Below, piece after piece: positions 1 to 64,000 of a stretch of 64,000 nucleotides of DNA. Source of the DNA: Blepharisma stoltei ATCC 30299. Its lineage: Eukaryota; Protista; Ciliophora. The stretch covers positions 186,001 to 250,000 of the forward strand of contig CBFDEM010000060.1 of the NCBI GenBank assembly GCA_965603825.1, in the 5' to 3' direction. Position numbers and translations under genes: made by a program. Positions within the stretch are counted from its first letter, which is position 1. Every line of letters begins with the position of its first letter. The notes under the pieces are model-generated. The model did no database searches, had not been told where the DNA came from, and saw nothing but the letters and a program-made list of their open reading frames with translations.

Positions 1-276
1 ATTGAGGTAGAAAATCTAATGTTTTGGAAAAGAAAAAATGTGCATAGACAGTATATACAGGTAGTTAAAGAGTATGAAAGAGAAGATGATTTGTCGTGGG
101 AAGGAAAACTTACTGTACTTAAGAAGTCATTGGAGAAATCACACCATTCGACACTACAGTTTTATGGGGCATTTACAAAAAGGCTTAAAGATAGAGATGA
201 GCTTATGAGTCAAAATGCAAAAAAGGCACAAAAGATAATTGAGCTGCTTGATAGAGAAGCAGAAAAAGAAGATTAA
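1..276 (+). CDS. 3' end of hypothetical protein (starts before window)
   Basis: Frame 1 is open from base 1 to TAA at 274-276; charged helical sequence. Confidence 0.6.
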   Translation: MEVENLMFWKRKNVHRQYIQVVKEYEREDDLSWEGKLTVLKKSLEKSHHSTLQFYGAFTKRLKDRDELMSQNAKKAQKIIELLDREAEKED

Positions 277-519
277 TAAATTATAATAATTTATTGTTTA
301 GACACAGCTTTGATAATAATTAATTCCCGCGAAATAAAAATGCTTACAAATTTTCATCAAAAATTTTATTTTATCGTAATTTCCAACCTCATACCTTTAA
401 ATTGTTTTAAAATGCCTGCCATATTATTTTTAACGTTAAAACTCAAAGGAAATCAAAAATCTTTCCCTAGTAAAAAGTTCTTTATTATCTTAATTATGAT
501 ATAATAAACTCGCGGCAAT

Positions 520-2847
520 ATGGAATCACGGCGGGAAGACGGTAGTGAGTCATCTTCATCAAGAATCCGAACTCAAGGCACCCAAGGGCTTGGGCGACAT
601 GGAATCTCCAATACTGAAGGCTCTCTCGCCCCTCAATTTGTAAATCGAATGGAAGACGGCACCGATTTTGACCCTGGTGCTCTACGTTCAGTTCTCTGGG
701 GCACAGACATAAATATCGACGAAATTCAGACAAAATTCAAAGATTTCCTATTAAGATTCACTGACGCAGACGAAATGAGTGATGGGGAAACTCCTTTCTA
801 CATCAAAAGGCTGATAGATAATACAAACACTGCATTCTTCAACCTCGACGTAGACTGTGATCATATTTTCCAATTTGACAGAGAGCTTTACCAGCAGCTA
901 GTTAACTACCCTTCAGATATTGTCCCACTTTTCGATTTATCAGCAATGGAGCTCTATAGGAGTCTGCATAACGAAAATTTAGACGAAGACTACAAAATCC
1001 AAGTAAGGACCCACAATTTAAGACATGTGACTGGGATGAGAGAAATGGGCCCAGACAAAATCGATATGCTAATTGCAGTCAGGGGGATTGTGATAAGATG
1101 CTCAGATATAGTCCCTGATATGAGGGTTGCTGACTTCAGATGCGCTCAATGTGGAAGACATGAAAAGGTTACCTTAGAAAGAGGAAAAGTGGAAGAGCCG
1201 AACTCTTGTCCAAGGTGTTTAGCGAAATATTCATTTGAGCTGATTCATAATTTGTCAATATTTTCTGATAAGCAGCATATAAAAATCCAAGAAACACCTG
1301 AAAATATTCCTGAAGGAGAAGTCCCGCATACTGTGCATATTTGCTGCTATGATGATATGATTGATATTATGAGACCTGGGGATAGGATTGAAGTAACTGG
1401 AATTTTTAGAGCTTGCCCGATGAGGGTGTCTAGGCTAAGAAGGACCTTGAAGTCTATATACAGCACTTATGTAGATGTTGTGCATGTAGCAAAAATGCAT
1501 AAGCAGAGATTTACACATGAGGAAGAAGAGGTGACTGAGTTTTCTGACGAAAAAAAGCAGCTTTTCCATCAAATTGCAGAGAGACCTGACCTTTATGATC
1601 TCCTTGTAAAAAGTTTTGCACCAAGTATTTGGGAATGCGATGATATTAAAAAAGGACTTTTGTGTCAGCTTTTTGGAGGATGCAATAAAAATTTCAGCAA
1701 TTCAGGTAGGGGAAGGTTCAGAGGAGAAATTAATATTTTGCTTGTTGGAGACCCATCAACTGCAAAATCTCAGCTTTTGCAGTTTGTCCATAAGCTTTCT
1801 AATAGAGGAATCTATACCTCAGGGAAAGGAAGTTCTGCAGTCGGGCTTACTGTTTATGTAAAAAGAGATCCAGATACCAAAGAAATTTTATTAGAAAGTG
1901 GGGCGCTAGTACTGAGTGACAGAGGTATTTGTTGTATTGATGAATTTGACAAAATGGATGACTCTACTAGAGCTATGCTTCATGAAGCAATGGAGCAGCA
2001 GACGCTATCTGTAGCTAAGGCAGGCATTATTTGTCAATTAAATGCAAGAACTGCTATATTAGCTGCAGCCAATCCAAAGCAGAGCAAATATAACCCTAAG
2101 ATGTCAGTTGTAGAGAACATTGAGCTTCCACCTACCCTGCTGTCACGTTTTGACTTAATTTATCTAGTTCTTGATAAGACAACTGAAGCATATGACAAAA
2201 GGCTTGCAGGGCACATTTTATCACTTTATGGTGATTTAGTATTGAAAAATGACCCGACAGATACCATTAATAGAGAAACTTTGGCTGGTTATATTTCCTA
2301 TGCAAGAAAATTCGCTACTCCTAAATTAAGTCCTGATGCTTCGTCTTTATTGGTGAATTCTTATATTGAAATGAGAAGAGTAGGAAATTCAAACAAAACT
2401 ATAACCGCAACACCTAGGCAGCTTGAAAGTATTATAAGAATTTCAGAAGCCTTAGCAAAAATGAGACTTTCACCAGCTGTACTTAAATCTGACGTAGAAG
2501 AAGCCATAAGACTTATGAAAGTCGCGACTCAGCAAGCTGCTACTGACCCCAAAACTGGACAAATCAATTATGAATTGATATTAACTGGACATTCAGCTGG
2601 AACCAGGCAAAAAGTGCAAGAAAACGTAACACTTATAAGGCAAGTTTTAGGAGAATTCAAAGAAACAGCCAAAAAAGGCATAAAAATTAAGACTATTTTT
2701 GATGAATTTAAGAAGAAAATTGAAGCTCTAGGACTGTCTTGCACTGAAATTGAATTTAATGATGCTATTAAAAATTTAGAAGATGAAGGGATAATTACTA
2801 CTACTGGAAAGCGACAGCCAATTATACGTTTGATAAGCTTCCAGTAA
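520..2847 (+). CDS. MCM4: DNA replication licensing factor MCM4
   Basis: VLWGTD N-terminal motif, C4 zinc finger, Walker A GDPSTAKSQ, IDEFDKM, arginine finger SRFD, ATPRQLES. Confidence 0.95.
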   Translation: MESRREDGSESSSSRIRTQGTQGLGRHGISNTEGSLAPQFVNRMEDGTDFDPGALRSVLWGTDINIDEIQTKFKDFLLRFTDADEMSDGETPFYIKRLIDNTNTAFFNLDVDCDHIFQFDRELYQQLVNYPSDIVPLFDLSAMELYRSLHNENLDEDYKIQVRTHNLRHVTGMREMGPDKIDMLIAVRGIVIRCSDIVPDMRVADFRCAQCGRHEKVTLERGKVEEPNSCPRCLAKYSFELIHNLSIFSDKQHIKIQETPENIPEGEVPHTVHICCYDDMIDIMRPGDRIEVTGIFRACPMRVSRLRRTLKSIYSTYVDVVHVAKMHKQRFTHEEEEVTEFSDEKKQLFHQIAERPDLYDLLVKSFAPSIWECDDIKKGLLCQLFGGCNKNFSNSGRGRFRGEINILLVGDPSTAKSQLLQFVHKLSNRGIYTSGKGSSAVGLTVYVKRDPDTKEILLESGALVLSDRGICCIDEFDKMDDSTRAMLHEAMEQQTLSVAKAGIICQLNARTAILAAANPKQSKYNPKMSVVENIELPPTLLSRFDLIYLVLDKTTEAYDKRLAGHILSLYGDLVLKNDPTDTINRETLAGYISYARKFATPKLSPDASSLLVNSYIEMRRVGNSNKTITATPRQLESIIRISEALAKMRLSPAVLKSDVEEAIRLMKVATQQAATDPKTGQINYELILTGHSAGTRQKVQENVTLIRQVLGEFKETAKKGIKIKTIFDEFKKKIEALGLSCTEIEFNDAIKNLEDEGIITTTGKRQPIIRLISFQ

Positions 2848-2902
2848 GATGCAAAGTTAATTAAAAGCAATAATTAGGAAATTTTAAATTATTGTTATAA
2901 AA

Positions 2903-4915
2903 TTAATGAATCGTAGCATAGTCGCTGAGCTTTTTTTCAAGGCTTTCTATATTGGATTCGATGATGTTGAGCTCTAATGACAATTCTCGTATTCTATTGT
3001 TGTTCCCAGATCTTTCAGCTTTATCATAATTTGCTTGTACTTTGTCTCTGTCCTCTTTCAGTATTCTTAATTTGCCTTGTATGTTTCTTATAATATTATT
3101 TACATTTTTGTTAGGCTCCGAAAGTTGCCTTGCTTTTTGAGAGTCTTCTCAGTTACTATTTTGAGTCTCATAATCCACTGAATGCTGCCTGATTTCTGAT
3201 CTATTATAATTCGCCGTCTGTTGTCTTATTTCTGACTTATTATAGTCAACAGACTCTTGTCTGACTTCTGTCCTATTATAATCCACAGTCTGCTGCCTTA
3301 TTTCTGGTCTATTTTTCTGTGAATCCTCCCATTTAAATACATTTACCATATTTTCGCTTTGGTTCTCATACGTCCTCACTGGTATATAAGTGCTTAAGCG
3401 ATTTTTCCCTTCATTTTCTGCCATAGTTTCGCCAGTCTTTTTTTCACTAAGATAATTATCATTAGTCCCATTATAGCTTTTTTCGGTTTCTTGAGGGTAA
3501 GTTTCTTCTTGATAAGCTTTTGGCTTTTTTTCTTTGGCTTTAGGAGACCTTTCAATCTCTTCTGACTTCCTCATAATTTGTGAAGTTTTTTCATTTAGCC
3601 TTTCAATTTCATTATCAAACTGCTTTTGGGTATCTAAAAACTGGCTTTCCAACATTTTCAGCTTCTGCTCTGTCTGTTTTAGCTTAAAAGCTGTATTTTC
3701 TTCTTTCTCTATTGCTGAATTAAGTTCAATTTCTAGCATTTCTTTATCTCTTTTAAGTATCATCATTTCTTTTTCCATTGCTTGGAATCTGGCTTGGTCT
3801 TGCTTTCTTAATATTTGTAGGGCTAGAATTTGGCTTTTTAGCTGCTCATTTTCAGATTCTAATTGTCTTGCGTTATCTGTGATTTCTTTAAAGTTTTCTC
3901 TTTTGTCATTAGAGAAAGGCAGAAGAGGATAAAATCCTGGCTGATTGGAATTTTGGGGTGGGAAAAGTCCTGGCTGATTGAAATTTTGGGGTGGGTAAAG
4001 TCCTGGCTGCTGGTTCAAATTTTGTGGGAAAAAGGCTGTTTGAGAGCTCATGCTGGTATTTTGGGATTTTAAAGCGTTTATAGATTGTTCTAATGCTTCA
4101 GCTTGTTTAAGCAGGCTTATTTTAAGCTGAGATGAGTCAAGAGGGCTTTGAGGGACTGACATTTGTGAGAGATTTGGCATTTGAGAAAGGTTTGGCATTT
4201 GAGGAAGGTTTGGCATTTGAGGGATATTGGGCATTTGACGAATATTTTGCATTTGAGAAAGGTTTGGCATTGGAGGAAGATTTGGCATTGGAGGCATTTG
4301 TGGAACATTGGCCATTTGAGGAGGAAAATATGGGTTTTGAAGAGGAATATTAGGTGGGATTTGCTGAAAAAACTGAGGGGGAAGTTGTGGAGGTATTTGA
4401 GATGGATTTTGAGGTGGTATCTGAAGAGTTTGCTGATTTTGAATGTAATTTCTGTAAAGATCTTGCTTAAAAGTAGATTCTGGAGACATGCATCTAGAAC
4501 CTTGGCTTGAAGGAGGAAACGAAAACTGCTGAGGGAAAAATTGTGGATTCTTCGGTGTTTGCTGCAGTTTTGCTGCATATAAAGCATCTTCTAAAGCTTT
4601 TGCTTGATTCAATAGCATATTTTTAATTTCATCTGGCTGAGCTGGAGTTTGATTTTGAGGAAGAAACTGGCTCTGTGGAATTTGACGATTAGCCATCATT
4701 AAAGGATTCTGACTGTTCATGCTCATAAAACTTGTCCCAAAATCTCTTTCAGACTGATCAAAAGATTCAGAAATGCAAGTTTGGTCGCCATGCGCCCCTC
4801 TTATCCAGTTTTCTTCATTTTCCCTTGCATTTAAAGCTTTTTCTATTGAGTCTTCTTTTAGTTCTGAGAAACTATCAATTTCATTCGTTTCTATTCTGTA
4901 ACCTTCGGGTTCCAT
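2903..4915 (-). CDS. Q/P/N-rich low-complexity coiled-coil protein (670 aa)
   Basis: ORF 3149..4915 continues through TGA(Trp) at 3149-3151 to TAA at 2903-2905; the WEDSQK motif occurs once with TGG and once with TGA. Confidence 0.8.
3165..3310 (-). repeat. ~36-bp coding tandem repeat (EIRQQTVDYNRT-like, x4)
   Basis: Four degenerate 12-aa units visible in the translation. Confidence 0.75.
3933..4030 (-). repeat. ~33-bp coding repeat (NQPGLxPPQN, x3)
   Basis: Repeated CCTGGCTG..AAATTTTGGGGTGGG on the + strand. Confidence 0.65.
4155..4315 (-). repeat. 18-bp coding tandem repeat (QMPNLP/QMPNLS hexapeptide)
   Basis: Repeated TTTGGCATTTGAG(A/G)AAGG units on the + strand. Confidence 0.8.
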
Positions 4916-5008
4916 TTCAAAATATCTTTACAAATTATAAGGATTTCAAATTTATTTGTAATTTCCAGAAATATTTAAAAATTAATGAAAAGCTGATACT
5001 AGAGAAAT

Positions 5009-6323
5009 TTATTTAATCCTATGGGAATATATTGCCCTTTTAATAGTAGTTGCTGATACTGGGATTGAGCTCTTGTTTGAGCATGCAGTGGAAGGCCTGA
5101 ACATAATTCCGTATGAGTCACATTCTTTTACTTTGGTGCCTCTAACAGAAACACAGAATGGAGCTACTGCTTTTTCATATTTACATTGGCTTTCGATTTT
5201 TCCTGAAAAGTTTTGAATAAACACTGAGTGAGGTCTGATTCGAGGAGATATGAAGACAGGATTGTATTGAGGAGAATTTTCAATTATAGAACTTGGAGTG
5301 CTTAATGAATGAATTCTTAGAGCAGCTGCAAAATTGTTAGTTTTAGAACAAACTCTGTCAGTTCTGGATGATTTTATTGAAAGGTTTTTATTCCATTTTT
5401 TGCTGCTTGTTTGCCCTTTGTATGTGTTTATAAGGTTTATGTCGTTAATATTCCTTAGTGAAAGGCTTTTCTTTTTCTTTATTTTTGAATTTTTTGCAGA
5501 AACCTTATTTATGATTTTGGCTACATCATCAAATCTAAAGGACTTATTGTTTTGTTCCAAAACAATTATTTCTTTCTCATATTTATTAATTGAAGGAGAT
5601 GAAATGATTTTTTCTTTTGATATATCTGCTAGCATGCTTTTTTAGTGATTCTGTTGTGAGATTTTTAGATTTTTCTGAATGCTCTAGATACTTATCTTTA
5701 ATGGATAACAAATTTTGACCAGTTTTGTTTTCCTCGACTAAAGTTTCTTCTTTTTCATTTTCAGTCAAAATACTCAAAACTTCTTGTAAAAAGAGTTTAT
5801 TTTTATCATAATCAGCTTCGTGCTCTTTCTTGTCCTCAATTCTAGTATTAAGATTAGGCTTACTCTCTGATATTCTTCCTGCAGTTTGAATTTTTATCTT
5901 TTTATCAGCTTCTTCTGACTCCGATAGTTTAGGTGAAACATTAGGTGTGCTATCTATTGTTAATTTTAAAATTTCTCTGCTTCTCATACTTCTTTTAATA
6001 TTTTCTAAAATTTTAACATCAATTAATTTTGGTGAAGAATTTTTGTCAGCAATTTTCTCGTCATCAGATTTTATTTTTTTAAGGATTTCACAAAGAGAAT
6101 AAACATTTACAGCATAATTCGGCCTTGGAGATAAAGTTTCAGTTTTAATTGAGCACTTCGCATTCTGAGAATGCGATTTTCATGCTCTGAAATCAGTTGT
6201 TCTTTTTTTGCTAAATGACTCTGGCGTTTTTATCTTTTCAGAGTATAAGGACTTTCATTCATTGTTATTGATTAGTAATATGTCTAATTCTCCATCATTA
6301 ATCAAACGACAGTATTGAAATTC
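5009..6323 (-). CDS. Hypothetical K/S/E-rich protein with an unresolved frameshift near 5590-5645 (possible pseudogene or assembly indel)
   Basis: With TGA=Trp the 5586..5987 frame is open up to 6323; it overlaps 5009..5635 in another frame; no GT-AG tiny intron found at the junction. Confidence 0.4.
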
Positions 6324-7518
6324 CTAAAAAATTCGATTAACAAAAATTGATTGAGCGATTTTTAATAGTGAAAAATGAAACCCTGCCCCTGGATTGCATC
6401 AAGCATAACTGCTTACCTATATTAATAATAAATATTATAGATTTAAAACTTCGTTACTTAACCTTTCACTTAAACAAGCCTTTGAATAAGACTTGTTCAG
6501 CTGCAGCAAATCTCCCTAAATATATCAGCAATTCTACTAGAGATAGCTTTGTTGGCTTCCACCTGGCTCTTGTTGCTGTCAGGATACTTGGAGTGCACAG
6601 TTTAGAGATTTGATGGCCGTTATTTCAGCAAAAGCTTCATACCGAGCGAGGGGTTTAAAACCAACGAGAGCAGGCATGCTCAGTGAATGTCAAGTCCATT
6701 TCTTACTGATTTGGCATCAGGCCATAGCAGGCTCCCAAACTCTTAGCAGATGCGAGAGAGAATGGGTTTGTAATATCATCATTTTATGTGCTTATAGGAT
6801 GGAAAGAGTAAGTCATCTTCTGATTTACCTTTATTTGTTTCTTCGCTATTATGAGCTATTCACGGCTTAAAATTTGCATGCTGAATTTCAGAATCAACAA
6901 ATTGTGAAAGCCGATTTCTAATATTTTTAGTTGTGAGTATAGGTTGCTCCTGAACTCTTTGCTTATTTTCGTAACAATTTAAAGACTTATCCTTATCCAT
7001 TTATCAATTAATTTATAATTTTTGAATTGAAATTTCTTCTGATTAAATATGCTATTAAAGCTAATAAGAACTATTGGCTTACCTAGAATTCTATTCAATT
7101 TAAATGAGTCATTACATAAACTGCTTTTTCAAATAGTTTGTTCATAAGATTATTTAATTTAAACCAATTAATACTTATAGATGTCAATATACTAAAAATA
7201 TGCTATGGCACAAGTATAATTAATGATAAAGAAATTAAAAGAGCAAATTAAATGACAATAGCAAAGATGTAAAATATAAGGGCTGATAAAATCATAAACT
7301 TTTGGATATTTTATTTTTAATAGCGAGAAATGAGGATTGCTAATGTAATCTTTAATCTTTAAACTTTTAAATTATATTATAGAATTTCATTATAAAGCAA
7401 ACTAATTAAATAATAATTTAATTGGTCCATCTATTTTAATGCTATTCCTGATAATTAATTAAATACAAAAGGAAGCTTTATTTCATCAATAATAAATGAT
7501 ATCAATCAGAAAAAATAA

Positions 7519-7794
7519 ATGTCATCAGAACAAGCACGTCTTACACCAGGGGCGATAGATAACAAAAGAGAAGATTCTAAAACACCTTTAGAAAACGAAA
7601 TGATACACAAGCCTCAGCATCAAAAAGATTTTCATAAAATCAAGCCAGTTATCCCACAAGGTGTAATGGAAGGAGAACCTCAAAAGTTTACAATTATTCC
7701 ACATTCTGAAGGAGGACCTGCTGAAGGACAAATTTTTGTAGAGGAAGATCCATATATAACAAATGTTAAAACAATGAAAGGAAGTAAAGACTAG
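7519..7794 (+). CDS. Hypothetical protein (91 aa)
   Basis: ATG after an A-rich leader, GC higher than flanks, TAG stop. Confidence 0.65.
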   Translation: MSSEQARLTPGAIDNKREDSKTPLENEMIHKPQHQKDFHKIKPVIPQGVMEGEPQKFTIIPHSEGGPAEGQIFVEEDPYITNVKTMKGSKD

Positions 7795-8107
7795 GAATAT
7801 TTTCCATATTAATTTACTTAATTGATCTAATTAATTTTGATGTTATGCAATTAAATAAATATGACTGCTCTCTTTAAAGCGAAAACTATAAATCATATTC
7901 TAGGAAAAGTAATAATTGCACTTACTCTAAATTTAAATTTATGGTAAATAATCTTTATTTTCAGATTCACGCTTATTTTAGTTTTGTCTAATGGCTACTT
8001 CAGCCTTGGCTACATTTTTCTTTCTAAACTTTTATTAAAACTAAATAAAATAACAAAATATCTTATTCAAATACAAAAGTGGATATTAGATAACTGCATC
8101 TGCAATC

Positions 8108-8836
8108 ATGAATATTAAGGACCTAAAAAACTTGGATTGTGATACTTTACTATATTTAGCAAGAGTTTCTGAACAGTCAGAGCGCTATGACGAAATGGCA
8201 TCATACATCAATGGATTTGCAAGAAAAACAAATAAAGAATTATCTGTCGAAGAACGAAATATTCTTTCAGTCGCTTACAAAAATGTTTTGGGCTGCAGAA
8301 GAGCTGCCTGACGTATTTTATGCTCATTAGAAAACAGTGAAAATTCCATTCGCTCTGAAGAACAAAAAATGCTAGCAAAAGCTTATAGGCTAGAGGTAGA
8401 GAATGAAATAGAAAAATCATGCAGAGAAATTATAGATTTGCTGGATTCGAAATTAATTATTTCAGCAAGCTCAAGTGAAGCGCAAGTGTTTTATTTAAAA
8501 TTGAAAGGAGATTATTATAGATATATGTGCGAATTTTTAACAAATGAGGGGAGGAATGAAAACTGCATTAAAGCACTTAATGCATACCAAGAAGCTGAAA
8601 ATATCGCTATAAATGAGCTTCAAGGCACAAATCCAATTAGGTTGGGAGTTTCGCTGAATTTTTCTGTGTTTTTGATTGAAGTTATGAAGGATTCTGATTC
8701 GGCAAAGCAAATGTCTCAAAAGGCGTTCGATGAAGCTATGACTGAGATTGATTTGCTTGGAAATGAAACTTTTAAAGAAAGCACTCTCATTTTACAACTA
8801 TTAAGAGACAATTTAGTATTATGGTCATCGTCATAA
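8108..8836 (+). CDS. 14-3-3 protein (242 aa)
   Basis: [25 protein letters not shown][TGA=W]R at 8309-8311, [25 protein letters not shown]. Confidence 0.95.
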
Positions 8837-8988
8837 ATTTATAAGAAATTCTTATAAGTATAATTTTTATTGCAAATGATTATGATGGATTAAATCATCA
8901 TGCGGTTAAAATTTATACATTTTTGCAAGATAGCTATTGATTTATATCTATTTTAAAAGCAAAATGATTATTAAATGCAATTCATTAA

Positions 8989-9556
8989 TTATTCATTTGG
9001 CTTAAAGTATTTCCTTATAAATTGCTCGCTATCAGATGAGTCACTATCATCTTGCTCAGTATCAGTATCACTATTTTCACTATTAGAACTTTTTGTTTTA
9101 TTATCCTGTTGTGATTCATTTTTTGAGCTGCTTGCTTTTTCTGGGATTTTCTTTACAGATTTTGGGGGAGTGGCCTCGATTTTGGTAGATTTTCCGTTTT
9201 TTGAGGGAGATTCTTGGCAGGTCTTTGCGATATTGTTTTTCCATGTCTTTGCAATAATTGAAGAAATTTTTGATGATTCTTGGTCTTCTAAAGGAATTTT
9301 ATTTGGATTTTCTTCACTAATTTCTTTTCTAACTATTTTTGGCTCTTTCTTGGTTATTTTATTTTCTATTGGCAAATCTTTAATTAATTCATTTTCCACA
9401 AGCGATTTTTCAATTTTTGTATTCTTGTCATTTTCGATTTTGATATTATTTTCTTCTTCTATTAGTGTGGCTGCTTCAAGAAGATATGAAGATCCAAGTC
9501 TCATCAATTTAGCCAACTGAAGTAGGAATTACTAAGCTTTTCGATATGCTATCCAT
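8989..9556 (-). CDS. Hypothetical K/S/E-rich protein, one 16-nt intron
   Basis: ATG 9556, exon 9533-9556 (MDSISKSL) joins ORF 8989..9516 in frame after removing 9517-9532. Confidence 0.65.
9517..9532 (-). other. 16-nt spliceosomal intron
   Basis: GTAATTCCTACTTCAG; removal supplies an ATG start. Confidence 0.6.
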
Positions 9557-9882
9557 TTATATTGGATCCCTTAATATTTCATTTCTTATTTTAATATAAT
9601 ATTTAATCAAATCTTAATTATTTAATTCCTTTAGATAATAACTGTTTTCAAAATGTTAATTTTTATATTTTTAAATTTATTCAATTAAGCTTTTGAAAGA
9701 AAAATCGTTTTACTTCATTTTAGGAATTCATGATAACAATAATAAACTACCTAAACATTAATGACTTATGCCTAATTAGAATGAATCAGAGTTATTAAGA
9801 TTTATATATGGAGTTTTCATTCTTTAAAATTATTATCACTATTAAAGAAAAACTCAAGATTTGCCAAAAAACTTTAATTAGG

Positions 9883-10560
9883 TTAAAACTCGCATTTCTT
9901 TTCTAACAGAGAAAGAGAGCGATCTAAGTTATTTGATAAGATTGTCAAATCTGCAATTAGCTTGGCAGAATCTTGGTCTAATTTTGAGTCCATTTCATTT
10001 AAAAAGTCGTTTTTATCTTTAATCACTTTGGCTATATCATCTTTTTTCTTTTTCCATACATTAATAAAATTTACAAAAGGAGTAGACGTTTCATGAGAAT
10101 TCAACGTATCCTGCAAAACAGATTCTTGGCTTTCTAAATAACGGTTTATTTCTGCAGTATCATTTAAGAGAGTTTTGAGGTTAGAAGCTCGATTATTGTA
10201 TCCTTTTTGAATTTTCCCATTATCTTCTCTTAGTTTTTCTGATTTTTGATGAGCATTGTTTCTATAAACTGCTGTTTGTTGCATTATATTTTGCTTGTGA
10301 GTGTGTAAAAATTTCTGCAGCCGCTCTTGCACTTCATTTCTAGTAACTATTTGTTGGGATCTAGCATGCTGTAAGCGATTTAATTCTTGAGCCAATGATG
10401 ATAATTTTTGATTGTGGGCATAAACATCATAAGTCAACTGACTTCTTAAAGTTTGGACTCCTTGCAAAATTTCTCTGTTAAGTGTCCCAATGCTGTCAGA
10501 TAAGTTTTGCATACTTGTTCTTCGGCCTTGTCTTGAAGTTGTAACTCTTTCTAAATCCAT
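9883..10560 (-). CDS. Coiled-coil protein (225 aa)
   Basis: Intact ORF, heptad-rich helical composition. Confidence 0.8.
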   Translation of the reverse strand: MDLERVTTSRQGRRTSMQNLSDSIGTLNREILQGVQTLRSQLTYDVYAHNQKLSSLAQELNRLQHARSQQIVTRNEVQERLQKFLHTHKQNIMQQTAVYRNNAHQKSEKLREDNGKIQKGYNNRASNLKTLLNDTAEINRYLESQESVLQDTLNSHETSTPFVNFINVWKKKKDDIAKVIKDKNDFLNEMDSKLDQDSAKLIADLTILSNNLDRSLSLLEKKCEF

Positions 10561-10690
10561 TTATAAGAAATATATTTTTTATTATTTTGTATTGTAAATT
10601 TATACAGTAATCTTGATTAGTTAGATTTTTGTTTTAATTAACTCTTAATCTTCTATGAAATGTCTTTGGAATTTATTGTAATCAAAAAAA

Positions 10691-12349
10691 ATGATTGATT
10701 CTCAATCAAAATTCCACAGACATCCAGCAAGAATTTTGTCAGCTCCCCCAGATGAGCCTAATGCATTAAGGCCAGAATCCCAAAAAAATTCAAACTTAAA
10801 CCTAAACGCAAATGTGTTTGTACCGGGTGGTGGCAATATTACAATACCAGAATTTAAGCCAACAGTATCTGATAACAAAACAAAATTCAATATAGGAGCT
10901 ACAGAGTTTAACCCTGTAAAGCCGACAGCACCAGCAATTCCTCCAACTTCTTTAAAAGCAGATGCCCCTGAGTTTACTTTGAGGCTAGGATCTTCCTTTA
11001 CGTCGCAAACAAAGCCTCTTGATGCAGTAGTCAATGTTCCTGAATTTATCCCTAAGCAGCAAATGGAAGAGCAACTCCTAAAAATCGAAGAAAAAATCCC
11101 TGAGCCATCGAAAATTGAGGAAGAAATTGTAGAACCTGAAGAGACATTTACACAAATTTTTAATAGAGAACTCACTGAAGAAGAACTAAAAGAAGAAATT
11201 GAGTTTTCTGATGTTGTAATTAGAGTAGATGACACAATTACGTATTCTTATGAAGAAATAGAAAAAATTAGAAAGGAATTAGAAACCCTAAAGGAATATT
11301 TCAGTATTTCAGAAGCCCTTATGCAGTTAAGCGATCGAAAAATTTTTGAAGTTTTTAGAAAAAGGGATAATAAGCGGCACGACTCCAAAAAAAACCAAAG
11401 AAAAGACAAAGACTGAAGGGAAAAAGAGCAGCAAGGGCAAGTTGTAAAAATAGTCAACTGGAGAAGAGAAAAAACTACAGAAGAAGAAAAAATCATCCAG
11501 AAAGCAAGAGAGCATACTGCTAAATTAAAAGAAGGAAAAGAGGAAGAAGAAAAAATCAAGAGGACAATAAAGGTTACTTTAAATAAGCTATCACCTTCAA
11601 ACCTTGAAAAACTGAGAGACCAGCTTTTAGAAATCGGAAAATCATCGCCTTCTTCTTTAGCTATTCTTGTTGCTGGGATTTTTGACAAAGCTTGATCAGA
11701 GCCAAAATACACTCAGATGTATGCACAAATGTGTGGGTACTTTAAAACTGAGTTTGATTCTTACAAATTTCCTGGAACAGAAGAAGAAAAAGCTCCTAAA
11801 AATTCTTTTAAAAATGAGCTGCTTATCATGTGTGAAGAATCCTTTAAATTTGTCCCATCAGAAACAGACTATGAAGGCTTAGATGAAGAACAAGCCGAAA
11901 AAAAGAAAACTATTCACAAGAAAAAAACCCAAGGCAACGTAAGGTTTATTGGGGAGTTATTCAATGTCAAATTAATTTCAACCAAAATTGTGCTGATGTG
12001 TGTCCATGAAATGCTTGGGCTTGACGAAGGCTCGCAAGGAAGACCCGGACCACTCGACGAAGATAAACTTGAAGGAGCTTGCATTTTATTAAGCACAGGT
12101 GGAGCAGGCTTCGAAAGGGGATCGATGAGAAAAGACACAAATAAAGTGTTTGAGTATTTGTCAGGACTAATTCAAAGCAAAGAGACGCTTTCTTCGAAAT
12201 TGAGATTCAAGATCATGAATTTGATTGATGAAAGGGCAAGCGGATGGAGTAAGAACAAGAAGGATGAGCCGACTACAATTGAAGAAGTCCATGCTGAATA
12301 TGAAAAGGAACAGAGCATCATCCAAAAAAGATACGAAAGTCGTAGATAA
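10691..12349 (+). CDS. eIF4G-like MIF4G protein with N-terminal PAM2-like motifs (552 aa)
   Basis: Single frame through TGA at 11414 and 11693; LNKLSPSN, IFDKA[W]SEPKY..MYAQMC, GNVRFIGELF, LRFKIMNLID..GW. Confidence 0.88.
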
Positions 12350-12737
12350 TTATTCATTCTTGTTTGCGATATATCATTATTATGTGTTGCCATTATAGAG
12401 CTTAGCATTTCCCTTGAAATTAGTGTATGTTTTTTATAAAAAGAGATAAGGAATACCATCAAATCTTATTTTTCTGCTAAGAAATAAGCTAAACTTTAGA
12501 AGTATTCATCGCCTATGCATTCAACTTTTCGATTAATTACAATAGAGATTTTCGCTCTTTAAATTTAATTCATAAATAATCTGGCATATATTCCTCAAAT
12601 AAATTAGCTGTAAATATAAATTTGATTGATTTTACAAATAAATTCATTAACTTTTCTTCAGGATTATTTAACAAAACTATTTAATTATTCTTATTAATTC
12701 TGGATTTTTTTATTAAATCGATGAACTTATACTATAA

Positions 12738-12974
12738 ATGTCAAATTCAACAGGTTTGATTACTGGTTCTGTCATCTATTTTGCTCTTGTTTTTATTATT
12801 GGCGTCCCTCTCAGCCTTTACGTTAAAAAACACACCAAAGACCGCAGCCAAGCAAAAGAAAATTTCAGTTTGACATGGTCATTAGTAGTAATAGGAGTCA
12901 TTATGATGTGGCTGCTTTGGTTTTGTGCTTATCTTCATCAGATGAACCCTCTAGTAACTCCGAAGCTAGATTAA
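12738..12974 (+). CDS. ATP6V0E: V-type H+-ATPase subunit e
   Basis: Two TM helices and MWLLWFCAYLHQMNPLVTP signature. Confidence 0.9.
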   Translation: MSNSTGLITGSVIYFALVFIIGVPLSLYVKKHTKDRSQAKENFSLTWSLVVIGVIMMWLLWFCAYLHQMNPLVTPKLD

Positions 12975-13011
12975 CTAATTAGCCTTATGATCTTCATAGA
13001 ATAAGATATAA

Positions 13012-14064
13012 ATGGAAGAGTCAAAAGACCGTAAAGGTGTAAAGCATGGTGGCGATGTGAACCTCAATTGCCGCTTCTACAGAAACCAATTTCCTAAAAT
13101 CGATGACATTGTAGTAGTTGAAGTCCAACGTGTAGAAAACGAAGGCGCTTATGTCTCTTTATTAGAGTACAATAATATTGAAGGGATGATTCCTTTAGGT
13201 GAGCTTTCACGCAAGAGAATCAGATCGGTGACAAAACTTACCCGAATCGGCAAAACAGAGTATGTCACAGTCATAAGAGTAGATGAAGCTAAGGGTTATC
13301 TTGATCTATCTAAGAAACGAGTGGCTCCTGAAGAAATTCAAGAATGCGAAAACAAATTTAATAAGTCGAAGACTGTAAATAGCATACTACGACATGTTGC
13401 ACAAACCACAAAAACAGATATAGAGATTTTATACGAAACTATCGGATGGCCCCTTTATGATAAATATGAGCATGCATATGACGCTTTTAGGATGGCTGTT
13501 AGTGACTCTAATTCAGTGCTTGAAGGCTTAGAAATGACTCAGGAAGTCAAAAATTCTTTGCTGTCAGTCATAAGATCAAGACTATCTCCACATCCTATTA
13601 ATATTAGAGCAGATTTTGGAGTAACCTGCTTTGAATATGATGGGATTGATGCTATAAAAGAAGCTCTTTCAGCTGGCGCTGCTATGGCATCTGACAGAAT
13701 TCAAGTAAAAATCAGACTTATAGCAGCCCCTGTCTTTGTTCTAGTAGTTACTACAATTGATAGGAATCAAGGGATGATTTTAGCAAATAGTGTGCTTAGG
13801 AAAATCATGGAAGAAATCAAATCAAGAGGCGGAAATTTTGTAATGAAAGAAGAGCCCCATTGTTTAAATGATCAAGGCGACTTAGACATAGAAGAATATA
13901 TACAGAAGCAGAATAATGCTAAACATATTGAAGAAGGAGAGGAAGAAAATGATGAAGGTATGGATGTTGATATTGGGGTTGACATAAATGCAATTGATGC
14001 TAAGCAGGAATTGGAAGAAGATGTGGACGAAGGAGAAGCTGAAGAAGAAAAAGGGGAAGCTTAA
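13012..14064 (+). CDS. EIF2S1: Translation initiation factor eIF2 alpha
   Basis: CRFY..FP, GAYVSLLEYNNIEGMI, ELSRKRIRS (regulatory Ser retained), KGYLDLSKKRV. Confidence 0.95.
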   Translation: MEESKDRKGVKHGGDVNLNCRFYRNQFPKIDDIVVVEVQRVENEGAYVSLLEYNNIEGMIPLGELSRKRIRSVTKLTRIGKTEYVTVIRVDEAKGYLDLSKKRVAPEEIQECENKFNKSKTVNSILRHVAQTTKTDIEILYETIGWPLYDKYEHAYDAFRMAVSDSNSVLEGLEMTQEVKNSLLSVIRSRLSPHPINIRADFGVTCFEYDGIDAIKEALSAGAAMASDRIQVKIRLIAAPVFVLVVTTIDRNQGMILANSVLRKIMEEIKSRGGNFVMKEEPHCLNDQGDLDIEEYIQKQNNAKHIEEGEEENDEGMDVDIGVDINAIDAKQELEEDVDEGEAEEEKGEA

Positions 14065-14928
14065 GTTAAAAATAACAATGATAAATATAAAGGAACAAAA
14101 AAGAAATGAGAAAATAAGAAGAAAATTTTATAATTCTCTCAATTTATAAAGAAGCGTGCATCATAATTGATTGTATGCCATCTTTATCATTTTAATAAAT
14201 CTTGCAGTTATTATACTATTCGTGCACTTATCAATTTTGCAAAAAGTTAATAATCCTTTCAAAGTAGGTTTCTTAAGAAATAAAACTCATTAAAAGCTAT
14301 TTTGACTAACTAAATCATTGTGCTGACTTCTATACCATCTATTGAAGATAAAAATGGCTTATTGCAACATCATTATTTAAACCTATTCTGATCTATTATA
14401 AGTAATTTTATAAAATAAACTTGCTTTTCATTATTTTTCTTTTAAATTTGCCTAGTTATGCGGCTAAAAGGCCTCATCCTCAATAGGATAAAGTTTTCTC
14501 TTGCTATAGCTAAGTTAATTAAGCATTTCACAATACAGCAAATTATTTTTTAATCAGAATATTTTCCAATGAATTTGATAATTAAAAAACTCATATGAAT
14601 TATAAAGAAGTATCAAATCAATCCGCTGATATTTTTTAATTTTGTTTGCTGTAACCACTGTTGATATTTTATCTTCCTTATTTTCGCCTACTCTTCGCTT
14701 TTCCTTTGGGAAAAGTTTTCATATTTAGGCTATATATGGATTCTTATTACTTCGTTTTATCAAGAGATGCTATTATATAAATAAATTGACCGTATAGTTT
14801 TAACAAGCATCGACTGCTCTGTTCCTAGATAATGCTTCCTGATGACACCTTTTTCACATCGAGGATAAATATGGCAGAATTTGTGATGATCCATTAATTA
14901 TGGAATTTTATTGGATAATTGTAAAAAT

Positions 14929-15402
14929 ATGAAAAAATATGAGAACTCGATAGAGGCGATTTCTGATCTGCCTCAGTGTATATTCACAAACATGCCATCT
15001 CTACTTAGGCCAATAAGTGAGGATGGAAAATGACCTTTATGCCTTGAACTTCCTAATATTTTTCTATTTGAGCCTATTATTATTTCATCAGAAAGTACAG
15101 AGAATCCTCAAGAACCAGAAGACCCATCTCTATTCCATCAGCCAAGGGAATCAAGATGCAAAAGTATTACAGCTTGCTCTCATACTGACAAAAAGCATTA
15201 TGCGAAAAATATGTGCAATAATTGCTATCACCGATTTGGGAGAAATAAATTAGCTTGGGCTTGCTCTCACCCAGAAAGGCAGCATTATGCAAAAGGAAAG
15301 TGTCAGCTGTGCTATTTGCAGGATTATCACAGATCAAAAGTATTCGGTAAGAGAAGAAAAATACGGTCCTTAAAGGATACAGAGGATAATAATAGTAATT
15401 AA
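14929..15402 (+). CDS. Protein with two CxH..HYAK..CxxCY Cys/His repeats
   Basis: ATG 14929, one in-frame TGA at 15031; CSHTDKKHYAKNMCNNCY and CSHPERQHYAKGKCQLCY. Confidence 0.7.
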
Positions 15403-16238
15403 GTTTAAATCAATGATAATCAGCAATAATATGAGCTGCGATTTTACATTTTATGAAAATATATGTAGTATTATTATGATTTTTTATATCTTTCAATATT
15501 CAGAATCATTTAATTTTTATTAATAAAAATAATGGAGAAAATTTGACATGTCATTTTTGTTGTTAAATTATACCTGATGCTAATAAAATCAGCCAGTTGG
15601 CTGACTAAGCATGATTTGATGTTTATCATCGAAGTTATCCAAAATATTAGATGTGTGTTCAAAATCTAAAATTTTATATTGAATAATAAATAGTAAAAAA
15701 TAATAAAACGAAAAATTCAACAAATGTCTTCTTAATATTATAGAGCATAATTATAATCTTTAAAAAGTCGATTTAACTCTTATCAGATTAAAATCTCAAC
15801 AATAATGTTTAATTTCGACTATAATTCAGATTTACTATAAATAGCTATTAGATATGCAACAGTCTTAGCAGATACGAAGGTATTCTAATGTCTAATAAAT
15901 CTTCTTATTTTCTCTTATAGCTTTTTAGACTATTTTTGTGTGCATAGTATCATAATTTTTCTTGTAAAACTACTATGAGCATACCTTTAATTTTGAAATA
16001 ATTGGCTATCACATCAAAAATAATTATATTTTAAAATAATCTTAAATTAGTGTGAGAAAAATGTAATATAATCATATAAATAAAGTGTATAATAAAAAAT
16101 AATTAATATTGAATAATAAAATAATGAAAAATAAATATTTCATTAGTAAAAATTTAGATCCATTTATAAATGCTTTAGAGATGCTAAACAATTCCGAGAA
16201 CTGAAATGCACGGGTAATAAATAAAATTAATTTTTAAA

Positions 16239-17072
16239 CTATAAATCTCTTTTACTATTTGTTGACCTACCTTCTAATGATTTATTTCGACGAGTTTGCT
16301 TGCGAGTATTTTTTCATATAGGTGTAAACTCTATTTGCGATTTATTTAAGCCATTTTGGGTCTTTTTACCTCCCTTTTCATTTCCGACCTTTTTGTTGCT
16401 TTCCAATTTTTTTTCCACTTTACTTCTGTCCTTGGCCTTATTTTTATTTTCATTGAGAACATTCTTTACATAAGTCCTAAAATGAACTCCACAGTAATTT
16501 TCCACAACTTCACCATCATCTGTTTTGAGCTTTTTGGCTCTATTTTTGCATCCCTCTTGAGCACAAAAAGGCCTTAGTTGTCCCTGATTAATAGGATCAC
16601 AGTATCTTTCTGCTAGTTCTCTATCAAATGTTAATTTCATATCTTCTTCTGTAAACTTGCTTGGCCAAATATACCCATATTCCAGCATAAATGGCTGAAT
16701 TTCATCACGGAACTTTTCTTCATAAAATCATGGCGCTTTTCTTATCAGTGAGCACTTGTGACTTTGATGAAATATTTCCCACCCCCACCATCAAGGATAA
16801 ATAACTTCATTTTCATTTATTTCATAATAAGTCATGTTATTGTTTTTGCCTCTCCCAACCCACTCTGATATGCATTCATTATAATAAAGCTTAAGACATA
16901 ATTCAAAACCTTTTCACATTAGTGTAGCTGGGTGCTTTCTTCATCCTTTTTTAGTCCCATTTATTGCATTCAAAATATTGAATGCCTCAACCCTTTGTTT
17001 CCCAAGCCTTTGATCATCCAAAGCTTTTACACTTTTTTTGATGTTTGGGTATGGCAAAAAAGTAACAACCAT
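16239..17072 (-). CDS. Pyrimidine-dimer DNA glycosylase / T4 endonuclease V-like (MSMEG_6728-type) protein, 277 aa
   Basis: MVVTFLPYP..LDDQRLGKQRVEAFNIL..GWRKHPATLMWKG..EWVGRG..PWWWG..HQSHKCSLIRKAP.FY..YIWP; five in-frame TGA; TAG at 16239-16241. Confidence 0.8.
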
Positions 17073-17178
17073 TTATTACGAAATTCAATTATTTCTTTTT
17101 AAAAAATTCCTGTTTATTTGCATATAAATTTCTATCAGCTATTATTTTATCTATGGCTAATTTTGATATAATTTAGAC

Positions 17179-17463
17179 ATGTCAAAAGGAAAAGGTTTCT
17201 GCTATTACTATTGTCTACTCATATCAATCTTCGGATGTCTCTTTTTGGTGAGTGTTATTTAGACTTACATAGCTTTACTCTGCGCTTTTGACGTGAAAGA
17301 GCTTGATGTGGAAGATAAAACAGAATATACAGGAACAGTATTTATTTCAGCTGGTGTTTATGAAGTTATCGTGGCTATATTGGTAATTTATGGATTTATC
17401 ACTTCTAGGCGTGCAGGAAATGTCTCAGGAAATGGGTATCAGCGTATAGAAGATGAAAAGTAA
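17179..17463 (+). CDS. RNase kappa / V-ATPase subunit f-like two-TM protein (89 aa), missed by ORF track
   Basis: MSKGKGFCYYYCLLISIFGCLFL|TYIALLC..VFISAGVY..; 15-nt intron at 17248-17262. Confidence 0.7.
17248..17262 (+). other. 15-nt intron
   Basis: GTGAGTGTTATTTAG. Confidence 0.8.
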
Positions 17464-18058
17464 GTTTAATGATGAGACTTGCATAAGATAAGTAAACTGC
17501 TGAGATGTCTTGTCTTTGAAAGTGAGTTAAAAATCGATTTCTTTAAAATTTTTTCGGGATTTTGTTTAGAATAAGAGATTGATTGCCTTATCCAATTTTT
17601 CATAATAATTGTTGTGCCTTTTATGAAGAATTTCTTTTGCCTTTATTTTAGTTTAAAATTTTATCAAATTTCTAGAACTCATAAAAATATGATCAATTGC
17701 AAAAAGAGATTTTTGCATATCGCATTTATTAAAAAGTATAAGAATTGGTCATAAGAAATTTTATAAAAAATTCGTAATTTAATACCAAAATTATAATTTC
17801 TAGACTTCTAAATTATTTACTTCAATTTAAAATTATAAAATCTACATACTTTTTGAAAATAAAAAAAACTGATCTGAAAGTTGGTCAACTACGATTGGTA
17901 TAATAATGGTTGCAATAGACTCAATTTTATATTTAACTGCACTAAAATAAATGAAGCAACTTGATTGTTGAGAAAATTTAAAATTATAGCCTTATTAATT
18001 CAGAGATCCATAGAAATTAAAAGGCTATTAAAATTCATTATAATAATCCAATTACTAA

Positions 18059-19105
18059 ATGGGAGGATCTCCTTCTAAAGAAGGATCCCGAGATAGCCTT
18101 GAAGCTCTTGGGATATTCAAAGAAAAAGCTACTGTCGATGATTTTGAAATCCTCAAATACATCGGCAAAGGTAAATTTGGAAAAGTTTATCAAGTAAGAC
18201 ACATAGCTAATGAAAAAATATATGCTATGAAGACCTTAAAAAAATCATACATACAAAAGAATCACCAAATCAGAAACACAAAAAATGAAAGGAATATTCT
18301 GGCAAAATCTTCACATCGTTTTATTGTGAAGTTGCATTATGCATTTAAAACTGACAAAAAACTATATTTGGTGATGGATTATGTCAGTGGTGGGGAACTT
18401 TATACTCACTTAAGGTCACGTGGACCCTTTTTAGAGAGCTGGATAAGGTTTTATGCAGCTGAAATACTCTGTGCTTTAACCTATCTCCATGCAAAAGGTG
18501 TTGTGTATAGAGACTTAAAGCCAGAAAATATATTAGTGCAAAATAACGGACACATAAAATTATCAGATTTTGGACTTTCCATCGCCAACATGGCAGAGTC
18601 AAGCTGTGAAACAGTTTGTGGGACGCCTGCTTATCTGTCCCCAGAGATGCTTAGAGGTGAAACCTATGGTGTCTCAGTAGACATTTGGGCATTAGGAATT
18701 CTCCTCTATGAGCTCGCCTCAGGAACAACCCCATTTTATCACAAAAATCGAATTGCTATGTCGAAAAAGATAATAAATTCAGAAATTGTCTTCCCGTCAG
18801 AGTTTTCTTATGAGTTTAAGTCTTTATTAGAAGGCTTACTTGCAAAAAACGTCAATGAAAGATTTACAATTAACGATGCAAAAAGACACAACTTTTTTGA
18901 AAGTGTTGATTGGGGAAAAGCTGATCAAGGATTATTAAATCCTCCATTTGTCCCTATAACTTCTGGAGAAGAAGACACAAGCAATTTCAGAGAGCTTGAG
19001 ATTGAGCATAGTCCACTCTCACCTCAGGAATTAATGGAAGAGCCTTATGAGCGTGAATCATATTCTGGGTTTTCTTTTGGCGAAGATGGCCAGAATATGA
19101 TATAA
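18059..19105 (+). CDS. AGC-family Ser/Thr kinase (S6K/SGK/PKB-like)
   Basis: MGGS myristoylation-like start, GKGKFGKV, YRDLKPEN, DFG, CGTPAYLSPE, PPFVP, C-terminal YSGFSF hydrophobic motif. Confidence 0.92.
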   Translation: MGGSPSKEGSRDSLEALGIFKEKATVDDFEILKYIGKGKFGKVYQVRHIANEKIYAMKTLKKSYIQKNHQIRNTKNERNILAKSSHRFIVKLHYAFKTDKKLYLVMDYVSGGELYTHLRSRGPFLESWIRFYAAEILCALTYLHAKGVVYRDLKPENILVQNNGHIKLSDFGLSIANMAESSCETVCGTPAYLSPEMLRGETYGVSVDIWALGILLYELASGTTPFYHKNRIAMSKKIINSEIVFPSEFSYEFKSLLEGLLAKNVNERFTINDAKRHNFFESVDWGKADQGLLNPPFVPITSGEEDTSNFRELEIEHSPLSPQELMEEPYERESYSGFSFGEDGQNMI

Positions 19106-19148
19106 CTAATTCAGAAGAATTTAATTAAATGTTTTATAGCTAAAACTG

Positions 19149-19655
19149 TTATTTAATTCCCAATAATTCTTTAGATTTTTTAAAAGCTTCTTTTAATTGT
19201 GCTTTTTCTTCCACTTTAAATTGAGTTAAAACATAATCAGACACTTCTGATATATCTCCAGGTCTTCCTATTCCAATTTTAAGCCTATCAAACTTATTCG
19301 TTTGTAGTGCTGAAATTACAGATATAACTCCATTATGTCCATTTGCACTTCCTCCATTCTTAATCTTAGCTTTACCAATAGGGGTATCCAGGTCATCATG
19401 CAAAATTATCAATTCTTCAAATTGTGTGTTAAAGCTTTTAATTGCTTTTTTTATTATCCCACCACAGATATTCATATAGCTATGAGGCTTAAAAAGTAAA
19501 ATCCCATTGTAATTGGAGATGTAGCCTTCTAGCTTTTTATCGTATTCAAAGCGAGTGCCGAGTGAATCTAAAAATTGCTGTCCTACATTGTGTTTTGTGA
19601 GCTTATAAGCGGGAGGATTTCCTAATCCAATAAGTAATTTATATTTATAACTCAT
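19149..19655 (-). CDS. PTH1: Peptidyl-tRNA hydrolase (Pth1 type)
   Basis: IGLGNP, TKHNVG, KP.SYMN, HDDLD, GGSANGHNG, RLKIGIGRP. Confidence 0.92.
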   Translation of the reverse strand: MSYKYKLLIGLGNPPAYKLTKHNVGQQFLDSLGTRFEYDKKLEGYISNYNGILLFKPHSYMNICGGIIKKAIKSFNTQFEELIILHDDLDTPIGKAKIKNGGSANGHNGVISVISALQTNKFDRLKIGIGRPGDISEVSDYVLTQFKVEEKAQLKEAFKKSKELLGIK

Positions 19656-20293
19656 TGGATTTATAAACCAAATAATTTAATGATAGTTTTGAAATTGCTT
19701 AAAACTAAATTCTAACCATAAATCTTCTCCTCTTGTGTTGAAAATGCTTATAGCATATTATTTGTATTTAAGTAACGTAATATGATCCTCCAGATTTTTA
19801 AGACTTTCATATTTAGATTCTCACTACTTGTGTTGATTTAAATTTGTGATAATCGGATACAAAAATGGGATGCGGATAACTAAATTATCCAAGCTTAAGA
19901 ACTCGTTTTAGGTCACTTGCTTACCTCTATAAATATGAGCCTGTGGCTAATAATGCAAAGCTTCTTCTCTAAGTTGATTCGTAAAATAAGCCAGCCTTCG
20001 CATTTGCTTATGACGTTTTATCGCCACTCTACTAGTCTTAGCCAAATCCATCCTCGCCCAATGGATCTTAACAAATTTTAATATAAATTTATGTCAATTT
20101 CTAATAGATTTGCAAAATTCCCTAACAAATTTCAAAATTTATGGCAAAAATTGCTACATCCCTAAAAAGGGTGGATAACCCGTAGAAACTAAAGAAGTTT
20201 CACCATCAAAATAACTTAAGGAACCTCTAGCTTATGTAAATCAGCCTCAATTTAAGTTGCCATTTACGTGGTGATAATTAATATTGGCCCAAA

Positions 20294-23035
20294 ATGAGTG
20301 AGTACAAAGAACTTAAGGACGATAAAGAGGAGGAGAAGAAGAATAATCCTAACAGGCTTACCGCTCAACAACTGGCCGATATAAACACCGGCGAAGAAGG
20401 CTTAAACAGAAATGAATGGAAAATAAGGTTTGACAGAGACGGCCCAAATGAGCTTCCAGAGAAAAAGGTCAACCCAATTCTTAAGTTTTTATCATATTAC
20501 TGGGGTCCTATGCCAGTTATGATTTGGTGCGCCATCATCATAGAGACGATTCGTCTCTCACTGATTGATGCAGTCGTGCTTTTAATTTTGCAGTTCTTCA
20601 ATGGCTTTGTAGGTTGGTATGAAGAGAAAAATGCTGGAAACGCAATTGAAGCCTTGAAGAAAAACCTGGCGCCCAGGGCGAAGGTGAAAAGAGAAGGGAA
20701 ATGGGAGACTATTGCTGCTAGAGAACTTGTACAAGGGGATAGGATTAACATCAAGCTTGGAGACATTATCCCAGCTGATTCCATTTTAGGGCCTGGATAT
20801 GCAGAAATTGACCAGTCCGCACTGACTGGGGAAAGTTTGGCAGTCACTAGATATGAAGGAGAAACAGTCTACCAAGGTTCAGTCTGCAAAAGAGGGGACT
20901 TAGAAGCCATCGTCATTGCAACAGGTCCAAGGACTTTCTTTGGCAAAACCTCAACTTTGGTCGGACAAGTCAACCAGAAAGGAAACTTCCAAAGAGTCAT
21001 ATTGAAAGTCACAGGGATTCTTATGATCGTCTCATTCGTCTTAGTCGCTATTATCATGATTGTGGTGCTTACTAAAGGAAATGATTTCTTAGTGACCCTC
21101 TCCATTTGTGTCGTCATCTTGGTCGCTTCGATTCCGATCGCCACACAAGTCGTCTGCACTGCTACTATGGCTGTAGGTGCCCACGCATTGGCTCAGAGGC
21201 AGGCTATTGTGTGCAAGCTAAGCTCTATTGAAGAGTTGGCCGGCATGCAAATTCTTTGCAGTGATAAGACTGGAACTCTGACCAAAAACGAGCTGACAGT
21301 CCAACAGCCAATGATGCTTAAGAACTATACAATTGAAGACATCTTCCTTGCAGCTGGACTTGCATGCAAAAGAGAAGTCGGGTCCCAAGACGCCATTGAT
21401 AAATGTGTCAGTGAATACGCAATCCAAAAATGCAGAATCAGCTTCCAAGGCTACGAAGAAGAAGACTTCATCCCATTCGACCCTAAGAACAAAAGGACTG
21501 AAGCTACAGTTAGAAACACAAAAACTGGAGAAACTTTCAAATGTGCCAAAGGAGCTCCACAAGTTATTTTGGCTATGAGCAAAGACCCAAGCATTGAAGA
21601 AGAAGTCACTAGGTTTGTAGAAGAGCTTGCTCAGCGTGGATATAGAACACTTGGAGTATCAAGGACCAATGCCCAAGGAGCTTGGATCATGCTTGGACTA
21701 ATTCCTCTTTATGATCCTCCTAGAGACGATACCAAAGAAACCATCCACAAAGCTATACAAATGGAAGTCAAGGTAAAAATGATCACTGGCGACCAAATTG
21801 CCATTGCAAAAGAAACTGCAAAACTCCTTAACCTTGGAGACAAAATCTATAACTCAGATCTTCTCAGTGAAGACTCTTCAGCTGTACAACGTGAACTATT
21901 GGACACTTTGGTTGAGGAAGCTGACGGCTTTGCTGAAGTTTTCCCTGAACACAAGTTCGGTATTGTCAAGATTTTACAAGACAAAGGCCACAGAGTTGGT
22001 ATGACAGGAGATGGTGTCAATGATGCCCCAGCCCTTAAAAAGGCTGATGTGGGTATTGCTGTTGATGGAGCTACTGATGCTGCAAGAGCTGCTGCCGATA
22101 TTGTCCTTACAAGCCCAGGTCTTTCTGTCATTATTGAAGCTATTTATAGAGCTCGTAAAATCTTCCAAAGAATGAACAATTACTGCATTTACAGAGTTGC
22201 CTGTACAGTTCAATTGCTGCTTTTCTTCTTTATCACAATGTGCTCAGTGAACCCTGACAGCGATTTTACTTGCCACTATCATGATGATAAGGACGCTTGC
22301 AAGCACATTCCTAACACCTTTACACTCCCAGTCATTGCCATCGTGCTGATTACAGTCCTCAATGACGGTACCATCGTATCCATTGCATATGACAGAGTAA
22401 CTGTCTCAAAGAAGCCAGAACGATGGAATTTAAGCTTAATGTTCTTTAACGCTATCACCTGCGGAGGAATTGCTTTGGTGTCTTCAATTATTTTGTTATT
22501 GACAAGCTTAGATAACTTGGATACCAGAGACGCCGATCCATTTTATAATGCTTTCAATATCGGAGTCTTCAAGTATGGAGAAGTGCTGACTGCAATTTAC
22601 ATGAAGGTTGCACTGTCTGATTTCTTGACCTTGTTCGCAGCAAGAACTAACAGCTGGTTCTGGACAAGAAAGCCAGGAAATATTTTATTGTTTGCCTTTG
22701 TGTTTGCAACATTATGTGCTACTTTCTTTTCAACTTATTGGTTCTTGAACTTCAGCAACGGAGATTCTGGAAATATTCCTGACATGAAGCCAATTTCTTG
22801 GAAGCTTGCTGGATTTATTTGGGGATTCGATATTATTTTCTTCATTCTTCAAGATATAGTTAAGGTGTATCAGTTGAAGTTCTTTGATTATTACTATAGC
22901 CTCCAAGGAAAAGATACTGGATACTCTGGAGCTGTGCTGACTGATACATTCTTAGTCTTCACTGGAGTAACCGATGGTAGAGAAAATAAAAGATCAATTG
23001 TTACTAGAAGATCAATGGCAGCAGCCGGAGTTTAA
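20294..23035 (+). CDS. PMA1: Plasma-membrane P3A-type H+-ATPase
   Basis: TGES, CSDKTGTLT, KGAPQ, DPPR, TGDGVNDAPALKKAD, LNDGT. Confidence 0.95.
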   Translation: MSEYKELKDDKEEEKKNNPNRLTAQQLADINTGEEGLNRNEWKIRFDRDGPNELPEKKVNPILKFLSYYWGPMPVMIWCAIIIETIRLSLIDAVVLLILQFFNGFVGWYEEKNAGNAIEALKKNLAPRAKVKREGKWETIAARELVQGDRINIKLGDIIPADSILGPGYAEIDQSALTGESLAVTRYEGETVYQGSVCKRGDLEAIVIATGPRTFFGKTSTLVGQVNQKGNFQRVILKVTGILMIVSFVLVAIIMIVVLTKGNDFLVTLSICVVILVASIPIATQVVCTATMAVGAHALAQRQAIVCKLSSIEELAGMQILCSDKTGTLTKNELTVQQPMMLKNYTIEDIFLAAGLACKREVGSQDAIDKCVSEYAIQKCRISFQGYEEEDFIPFDPKNKRTEATVRNTKTGETFKCAKGAPQVILAMSKDPSIEEEVTRFVEELAQRGYRTLGVSRTNAQGAWIMLGLIPLYDPPRDDTKETIHKAIQMEVKVKMITGDQIAIAKETAKLLNLGDKIYNSDLLSEDSSAVQRELLDTLVEEADGFAEVFPEHKFGIVKILQDKGHRVGMTGDGVNDAPALKKADVGIAVDGATDAARAAADIVLTSPGLSVIIEAIYRARKIFQRMNNYCIYRVACTVQLLLFFFITMCSVNPDSDFTCHYHDDKDACKHIPNTFTLPVIAIVLITVLNDGTIVSIAYDRVTVSKKPERWNLSLMFFNAITCGGIALVSSIILLLTSLDNLDTRDADPFYNAFNIGVFKYGEVLTAIYMKVALSDFLTLFAARTNSWFWTRKPGNILLFAFVFATLCATFFSTYWFLNFSNGDSGNIPDMKPISWKLAGFIWGFDIIFFILQDIVKVYQLKFFDYYYSLQGKDTGYSGAVLTDTFLVFTGVTDGRENKRSIVTRRSMAAAGV

Positions 23036-23309
23036 AAAGATAATTACTTTTTTTATAAATTTCGATTTATAAACTTGTGTGAAAATAATCTAATAATTTT
23101 GCAAAAAGGATCCAAAATATCCATATTAAAATTTTTGCAAAATTCCATCTTCAAAGCTTCAAATATTATTTTGATAAATTATTTATTAAAGAAAACTTTA
23201 ATAATTTGATAAGATTTAATTTAAATTCAAGATTTTATGTTGGGGAGTGGGCAGGAATTTTGCTAAATTTGATATCACTTAGCCAAGTTCTATTGGCCTC
23301 TATCAAAAT

Positions 23310-23696
23310 ATGGACCAATTGTCGGACACAATTGAATTTAATAAAAATCTAGCGCTTTTGAGAAATCAGATGGCTGGATACAATGCCAGGCTAAACCAGT
23401 TGAGGACAGAGTCGAGACAGCCACTTTCAGCTTACAAGCCTAACCCAAACTGAACCAGCGAATACATAGGAATCCACGCCTCATATTCAATTGACTACTT
23501 TCCAAAGAAGCGAGGCAGGAAACCAAAAGATGTGGATTTGACAGAAACTGTGAATAATAATGGAGGAATTACATTCACCTGCAAAAGCTGCAAGCGTGTG
23601 CTTGAGATCAAAAAGAAATACGCTAAAGAGCAATGTCAGACTTGCTATAAAAAGAACAAGAAAATCGATCAAGATCAAAAATATGTATATTCTTAA
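23310..23696 (+). CDS. Small AT-hook-like + C4 zinc-finger protein, missed by ORF track
   Basis: Open with TGA=Trp; PKKRGRKP followed by CKSCKRVLEIKKKYAKEQCQTCY; true start may lie further upstream. Confidence 0.6.
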
Positions 23697-24428
23697 TAAT
23701 TACTCAAAAAAACAAAGAAAATTTATATGAATGTGCTGCGAGCCAGTATATGTTAAAATAAATCTTAATTACTGGTTTATCTAATTCAAATTAGCAAATC
23801 ACCATATATTTCAGTCATAAAAATAAGAGGGTGTTGGAGTTTAAACATAATATTTTATACAGTAGATAATTTAATTCGATAATAAGATATTGGCATTTTA
23901 TTCTCTCAAAGAAAATCCTGATATTGTAAGCTGCCAATATATGTCGAATTAAGCAAATTTCGTATAGATTATAGGCCAGCTTTAAAGCGATTTTCATGAA
24001 AATCTTTTGCATGATAATATTTATTATAAATCTCAAATAATAAATATAATAAATAAATTTCTTTCTTTTTACAATTTCTTTAATAAATCGTATTCCTTGA
24101 ATTTCTTATGAGCGAGTAATAAACGATTCCAAGGCTAAAACCTAATTTCAGAATCTTTCAGCTAAGAAAAAGATTGAATGAGATGGTTTATTCTTGTTGA
24201 AAACTCCATAGGTCGAACTCGAATACAATTTGTGCAGAGCACAATATCCTTTGATAAATAAAAATTTAAGCATTAATTTAAAGTCTCTATATCATAAATT
24301 ATCATAAAGTCATTTTTCACCTTATTTAAATCAATTAATTTTTCAAGACAAATATCAGAAACTGAATAAGTTATTATGGAATAATTCCAGACCTGACCTA
24401 AACCCCTCTAATGCATCAAATTATTACA

Positions 24429-25640
24429 TTATCTGGAATCTTTTTCAACAAGTGTCTTTACCTTTATACCCTTATGACTCAGCTCAGTCATACCTTTCAT
24501 CCAATATACTCCAGGAAATTCATAAAGTTGATACTCTTGCTCAATTACGATTTCTTCTTTATCAATAATCTCCCCATCTTCCATTGACCCTCCTGTCGTT
24601 TTTAATTCCAATTCTTGAAAATCGCTTTCGGATCCTGTGTCATTAGGTTTAAAAATCTTTACTGGTGGCTCCACTTCAACAGGCTGCCTTAGCCTCTTGC
24701 TAACAACATCTAATCCAAACGTCGTAACGTAATTTTTGGGTTTTTTGAAAATAGAAGAATAAGGGTGGATATCAATCAGCCCTGGAAATTTTGATCTTTT
24801 AAATTTTTTTATCATGATAAAAGCATCTTCAATTCTCCTTAATACAAGAATCGTGCACAGGTAGTTATTTACGAACCTTGGGGTTTCTGCGTGGAAAATG
24901 AATTCTCCACCGAGCTTTATTCTTAGATGTTCTGTTGAGAAATTCTGAGGAAGTGACCTAAGAATAACAGCTGTCCAGTTGAAATCTGGGTCAAGAACTC
25001 TGTAGTTAAGCCATCTTACATAGCTATCATGTTGAGAGCCTGGGATTCTGTGCAAAATGGCACCTAGCCGTCCATTTTCTTCATCCTTTGCAAGCTTAGC
25101 GTATATGAATTTTGCTGAATATTTCTTACCTTCGGCCAAAGTTCTGAAATATAAAAGCGCATAATGCTCGATCCCAGTGTCTTTTTTCAAATCCAAAAAC
25201 GAAATCTGGGTAGGTTGTCCTCCATATCGTTTGATTATGCTATCTATATGTGCTATGCTCAAAGAAAGTTCAATGTTCCCTAAAGCGAGAACTGAAAGGC
25301 AAGACTTCAAGTGGTGTTTCTAAATTAAATTTACTGAAAACGAAATGTTCGTGATATCAAGGATGGTCTCAGCAACTTTTCTGACGCTGGGCACACAAGA
25401 TTCTTCTTCTGAACACTCTGCACTGCTAGGAGACTCGACTAGGAATTTCAAATTTGGGCCAACTGATCGTAAAGATAAGCAAATTTGTCTGAAAGATTCT
25501 TGCATTTCAGATGAAGGGATTATCATAAATGATGGACGGTATCCGTTTTTCCTCAGAATGTCGTGGACTCTTCGTGGGTCGAGCTTAGCTAATTCGTCTT
25601 GTGCGGTGTCCAAAAGTTGGTCAAGTGTAGAATACTCCAT
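24429..25640 (-). CDS. Hypothetical protein with degenerate RRM-like segments, one intron
   Basis: Two ORFs join in frame by removing 25320-25334; ATG 25640; VLALGNI..YALLYF and VILRSLP RNP-like motifs. Confidence 0.7.
25320..25334 (-). other. 15-nt intron
   Basis: GTAAATTTAATTTAG. Confidence 0.85.
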
Positions 25641-25995
25641 ATATTTTTCAACATAAATTTGTCGTAAGATTTTGAGTTCTTTTTTTTGCCTTGGAAAATT
25701 GTAATTTTTAATAGCTCGGGGCAATGTTGAATAATAATTAAGTATTTTCAGGTTTTTTAATGGTATTTTAATAGAGGGAAAATATATCTCCTGTATTAAC
25801 CATAAAAATAATTTAGTTTATCATCATAAAGCTAGATGATTAAGTTCAAGCATTGCATAGGATTTGTAAAAATAAATTTAATAAAATTAATAAAACGAAA
25901 AAAATAGCTATTTTAAGCCAATATTTTTATCTTGAACTAAAAGTGCTTAATTACAATTATAAATCATAAGGAAATTAGAAAATTTTCTGATAAAA

Positions 25996-27384
25996 ATGGA
26001 ATCAGAAACTCCAAGCAAAAAAAGATTTCTGTGCCCGATATATCTGATTTTCCTTGAAGCTGCAATAATAATACTATATGGGCTATTTACATCATTTTCC
26101 TCATTTTCTGAGCCAATTAATCCAAGCTTAACCCCAAGCTCAGACTCAGAAAATCATTTTATTCTGCTGTATCCTCTTTATCAAGATATCTCTATTATGA
26201 TTTTTGTAGGTATAGGGTTTCTTATGTCGTTTTTAAGATTCCACAGCTGATCTTCAGTAGGATTTAATTTTATTTTAGGTGCTCTTTCTTTGCAGCTTTA
26301 TATCCTATTTAATGGATTGTGGGTAAGAGTTATAACAAATTCCTCATGAGACATTCCAATCAATTTAGATATTTCTCTATTTATCAACGCTCTATTCGGC
26401 ACAGCAGCTGTTTTAATTTCACTTGGTGGAGTAATCGGAAAACTGAATCTTTTTCAGCTAGTTTGCATGGCAACCATAGAAATTTGTATTTACGCCCTCA
26501 ACGAAGCAATAGTTTTTAACAAAATTCACATAACTGATGTAGGTGGTAGCATTGTAGTCCATATATTTGGTGGCTATTTTGGCCTAACAGTCTCACTCCT
26601 GGTCTCCTCAAACAACTGTAAAAATCACCCAAAATTAGTTGCAAGTTACAAGTCAAATTTATTTTCAATGATCGGCACATTATTCCTCTGAGTCTATTGG
26701 CCTTCATTCAATGCTGCACCAGCTTTAAATATAAACGATGTTCATCGTGCTACGTTAAACACAATTTTATCTCTAACAGGCAGCTGCATCGCCACATTTA
26801 TTTTTTCCACTTTATTTAAAAATGGAAAACTGTGTATGGATGACATTTTAAATGCTACATTGGCTGGAGGAGTCATTATAGGAACAAGTGCTGATATTAT
26901 TGTGTATCCTTTTTCGTCATTAATTATTGGCTGTTGAGCTGGATTTTTGACGACTTTTGGATTCAGGGTTTTGTCACCTTTACTCCAGAGGAAATCAATT
27001 TTGTATGACACTTGTGGCATACATAATCTTCATGCGTTGCCAGGGGTATTTGGAGGAGTTTTTTCAGCAATTTTTATAGCTGGGCTGACAAAAAGTTCTC
27101 TTGGATATAGGGTGGAAGACAGATTTTCAGGGAGGTCTGCATCAGAACAAGCAGTTTTACAAATTATTGGCTGTGGAATAAGTCTTGGGTTTGCAGTAAT
27201 ATCAGGAATTTTTACTGGTATTTTGTTAAAACTTCCATGTTTTGAGAAAATAAATTCACTATTTGATGATAAAGAATTTTGGGTGATAGAAAATGATCCA
27301 GATGATTATTTAGCTGTTGGGCATGCTCATAGAAGGACTGAAAGTACAGATGGAAAGCTAGTGAATCATAATTTATCTAATTAG
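25996..27384 (+). CDS. Rh-type ammonium transporter (462 aa)
   Basis: YPLYQD..IMIFVGIGFLMSFL, DVGGSIVVHIFGGYFG, GTLFL[W]VYWPSFN, NATLAGGV, DTCGIHNLHALPG; four in-frame TGA. Confidence 0.93.
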
Positions 27385-28015
27385 AATTTTTTGAGATATT
27401 TTTAAGACATTAATATATTGCTTGGGTATAATTGGAATTGCTAATCTACTAAAGATTTATTGGTTGATAGGCTTGGAATTTTTTTCCCATATAAATATAT
27501 AATTTCTCAATAAGCATATTTGAAATGATAAGTCTTTTCTGCAAGATTATCATACTGAGAAATGGCTAAACGAAAAGCTCTTCTTTAGCCATTGTATATG
27601 CCTTTTGTGCTCTTCTTCTATTTCATATGGCAAAAATTGCTATAATTTGAGCTATTTCAACCCTTGCTAAGCTAATGGAGAGAGCTCATCTTTGACTAAG
27701 TTTCACAGTTCTTCTTTGATTTTTTATTTAGCTGATAGAATCAAATATTTAGCATACTCACCAGATACTCGACAATTTTTCTATATGCTTTCTCTCTCAA
27801 TTTCAACAAAAATAAATTAGTTTTAAAAGAATCTTCTCCTCAATTGAAATGCTCACAAAATTAATAGCAATCATTTATTCGCTTTCTAATTTTCATCTTT
27901 ATTCCCTCGTCGCTTTCATTTCCTTAATCTCTTTGGCGCTATTTTGTTTTAATTCGATTGACGAAAGAATTTTTCATTTTTTAATAAACCAGATTAGTTT
28001 GACCTAATGTTTAAG

Positions 28016-28606
28016 TTAAACTGGGAATTCTCTATTAAGAGGGAATTCAAAAACTACTTCTTTGTTAGTTAGCTTGTTGTAAACAGCACTTAAAGTATCT
28101 AATTTTTCTTCGAATTTTTCTCTGTCTTTAGGATCAAGGAGAACTTTAAAGACACGTTTCCCATCAGTCTTGATTCTCTGCCTCTTTCCAAGAATAGTGG
28201 CAGGGAACACCAAATCATCTAAAATCGCTTCATGAACGCTGGTAAGAGTTCTTGAATAAGGGCGTTTCTGCTGGCCTTTGGATTTGAGGTATTTTGGTAA
28301 TATAGTTCTTGAGAAAATTATAGCCACTGGCCTTGAAAATCTTTTTTCGAGCTCGTTTAGAAGTCTGGCATAGATTTTTCTGACTGCTTGGAGTGATCTA
28401 TAGTGGAACATGATTACTACAGCATTACGGACTGACCCTCTGAATTTCCCCTCAAATTCACTTGCTCCTGTAATAAAAATGTCACGAAGTTCACCTTTGA
28501 GGTCACTTGCGGATGCTTCAATCTCACCTAAGGTCTGGGCAACATGGTATTCGAACTCTGTTGGCTCACTTCCTTTCTTGATGATTTTCTTTTTTGCGTC
28601 TGACAT
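28016..28606 (-). CDS. RPS7: 40S ribosomal protein S7 (eS7)
   Basis: RL..ELEKRFS, QKRPYSRTLTSVHEAILDDLVFP, VYNKLT.K.V.FEFP. Confidence 0.95.
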   Translation of the reverse strand: MSDAKKKIIKKGSEPTEFEYHVAQTLGEIEASASDLKGELRDIFITGASEFEGKFRGSVRNAVVIMFHYRSLQAVRKIYARLLNELEKRFSRPVAIIFSRTILPKYLKSKGQQKRPYSRTLTSVHEAILDDLVFPATILGKRQRIKTDGKRVFKVLLDPKDREKFEEKLDTLSAVYNKLTNKEVVFEFPLNREFPV

Positions 28607-28818
28607 GTGGACCCTATTTATTACAATTTAGTTAGTTATAGAATTCTAAGAGACCAAGAATTTTCTCGTTTTTTGAGTTATTAAGGATGATTTTATGTAA
28701 ATTCGAAGAATAATTCGTGATTTATGATAGAAAATAATTTTTTGAACAAAAATAGATAGAGTTCAATAGAAAGTTTTGGAATTAAATTCAAATAAGGAAA
28801 TGCTGTTAGTTAAATATA

Positions 28819-29436
28819 ATGTGAAACTTGGTTGGAGCAAATAAGATTTGCACTGATAGAAATATAGCAAGAGAGCATATGCTACATTTAGCAAGGCTTA
28901 AGAAAATGAAATCTACAGTAAATTGCAATCCGCCTCGAACTATGTCACATCTTAAAGTTAAAGCAAAGAAAGAGCAAATTAAAAGAGATAAAGAAGAAAT
29001 AGTTGAGCATGATAATAAGCTACTACTTAAAAAAATGTTGGAAATTGACAAAAAACCATCTTCCGTTACTCCTAGATGCCTAGGAACTCCTCGAAACAAG
29101 TCATTGAATAAGGTAAATAGATTAAATGAATTATCTCGAATAGCAAGAGAAAATCGAAAAATATTAAAACAGATACAGCTTGCAAAACCATCTTACTCAA
29201 ATCATAAACTTAAGAAGGATTATGAATACAAGCAATATCTCTCCCACAATTTATCAGAGAATGCAGGCCGAGTTCCCAGGTCAGTTAGTTTCACATCTGA
29301 GTCATTTGTTACAAGTTCAGTAAGTATTGAAGCACCAAGGCCACTTAGTGCTGTTCAGCAAAGAAGTGTAGAAACTAGTTTAGTTAGACCTATGACTGCT
29401 GATGGGAGAAATAGGATCGCTAAATCATTTTTATAA
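28819..29436 (+). CDS. CFAP97/Hemingway (KIAA1430)-like domain protein
   Basis: ATG-TGA-AAC-TTG start (MWNL); H..RL..MKS.V..PP..HL..K..Q...I..DN..LL and RIAREN..IL pattern. Confidence 0.7.
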
Positions 29437-29668
29437 AGCTGTAACTGATTTCTGAAGAAGATAAGAGATAAAATTTTGGATTACGATTTTTATTTAATAA
29501 ATAATTTGATAGTATTTAAATTATAATCAAAACAATTCTTAAATTAACCTCTGAGACATCTGGTATAGTAAATTTGATATTTAGTTTTTTTCAATTCTGT
29601 TAGGTATCACCATTTTATAATCAAGTTAAAAAATTGGACTGCATTGATTTATCAAAAAAATTTCCAAT

Positions 29669-30046
29669 ATGTCATGCAATGCTGAATCAGAAATTGGAGC
29701 TGACCAATGCTCAGAATATTCAGTACCAAGCACAAGAGCAAGCTTAGAAACAAATGAGGACTGTGGGTGTTGGCAATATTCAGAAAACATACCATTAGTA
29801 TACCCACAAAACCCAGAAGATTGCATTGAGCTTTATACTCCAATATCTTTGGATAAGATAAATAAAATTGAACAGCGAAACAAGAAGCTGAAGGACTTAA
29901 TAGAAAATTTCGACCAAGAAATTTTTGTATATAGCAGAGATGATTTTTCACTTCAGCAAGAGCCAATATTATTGGGAAATCCATTTGAGTCCACATTTCA
30001 TAGACGAAGAAGTGCAGTACTTATGGAGAGGTTGGATTCTTTATAA
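29669..30046 (+). CDS. Hypothetical protein
   Basis: Intact 125-aa ORF, TAA stop. Confidence 0.6.
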   Translation: MSCNAESEIGADQCSEYSVPSTRASLETNEDCGCWQYSENIPLVYPQNPEDCIELYTPISLDKINKIEQRNKKLKDLIENFDQEIFVYSRDDFSLQQEPILLGNPFESTFHRRRSAVLMERLDSL

Positions 30047-30364
30047 ATACACATCTAATTAGTTGTAAATATGTTTATAAAAAATTAGTGTGTTAAATAA
30101 TTTCTTATATATAATTAAGCTCTCAGAACCATTTTTATTTTTTATTAGAGAAGAAATGCTAAGGAATAATAACGGCAATAGTAAGAATTGCCATATATCC
30201 TCAGACTCATTGATTTTTAAATAATCCAGAAATTCATTTTTATATTAAAAGCCAGCTTTCTTCAGCTTAATAGATTTTTACTGATTTTAGATTTCTGAAG
30301 GATATATAGGACTCAGTAATTTATTATAAATTTATATAGTGCATTTATCTGTGAATGATTTAAA

Positions 30365-30946
30365 TTAAAAGTCAAATCCTCTAACCTTGCTTAATGCTTG
30401 ACTACAAAACCTCGTTAACTCTTTGCTATAGCTTAATGGAAGCCCTTTAATATCTTGATCAGCCATTTCATCTAAAATTTCGATTCCTTTTCTGAGATCT
30501 TCAATTTTAAGTACGTCCTGAAGTTTTCTTTGATTTTCGTATAGATTAAGCCGTGGACTTCTAACTCTTGGTGATAAAATCGATGGGCTAGGTGACCTTG
30601 AAGTCATAGGTTTCTTAAAAAATTGGTCAATTTGAGGCTTAATTCTTGAAAATGGAGACCTCGTTTTTGGGGAAGTAGGAGTTGTTGGTCTAAAGTGCGA
30701 TAAATCTTGATAAAGAGAAAAATTCGGAATCGTGGATGTAGATGTTGCTGGTTTTGTTTTAACTTCACTGCGGAAAGCTTTCCAATTACTTTGGCTTGAT
30801 TTTTGGCTTTTAAATGAGAGTTCTAGTTTTTGCTTAAAATCGCTCAGTCTGTCGTTGGAGTTTTGTCGACTGAGTTTGTCGACTTTATATTTTGATTCAA
30901 AGAATCGATCTTTATTGCCGTATTCACTAGATGATCTAAGCGACAT
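30365..30946 (-). CDS. Hypothetical S/P/R-rich protein
   Basis: Intact 193-aa ORF with many SP/TP sites. Confidence 0.75.
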   Translation of the reverse strand: MSLRSSSEYGNKDRFFESKYKVDKLSRQNSNDRLSDFKQKLELSFKSQKSSQSNWKAFRSEVKTKPATSTSTIPNFSLYQDLSHFRPTTPTSPKTRSPFSRIKPQIDQFFKKPMTSRSPSPSILSPRVRSPRLNLYENQRKLQDVLKIEDLRKGIEILDEMADQDIKGLPLSYSKELTRFCSQALSKVRGFDF

Positions 30947-31187
30947 TTTCTTATATATAATAGTAAATTTAATAATGTATGCACTTGAATTTAAGCGTCT
31001 TTTTTACATTTTATTGGTGATGATCATTATAATATTAAAAATAATGATTTTAAAGAATTGATTAAATTGACTTTTAATCTTCTTTGATATCAAGTAAATG
31101 TGCAGCAATTTCAAATATAGTGTAGCTATTTAACTAGACTTTATATTTTTTATTATTTTGTTGAACAGCATTTAAATAGATACTTTA

Positions 31188-32231
31188 TTAAGCAATGCTT
31201 TCTTCTTCAAAATGGTTTTGATTGAATCTTCCAATCTTTGGCTTTCTTCCGTCAGTAAAAGTCATGTTGCCGTATCCATGCTGAATTCCTTCCACCCAGT
31301 CCCCAGCATAGCATGATCCATCATTCCATTTCATTTTCCCTTTTCCATTTCGTTTATCTCCTTTAAATTCTCCTCTATATTCATTTTTTGATGGTCACAC
31401 AAAGTACCCTTTTCCTTCTTTTACATCATTTCTAAAGTCTCCAATATATATATGTCCTTGAGCTGTAACAATCTTTCCTTTGCCATGCTTTTTCCCATCC
31501 TGAAACATTCCTTGATAAATTGTATTATTTCTATACGTATATTTTCCATAACCATGTGGCTTTCCGTCCAAGAATTCTCCAACGTACTTATCGCCAGTTT
31601 CCACATAAGTCTCAATGCCTCTCCCATGCTTAATGCAAGCATTCCATTCGCCTTCATATGCATCTCCATTAGACCACGTATGTTTTCCCCATCCATGCGC
31701 TTTAGAGTCACTCCAGTCACCAATATAGCAATCCCCATTCGGACTTGTCCATTTTCCTTTGCCATGCTTGACTCCACTTACCCACTCCCCTTGATAGACT
31801 TCTCCATTGTTCCACGTATACACTCCAATACCATGTGCTTTTCCATTGGCGAAATCTCCAGTATATTTATTTCCATTTGAATAATGCTCAACCCCTCTTC
31901 CTTGGCGGACATCATTTCTCCATTCTCCAAAGTAAACTCTTCCATTATCATAAATCATCTTGCCTAGACCATGCCGCTTGTCATTTAGCAAGTCTCCTTC
32001 ATAGCGGGCGTCGTTGAATTTTCGAACGGAATTAGGGACCAGCCTCCTTCTTTCATCATCACTCAATTTATTTAGATAGTCTGATCTAAGCAAGTCTTCA
32101 TAGTTTTCATATGAAGGCAAGCGGATTTCTTCGTTTCTTGGCTTGATTTGAGAGATAATGCTTTCTTTATCTCGGATCATTTTTTCCACTTCTTCTATTT
32201 CACTTTGAGTCATGAACTCGTTCCATTCCAT
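31188..32231 (-). CDS. MORN-repeat protein (347 aa)
   Basis: Serial YxGxW..G..HG.G repeats, which continue past TGA at 31395-31397 to TAA at 31188-31190. Confidence 0.92.
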
Positions 32232-32329
32232 TTTAGAAGTTTTGAATTTATTAATATAAATGAAAAATTTTTTAGGAGTTCTAGAAAGAGGGAGGAGGTG
32301 TATTTATAGCGGGGGAAAGGATAGAAATC

Positions 32330-32448
32330 GTTGTCGGCCATACTATGCCTAACGCACCAGATCCCATCCGAACTCTGAAGTTAAGCGGCATAAGGCGAGG
32401 TTAGTACTTGGGTGGGGGACCGCCAGGGAAGCCCTCGTGCTGACAGCT
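32330..32448 (+). rRNA. 5S rRNA
   Basis: 119 nt; GTTGTCGGC/GCTGACAGC terminal helix, GATCCCATCCGAACTC, GAAGTTAAGC, TTAGTACT, GGGACCGCCAGGGAA; T-runs downstream. Confidence 0.96.
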
Positions 32449-32673
32449 AAACTTTTGTTTTGAAGATCTTTATTTTAAGGTCTCTTTATTTTCTCTATAA
32501 AACCTTTCCTATTTAATCAAAATTATACTTAAATTTAATATATGATGTGCTCTTATAAAAATTCTGTTTTTATTTTAGGAAAAGCTAAACTCATTATTAA
32601 GGCTAGAATAATTCATCCAAAACTTTCGTTCCTCTCTTTCTAAATATTAAATATTTAAATAAAATTCAAATAA

Positions 32674-33627
32674 ATGTCAGACGCCTCCACATCGCCATCA
32701 AGCTCAGAATTGCTTGACTCAGTAACCCCAATGCCCATGTCTAGATCAGTCCGCAAAAGACCTCGCTCTTCAAATGATTTTTTTGAGCTCCTAAACTGTC
32801 CTATATGTTTTGATTATTACACCCCTCCAATCATCAATTGTAAGAAAGGACATTCTTTTTGTATAAACTGCATTGAAAGGATGGAAAGAACAAGTGGGGA
32901 TTTAAGGTGTCCCCAATGTCGCTCCCCTATTGATAAAACAAGCAGAAACCATCTGATTGAAGACCAGCTTGAAAAAATCACAGTAGGATGCATATGAAGA
33001 GAATACGGCTGCAAGGTAAGAATTTCTTTGACTGAAAGAGAAAATCATGAAAAAACTTGTGATAAAAGGCCTGGAGGAGTTTTTTGCTACTTTGCTCATG
33101 AGCCTCTTGGAAATAGCTGCTCATGGAAAGGAAACCCTTTGCAATTGCCTAAACATTTAGAGCAGTTCCATGATATACAACCCATCGAAAGAGGTAGAAT
33201 TGTAAAATTCTTATGAAATCCACCTAGGCAAGATCAAGCTCGATTTAGACACAGAGTAATAAAGATTGGCTACCCTTCTGAAAGTAATAAAACATATTTT
33301 ATTCTCGAGCATATTTATATTCCAGATTGCAAACAGTTGCTATTTATGGTCAGAACCTTAGACAGTGAAGTAAAAATCCCTTATAAAATATCAATTTTAA
33401 ATAGAAGTGATGATGAAAATAAAATTTCTTTCAGGGGCAAAACAGCAGATTTTGAGGACATTGGGTTGCTAAGCCAGTACCCTAATATTGATAAAACAAA
33501 AATTTTTTCAGTCCATTATGATACATTACAGAATTATTCATTCCAAAACCAAGAAGATGGGTTGATATATTTTTCTCTGCACGTTGAGTTTTTGAGTGCA
33601 GGGTATCGAGAAGTAGTTGATGATTAA
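32674..33627 (+). CDS. SINA/SIAH-type RING E3 ubiquitin ligase (317 aa)
   Basis: LNCPICFDYY.PPI..C..GH.FC..C..CPQCR, SINA zinc finger HE..C..RP, CSWKG..HL; three track ORFs joined by two TGA. Confidence 0.88.
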
Positions 33628-33749
33628 TTCAATTTTAATTTATTTAATTAAATTTAGAGATGATATAATATGAATTTATGCTAGAAAAACTCTATGAAAG
33701 TAATGCGAGACTGAATCTATAAATACTAAAATATGTATTGAGTAGTGTA

Positions 33750-33823
33750 GGTCCCATAGCTCAGCTGGTTAGAGCGCTGTGCTAATAACGCAGAGGTCGT
33801 GAGTTCGATCCTCACTGGGACCA
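33750..33823 (+). tRNA. tRNA-Ile (anticodon AAT)
   Basis: Acceptor GGTCCCA/TGGGACC, D arm AGCTCAGCTGGTTAGAGC, loop CTAATAA, GTTCGATC, downstream TTTT terminator. Confidence 0.96.
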
Positions 33824-34209
33824 CTTTTATGATTTTGCAAATATATTTACTGATTGCTGAGTTTTGTATGTTGCTAGAAGATTTGTTTAATAAATTCATT
33901 TTTGAAACAATTCTTTGTTGCTATTTAAATATTTCCATTTTTAGTAAAAATTTGTTTGAAAAAATATTTAGATATTTATTTAGATTATGGATATATAATT
34001 GTAAAAGGATAAGGTTGCAAAAGTTATTAATGCTTCATATAATTGAATCGTTAATATTAAATAAAAATAAACATTTATAAGCAAATCTATTTTGGAAGCA
34101 GCTATTATCCATTTAAGATTTTTATAAATGAAAATACAGAGCATTTATAATCTTTAAAACATTACATTCAGTAACTCCGCTATTGCGACTAAGAAAATCT
34201 AATATTAAG

Positions 34210-35553
34210 ATGGATGTTTTCATCAGTGTTTTTAAAGAGACAAAATGCTATTCATGCAACTCCAAAGTATCAATGACAAAGAAAAGGAGAAAATGCGTCA
34301 AATGTGGTAAAAACTATTAAGAACATTTATTTTGTACAAGTTGCAGTATAAAGGTCAAAGCCCCAGATCTTGGTTTTCTTCGCCATCGTAGATATTGCCT
34401 GCAATGCCATTCTCACTTGACTTCCAGCTTAACTTCTGAATTTCACGAAGAAATAAAGCAAGACCTTGTGAAGGCTCAAACGAGTCCTCAATTAAATGAT
34501 CATGAAGCTCACTCTGAATTAGAATCTATTGCTAAAAGCGCTGGCTTTACTTCAGAAGAGCTTACATTAGACAAAAAACTAATTAAAAATGCTTTTGGGC
34601 TGCTGCTCAATGGTATAAAGCCTCAAGCATCCAGAAATAGAGTAAATTTAATATAGGCAAATGGCATTTTCCCTCAGAAGCACAATATCACTGAAGACAA
34701 TCCATTGAACTTTTATGCAATAATAAGGAATCTTACAATTGAAGATGATAATGCCTTATATCAAGTCAGAGAACTGAACTCAGAAACCATTGCTATCCTA
34801 AAAAAAGTCAAGCCTGAAAATTCTGAAGAGTTTTCAGAAATTTGTGAAGAAATTTCATTGACGAAAGCCAAAAAACATCCAAATATACTGCAGTATTATG
34901 ATGCATTTCATTTTAACGATCACATATGATACGCTATAGAATCAATTGATGTTACCATGTATGAGCTAGCTGCAGACAGAGCTGGGTATATACCAGAAAA
35001 GCATATGGCTTATATCTGCAAAGAAATTCTGCAAGGACTAGCGTTTCTTCACAAAGAAGGGAGGGTTCATAGAGATGTAAAAAGTGATAATATTTTATTA
35101 AGCCCTAGAGGAGATATCAAACTCGGAGACTTTGGATTGGCAGCTCAGCTTTGTAAAAGTTGCTTTAGAAGGCAATTAACAGCTGATAACCCTTCATGGA
35201 TGGCTCCTGAGCTAGCAAGGCACACAAATTATAATGAAAAAATTGATATTTGGTCCTTTGGAATTTTTCTAATTGAATTAGCTGAAGGACAGCCTCCATA
35301 TATTAATGAAAACCCGATGAAGATTTTGTATAATATTTCGGCAAAACCTCCACCTACTTTTCAAAATAAGCTAAGGTGGAGTTCTGAGATCAAAGAATTT
35401 CTTGGATTTTGCTTAAGAAAGAATCCTGAAGAAAGAATGAGCGCAGAAGAGCTATTACGTCATCCATTTATTGAAGAGCATATTGAAGAGACATCTAAAG
35501 AGCAATTTGCTGAGTATCTTGAAGATTTTTATCCATCACTAAGTAAGAAATAA
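34210..35553 (+). CDS. FYVE-like zinc finger + STE20/PAK-like kinase, two introns
   Basis: CxxC..RRKCxxC..FCxxC..RYCxxC; HRDVKSDN, DFG, WMAPE, DIWSFG; introns 34307-34321 and 34642-34656; TGA at 34927. Confidence 0.85.
34307..34321 (+). other. 15-nt intron
   Basis: GTAAAAACTATTAAG. Confidence 0.85.
34642..34656 (+). other. 15-nt intron
   Basis: GTAAATTTAATATAG. Confidence 0.85.
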
Positions 35554-35922
35554 GTGATAAGATTTTGATTACCAAAAATATAATTAAAATTTGATATGTA
35601 TAAAACGATTTATTTATGGAGATATAGTTGAAATTAATGGAAATAGATTATAATAGTCAGCACAGGCAATAATGAAATTATTGTTGATATTAATTTAAAT
35701 AATAATAATTTAATAATATACATTTATGAGTTTATTTTTATATTTCTGACTTTTCTCTACAATATCCCCATTTTTAATTTAGCCTATTTAAAAGCAAAAA
35801 TAATTTCCCGATAATTAATTAAGAACAGATGGTTACAAAGCAGATATCTATAAATATTCGTTATTTATAAATGCAATAGGATAATGGTCCACAATTGATT
35901 TAATTAATGGCAGTAATTTAAA

Positions 35923-36390
35923 ATGAAAATATTTCTGATGGTACTATTAATCTTATTCTCTTTATCAAATGCATGCAATGAAACCACGGGCATTTCCGAT
36001 CTCAAAAACGATACTAATTGATGCACAGAAATCGGAAATTGCTACTTTGATGAAGATTGCCCTCTGCTCCCTTGCATAAAAATATTATGCCCTGAAACAA
36101 ATCCAAATTGCACTCAGCCACCTTGCTACATAAATAGATGCATAAAGCACCGATGCACTGCCCTTGAAAGAGTAACTTCTGACAAGTGTAAAATTGGTGG
36201 ATGTGGAGGCGAATTGTGTTTTGCTCAATCTGATAGTGGAGTAAGCCCTTGCATATACCGCCCAGAAGATGCCTGCTATGGGCTATATGGAACATGTGGT
36301 TATCATTCATATGGATGTGACTGGATAGCAACTCCGTCGTTATACAGGTGTATATTTGAAGCCAGGCACAATAATAGTGTTTGCCCGTAA
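35923..36390 (+). CDS. Secreted cysteine-rich protein (155 aa, 19 Cys), missed by ORF track
   Basis: Signal peptide MKIFLMVLLILFSLSNA, one in-frame TGA, CKIGGCGGELC..PCIYRPEDACY..C..GCDWIATPSLYRC; TAA at 36388-36390. Confidence 0.85.
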
Positions 36391-36728
36391 AATTATATTA
36401 TATATGCTTTTTAGAATATATAATTTGTTGAATAAATTCACTATTTTTTGCAACTATCAATAATTTAATGTCCAGAAGAATTCTGATAGTATTTATAGTA
36501 TTATTGATGATAAAATTCCAACTTAAGAGATTATATGTATTAATACTAAAAGATTACGCATCCCAATCCTCAATAAACAATAGAGAAATAATTAATTTTT
36601 GTCTATAATAAACAAAATTTATTAGCTACAGTTTTATTAGCAATATTGGTTTATTTGTTTACTAACAATATTTTAGCTTATAGAGGACATTTTGAACAAT
36701 ACCTTCAAAATATTCTTGGCATTTCTTC

Positions 36729-37634
36729 TTAATTTTTAAGAATCTTAAAAAACTCATCAAATGTAATATACTCTCTTCGCTTCCCTGATAATGCTTTCGC
36801 TTTCTCTAGCGTTCAATCAGCGAGCTTCAATTTTTCCGAGCTTTTCTTCTTTTTTTTTAAAGCCATGCTCATCACGTTTTGCAGCTGTGGCCGCCCAAGC
36901 TCTCCTTCATTAAAAATCTCTACCATTTTGAAAAAAACTGTTTAGAAATTACACAGCAATTTCTGCATTGTCAACTTTCTTTTGATATCATGGCCAGGCT
37001 CTTTATAAAAAAATGACGATTTATCAAACACTGCCTGCTGAAGCGCTTCGAGTGAATGGACAAAATTTCTCAAATCCACCCACTCTCTGCCTTTAAGAGG
37101 CGCTAATAAGACATTCAAAAGATGATGAGTAGTAATATAGCAATCCAAAAAGTGCTGTATAACATTAGATATATGCACTTCAGGGTTATTTTTATAAATT
37201 CTTGACCCTTGCAGTGGCTTATGTGTGAAATAAAGATGAAAGAAGTTTTGCCTGATTATTTCATATTCTTCATTTGTGTCTGATTATAATTTACATGTCT
37301 TATTTCTACCAAACCATTGATCTTCTATTGAGGTAAAACTTCTAATTGAAGTGAATTGCTTTGAGTGCATAGTTGTTGATGGCTCAATTATGAAAGACTC
37401 AGCATCTTCTTTTTCGCATAAAGTTGACGCAGAGCTAGGAGAAAATTGAACATAATCGTTGGTTTTGGAATCACGGAAAATTTTGAGAGTCAATTGTAGT
37501 GCTTTTCGCCTTGGAGGAGATTTCCGTTTGAAAGCAGCATATTTCCGAACGATATTTGAGAGGAATAACACTTTTATTGTTACATCTCTTTGATCTTCTA
37601 TGATCATATTATATTGTTCCCTTTCGTGTTCCAT
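36729..37634 (-). CDS. Hypothetical protein with degenerate EF-hand-like C-terminus, two introns
   Basis: Exons 37295-37634, 36953-37279 and 36729-36937 join in frame (291 aa); ends YITFDEFFKILKN. Confidence 0.7.
36938..36952 (-). other. 15-nt intron
   Basis: GTAATTTCTAAACAG. Confidence 0.8.
37280..37294 (-). other. 15-nt intron
   Basis: GTAAATTATAATCAG. Confidence 0.8.
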
Positions 37635-37963
37635 AATTGCCACTATTGGAGACCAAATTAAAATTATTTATAAGAAAGAATTTAAATTTTTTTATGCTTT
37701 AATATTAAAAATATTGATAAGTGACAAAATTTCTAAAACTGGGATCTATAACTTAAAAATTATGATCAAAAATTTCATTTATTTTCTTAAATATTTATTA
37801 GATGACTGAAATTCTTTATCTCTTCATAGATTAGTTTACTCCTGGTAGCTTTTGAAATTTTTAATCGCAATATTTTCAGTAAGTTGAGCTAATTTTTCAA
37901 TTTATAAGCAGAGCTTGAGCTTTTAGGAATTCTTGAAGCCATTTATAATTAGAGTGGCTGAAA

Positions 37964-38347
37964 ATGGAAGACACTGCATTTGAGAAAGGCAAAGGAAAGG
38001 GAGTAGAAAGTGAATCAAAGCCTCAAAAAATCAGATTCACTCTGACTTCCACAAAGCTACAAGTTTTGGAAAATAGTAACCAATAATTAGTGACATCCAA
38101 GCTCATTTCATCCGCTAAGAAAGAAAATCTCAAGACCTACGGCCCAGTGAGACTCCCAACAAAAATATTACGTATAACAGTCAGAAAAAGCCCTTGTGGA
38201 AACGGAACATCTACATTTGATAGACTTGAAATGAGAATCCATAAGCGAGTTGTCACCTTGATCTGCCCAACTGATTTCATTAAGAAGGTGACTGATTTCA
38301 ACATTGACCCTGGCGTAGAAGTCGAGCTACATTTCACAGAGTTCTAA
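37964..38347 (+). CDS. RPS20: 40S ribosomal protein S20 (uS10), one intron
   Basis: KIRFTLTS..LEN|, GPVRLPTK.LRITVRKSPCGNG..TFDR.EMRIHKR, IDPGVEVE. Confidence 0.95.
38076..38090 (+). other. 15-nt intron
   Basis: GTAACCAATAATTAG; removal restores RPS20. Confidence 0.92.
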
Positions 38348-38384
38348 GTAATCCAATCTAGTTACCTAAAAGATATAATTAAAT

Positions 38385-38636
38385 ATGGGAAAACGAAAAA
38401 GCTCGAGTAAGATCACGAAAGCCCCCAGACCAAAGCTTGACAGAATTTTTGACTGCCCGTTTTGCAATCACAGCAAAACTGTTGAGGTTCTCTTTCAAAA
38501 AACGCTTGGAAAAGCAAGCATAAGCTGTAGAGTATGTGCGGCTACTTGGGATACAAAGGTTACAGCGCTTAGTGAGGCTATTGATGTGTATAGCGATTGG
38601 ATTGATGAATGTGCAAGAAGGAATCCTAAAGAATAA
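38385..38636 (+). CDS. ELF1: Transcription elongation factor ELF1/ELOF1
   Basis: MGKRKS, FDCPFCNH, CRVC, LSEAIDVYSDWIDEC. Confidence 0.95.
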   Translation: MGKRKSSSKITKAPRPKLDRIFDCPFCNHSKTVEVLFQKTLGKASISCRVCAATWDTKVTALSEAIDVYSDWIDECARRNPKE

Positions 38637-39304
38637 TTAGCAAATTACAATAAAAATCGAAAATTTTAGTAAATTTAGAAATAAGCACACATATTTGATA
38701 TCATCATTTTGCGCTTTTTGAGGGATTATTATGCGCGAATTCTTTATGAAATTGCAGCATTGAAGTATCTGACTAGAGTATTGATATTAATGGCCGCACT
38801 TAATAAAAAATCTAAGATTTCTTATCTTTCTAATTCAATAGCAAAATAATTTATTTTAAAAACCAGTTATTTGCCTATTAAGAGCAATCAAATGGTGTGA
38901 TTGTTTTTTTTATTCCAAAATACACTTTTAAATCTTCTAAAGAAAACTTTGAGATTTTGCTTCTGTTCTTTATATTTTACTCAATAATTTTTTTAATCTA
39001 CATTAAATTATAATTTTAGTAAATCTAATACTAATTATACCCCAATTACCAAAGAAAAAATAAGAGTTTGCTATGACTGAAGCAAGCAAAAAGCCACTCT
39101 TACTCATCTTTATAAATTGAATTAATGAATTATATGATTATTTCTTATATATTAATATCTAACGATTTTTAGAGTTTTCCATGCTCTACAGATCTACGAA
39201 ATTCATAACCATTTTTCAAATTTAATAAATTAAGAAATCACAATATTCAAGCAAATGATTATTTTTATCTATATTAAATATGAACCACATAGAACAATTA
39301 TAAT

Positions 39305-39742
39305 ATGAATCAGCTAACTTTTAAAGGTGGCAACTCCAGACCATTCTTTGAAAGCAGGATTGCCGAGCAGAATTCAAATTTAATAACTGAGTCGCGCCGA
39401 TTGCTTCGCCAAATTCAAAAGCTTGCAACAATATCTCCATTAAAAAGCAAGTCCATCAGAAATTTACGAAAGCAGGAGCAGTTAAATCAAGATAGCTCTT
39501 TCGGTGAGTCCAAATCGAAGAGAACAAGTAAATCCCCATTATTGGCGACTTCAACACTGCCAAAGTCACCATTCACTAAAGAGTTTAAAGCTCCAGAAAA
39601 TAAAATGAAGCCATTCTTATTGTCATATGCTGAATATGTTAAGAAGAAGTATAGAAGAAAATTCGTTGCAGAAAATTTCATAGATGATTGTTTTCTGCCA
39701 CCAATTATAGAAAATCGAAAGCTTATGATACAGGATAGCTAG
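39305..39742 (+). CDS. Hypothetical basic protein
   Basis: Intact 145-aa ORF. Confidence 0.65.
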   Translation: MNQLTFKGGNSRPFFESRIAEQNSNLITESRRLLRQIQKLATISPLKSKSIRNLRKQEQLNQDSSFGESKSKRTSKSPLLATSTLPKSPFTKEFKAPENKMKPFLLSYAEYVKKKYRRKFVAENFIDDCFLPPIIENRKLMIQDS

Positions 39743-40021
39743 GTCCTGTATTTAGAAAAATAAAATAATTAAATGATTTAATTATTTTAATTAAGAAAAA
39801 TCACAATATGAATCATTTCATTGAAATATCACTATAAATATATAAAATCTCTTTGCTGGTCTTCTCACTATCATTATCACTTTTTTTCATTTAAAGAATA
39901 CTTTTTACTATAAATCCTATAGATGATTCGCAGAAGACAGCGATAAATAATATTATAATTTACATAAAGATATAAAAGTAAATAATAATTTTTTATTTTA
40001 TTCTGCTTCAAAAATACGCAA

Positions 40022-41305
40022 ATGGAAATATCATTACCAATCATCCCACACAAACTTATATGGGCCAGCTCTCAAAAAGTTCCTCGTGGAAATGTGATTA
40101 ATTCAGAAGCAGTAGCCTCTATTTAGATGTTTCAATATGAACCAATTTATTCTGATTTTGGACCCATTGATCTCGGTCAAACATTTGCATTTTGTAAAAC
40201 CGTTGAAAGCATGCTAAGAGAAGAAGGCGAAGTTACACAATATTGTTCAACCAATGCTTACTCTAGATCTAATGCTGCCTACTTAATGGGCGCATTTCAG
40301 ATTATCGTTTTACGGAAAAATCCCGAGCAGGCCTGGCGTCCATTTCAGCAGCTTCCAATGCCATTTATTACATTCCGCGACGCCAGCCCAGGGGCATGTT
40401 CTTACAAATGCACTATCCTCCACTGTTTATGTGCAATCTACAAAGCAATCCAGCTAGAATGATTCAGCTATGACTCTTTTGACGTAAGTTCCTACAATAA
40501 TTATTCTCAAATGGAAAATGGCGATATCAATTGAATTATCCCTGGAAAACTCATGGCATTTAGCAGCCCAAGCTTGCAGCCACGAGATGAAGAAGGCTAC
40601 AGGACTTTTACTCCAGAAGATTATGTCCCACATTTCTTAAACTTTGGAGTTAAAACCGTTATAAAGCTAGATGGGACAGATTATGATCCTTCAAGATTTA
40701 AAAGAAATAGAATCGAGCACATTGATTTAAGTTTTAGGCATATGAATTTGCCTCCTCAAAATATATATTTGGCTTTTATAGAAGCAGTTGAAGAAAGAAA
40801 TGACGCAATTGCGGTCCATTGCAAGTCAGGATTAGGAAAAACAGGGATGATGATAGGACTGTACGCAATGAAGCATTATGATATTACTGCACAAGAGTTT
40901 ATTGCTTGATGCAGAATATGTAGGCCTGGAAGTATTATTGGTCCTCAGCAGGATTTTTTGATTGATATGGAAGCTAGATGCAAAAATATGAAAAAGAAGC
41001 AAGACTTGTTAAGTGTTAACACTCCGAAGCACTATAATGATAGGAGGAGATTTAGTTCGACTTCGCCTGCTAAGATCAAAGGCTACACATTTTCAAGCTT
41101 GGCTGTGACGACACTTAATACTCCTTATCATAAAAAAAGTTCTGCAAGCACAACCCCTGCAAAGTGGCAAAATTCACTATCCCCTTCCCCATCTGCATTC
41201 AGAGGCAGTTTAACACCTATCCTGCCATCTCCATCCCCATTTAGTTACTCAAAATACTATGCCCCATACCTCAACAAAATTAAAACCAACTATAATATAG
41301 TGTAA
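40022..41305 (+). CDS. CDC14: Cdc14-family phosphatase-like protein (probable pseudophosphatase), one intron
   Basis: YEPIYSDFGP, RSNAAYL, FRDAS, ENGDIN[W]IIPGK, AVHCKSGLGKTG, IA[W]CRICRPGSIIGPQQ; intron 40112-40126; three TGA. Confidence 0.88.
40112..40126 (+). other. 15-nt intron
   Basis: GTAGCCTCTATTTAG. Confidence 0.85.
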
Positions 41306-41338
41306 ATAAATTAATGTTTTTTTCATAAATAGCTTAAA

Positions 41339-44059
41339 TTATTCAGACTGGGCAAGTTCAATTTCTTTAATCTGTGGCTTGTCATCTATACGATACTCTA
41401 TAAGTTTTGTGTATTTTCTCTTGAACTTGCAGAAGCATAAGCATAAAACTATTGATACGATGACTAAAACTCCTAAAAATATAAGCCCTACTATGACTTG
41501 CCAAGTCTGGATTAAATCTTCATTGACGCTGCATTTTTCCTCCCAGCTTTTATATGATGTCCCATTTGCAACGACACAGTCGGGCGATTCATAGAGCTGT
41601 ACAGTCCTTTTTCCATTGTCACAATAGCTTCTTTTTTCTATCATCATTGCTGACGTACATATTTTGCAAGCGCGAATTGTTTTCCATCTAAAAGCATACA
41701 CACAATCAATTTGGCCTTGGAAAACAGGCCAGCCTTCTGATTCTGTTTTGTCACAGATAAAGTTAATCTGACTAATAAATCGCTTATTGAGGCCGGCTTT
41801 GCATTTTGAGCCTGCACCATAACTGATGACAAAGCCTGTAGGGGTTTCTTGAATTGATGTCAATCTTGATCCTACATTCACTACAGCCATGCTATAATCT
41901 TTTACACATTCAGCAGAAGGCTGGGTTGGGTCGTTTTCTATATACGGGATTTGCGATTTATTGATAATTCCAAATGCGTACCCTTTTCTCATAAAATCAT
42001 AATTTGAGTAAGTAGGAAGAGAAAAATTGGAAGGATTGACAACTGATAAGTAAAAATAGTCTTCATTAGCCATAACTGGCCCATAGAAAGTGTCATGACA
42101 ATAAAGCTTCATGCTTTCGTCATTGCAGTAATGAGATTGGTTACCTTCGTTCATTCCTTGAATTCCTGTAAGTGGAGATATATAATAGGTGCCGTTTTTT
42201 AGGATTAGGTAGTCAGAAATTATGCAAGCGGTGTGGTTTTGATTAACAATGGAATATTCTGGACAAGCAGTGCAACTTTGGCCGGGCAAATCAGAAAAAG
42301 TTCCCTTTGGACACTCAACACAGCTTATATGGGAATCATCAGAAGTTGTTCCAGCTGGACATGGGGTGCATTCATCACTATTTGCAACAGAAATATGGCC
42401 TGCAGGACATTGAACACATGTAGGAGCCCCACCTTCTTTGCTTCCAGTAATTTCAATGCTATAGATTTTGCATTCATCTTTAGGGTCACTAATTCCTACA
42501 GAGTAATGCCGATAGTCCCATTTGAGAGATTTTATGCCTTTAGTAAGTGGAAACGAATAATTATAAAACCCTTCAGAATTTTGATGGTAGCTTCCTTTCA
42601 AAATCCCGTCAATAAAAAATAGCAGTCTTGTTTCATAGGAAATTACATTTTTCATTGAAAAATTGAATGACACATAGGCATCATTTTCTGTAATAGTAAC
42701 TCTTCTTACCAATACAATATTTGAGTTAAAGTCTGCGCTATCACCAGAGCTAATATGAGTCCCTCTAGCTTCCCAGCCTGAGCTTAAGCTGCATTTATTG
42801 GAATTTGAAGGTATGCAATGATTTTCAAATTCTGCAGGAATAGTGCTCCAATGAGTGAAATTCAAGACTTTAGGAGCGTAAAACCCAGCTTGGCAATCTA
42901 CGCATTGATTTTCAGCTTGTGTCTCAGTCATTGATGTACCTGTTGGACATGGTTCACATTCTGTTTCTAACGTGTCTTGATTCATAATTTTATGATAATA
43001 TCCTGCATTACAAGTTTCGCATGGAATGCCGTTTTCGTCATCCGGCAGCACAAGTGTGTTGTTATTGCATATCATTGGGCAGTTCCAAGAATAAACTTTG
43101 CTTCTTGATCCATTTATGCATGAGCTGAATTTCCAAGAATAGTCATTTGCGGTGCACTCTTTTCTTTGCCTGCAGTCACTTCAAGATGTGCTTCCTGGAA
43201 GTGAATAAAAGCCATCAGGGCAAGGTGAGCATTTTTCGCTAGCATTAGTTGAATAATAAGTGTTCATTCCACAGACATCACATTCATCAGATCCTGGATT
43301 GCTGAACCCTGAAGGGCAAGGAGAGCAGAAATGAGAAGCATTCTGAATGCCACGGATCTCAAAATACTTGATCTCAGCTTGGTTTTCTTCATTAGTAGAA
43401 TACTTATCATAAGTAAATGCAATATTATGAAGGCCAGGCGTCAGGTCTAAAGTCACAGTTTTCCATCCAATCTGCGAAATATCATTATCTCTGTATGCTT
43501 GATTATCATCTATATATACGTGAAACTGTCCGTTTGTCGAGTTATTGTGCATGCTTATATCTTTTCTATAGGTGAACTTCACGGTCCCATTTTTTACTAA
43601 AAATGCATGATAAACCAAGCTTGATTCGAACCAAGTGTCTTCATTGGCTGATCCAGAGGATATTTTGTTACCGTCAAGTGAAGACCATGGGCTGCAATTT
43701 GAGTTTAGCTCCCAGTTATAATACCCCATCGTCCAGCAATAGGTGCTAAAAGATAAATAATAATCAATTCAATCTTTTTCGTCGCCTGAAAACCTTTCTC
43801 CGCCCCCGATGCTATAAGTATTTGCTGGGCAGGTAGCGCAAATTGGGGCATATGAGGTCAAGTTAACATCTAAAAATGTCCCCGCTGGACAATTTACTGC
43901 ACATGATATATTTGTGATTGGTTTTGGGATTTCTTCTGTGCTATTACATTTGCCGTTTGGGTAGAATATTGCTGTGCGTGTGTTGTCTTCTTCACAATCA
44001 GTAAACGCATGATCAAAACAATCAAGTCCATATGCTACACTAAGAAAAAGTCATAGCAT
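41339..44059 (-). CDS. ELAPOR/KIAA1324-like type I membrane protein (906 aa)
   Basis: Signal peptide ML[W]LFLSVAYG, CPAGT Cys repeats, G..C....I.F.C..CVY.F.W.T..AC (M6P-receptor-like) domain, C-terminal TM plus KYTKL; single frame with TGA=Trp. Confidence 0.8.
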
Positions 44060-44241
44060 TTTAAATATTATATTTGTAAATAGATAGATAGTATTTCGTT
44101 TATTGTTTAAGCTTTAGAATGAAAATATAAGTTTTCGATTGTTTAAGGAATTTTAGTTCACAGTTTTAGAAAGATATTACTTGGTATGAATTGTTTCTAT
44201 ATTTTCGCGTTAATTGAATTTTCCTTAAAGTTATTGGTTTG

Positions 44242-45945
44242 TTAATTTAACTCTTCATTTTTAGAGTCTTCAATTATTTCTTTTTCTACCCCACTTTCTG
44301 CATTTTGTATTACATTTGGCTCCTCTTCTACATTGGTTTCCAAACTCATCTCCTGACTTACTGTATTTTGCTCACCAGCTTCAGCAATTCCTTCCTTACT
44401 TTCTTCATTCTCCTTTCCAGCCCCCTCATTAGTATTTTCTGTTTCACTCGATGTTTTTTCCTTATTTTCATTACTTTCCTCATCAATTTTCACATTCTTT
44501 ACTCCCGCAGTTATTTCAGTCTCCAAAATTTCATTGACCATATTTTCATCATACTCGTCTTCATCATTATCATTTAATTCTCTTTCCAGCTGCTGCAATA
44601 GCTCATTAATCCCTTCTGTCCTTTTTTCCTTTATTTCTTCTTCACTTGGCCATTTTTCTCCATAATCTTCAATATGGATTTTCTCTTCTACTTCATGAAT
44701 TTTTTCTTCTGTTGGCCACTTATCTCCAGAGTCCTCAAAAGTCGTTTTAGTTTCTTCAGTCGTTTTCTCATTAATCACTTCTGACGATGGCCATTTATCT
44801 CCAAAATTCTCTGGTGCGCTTTGCAGTTCCACGGGCTCATCTTTGACTCTTGGTCTTTTCCCTGATTTGGTTTCTTCAGCTTTTGGCTCCGGGGAGTTTA
44901 AAATTGCTAGGACTTTTTCATTGGAAAATAATTTTTGGAGCTTTTGTATGTATTCTTCAAATTTTTCATCGCTCAAGGCTGAATAATATTCAATAGCTTT
45001 TTGATAATAATCTATTAGAGCATGCACGTTTTTATAGTTCATAACAACAGCTGTTTCTTTTTCTAAGTTTGCAATTGCTTTTAATATGTCTTTGATTTTA
45101 ATTTTCTTCAGGCTGCTGGCGTTGACTTCTTCTTCCTTTATTTTTGGGACTTCTTGGACGACATGTCTTTTTACGCTGCCTCCAAGTTTTTTGAGGTTTT
45201 CAGAAATAACTTCAATGAGGGCGTCATGGTCTTTAACTTTGAACTGCTGAGCGAGCTGGGGGTTATTATTAATTGGTTTCCATTCAAAAATTAGTCTATC
45301 GGGATCTGATCGTCCTTTTTTAACAGCTGAAAGAAGCTGCAAGGAACTCCAACACACTAAGTGTCCAACTCCTTCGTAGAGTGAATTTAATTCAAGCTGC
45401 AATATATGGGTATGTGTAATAACCAACGCTCGGTCTCTTGTAAATTTCGGATTTTGTGGGTCAAGCTCGATACATCTGAAACATTTCATATCTCGTTTAT
45501 TGTCCCAAGAATCCAATGACATTGCGGTCCCAAGCTTAAAACTTCCAGGCCTTATGCTTGGATTGTGGGCTAATTCTGAAATAAATGATTTTAAGCAGTT
45601 AATAATTTCAACAACAGTGGTATTAGGGGTTCATTGTTTTTTCAAGATATTGTCAAGCAAATCTCTTCCGTCTGAAATTGAAGGGTAGCCGTAAATAGTT
45701 TCACATGTTATTCTCGGAGGCTGAAATGGATATTTTCCTTCTAAGTGAATTTTAAAGCTTATGGAAGTTGATGATCCAATGGTATTCTTAAAGTCAACTT
45801 GAATAGCCAATCCAAACTTTGTGCTGTTTCTAGTCAATGTAAGTCCGCTTATACTTGGTTCTAAAAGGCTGTTTTCTAACTAAAATATACCTTTTTCAAT
45901 TCTCTTCTGTTGCAACTCCTCAGTGTATTCTTCCAAAGCTATCAT
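44242..45945 (-). CDS. UBC/UEV-like fold protein with PH-like middle and acidic tail, one intron
   Basis: YPFQPPRI..YPSISDGRDLL..ILKKQ[W]TP; intron 45876-45890; GDKWP repeats in the tail. Confidence 0.75.
45876..45890 (-). other. 15-nt intron
   Basis: GTATATTTTAGTTAG. Confidence 0.8.
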
Positions 45946-46855
45946 TAACTTTATATTAAATAATTTTATTTTGGTAAATTACATGATAAAACTGTAAAAA
46001 AAAGTTGCTATAAAGTAGCTTATACTTTTCTTCTAATGACGATTCTAATTTTCATAAATAAAATTGTTAACTATCGAAAAGATATTATTTACCATGGAAA
46101 AGGAAGTTTATTTTCATGAATCATTTGCATCCATTTGGCCTTCCTGCACTATTAGCATCTTACTCAATTAATCCTTTACTCTGCCTTCTAGATGCATCCA
46201 ACCTCAATCATATATGCAAACCATTTCAGGCAGTCTAGTCTAGATCAATTATCATGTCATCCCTATCAACTCCTTGCTAATGCTGCATTTCTTTTGATTC
46301 TGAAGAATATTCAACGAATTGCTAGGCTTTATAGAGATGAAGAGTTCTATTTAAATTTAAAAGTTCAAAGAAAACAGCCGTTGGAAGAGGACTATAAAAG
46401 AAATATTGCAAATGCTCTTGCAATGAGTGAAATAGCTGAAAGTGGAATTGGATGATGAAGACGATGCAGCACTGAGTTTTCTTTAGGGAAAAAGCTGAAA
46501 TCTTAATTGTTGAAGAGAGTGATGATAATTAGGTAAAAGCTAAGAGAATAGGAAGATAGAGTTGGATGAGAATAGGCCTTATCAAAGTAAATGAATATAA
46601 TAAAGAAATCAGAAAAAAGGGAAATAATTTATCAAGATTCAGATGAGATAAGACACCTAAAAAGGGAAAAAAGCACAGAAAGAATTGAATGAATGAGAAG
46701 AATAGGAAGAGTTGGTGGAGGAATAAAAGCAGCTAAATTAAGATGTTATGAAATTTGTGAATAATAAAGAAATCCTATGAAAATTATTGGTCTTATGAAT
46801 AAGAAAGGAAATAATCGCTGAAATAAATAAAAATTATCGAATTGATAATAATCAA

Positions 46856-47356
46856 CTAACTAATAGTTGTACGCATAGTCTTTTTCATGTCTCCACTTCC
46901 AGATTTAGGTGATGAATCCCCAAAAGATTTTTTTGGTTCACTAAGCCGTTTGGATAACTCTTCCTGATATGAAACTTCTTTATTTTTACTTCTAAATCAG
47001 CTGTTTTGAGTTTTTACAAGCACTTCTTTTCGCTCATAGGAAGGGCGTGGTGAATAAGTTCTTAAAGCTGTATAAAAGCTATGCTTGTCATATGATGAAA
47101 ATAAACCTCCATGATTGCAGCCAATATATGTGTCCCTTCCTGTCCCGTCATGAGTGTACTTTAGGGGTTTTGCATCTAGTCTAGGACTAGTTGGAGAAAA
47201 TTGACGCTTAACAGTTCTTTGAGGCTCAAATAGCCGAAGAGGACTTCCTCCTTTGAAAACTCCTCCGTTGTTTGTTTGGATATAAGTGTCTCTTCCTCGC
47301 CCATCAGGTGAGTAATGAGTTGTTCTGAATGGTTGAGTTCTATAGAGAGAGCTCAT
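46856..47356 (-). CDS. Protein with two DGxGRDTYI..NxGG repeats (possibly cilia/microtubule-associated)
   Basis: ORF 46997..47356 reads through TGA to TAG at 46856-46858; two internal motif copies. Confidence 0.8.
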
Positions 47357-48049
47357 TTTATTAGTAATTTATATATTTGCCATCAAAAGGCTTTATTAGT
47401 GTGCCATTTAAGGAATGCAATAAAATAATTTTAATAATTTTTAGTAAGGGATTATATTTTTTTAAGAATAACTGAACTGATTGATAATAAATAATAAATG
47501 CTTTCTATGGAGTCTTCTAAAGAAAAGCTTAAATTTTTATTAATTTCTTATTTAGATTTTGCCAATTTAGATTTGGCAATTGAAATATTGCTTAGTAATA
47601 TTTAAATAATTATTTTAAAGCCCTTTCTGATGTTTAGATATTTTCAGAGAACCTTGTAACTAGGGATAATGAATATTATTTGAGATTTATAAATTTTATT
47701 TGTTAAAATGGGTGAGCATGCTGTTAACTTGAGGTAACTACAAGATATTTTTCTAAAAGTAGCTGTACATTTATTCTTCAATATACTTCTTATTGTGATT
47801 GCAAAAATAATTTAAAGCTGCTTTATAGTGAAAAAAATTACCTTAAAAGGATAAATTAAACATTTTGCCTATTAGGTTAACTGTTTTACAAAATGAATTA
47901 AAGTCAAATTTTATTCTACATAGCTCTTTTTTAAATCAATCGAAGAGCCTTTCTACTTTTCTTTAAAATCGAGTCCTATTCATTGATTAACATAAAAGAG
48001 CAATTAATTAGATAAATTGTTTATTTTGATTTCTAAGATAGAAACAATT

Positions 48050-49210
48050 ATATGGTATGGATGCAATATGCTTTGATGCCATTAAATATGTAAAAAGAGA
48101 ATATATGCTCTTATGAAAGAGCTCAATAACTGTATTCTAAGAGGAAAAAATTGCATTGATAATTGAAGCTCGGGACGTTATATCTTCCTAGTCTGTTAAT
48201 TTAACAACCATGAAGAAATCGAAGCAGGTGGGGGAGCAACAAATGAAATTTGATAGTTTTCGCCCTACAAAATAGCACTTTGAAAGAAGCAGTTCTAAGC
48301 CGCTTAAAAGGAAAGTAGTGCTTATGTGTGTATTACAACCTGTTTGCATAATATATAAAAGCCAAATCTTCAGTCTTAGAGAATGCTAGCTTTTAATAGC
48401 CAGAACTGAACAGATTCTTATGAAACATCCAAATTATGACCATGCCTAGGATTACTTCAAAAATGTAAATAATTGTTGCAAGCCTATGCGCCGATCAGCA
48501 GCATACATTATCGTCACTTAAGATTATATAAAATCAAACCTCAGGTACCCAAGGGTCTTAATTCTGTTCCACAATGCCTTGCCTCTTGTTCACCAGTCTT
48601 CACACAGTTTACGCTATGTGCTCCTTCAGATGAGGGTTTTAGTCTCTCTCTGAAGTAGAAAAGTTTTTGTAACATTGCAGCATACCAAGAGTTTTACTTT
48701 AAGAAAAAATTTAAAAAGTCGAATGAAACAGATCTATGAATTCAGCACATATAAAAATGTTAAAGCTCTAGTATCAGCAATTTTGAGCAGTAAAAAACTT
48801 ACTTAAGATATTAGCATTAAATAATACTAATATTTTTGCGTTTTGAAGACTACCCTAAATCCTTATATCCAAAAACAATTGATATTCGTTCAAAAAAGAA
48901 ATTCAACGAGAACTATTTCCTATTTCTATGCCAAGCCTCTATTCAAACTAGTAAATTTTCGAATCATAAACAGAAAAATAGCTATTTCAGTTGAAGGCTA
49001 TATTCAGTTTACTTATTATATATCGGAGACTCATTAGGCGAGTAAGAATATAGGTATAAGCTTAAGCAATTCTTAAGAATTTATAAGAAAATTCGAAACT
49101 GCTTGGCCTTCATGATAATAAAGAAATTAAATTGAGCATTCTAAAGATCAGAAGAATTAGATGGATAGTACAACCCTGGAGTTATAGAATATCATATAGA
49201 ATATTTTAAA
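48050..49210 (+). pseudogene. Degraded copy of the 3' (Kelch) half of gene 50891..52960
   Basis: Collinear matches such as TATATCTTCCT, GAAATCGAAG, AAGCCAAATCTTCA, TTCCTATTTCTATGCCAA, ACAGAAAAATAGCTATTT; many stops and indels. Confidence 0.8.
48455..48819. mobile_element. ~365-bp insertion bounded by ATTA direct repeats (IES-like or transposon relic)
   Basis: Intact gene reads GGATTAAATAATACT; pseudogene reads GGATTA[insert]ATTAAATAATACT; no terminal inverted repeat seen. Confidence 0.5.
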
Positions 49211-49544
49211 TAGTCACACAACACCCTATTTTTTACTCTTGCTATCTTTAATTAAAATAGAGTGAAAATACAATTTCTTACAAAGATAATGCAATATTTG
49301 TGCAAATTTAAAATTATTTTGTAAAAAAATATGTCGATTTATTGCGATAAAAAGGAGATTCTATTAAATACAAAAAAGTTATGAAAGCTTGCACTCAAAT
49401 AAAACTTTCCCCAATGATAAAAATTTTGCAATTCATAAGCTTCAATAAAGTCATTAATAAATAAATCAATTAAAAGCATTTCTATAATTAATAAAATGGA
49501 TATTAAAATATTTTAAATTTATAATTTCCTTTCAGTAGTTACTT

Positions 49545-49913
49545 CTATAGCTGATCAGCTATACAATCATTAGGGATTTCACAAATGCCTGTGTCCCCAA
49601 ATATAATGCCTGAATAAATGGCGTCTCCAAAGTCAATTTTGAACTTTGAATCGCATTTTTCAAGCTCTACCATAAACCTTGGATTTAGATCTGTGATGCA
49701 GTTTTGGTTTTTAAAACATTGCATGACTAGATTTTCCAAAGTCATCTGAGACGACTCAGTGTCTCCGGATAGGTTTGAGCATTGGTCGCTCTTATCTGGT
49801 ATTGCATAATTTGCAGTACCAAATACATTTATGGGAAGATTTGAGAGGTCGATGGCCGTTAAACCGTCTAAATTTCAACTCCCTCTGCGCTCTTCTTCAT
49901 TACTCTTTTGCAT
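49545..49913 (-). CDS. Orphan small protein, triplicate copy 1 (122 aa from second ATG)
   Basis: MQKSNEEERRGS[W]NLD..TLENLVMQCFKNQNCITDLNPRFMVELEKCDSK..; the ancestral ATG at 49953 is out of frame. Confidence 0.7.
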
Positions 49914-50890
49914 GTTAATTTTCTATTAATCTAAATTCTTCTTTATTAGCCATTGAACCCTTTTACATTATGAAGGCGATTAGTAAAAGCTTAATTTGAA
50001 TAAAAACTCGATTTTGATTGTTTCTTAAAATTAAAAGAGATTCTCATTCCTTGGAGACTCTTAATAAGGTGAAAATAATATGGATTATGAAATTAAAAAA
50101 TTAATTGGTTTAAGCCTGATATTAGAACAGCTAAATATTGAGATTTACAATAAACTAGTTATGCTTAAAATAAGCTTATTTTGCTTTTGAGATTTAAAAG
50201 TATTAATTTTTGAGGCAAGAATTTTTCTTAGCCTTGCTCAGAGCTAAGATTTATTCACCATTTCACAAAAATAATTATATTTTGAGTTTAATTGGCTGCT
50301 TCTTAAAATTTTTTATTCTTATTAAGGTAAGTTTTTTGTTTATTAATTTCCAACCTTTAAAATCATCTAGGACCTTAGCCACTTAATAAAGAACTTTAAA
50401 TATTAGTTTGCAAAGGTGCCGCATTTTTCATAAGTTTAATTTTTACTAATCCATTAAAATTATTATTAACTTTAATTAATTACTATGAAAGAAGCGCTCA
50501 TTGCTAATGGAGCAATGAGATATGTGTTGAAAGCATAAAAGTGCATGACATTTCTTAATTTCTTTTCATCTCGAATCTTTTATACAATTACCAAGGTTTC
50601 TCATCTATAAAAGCTCTCAAAAGATAGCAACAAATCCAATTCTTGTCTATCTAGGTAAACGTTTTTTGGATATATACATAAAACTCAAACAAGCCACTAA
50701 TATTCCATTTAATGGCTTCGAGTTAAGCTTCAACAAAAAACAGTCGCAAACTGGTAAAGAAATGCTTTAGTGCTATATATCAACTTTACAATCCAAAGCG
50801 ACTTATAGTTAAATCAAAATTTCTTTTAAAAGCAATTTCAAACTAAAAACTATATAATTTTATTATGCGCTAAAATAACTATTTTACAAA

Positions 50891-52960
50891 ATGAATCCAA
50901 ATCAGCTATTTGTTCCAAAAGGTTCTTCTTTAAATCGAAGAAGCAGCCTTAGTCCTTTTCTTTCAAATCAGAGCCCAATCCCCCTTATTAACTCTGAAAG
51001 ATCAAGCCAACTCAATTTAAGCCGAGTTGGTTCATTATCCAGAATAGGTGGCAGCATAGCATCAAGTCCTACCCCGCAACCTCACGACATAAACAGCATC
51101 ACACTAAAAAAAATTGCCCATAATAGCTCAAGAAGTCTTAATAGCTTTGACTATATTACAATTCTTGATACATTTCAAAGCAGTCAGGCATCTCCAGTAT
51201 ATGAACCCACCCATTCAAATCAAATATTAAAAGCAGCTCCAAGGAACAGAACTATCATTTTCGATAAGCATCCAGCACCTTTGCTTAATGTAGGGTATGG
51301 AATCTCAGAAAAAATTAATTCTGACTTGAATTCATTATATAGGAGCTCTCATTATATAAAAAAACAGCAGACTATCCCACCTCCACGTGATAAGATAAAT
51401 TCTATTTTTTCAATTTATTATTTGGGAAGAGGTTTCAACGTGTCTGGAAGCACTTTGGGGAGATCGAATGGGCTTGGAATTCTGCTTAGTCCAGACCTAT
51501 GCCTTACTACACATTCAGTAATTGCTGATGAAGATGCTGCACTTAATTCATATGCTCAATTCAGAAATAGCGAGGTTTTTAAATTCGATCCTCAGAGATG
51601 CTTTGTGACATCGAGTAATCATGAATTCACACTTGTAGCTTTTCAGAGTCAATCTGCATTTGCTCTTCAATTATATAAGCCAATTAACATTACAGAGCCC
51701 TTTTCACTTAGGATTGGAGATTCTGTGACCTTTTTCCCTTATGATTCCCAAACAACTAAAAAAGTGTTGGCAATAGAAAATAATTTATTTACATTCACAT
51801 CAGGTAATAAAGAAGGCTTATTGCCTGGAACACCAATATTTTCATCCACGTGGATTTTTCAAGGAATTTACATCAGATGCAGCTCACACATCAATATTGT
51901 AAATAGGGTTGAGCATGTTTTCGACTATTTTGAATCATTTATGTCTATGAATCCTAATTCTTTATTAGACAGGTTCTTGCACTTGGATCACATAGGATTT
52001 ATGAAGCAATTTCACGACATGAATTTATATTATTTTGAATGGCATGGAAGGAGCACGTGAAAATATGATATTGGATTAAATGAATGAGTCCGAATAAATC
52101 TTGGGAGCATTGAATCTTTAGAGAAGAAAGGTAAGCACTGGACTTATCATTGAAATTCGAGGCTTGTATATCTTCCTGACATGTCAATTCTAATTATTGG
52201 GGGGAAATCGAAGTTGACGGGAGGGGAAACTAACGAACTTTGATTGTTATCGCCTTCTAAGGGATATAAATTGAAGAAACTAGCTTCTATGTCGGCTGTA
52301 AGAGAAAGCGCTGCTTGTGTATATATTGAGAAATCTGTTTATGTTATAGGTGGAAAGCCAAATCTTCAATCTTGTGAAATGCTATCTCTTAATAGCAAGA
52401 AATGAACTGATATTGCTTCTATGCAGCATCCAAGATATGATGCAGCAGCATGCTCAGGATTAAATAATACTCATATCTTTGTGTTTGGAGGCTGCCCTGT
52501 TTCCACTTCTGGAAGATCCATTGAAATTTATTCAATAAAGAAGAATCAATGAGACTTGCTTCCTATTTCTATGCCAAAGCCTCTATTAAAGCCCGCACTT
52601 TTTCCAATCACAGATAGAAAAATAGCTATTTTAGGAGGAGGATCATCTTCAATTTATTTATTATATATTGAAGACTCATTAGACCAGCAAGATTATAAAT
52701 ACAAACTTAAAGAATGCATAAAGAACCTAGAAGAAAATTTAGAAACTGCTTGACCTGTAGCATATGACAGAGATGAAAATAAATTATATATTCTAAATCT
52801 TAATAGGAGTGGATACATAAGTACGAATCCTGGCGTTGTTGAATATCGTATACAAGATTTTGAATTTGGACAAAGGCAAGACCATAATTTTGATTTATTT
52901 TCTACTTTTGGAACTTCCAAGCAATCAAGAGTGCAAACTCCTATTTCTCTGCATAGATAA
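50891..52960 (+). CDS. Trypsin-like (pseudo)peptidase domain + Kelch-repeat protein (689 aa)
   Basis: GLGILLSPDLCLTTHSVI, FTLVAF, PGTPIF; then IGG, YVIGG, FVFGG, ILGG Kelch blades; seven in-frame TGA; TAA at 52958-52960. Confidence 0.85.
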
Positions 52961-53305
52961 TGTAGCATAGTGTAAATTAAAACTAACTTTCTATAAATTG
53001 GTTAGGAAATATGCCATTTTAAAATTAAGAATTAAGCGCTCATATGAATCACGAAAAAAGTTCATTTTTATTGCTTTATTTAACGAATTTATTGTTTTAT
53101 AGCCAAAAGATAATTTAGAGTGTTTAAACTCGCATTACCAAAGAATTATTACCAAAAAAAATTTTCAATACATAGACCTCCTGACATAAAAGAAGAAAGT
53201 CAATTAATTTTAAATAGAGTCGATTTGATAATTTAAAAATTAAAACAATTCAATTGGATATGAAAAGATTTTTAAATTTATAAAAACTTTTTTAAAAAGT
53301 AGCTT

Positions 53306-53716
53306 TTATAGCTGATCAGCTATACAATCATTAGGGATTTCACAAATACTTGTGTCCCCAGATACAATGCCTGAATAAATGGCTTCTCCAAAGTCAATTT
53401 TGAACTTTGAATCGCATTTTTCAAGCTCGACCATAAACCTTGGATTTAGATCGGTAATGCAGTTTTGATTTCTAAAACATTGCATGACGAGATTTTCCAA
53501 GGTCAGCTGCGATGATTCAGTGTCTCCAGATAAGTTTGAGCATTGGTCGCTCTTATCTGGTATTGCATAATTTGCACTACCAAATATATTTATGGGAAGC
53601 TTTGAGAGATCGAGGGCCGCAAAAAAGTCTAAATTTCAACTGCTTCTACGTTCTTCTTTATTGCTATTTTGCATCTTTGACTTTCTTTTAACTTCTAAAT
53701 TCTTTTTATTAGCCAT
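53306..53716 (-). CDS. Orphan small protein, triplicate copy 2 (136 aa)
   Basis: MANKKNLEVKRKSKMQ..SS[W]NLDFF..EIPNDCIADQL; intact with TGA=Trp. Confidence 0.8.
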
Positions 53717-54439
53717 TGGTCTCTTTTGCATTATTAGGGCGATTTGTAAAATTTTAATTTGCTATAAAACAGTGTTACTTACTTTTTTTAATTTAAGAAA
53801 AATTTTGAAGATTTGAAAATTCTAAGCGAGATAAAAATCATTATGAAATGCAGAATTTCGAATGGATTGGTTTTAATATTTATTATTAGAATAGATGAAT
53901 ATTGAGGAATGGAACAAACCAAGAGCATTTGAAATAAAGATTTTTAGGCTTTGAAGTTCATAATTGCATTTTGATTAGCAAAGCTTTTTACTAAATTGTC
54001 CTTAATATAAGATCTTATCACCATTGCACGAAAAAGTTTATTAAACTTGCATCAGCAACCTCTCGCAATTCTTTGATTGATAATTTTTAGCCTACCAAAT
54101 TTTAGGCAAGAATGTCGCTTAATAAAAATCTTCGAATAGAAATTTAAAGAGAAAACGATTGATTTCATAAAGAAAACTAATTTAATTTTACTTATCTATA
54201 TCCAATGAAATTATCATTAATTCTCATTAATTATCGATAAAGAAGTAAAGATTTCTAAATACACAATAAGATTGACCTGGAAGCATAAAGTGCTACAAAA
54301 CATTTCTTAATTTCCATAATATTTTTATATTTTATTAGGTGAAATTTAAAGATCCTTGCACAAAATTAGTAAATCTCTTCCTTACCCATATAAGTCAACA
54401 ATTTGTTTATAGGGTAAAATGCAATTAGGCGCAAAAGCT

Positions 54440-54950
54440 ACAATAGCATCTTTATAGCTCTCTATAGCTATAAAGAAAGTGATTAGAGGTTGCCTTATTT
54501 CTCAGCTTGCAAAAATATTGAAAATTATTAGATAAAGAAAAATCAAAGAGCATTTTTCAACTTCTATATCAAAGCCTATGATAAAATCAGCACTTTTTCA
54601 ATCATAATAGTGAAAAGCTATATTAGATGGAGATCATCTTTAATTTATTTATTTTATGCAGAAGCATCATCAGAAGTAAGATTATAAATATAAGCTTAAA
54701 GAATGAATTAAAATTAAAGAGAATTTCGAGAGCACTTGACCTCTGGATCATGATAGGGAAGAAATAAAATTGCATATGATATATTTATAACAGGGGAAGT
54801 TGGGATATTAGTTCGACCCTGATTTATGATTGCGAACCTAGAAGATTTCGAATTTGGACAAAGTCAAGAACCACAAAATAAATTTATTTCTACTCTTTTT
54901 TCTTTAAGCAAACTAGAATGCAAATCTCTATTTCTTTGGCAAAAATCATG
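54440..54950 (+). pseudogene. Second degraded copy of the Kelch gene 3' end
   Basis: Matches such as CAAAGCCT, AAGATTATAAAT..AAGCTTAAAGAATG, CTTGACCT, GAATTTGGACAAAG; frameshifted. Confidence 0.8.
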
Positions 54951-55271
54951 TAGTATTGTTTAAAGTTAAATTTACTTTCTATAAATCGGTATCGAAATAT
55001 GTCTATTTTAATTCCAAATAGTGTAGCTTTTAATTTCGAATAAAAACTAATGACTTTTCTCTATCAATACTTCTTATATTTAAGCTTTTATTTTCAATAA
55101 AACTCCTAAACAAAAAAAAATTCCCAATACATAAATCTCTATGCCCATCCTTAAACGATCGATTTAATTTTCATTTAAAAAGCCAATTTTTAAAATTAAT
55201 AAAAATATGAAATTAAAGCAGTGGATATTAAAGGATATTTAAATTATATTTACTTATAACAAAAATTATCA

Positions 55272-55715
55272 TTATAGTTCATCAACGATACAATCGTCAG
55301 GAATCTCACAAATATCTGTATCCCCGAATACAATTCCTGAATAAACGGCTTCCCCAAAGTCAAACTTCAACTTTGAGTCACATTTTTCAAGTTCCACCAT
55401 AAACCTTGGATTCAAGTCTGTAATGCAGTTTTGATTTTTAAAGCATTGCATGACGAGATTTTCCAAAGTCTGTTGTGATGAAGTCATTCAGGATTTCATA
55501 GACTCACTGGAAGACTCAGCATCCCCTGATAAGCTCGAGTACTGATCGCTCTTATCTAACATTGTGTAATTTGCAGTAGCAAATGCATTAGTTGGGAGTT
55601 TTGAGAGGTTGAGGGCTGTAAAGAAGTCTGAATTCCTGCTTTTTCTACGCCTTTCTTCATTGCTCTTTTGCATGTTTAGTTTTCTATTAACTTCTAGATT
55701 CTTTTTATTAGCCAT
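55272..55715 (-). CDS. Orphan small protein, triplicate copy 3 (147 aa)
   Basis: Track ORFs 55488..55715 and 55272..55487 are contiguous through TGA at 55488-55490. Confidence 0.8.
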
Positions 55716-56267
55716 TGCTCCTTTGCATTATAAGTGCTATTAGCAAAGATTTTAATTACTATAAACAAATATAAAAACAACCTCTTGGCTAATTTTTGAA
55801 TTATAGAAAGATTACCGTGGTTTGGTAATGCGATAATAAGGATTAAAATAATTTATGAATTAAAAAGATTATAAATTAATTGGGTTTAAAAATCGGTTAA
55901 CTGAATTGTTAATTATTGAGGATTTGAAATAAAATTAGTGCGTTTGAGAGAAAAAGGTTGGCTGGATTCGTTTAGCTTATAAACGTAATTAGGAAAAGCT
56001 TCTTTGATAAATTTGGCTTGGAACTAAAATTTATTGACTATCCAAATATAGTTACCTTCAATTTCATCAACCTTTTCTAAATTTCTTAGCTTCAATATAA
56101 GAGCTTTTTCCATTAGTTTACTGATTATAGTCTACTAACCAGAAAAATACGTCACTTAATAGTGATCTTTTAACTTTTAGTTTACTTGAATTAGGGGAGT
56201 TTTAATATTAAAACAAAATTAGTTTAATTTTTCATTAATATTTATCAAATTAATTCAATTTAATTAA

Positions 56268-57011
56268 TTATTCGTTAAAAAAGTATAGATTACTCAATAG
56301 AACAATAAGAATATGTCCCGAAAGCATCAAAAGTGCAACAAGATACTTTTTACTTTCCATCACGCTTTTGATATTTTCCCAGAGATTACTCATCATTAAA
56401 AATCCAGACCAAAAAGCAGCAAGTCCCATTGCTGTCCATCTAAGTAGGCTATTTGGATATATGCACAAAACGCAAGCAGGCACAAAAGGTATTAATGAAT
56501 ACCCATAAAGTGAAGTAATTTCTAATAAACTTAGTTTACTTCCAGCCCCTTTAAGAATCGTGTATAAAGTAAAAGGAATAACAGCAGCTTGCATATAAAT
56601 ATAAGTTCCAGCACACAATAGCCTTGGAGCATTAGAATCACCATTCCCATGCGCTATAAAGAACCCAAAATTGCTTGCAGCTGCAAGAATGAAGATTAAT
56701 GTTGTGACTGTTCAAAATGGCGTGTATAGATCTGGAGCTCCTTCCTCAAAGAATTGTCCCTTTGAGAATGGATGAAAGACCTTTTTAATCCTCTGAATAG
56801 CAGTCTGAGTGTCTATATCAAAATAAGCTTTATAAAACCCGAGCTCCCAGAATTTACTGGAATATTCTCCGTAAGCTTCTACTATGTCTTCGAACTTTTG
56901 CAGCTCATCTTTATCATCAGTTTTCAGATTTGTCGTTTCAGATGGCTCGTGGTCTAAGGAGATTTGGCCATATGAATTGATATCTGACTCAATGTCTGCC
57001 CACTCTTTCAT
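56268..57011 (-). CDS. Yip1-domain Golgi protein (YIPF1/2-like)
   Basis: FW...FY..YFDIDT, PDLYTPF[W], YGYSLIPFVP, five TM segments. Confidence 0.88.
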
Positions 57012-57060
57012 TTTATTGATGATTAAATATAATAAAAAATTAAAGGATTTTGATATAAAT

Positions 57061-59454
57061 TTACTTATAAGATCCAAGAGAACTTGACGGACGAATTTTT
57101 GGAGGGGTTACACTTTGGGTGCTGTGAGACCTTCTTGAAGTTAGAGGAAGGATCTCTTTTGACTTAGAATTCCGCTTTAAGCTTTTTTGGGTTTCGTTTC
57201 TTCCGATTATGCCATGAAATCCTTTGATTTTTATAGATTTTGACTGCTGGACTTCAGGGATTAATGCTTCTAAGCTTTTGGCATGCTGCGTTTTTGATAT
57301 CCTCATCATATCTTTTTCTCTTTCTGTTCTTCAAGTCTCAAAGTGTGAGTTAAATCTGTCTTTATTATTCCTTTCAATTTCTTTTATTTCTTCTTTCCTT
57401 GATTTCTGATGATTTTCTGACTGCTTTAATTCTTCTTTCAGCTCTTTTATTTCATTCTCTTGGTCAAGTTTAAGCTGTTGAGTCAGCTGCTTGTATTGCT
57501 TCTCTTGGGCTTGAATTTCTTTTTGATGAATGCTTATAAGGGACTGAATCTGGTTTTGTAGCTTTTGGACTTTGGATTTCAATTCTTCAGGGTCATCGCT
57601 TGAAATAGACTTATTCAAAGGCAAATTTGATCTGAAAATCCTTGGAGGGTGTGGAGAAGTAAACAATTGAATAGGACATATGCCAAATTCTTTAAGCTCG
57701 GTTTCTTTTGCTCTTCTTTTATAGTCATTTTTTATTGATGACCAGTCAAACCCATAACTTTCTGGGTAATATAAATTAAATGAGTCTTTAGCTGCTTGTC
57801 CTTGCTGCTTGTAGCCAAATATGATATCAATCCAATTATGTAGTGATGCAGAAACAATATCATTCTCTAGGGCTTCTTTTAAAGTAGTTAGAAATTGTCA
57901 AGAGTCTTTAGACCATTCAGGAAGTTCGACGTCTCCAATAGTTTTACCATCTCCTATACTTAATTCATCAACATTTATCAAAAAATCTGGATCGTCAGAG
58001 AAAAATTCTGGGGTCAATTCTTTTAGATCTCCAAACTCTGATATAGAGCTTTGGAAAGATTTTTCTATACTTAAAAATAACTTTTCTGAAATTGAATAGA
58101 CTGAATTTTGACACCTAAGCAGCAGTTCTGGGATTTTTCTAATAAAATATAAAAATACAATTGAAGGGTTTGAGTAATGAGAAGGGTAGAGGCTGATTTC
58201 AATTCCTCCTCCTTTTTCTTCTAGCCTGGTCTCTAAATAGAATCTTACTTCATATCTCTCTAATCTTGATTTATTCAAAGCCCCAATGGGAACTGCCAAA
58301 TCTCTATAATTATTTGGATTATTTAAATCAATTTCTGCTTATATCTTACTTTCCCCACAGTAATTTTTCAACACTCAAGGGAACACAGGATACTGCGCAA
58401 CATCTAATTCACATCTATTCCCTAAATGATTAAGAAACATTAAATACTCAAAATTGCTCAAAATTCCTGACGATCATTTTGCCATAACTTTCTGCAGCTC
58501 ACAGGTAGGATCTTTAAATTTTATTTTATTTTGCAAATATAAAAAAATATTTTCTCTTTGTTCTTCATTTTCAAAAATTAAAACCAATGGGAACTTCGAG
58601 CTGTACATATAAATAGAAAGAGCTGTGTTTTTATGAAGATATTTGTATCTCATAATAAAAATAATGTTTTTGAATAAAACATGAACTGGCTCGTTTGGTT
58701 TTGCATTAATCAAAGAGTAAAAGTGAAAAGAATTCGTTGATAAAATAAATGCCCCAAGCTGCAAACATTCAGGCAATAATCTGCTTGTTTTTTGATGCAT
58801 TAGAAGATCTTCTGAGTCAAAATCCTGACTATTTTTCAGCATCCCTACAAGCTCTTTATATCTTACTTCATAAATCAATTGGATAATCCCATCTTCATCA
58901 TTATATCTCAGTACCATTTCTAGCTCAGTGGCTATTCTTGATAAGTCATTTTGGTTGATTTCAAACTCAAAGGCCTCTTGTGAATTTTGAGAAAAAGCTG
59001 GCGCCATTGACTCTCGTGTTATTACGAAAAATCTTTTCACGTTAATGCTAAGTACTGGGCGAGTTTCCAAACTCTGGTGCAAAGCTCTTTTATATTTCAT
59101 GCTTCTTGGAGAAAGGGTTTCTGATGGGATTTGGCCACTTTTGGATTTTTTGGAGGTTTGGGAATTACTTGAAATTGATGAAGGCTCTACTATAGAAGAG
59201 TTGCAGGAAAACTTGAAATCGGAAGTGTCAAGCTTGAATTTTACCATAGGAAGCCGATAAACTTGAGGTTGGAAATATAGAGATCTTGTAGTTAAATGGA
59301 GCTTGCCCGATTCTCTATGTAGGGATTACCTTTCAAATTCAGTCGATTTTAGTTTGCAAGAGACTGTTGAAATTAATGCTTCATTTGAGTCGAGATAGAA
59401 AAGATTAAAGCTCTTAGAAGGCCTTGGTATTCCATGAAACTCAGTTAAAATCAT
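57061..59454 (-). CDS. FAN/NSMAF-like GRAM-PH-BEACH protein with coiled-coil tail (no WD40), two introns
   Basis: FNLFYLD, GKLHLTTRSLYFQP, [W]..G.LSNFEYLMFLN..G.R....QYPVFP[W], ELTPEFF, DVELPEW, LHNWIDIIFGYKQ, FG.CP.QLF..PHP.R. Confidence 0.85.
58335..58349 (-). other. 15-nt intron
   Basis: GTAAGATATAAGCAG. Confidence 0.85.
59315..59329 (-). other. 15-nt intron
   Basis: GTAATCCCTACATAG. Confidence 0.85.
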
Positions 59455-59712
59455 CTTATAAGGGTTTAATATAAAAACTGAGATAAAGTGCATAAAAATG
59501 TAATAAATATATATTCGCATCTTATTGAAATGGCTTATTTTTATTAAAATAGCATTACTTGCCTATAAAATAAGAGTTTTTTTGGTGCAATCTAAGAAAT
59601 TTCTGCTTAATGTTACTTTCTAAGCTTTCATGTTAATTAAATAAGCCTTTCTCTTTCTAAAGCAGAAAATTCAAGCATATCTGTATCTTTTGTCGTTAAA
59701 TATGAACGTTAA

Positions 59713-60267
59713 ATGTCTGAACAGTGCAGTAAGTTAGCTTATCCAAGCGCAATCAAGAAAAGGGTTGAAGGCGATTGGAATTGCCCTAATTGTTTAAATT
59801 TGAACTTTTCCTTCAGAAATATTTGCAATCGTTGCGGATATACAGACCAGCTAATGCCTACATTCAATGCATTCTTATACATGAACGCACCTTCTTTGGA
59901 GGAAGCCTCAGCTTTATCAAATGATGCAGGAAATCCTCCACCCAGGCTTGATATTTCTCAATTGCCCTCTATTTCTCCCTTTTTGAGAGAAAAATATCTT
60001 CAAACCAGAATTGAGATCAATCCTGTGACCAAGCGTTTATTAAAATTTGAAAACGAAAATACAACAAATGATAAAACAAACGAAAATACGCCAAATTTCA
60101 AAGCTAAAACAAAGCCAAAGCAGCAAAGAAAATCTGGTACATTGCCTGTTCATATTAAAAAACCTGCTAAAGAAAAAGAGGGGGATTGAATATGTCTAAA
60201 GTGCAATAATTGAAATTTTGCTTTTCGTTCAGAGTGCAACATATGTAAAGAAGCCAAAGAGAAGTAA
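59713..60267 (+). CDS. Protein with two RanBP2-type zinc fingers (184 aa)
   Basis: GDWNCPNCLNLNFSFRNICNRC and GD[W]ICLKCNN[W]NFAFRSECNIC; TAA at 60265-60267. Confidence 0.88.
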
Positions 60268-60815
60268 GTTGATTTATTTAAAATAATTGTTTATCAATTG
60301 GAATAACTAATTAAATATTTATGACTGTGATGAATTAGGTATGGATTTTTATAAATTAAAAGATTTATTATTATATTTTATATAATATAAATCACTTGAG
60401 AAATAGATTTATTAGATCTATTAAGCATTCTAAATTTAATTTCTAAAAATAGCCTATTTTTGTATTAATAAGCAAGCACATTAATTAAATCTTGACATAC
60501 GTTGCAGTTATACACCTAATATCTTCGAACAGCATAGCCAACTTTATATGATAAAGCAGTATATTGCTAAACTGAAAGAAAAATGGTGAAAAGAATGAAG
60601 TGCGTTAAAAAGAAATTATTAGTTAAAAGGCTGCACTAGCAATCTTTAAAAATATTTAAGACGTTTTCCAGCTATTCTAAAGCTTCAGAATTTGAAAGAA
60701 GCCCAAATTCACAAAATCGCCAGCATATGAGGCGAAATTAAAAGTCGGTTAGAGTATTGCAACATCATATATAAGAATTAATATTATACTGAAGATTTAA
60801 ATTATTTTATTCGGG

Positions 60816-62081
60816 CTATTTATTGAGCCTGCTTCCAAAGAAGTCACCCGCACTGTCCCAACAATCACTTTTACGTAAAATTGGCATGACTTTATTTGTC
60901 GGTGACAAGCCCATATATCTTTGCTTTTTCAATGCATCTTCAGACTTTTGCCTGAGCTTAAGTTTCGGGTAATTTATCGTCACTCTTTTCGGAGAAATTT
61001 CAAATGAAGTTTTATCTGCTTGATTTCTCGTGTCACAATATGATTTTTCTTCAGCATTCACATAGCTTATTTGCTCTGAGTTCGTTTTTGAGTGCTTGAC
61101 TCTAGGAGCTATTAACGAGCTTTCACTGGACTTATTGTCCAAATTCTTATATTTCTCCATAGTCTTCGCCAGGTTATCACTTATCTGATTATTTAGCTGT
61201 TTTAGCTTGTTTTTCTGAATATTAAGATCTTCCATTAGGGACCCTTCTTCAACTGACTCATTTATTTCACTGAATTGCTCTTCTTTATTTTTTAAAATTT
61301 TTTCATGGACTGAATCATAGTGGAACGTTTGTATTGATTTATCATTTGGCACTTCGTCAATGTGGTCAAGCAGCTCATTGATAAAATTAAGAAGTTTTAG
61401 TAAAGCGTCGTCCCATTCTTGTCTATTCAGTAATTCGTTAAAATAGTGAGAGCAGGTCACGCTTTTTTTGAAAATTCTGTAGATTTCTCTGCTGCTATAC
61501 AATTTTCCCATCATTTTTTCGCCAGCATATAGCAAATCTGATGATATTTGACTTTTATAGTACTCATTGTCAATATAGTTGTGAGGACTTAATAGATTTT
61601 CATCAAAAATGTAAGACGATTTCTTTCGAGGCTTTTCGATATACTTATTTTCTTTCATAAGATCTAAAATCATCTCATCTTTTGATATCAGTTCTTTTTG
61701 AGTTTCTTCAAGTGCTAAATTTATTTTTTCTGTTTCTGCAATTCTCTTTTCTAGCTCTTTATTTTTTTCGATTTCGCTCATCAACAAATTGTAGTATTCC
61801 TTTGCTTTCGCAAACAGCTCCTGCTTTTTATCAAGGGTGTCTTTAAGAGCATCCTGCAAAGCTTTCTTTTCTAATTTCATCTTATCAATTACGGATTTGG
61901 CTTGCTTAAGATCACGCTTTAGGCTCTTCAAAATGCTCTATGTAGAATATACTTTATCAAGCTTTATGCCTTCTGAGTATTCTTTAGGTGATTTTTCTTC
62001 TTTTGCCAATCCCCCACTGTAAGAATCCCAGTCTATTAAGCTTGGCGAGTTGCTTTTATGTTTTAGAAATTTTTGAAACAT
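60816..62081 (-). CDS. Coiled-coil hypothetical protein, one intron
   Basis: ATG 62081, 43-codon exon joins ORF 60816..61931 after removing 61938-61952. Confidence 0.78.
61938..61952 (-). other. 15-nt intron
   Basis: GTATATTCTACATAG. Confidence 0.85.
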
Positions 62082-62100
62082 TTTGATTTTACAAATTTAT

Positions 62101-62499
62101 CTAATTATTTAAGATTCGGCTCATTAGATTTGCGTATTGGTTAACTTTCAGTCTTTTTTTAATTGAAAAATTATGCTCTCTTATGGGTTCGGTCATAGAA
62201 AAGCCACCTGCAGTTGGAGGTCTTGAAAAAATTCTGCCTTTTAAGCTTTGTGGAGCACTTTGCCTTACTAATTCTTTGGCATTATGGTTTTTTACTACTA
62301 TAAAGTTATTTTCAATAGAAAGCTTTGGCCTAGGCTCTATGTTAAAACATGGAATCTTCCTGAGTTTTTTTAAGGTAGGGAAGCTGAAATTTTGATCTCT
62401 GATCAACCCTGGGGACAAAACACTTGACCTTAGTGAACAAAATATTTTGCTTTGTGGTAAAATTGGGCTTGATCTTTCGATTCTCTGGTGCAATTTCAT
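62101..62499 (-). CDS. Hypothetical basic protein
   Basis: Intact 132-aa ORF, TAG stop. Confidence 0.65.
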   Translation of the reverse strand: MKLHQRIERSSPILPQSKIFCSLRSSVLSPGLIRDQNFSFPTLKKLRKIPCFNIEPRPKLSIENNFIVVKNHNAKELVRQSAPQSLKGRIFSRPPTAGGFSMTEPIREHNFSIKKRLKVNQYANLMSRILNN

Positions 62500-62707
62500 T
62501 ATTATTTACTGATTATGAAATTCAGTCTACAAGATCTATCTGATCAAAATAAAAAGAAAATAAGAAATAAGTTTTAAAAGAAATCCTAAATTGTTTCCAT
62601 AAATTAAAGCATTAAAATAATTCTTTGTTTTTAATTATAACTGCTTTATAAAAATACATTGTTTTATCGAATTAATATTAATCTAAAAATAAAGAATTTG
62701 TTAAGCA

Positions 62708-63031
62708 TTAGTGGGTCTTTGCAATCTTGGCTTTAGATTTTGCTTTTGCGATAACTGATTGCTTATTCGATATTTTTGGCATATCATCAATAAGTAAAGT
62801 ATCCAACGGGAGACTCTCGGGCAGCACAAAGTTCCTTATATTGTTCCCTCTAATTGTAAGATGGTCCATCAAAATTGGATTTTTCTTCTTAAGTGTGAGT
62901 TTTACTGTTTTTAAGTGAGTATTCATATTGATATCCACCCCAATCACAGTCCCTTGCACAATAGTCCCATTTTTCAGCTCAATAATCACAGTCTCTCCTA
63001 CAAGTTTCATGAGGAATCGCACAAGCTTCAT
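62708..63031 (-). CDS. SNRPD1: Small nuclear ribonucleoprotein Sm D1
   Basis: [50 protein letters not shown]. Confidence 0.95.
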
Positions 63032-63076
63032 CTTTATTATAATTTAGCCTATTACCAATATTAGCCAATTCTTACT

Positions 63077-63412
63077 TTAAAATATTTGACAGGAGCAGCA
63101 CCATTTAGCGTCGCTGTGAGACTCAGGCTTTTCTATTGAAGTTTTGATTATGTGAACATGTATAGGTATAGGAACATCAGGACTTGGCGGAGAATAGTCT
63201 TTTAATTTCTGATTATCTTGCAGCTCTTTCCCCATACAAAAAAATCGCAAGCCGTCGATTTTTTCTCTAGAAATCTGGCCCTGAGGCCAGTGCTTTGCTA
63301 ATAAATCTTGCTTAACGCTTCTTATCTAAATATATTTTACAGTCAAGTCGTCAGTGAAAGAAGCTTCAAGTTTTTGAGAGGAATTAGGAAAGATAAAACA
63401 GACACTTGCCAT
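63077..63412 (-). CDS. Membrane-anchored ubiquitin-fold protein (MUB/UBL3-like, 106 aa), missed by ORF track
   Basis: T|IRSVKQ.L...WP, LRFFCMGKELQD, IHVHI, C-terminal CCSCQIF CAAX-like box; intron 63326-63340. Confidence 0.82.
63326..63340 (-). other. 15-nt intron
   Basis: GTAAAATATATTTAG. Confidence 0.85.
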
Positions 63413-63452
63413 TTATGTATGAAATTATGATTTAATATATCTATGATAGGTA

Positions 63453-64000
63453 TTAATTATCCCAGCTATCCCAATTCTTATCAGATCCTTGAGGGTTCAA
63501 GCCTCTTGGCTGCACTTCTTGGTATTGAGGTCTTTGCTGCGGCTGGCTGTAATTTCAGCTGCTTCCTTGATTTCCCCATGCATTTTCAGACTTAGCTGGG
63601 TAGCTTTGATATTCGTTTCTCCGAGTTGGGGTATAGGAACCTTGAGAGTATTGTGGATTTGCCTTTGTTTGGGAATTTGAGTAGGGATCTTCGTATCTGT
63701 TTGATTGAGAGCTGTAGCCTGTCGACAGTTCAAGGTATTCTCTTGAGCGAGAGTTGTAAAGACCTCTTGGGGGATCATCTCGCTTTAGAGGATTATAGCC
63801 CTCATCTCGTCTAGGCTCAGTTTGATATTGAGACTGCTGTTCATACCTTGGAACTTCTTTTCTTTCTGGTTCCCGGTATCCGTATTCTTCTGGACGACCA
63901 TAGCTTCCTTGTTCTCTTGATCTGTCAAAATTACTTACAGGCTCTTGAGCTGTCTTTGGATTGTAGTAATCTCTATTATACCCTCGGTTTTCAGTTTGAT
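63453..64000 (-). CDS. 3' end of a Y/Q/R/S-rich low-complexity protein (starts beyond window)
   Basis: Frame QTENRGYNRDYYNP..GSS[W]NYSQ..NWDSWDN is open from 63998 to TAA at 63453-63455. Confidence 0.7.

What the first reader, a model, noticed from the sequence alone, without database searches (positions are those of the whole stretch)
16239..17072. Domesticated prokaryote/virus-type pyrimidine-dimer glycosylase (DenV-like) with an added zinc knuckle
Seen: with TGA=Trp a 277-aa gene appears; the ORF track shows only part of its C-terminal half. Its N-terminal ~140 aa carry TFLPY..LDDQRLGKQRVE..GW..HPA..MW.G..PWW.G..H.SH...L.RK.P..Y..Y.WP. Known: this motif series typifies the MSMEG_6728-type branch of the T4 endonuclease V (Pyr_excise) family of bacteria, phages and giant viruses, with the QRVE Glu as likely catalytic residue. 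Seen: five TGA-Trp codons, a head-to-head position 106 bp from an intron-bearing host gene, and an appended CAQEGC..YCGVH (C3H) module plus a Lys-rich tail. Inference: a horizontally acquired light-independent UV-repair enzyme adapted to host code and nuclear targeting, notable if the host is a pigmented, light-avoiding ciliate.
Basis: partly seen in the sequence, partly recalled or inferred. Interest (0 to 1): 0.8.

Follow-up and report, generated by a model that had tools for sequence, protein, structure and literature searches.

The report
Giant-virus DNA-repair gene domesticated by ciliate
A ciliate with a non-standard genetic code carries and transcribes an intact gene written in its own code whose closest relatives look like giant-virus genes, so it is likely an adopted viral enzyme that is predicted to cut UV-damaged DNA without needing light.

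Summary
The gene is real. Window 16239-17072 (minus strand) reads as 277 aa with TGA=Trp. It passes the cut-offs of Pyr_excise and MSMEG_6728, and its model's best match among 48,161 solved chains is T4 endonuclease V. Contigs from four runs of one study cover it, one with a non-templated poly(A) end. A related organism holds a 90%-identical piece.

The gene sits in a clade with giant-virus context and none of 60 prokaryotic genome loci; its best structural match is a Pithovirus protein. AU tests did not reject a position outside that clade.

New here: prokaryote and phage members start M-Q-T-F (159/179), while the virus clade and this gene start M-V-x-T-F (106/116). After Met removal the N-terminal amine would sit in the same place, as a T4-type nucleophile requires, and would avoid NatB acetylation.

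The UV-dimer substrate is untested, and T4's three arginines are not in register. Verdict: likely a domesticated giant-virus glycosylase/AP lyase; a new variant of a known kind.

The parts
16239..17072 (-). Intronless CDS, 277 aa + TAG, read with TGA=Trp
   Evidence: covered over aa 1-277 or nearly by contigs of runs X1-X4 with no other letters
16653..17072 (-). Pyr_excise / MSMEG_6728-family catalytic domain, aa 1-140, T4 endonuclease V-like fold
   Evidence: VIA-align Z 8.8, rmsd 3.0, 99 aligned, model 2..116 to 1enj 2..125
17067..17069 (-). Val2, predicted free N-terminus after Met removal; candidate Schiff-base nucleophile (inferred)
   Evidence: N-terminal register counts; the structural alignment starts at residue 2 on both sides
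16986..16988 (-). Glu29, candidate equivalent of T4 Glu23 (inferred)
   Evidence: Glu in 327 of 332 family rows; register with T4 DenV read by eye
16482..16592 (-). IN..QL.P.C + C-x4-C-x18-C-x2-H zinc-knuckle module (aa 161-197), shared with environmental relatives
16242..16481 (-). Host-specific tail, aa 198-277: predicted helix to about aa 230, then disordered; 24 K+R against 8 D+E; candidate nuclear-import or DNA-binding tail (untested)
   Evidence: no relative matched more than 82% of the query
16207..16238 (-). Short 3' UTR (24-32 nt); non-templated poly(A) at 16215
   Evidence: loose end of 8 T before 16215 in run X2; a contig end at 16207 in X3; no T-run at that place in the window
17073..17178 (.). 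106-bp AT-rich spacer between two divergent start codons; probable shared promoter (inferred)
17179..17463 (+). Divergent host gene, 89 aa, with a 15-nt intron at 17248-17262; no family hit on exon 2

Best explanation
This is an intact, transcribed ciliate gene written in the host's UGA=Trp code, likely taken singly from a Pithovirus-like giant virus, and predicted to encode a T4-endonuclease-V-type DNA glycosylase/AP lyase that would start light-independent repair of UV pyrimidine dimers. Shown: the ORF, recoding, polyadenylated transcript, family membership, fold, and relatives that share the knuckle. Inferred mechanism: Met1 is removed; the free amine of Val2 attacks C1' of the damaged nucleotide with Glu29 as the acid/base; the AP site is nicked and host base-excision repair finishes the job. 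The inherited knuckle and the new basic tail would help DNA binding or nuclear import. The Val start, inherited from the virus, would keep the amine from being acetylated by NatB, which made the gene ready for use in a eukaryotic cell.
For: Gene and expression. Family. Fold: T4 EndoV is the top match of 48,161 chains, Z 8.8 against 5.8 for the next. Host-like codon use: score 0.138 within the range 0.062-0.181 of 26 window ORFs; 5 of 10 Trp codons are TGA against 31 of 107. Neighbours are ordinary eukaryotic genes: 18 of 24 window ORFs hit Pfam families and none is a viral hallmark. Origin: the gene lies in a 137-row clade (SH 92) holding 0 of the 60 placed prokaryotic genome loci. In IQ-TREE it lies in a 52-row clade at 100/96 and, with aa 1-205, nested in a 27-row clade at 95/91. 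Context loci of the clade carry NCLDV capsid (L068, L080, L124), DNA polymerase B (L169) and a poly(A) polymerase regulatory subunit (L126). The knuckle-bearing relative on L116 lies two genes from a protein whose best structural matches are Pithovirus-group proteins (E 4e-16). The best BFVD matches of the gene's own model include Pithovirus sibericum (rank 1, E 5e-12 over 216 columns), Lausannevirus and Pithovirus LCPAC101. The knuckle occurs in 37 of 137 rows inside the clade and 1 of 195 outside. Register: M-V-x-T-F in 106 of 116 parsed rows inside, M-Q-T-F in 159 of 179 outside; in 99 further proteins, 46 M-V-x-T-F and 51 M-Q-T-F. NatB acetylates Met-Gln starts at nearly 100% (PMC11735805, passages). 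The chlorovirus homologue repairs UV damage in infected eukaryotic cells (PMC7019647, passages).
Against: AU tests did not reject holding the gene with the prokaryote/phage rows: p 0.35 and p 0.198. The nearest sister group, P0002-P0006, has no genomic context here; it was not found in viral contigs. Sequence likeness to T4 DenV is negligible (hhalign 0.9%; HMM E 0.02), and Foldseek gave T4 only E 1.2. T4 Arg3, Arg22 and Arg26 (roles recalled) have no Arg in register. Position 32 is Asn where the family has Gln (304 of 332 rows). Val starts are also NatA substrates. The 127 neighbours of 68 prokaryotic loci show no repair context; no family occurs more than 3 times. No activity has been shown for any MSMEG_6728-family member in the papers seen.
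Confidence: 0.55

Rival explanations
1. Same origin and chemistry, but the main substrates are oxidised or ring-opened bases and AP sites rather than pyrimidine dimers, which would suit photo-oxidative damage in a pigmented cell.
For: The T4 arginines are not in register. MSMEG_6728 falls about 5-fold in a sigF mutant that loses pigment and oxidative-stress resistance (PMC4694148, table passage). The chlorovirus enzyme has a broader substrate range than T4, and a cited title reports formamidopyrimidine excision.
Against: The only solved fold match is the dimer-specific T4 enzyme. No direct data exist for either substrate.
Confidence: 0.2
2. The gene is older and more widespread in protists than it looks: the unnamed sister proteins are cellular genes, or the ciliate lineage is sister to, or donor of, the viral clade.
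For: AU tests allow a position outside the viral clade. P0002-P0006 lack context. Ciliates with reassigned stops would be mis-called in metagenome protein sets (inference).
Against: No hit carried a eukaryote name, although most have no name at all. Identity drops straight from 100% to about 50%. Context loci of the clade that carry a marker point to giant viruses.
Confidence: 0.12
3. The donor was a bacterium, archaeon or tailed phage (food or symbiont), and the knuckle was added in the host.
For: The family is common in prokaryotes and phages. AU tests did not reject the grouping.
Against: The M-V-x-T-F start and the knuckle module are shared with the viral clade and nearly absent outside it. 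None of 60 placed prokaryotic genome loci falls in the clade.
Confidence: 0.06
4. The protein has been repurposed away from repair, for example as a DNA-binding or nicking factor in macronuclear development or antiviral defence.
For: A unique basic tail; Q-to-N change at position 32; a weak likeness of knuckle plus helix to the ubiquitin-binding Rabex-5 module (Z 5.8, rmsd 1.8, 58 aligned).
Against: Nearly all family-invariant residues are kept. No stage-specific data were available.
Confidence: 0.06
5. Contaminant, assembly artefact or dead viral relic.
For: Intronless and without named eukaryotic relatives.
Against: It needs the host's UGA=Trp code at conserved Trp residues, lies between host genes on a contig of 861,209 bases, is polyadenylated, and has a 90% match in another organism.
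Confidence: 0.01

Closest known systems
T4 endonuclease V (DenV, T4-PDG; PDB 1ENJ/2END; Pfam PF03013)
   Same: Same Pfam family (74.3 and 53.3 bits) and fold (Z 8.8); N-terminus at residue 2 and a Glu on the first long helix.
   Different: About 19% identity; six extra residues before the helix; Arg3, Arg22 and Arg26 not in register; extra knuckle and tail; cellular and nuclear-encoded.
MSMEG_6728 family (NCBIfam NF038085)
   Same: Above the cut-off; the family-invariant residues are kept.
   Different: Prokaryotic and phage members start M-Q-T-F and are mostly 130-170 aa without a knuckle; listed as unknown or hypothetical in both papers seen.
Giant-virus Pyr_excise proteins with C-terminal add-ons (Pithovirus sibericum W5S5R3, Lausannevirus F2WLV7; environmental P0002-P0006, P0238-P0258, L116)
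   Same: M-V-x-T-F start, GYxW motif, knuckle module, 41-51% identity over aa 1-204.
   Different: Standard code, no 80-aa basic tail, uncharacterised.
Chlorovirus CV-PDG
   Same: A functional PF03013-type repair enzyme of a eukaryotic virus (PMC7019647, passages).
   Different: T4-like branch; only a weak structural match here (Q9W9V3, E 1.9); stays in the virus.
Giant-virus-to-protist gene transfer (for example Trichosphaerium, PMC10521059; GEVEs, PMC13524828)
   Same: Expressed host genes of giant-virus origin (passages).
   Different: A single gene in a ciliate somatic-type genome, rewritten into a non-standard code, with no viral block around it.

Membership tests
Pfam PF03013 Pyr_excise | Score above the gathering cut-off | tested here: met
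   74.3 bits against 23, aa 3-82
NCBIfam NF038085 MSMEG_6728 | Score above the curated cut-off | tested here: met
   114.5 bits against 100, aa 4-137
T4 endonuclease V type glycosylase/AP lyase | EndoV fold | tested here: met
   Z 8.8, rmsd 3.0, 99 aligned; top of 48,161 chains; on a predicted model
T4 endonuclease V type glycosylase/AP lyase | Catalytic Glu on the first long helix (T4 Glu23; role recalled) | tested here: met
   E29 is Glu in 327 of 332 rows; equivalence to Glu23 read by eye
T4 endonuclease V type glycosylase/AP lyase | N-terminal residue in the place of Thr2 (role recalled) | tested here: met
   Alignment starts at 2 and 2; fixed N-terminal register across the family. Whether the amine is free in vivo was not testable.
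DenV proper (T4/chlorovirus branch) | Arg3, Arg22, Arg26 in register (roles recalled) | tested here: not met
   V3/T4, V28 and N32 by eye; the family keeps R22, K25 and R27 instead. Not filed as DenV proper.
T4 endonuclease V type glycosylase/AP lyase | CPD glycosylase and AP lyase activity | not testable with these tools
   needs an assay
DUF5763 (PF19067) giant-virus knuckle | Pfam hit on the knuckle | tested here: not met
   No hit at E up to 1, although relatives P0035 and L153 hit and score weakly on the knuckle HMM
Giant endogenous viral element | Block of viral hallmark genes | tested here: not met
   0 of 24 window ORFs scanned hit a viral hallmark family; smaller and intron-split genes were not scanned
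Domesticated horizontally acquired gene | Integrated, adapted to host code and codon use, transcribed | tested here: met
Domesticated horizontally acquired gene | Nested in a donor clade with alternatives rejected | tested here: inconclusive
   Nested with support but AU p 0.35 and 0.198
Domesticated horizontally acquired gene | Kept under purifying selection in related species; absent from wider kin | tested here: inconclusive
   179-nt piece at 90.5% in run X5 and 54-nt piece at 83% in X6; the changed positions were not shown, so no dN/dS; no ciliate genome could be searched

The most novel reading that the evidence does not exclude
A Pithovirus-like giant virus gave a heterotrich ciliate's germline a repair enzyme of a class that cellular eukaryotes are not known to use, leaving a record of giant-virus contact with ciliates. 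The whole giant-virus branch switched its start from Met-Gln to Met-Val to keep the catalytic alpha-amine free of NatB acetylation, and this pre-adapted the enzyme for capture. The ciliate now uses it for dark repair of UV or photo-oxidative damage.
Probability: 0.35. Interest if true: 0.78.

Novelty: new variant of a known kind. Interest (0 to 1): 0.58.

Why it matters
If the function holds, a eukaryotic cell has its own endonuclease-V-type dimer glycosylase, an extra repair route known mainly from phages, prokaryotes and chloroviruses. It also gives a tractable way to assign a function to the large, uncharacterised MSMEG_6728 branch. A 2025 paper states that giant viruses had not been found to infect ciliates directly (PMC12644861, passage); a fully recoded giant-virus gene points to past transfer into a ciliate's heritable genome, by infection or by feeding. 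The M-Q versus M-V switch is a simple, testable example of a viral enzyme adapting to eukaryotic N-terminal processing.

Tried and rejected
Plus strand and table 11: no long ORF. Sequence search of solved structures found no relative, with the single protein or the profile; only fold comparison found T4 EndoV. A single-protein scan of viral contigs found nothing. Scans aimed at the two knuckle-bearing subgroups returned only more distant relatives, so L116 is the only context for the near clade. The ESM Atlas gave no usable hit for the knuckle; for aa 1-200 its best hit was a mostly Nucleocytoviricota cluster at 0.83, a lead only. Prokaryotic gene neighbourhoods gave no functional hint. No whole genome was held, so paralogues, photolyases and NER genes of the host could not be checked. 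No listed run is on record as RNA; I treat X1-X6 as RNA because the neighbour's intron is missing in their contigs (5 of 6 runs) and intergenic bins are uncovered. Contig depth was not used to rank expression. Paper searches listed nothing that describes a ciliate Pyr_excise gene (listings, plus term look-ups); the library is partial, and the supplement of PMC9942806 could not be read and may bear on this. Searches found no paper on T4 catalytic residues, so those roles are recalled. Earlier findings by sequence, by first word set and by genome: none.

Full report
Observation. The minus strand of 16239-17072 translates under code 4 to 277 aa, with TGA at residues 44, 53, 94, 115 and 253. Under table 11 it breaks into six pieces, the longest aa 116-252. 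Two TGA codons lie on family-conserved tryptophans: W in 291 and 350 of 357 other rows. The protein passes the cut-offs of Pfam Pyr_excise (74.3 bits against 23) and NCBIfam MSMEG_6728 (114.5 against 100). The divergent neighbour starts 106 bp away and has a 15-nt GT-AG intron.

Host. 18 of 24 window ORFs scanned hit ordinary Pfam families (MCM, 14-3-3, eIF2-alpha, S7e, MORN and others); none hit a viral hallmark. All 26 ORFs used as reference end in TAA or TAG. UGA=Trp with 15-16-bp introns is what PMC9942806 reports for Blepharisma (passages), so the host is probably that genus. That Blepharisma is pigmented and avoids light is recalled. The gene's codon score (0.138) lies inside the host range (0.062-0.181), GC3 is 0.27 against 0.31, and 5 of 10 Trp codons are TGA against 31 of 107.

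Expression. Contigs of four runs from one study cover aa 1-249 to aa 1-277 with no other letters. One has 8 non-templated T before 16215, which is a poly(A) tail 24 nt after the stop. The neighbour's intron is left out in 3 of 4 runs and intergenic bins are empty. The runs are only guessed to be RNA, but these features fit mRNA. Run X5, from another organism, holds a 179-nt piece over aa 155-214 with 17 differences (9.5%, against 3.3-6.8% for the best pieces of three neighbours). Run X6 holds a 54-nt piece with 9 differences, which is weak.

The knuckle was not added by the host. The five best hits, at 46-50% identity over about 73% of the query, end in the same C-x4-C...CGVH module. A profile search found about 25 more such proteins. 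An HMM of the module built from 24 environmental proteins, without the query, scores it at 49.5 bits. Only aa 198-277 are unique: predicted helix to about 230, then low confidence, with 24 K+R in 80 residues.

Origin. I pooled 497 relatives, reduced them to 358 at 80% identity and kept the 332 with at least 100 residues in the domain. The gene falls in a 137-row clade (SH 92). None of the 60 prokaryotic genome loci that could be placed (of 80 fetched) is inside it. The knuckle is in 37 of 137 rows inside and 1 of 195 outside. Selected neighbours of in-clade loci include NCLDV major capsid protein (L068, L080, L124), DNA polymerase B (L169) and a poly(A) polymerase regulatory subunit (L126); several loci gave no marker. 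IQ-TREE on 78 chosen rows puts it in a 52-row clade at 100/96 that excludes 26 prokaryote/phage rows. On 53 rows with aa 1-205 it nests in a 27-row clade at 95/91. The only near relative with context, L116, lies beside a heliorhodopsin and a protein whose model best matches Pithovirus-group proteins. Homologues of that neighbour share longest-contig lengths (63,785 and 11,406) with two knuckle-bearing glycosylases, which hints at kept gene order. The gene's own model best matches Pithovirus sibericum W5S5R3 (E 5e-12). Against this, AU tests did not reject holding the gene with the prokaryote rows (p 0.35 and 0.198), so a place as sister to the viral clade is not excluded. The closest group, P0002-P0006, has no context. 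Its viral nature is inferred.

Mechanism. The model (14 sequences, pLDDT 80) matches T4 endonuclease V as the best of 48,161 chains (Z 8.8, rmsd 3.0, 99 aligned; next 5.8), aligned from residue 2 to residue 2. Sequence likeness is negligible. By eye, T4 L12-D14-Q15-L17-E23 lines up with L18-D20-Q21-L23-E29, and E29 is Glu in 327 of 332 rows. In T4 the nucleophile is the alpha-amine of Thr2 and Glu23 is catalytic (recalled; two searches found no paper). The family holds its N-terminus at a fixed distance from the T-F motif in two ways. Outside the clade, 159 of 179 parsed rows start M-Q-T-F. Inside, 106 of 116 start M-V-x-T-F; 21 and 16 rows did not parse. A later set of 99 proteins gave 46 M-V-x-T-F, 51 M-Q-T-F and 2 unparsed, and all 25 knuckle-bearers were M-V. 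Met is removed before Val and kept before Gln, so both leave the amine in the same place. NatB acetylates Met-Gln starts at nearly 100%, while Val starts are NatA substrates, which are often only partly acetylated (PMC11735805, passages). I infer that the amine is catalytic and that the viral Val start protects it. The switch may have happened once, so the counts show a conserved trait and not many independent events.

What is not shown. T4 Arg3, Arg22 and Arg26 have no Arg in register; the family keeps R22, K25 and R27 instead, and this gene has Asn32 where 304 of 332 rows have Gln. MSMEG_6728 is listed as unknown or hypothetical, and as SigF-dependent (PMC7174638 and PMC4694148, passages). 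Prokaryotic neighbours are scattered (127 ORFs from 68 loci). The chlorovirus enzyme repairs UV damage and has a broader range than T4's (PMC7019647, passages). The substrate could therefore be dimers, oxidised bases, or both.

Novelty. The family and virus-to-protist transfer are known (PMC10521059 and PMC13524828, passages). Searches listed no report of a ciliate member; the library is partial and one supplement was unreadable. PMC12644861 says giant viruses had not been found to infect ciliates directly but occur with them (passages). I rate this a new variant of a known kind: solid as a domesticated gene, likely giant-viral in origin, and untested in function.

Noticed in passing
window 35923-36390 (+): Secreted-looking 155-aa Cys-rich ORF with weak hits to the prokaryotic eight-cysteine-cluster models TIGR04289 and TIGR04292 (both below cut-off) and the second-lowest codon score of 26 ORFs; a possible second foreign gene.
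   Followed up: partly
L116:762-2471: In a Pithovirus-like contig the knuckle-bearing glycosylase lies directly upstream of a heliorhodopsin, echoing pairs reported in CPR bacteria by earlier notes of this scan.
   Followed up: partly
window 16370-16570 (aa 168-233): Knuckle plus following helix aligns with the ubiquitin-binding Rabex-5 1-74 module (Z 5.8, rmsd 1.8, 58 aligned); may be only the long helix.
   Followed up: no
window 13020-14082 and 17144-17521: Run X5 holds two versions of eIF2-alpha (56 and 179 differences) and runs X5 and X6 each hold two versions of the small neighbour gene (12-13 and 35 differences): paralogues or mixed cultures.
   Followed up: no
window 14929-15402 (+): 157-aa ORF with two tandem C-x-H...HYAK..C..CY units and no family hit; only paralogue contigs touch it, at 15188-15227, so it belongs to a multi-copy family.
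   Followed up: partly
window 18103-19800: One contig of run X1 spans the convergent kinase and peptidyl-tRNA hydrolase genes, which suggests overlapping 3' ends.
   Followed up: no
P0007, P0009, P0035, P0120: The virus-type branch swaps C-terminal modules: Rho_N, 2C_adapt, single or double C3H knuckle, or a 300-aa extension; prokaryotic members mostly have none.
   Followed up: partly
L169:5350-7953 and L123:8544-9764: Intein-like (Hom_end_hint) domains in genes right next to the glycosylase in two giant-virus-like contigs.
   Followed up: no
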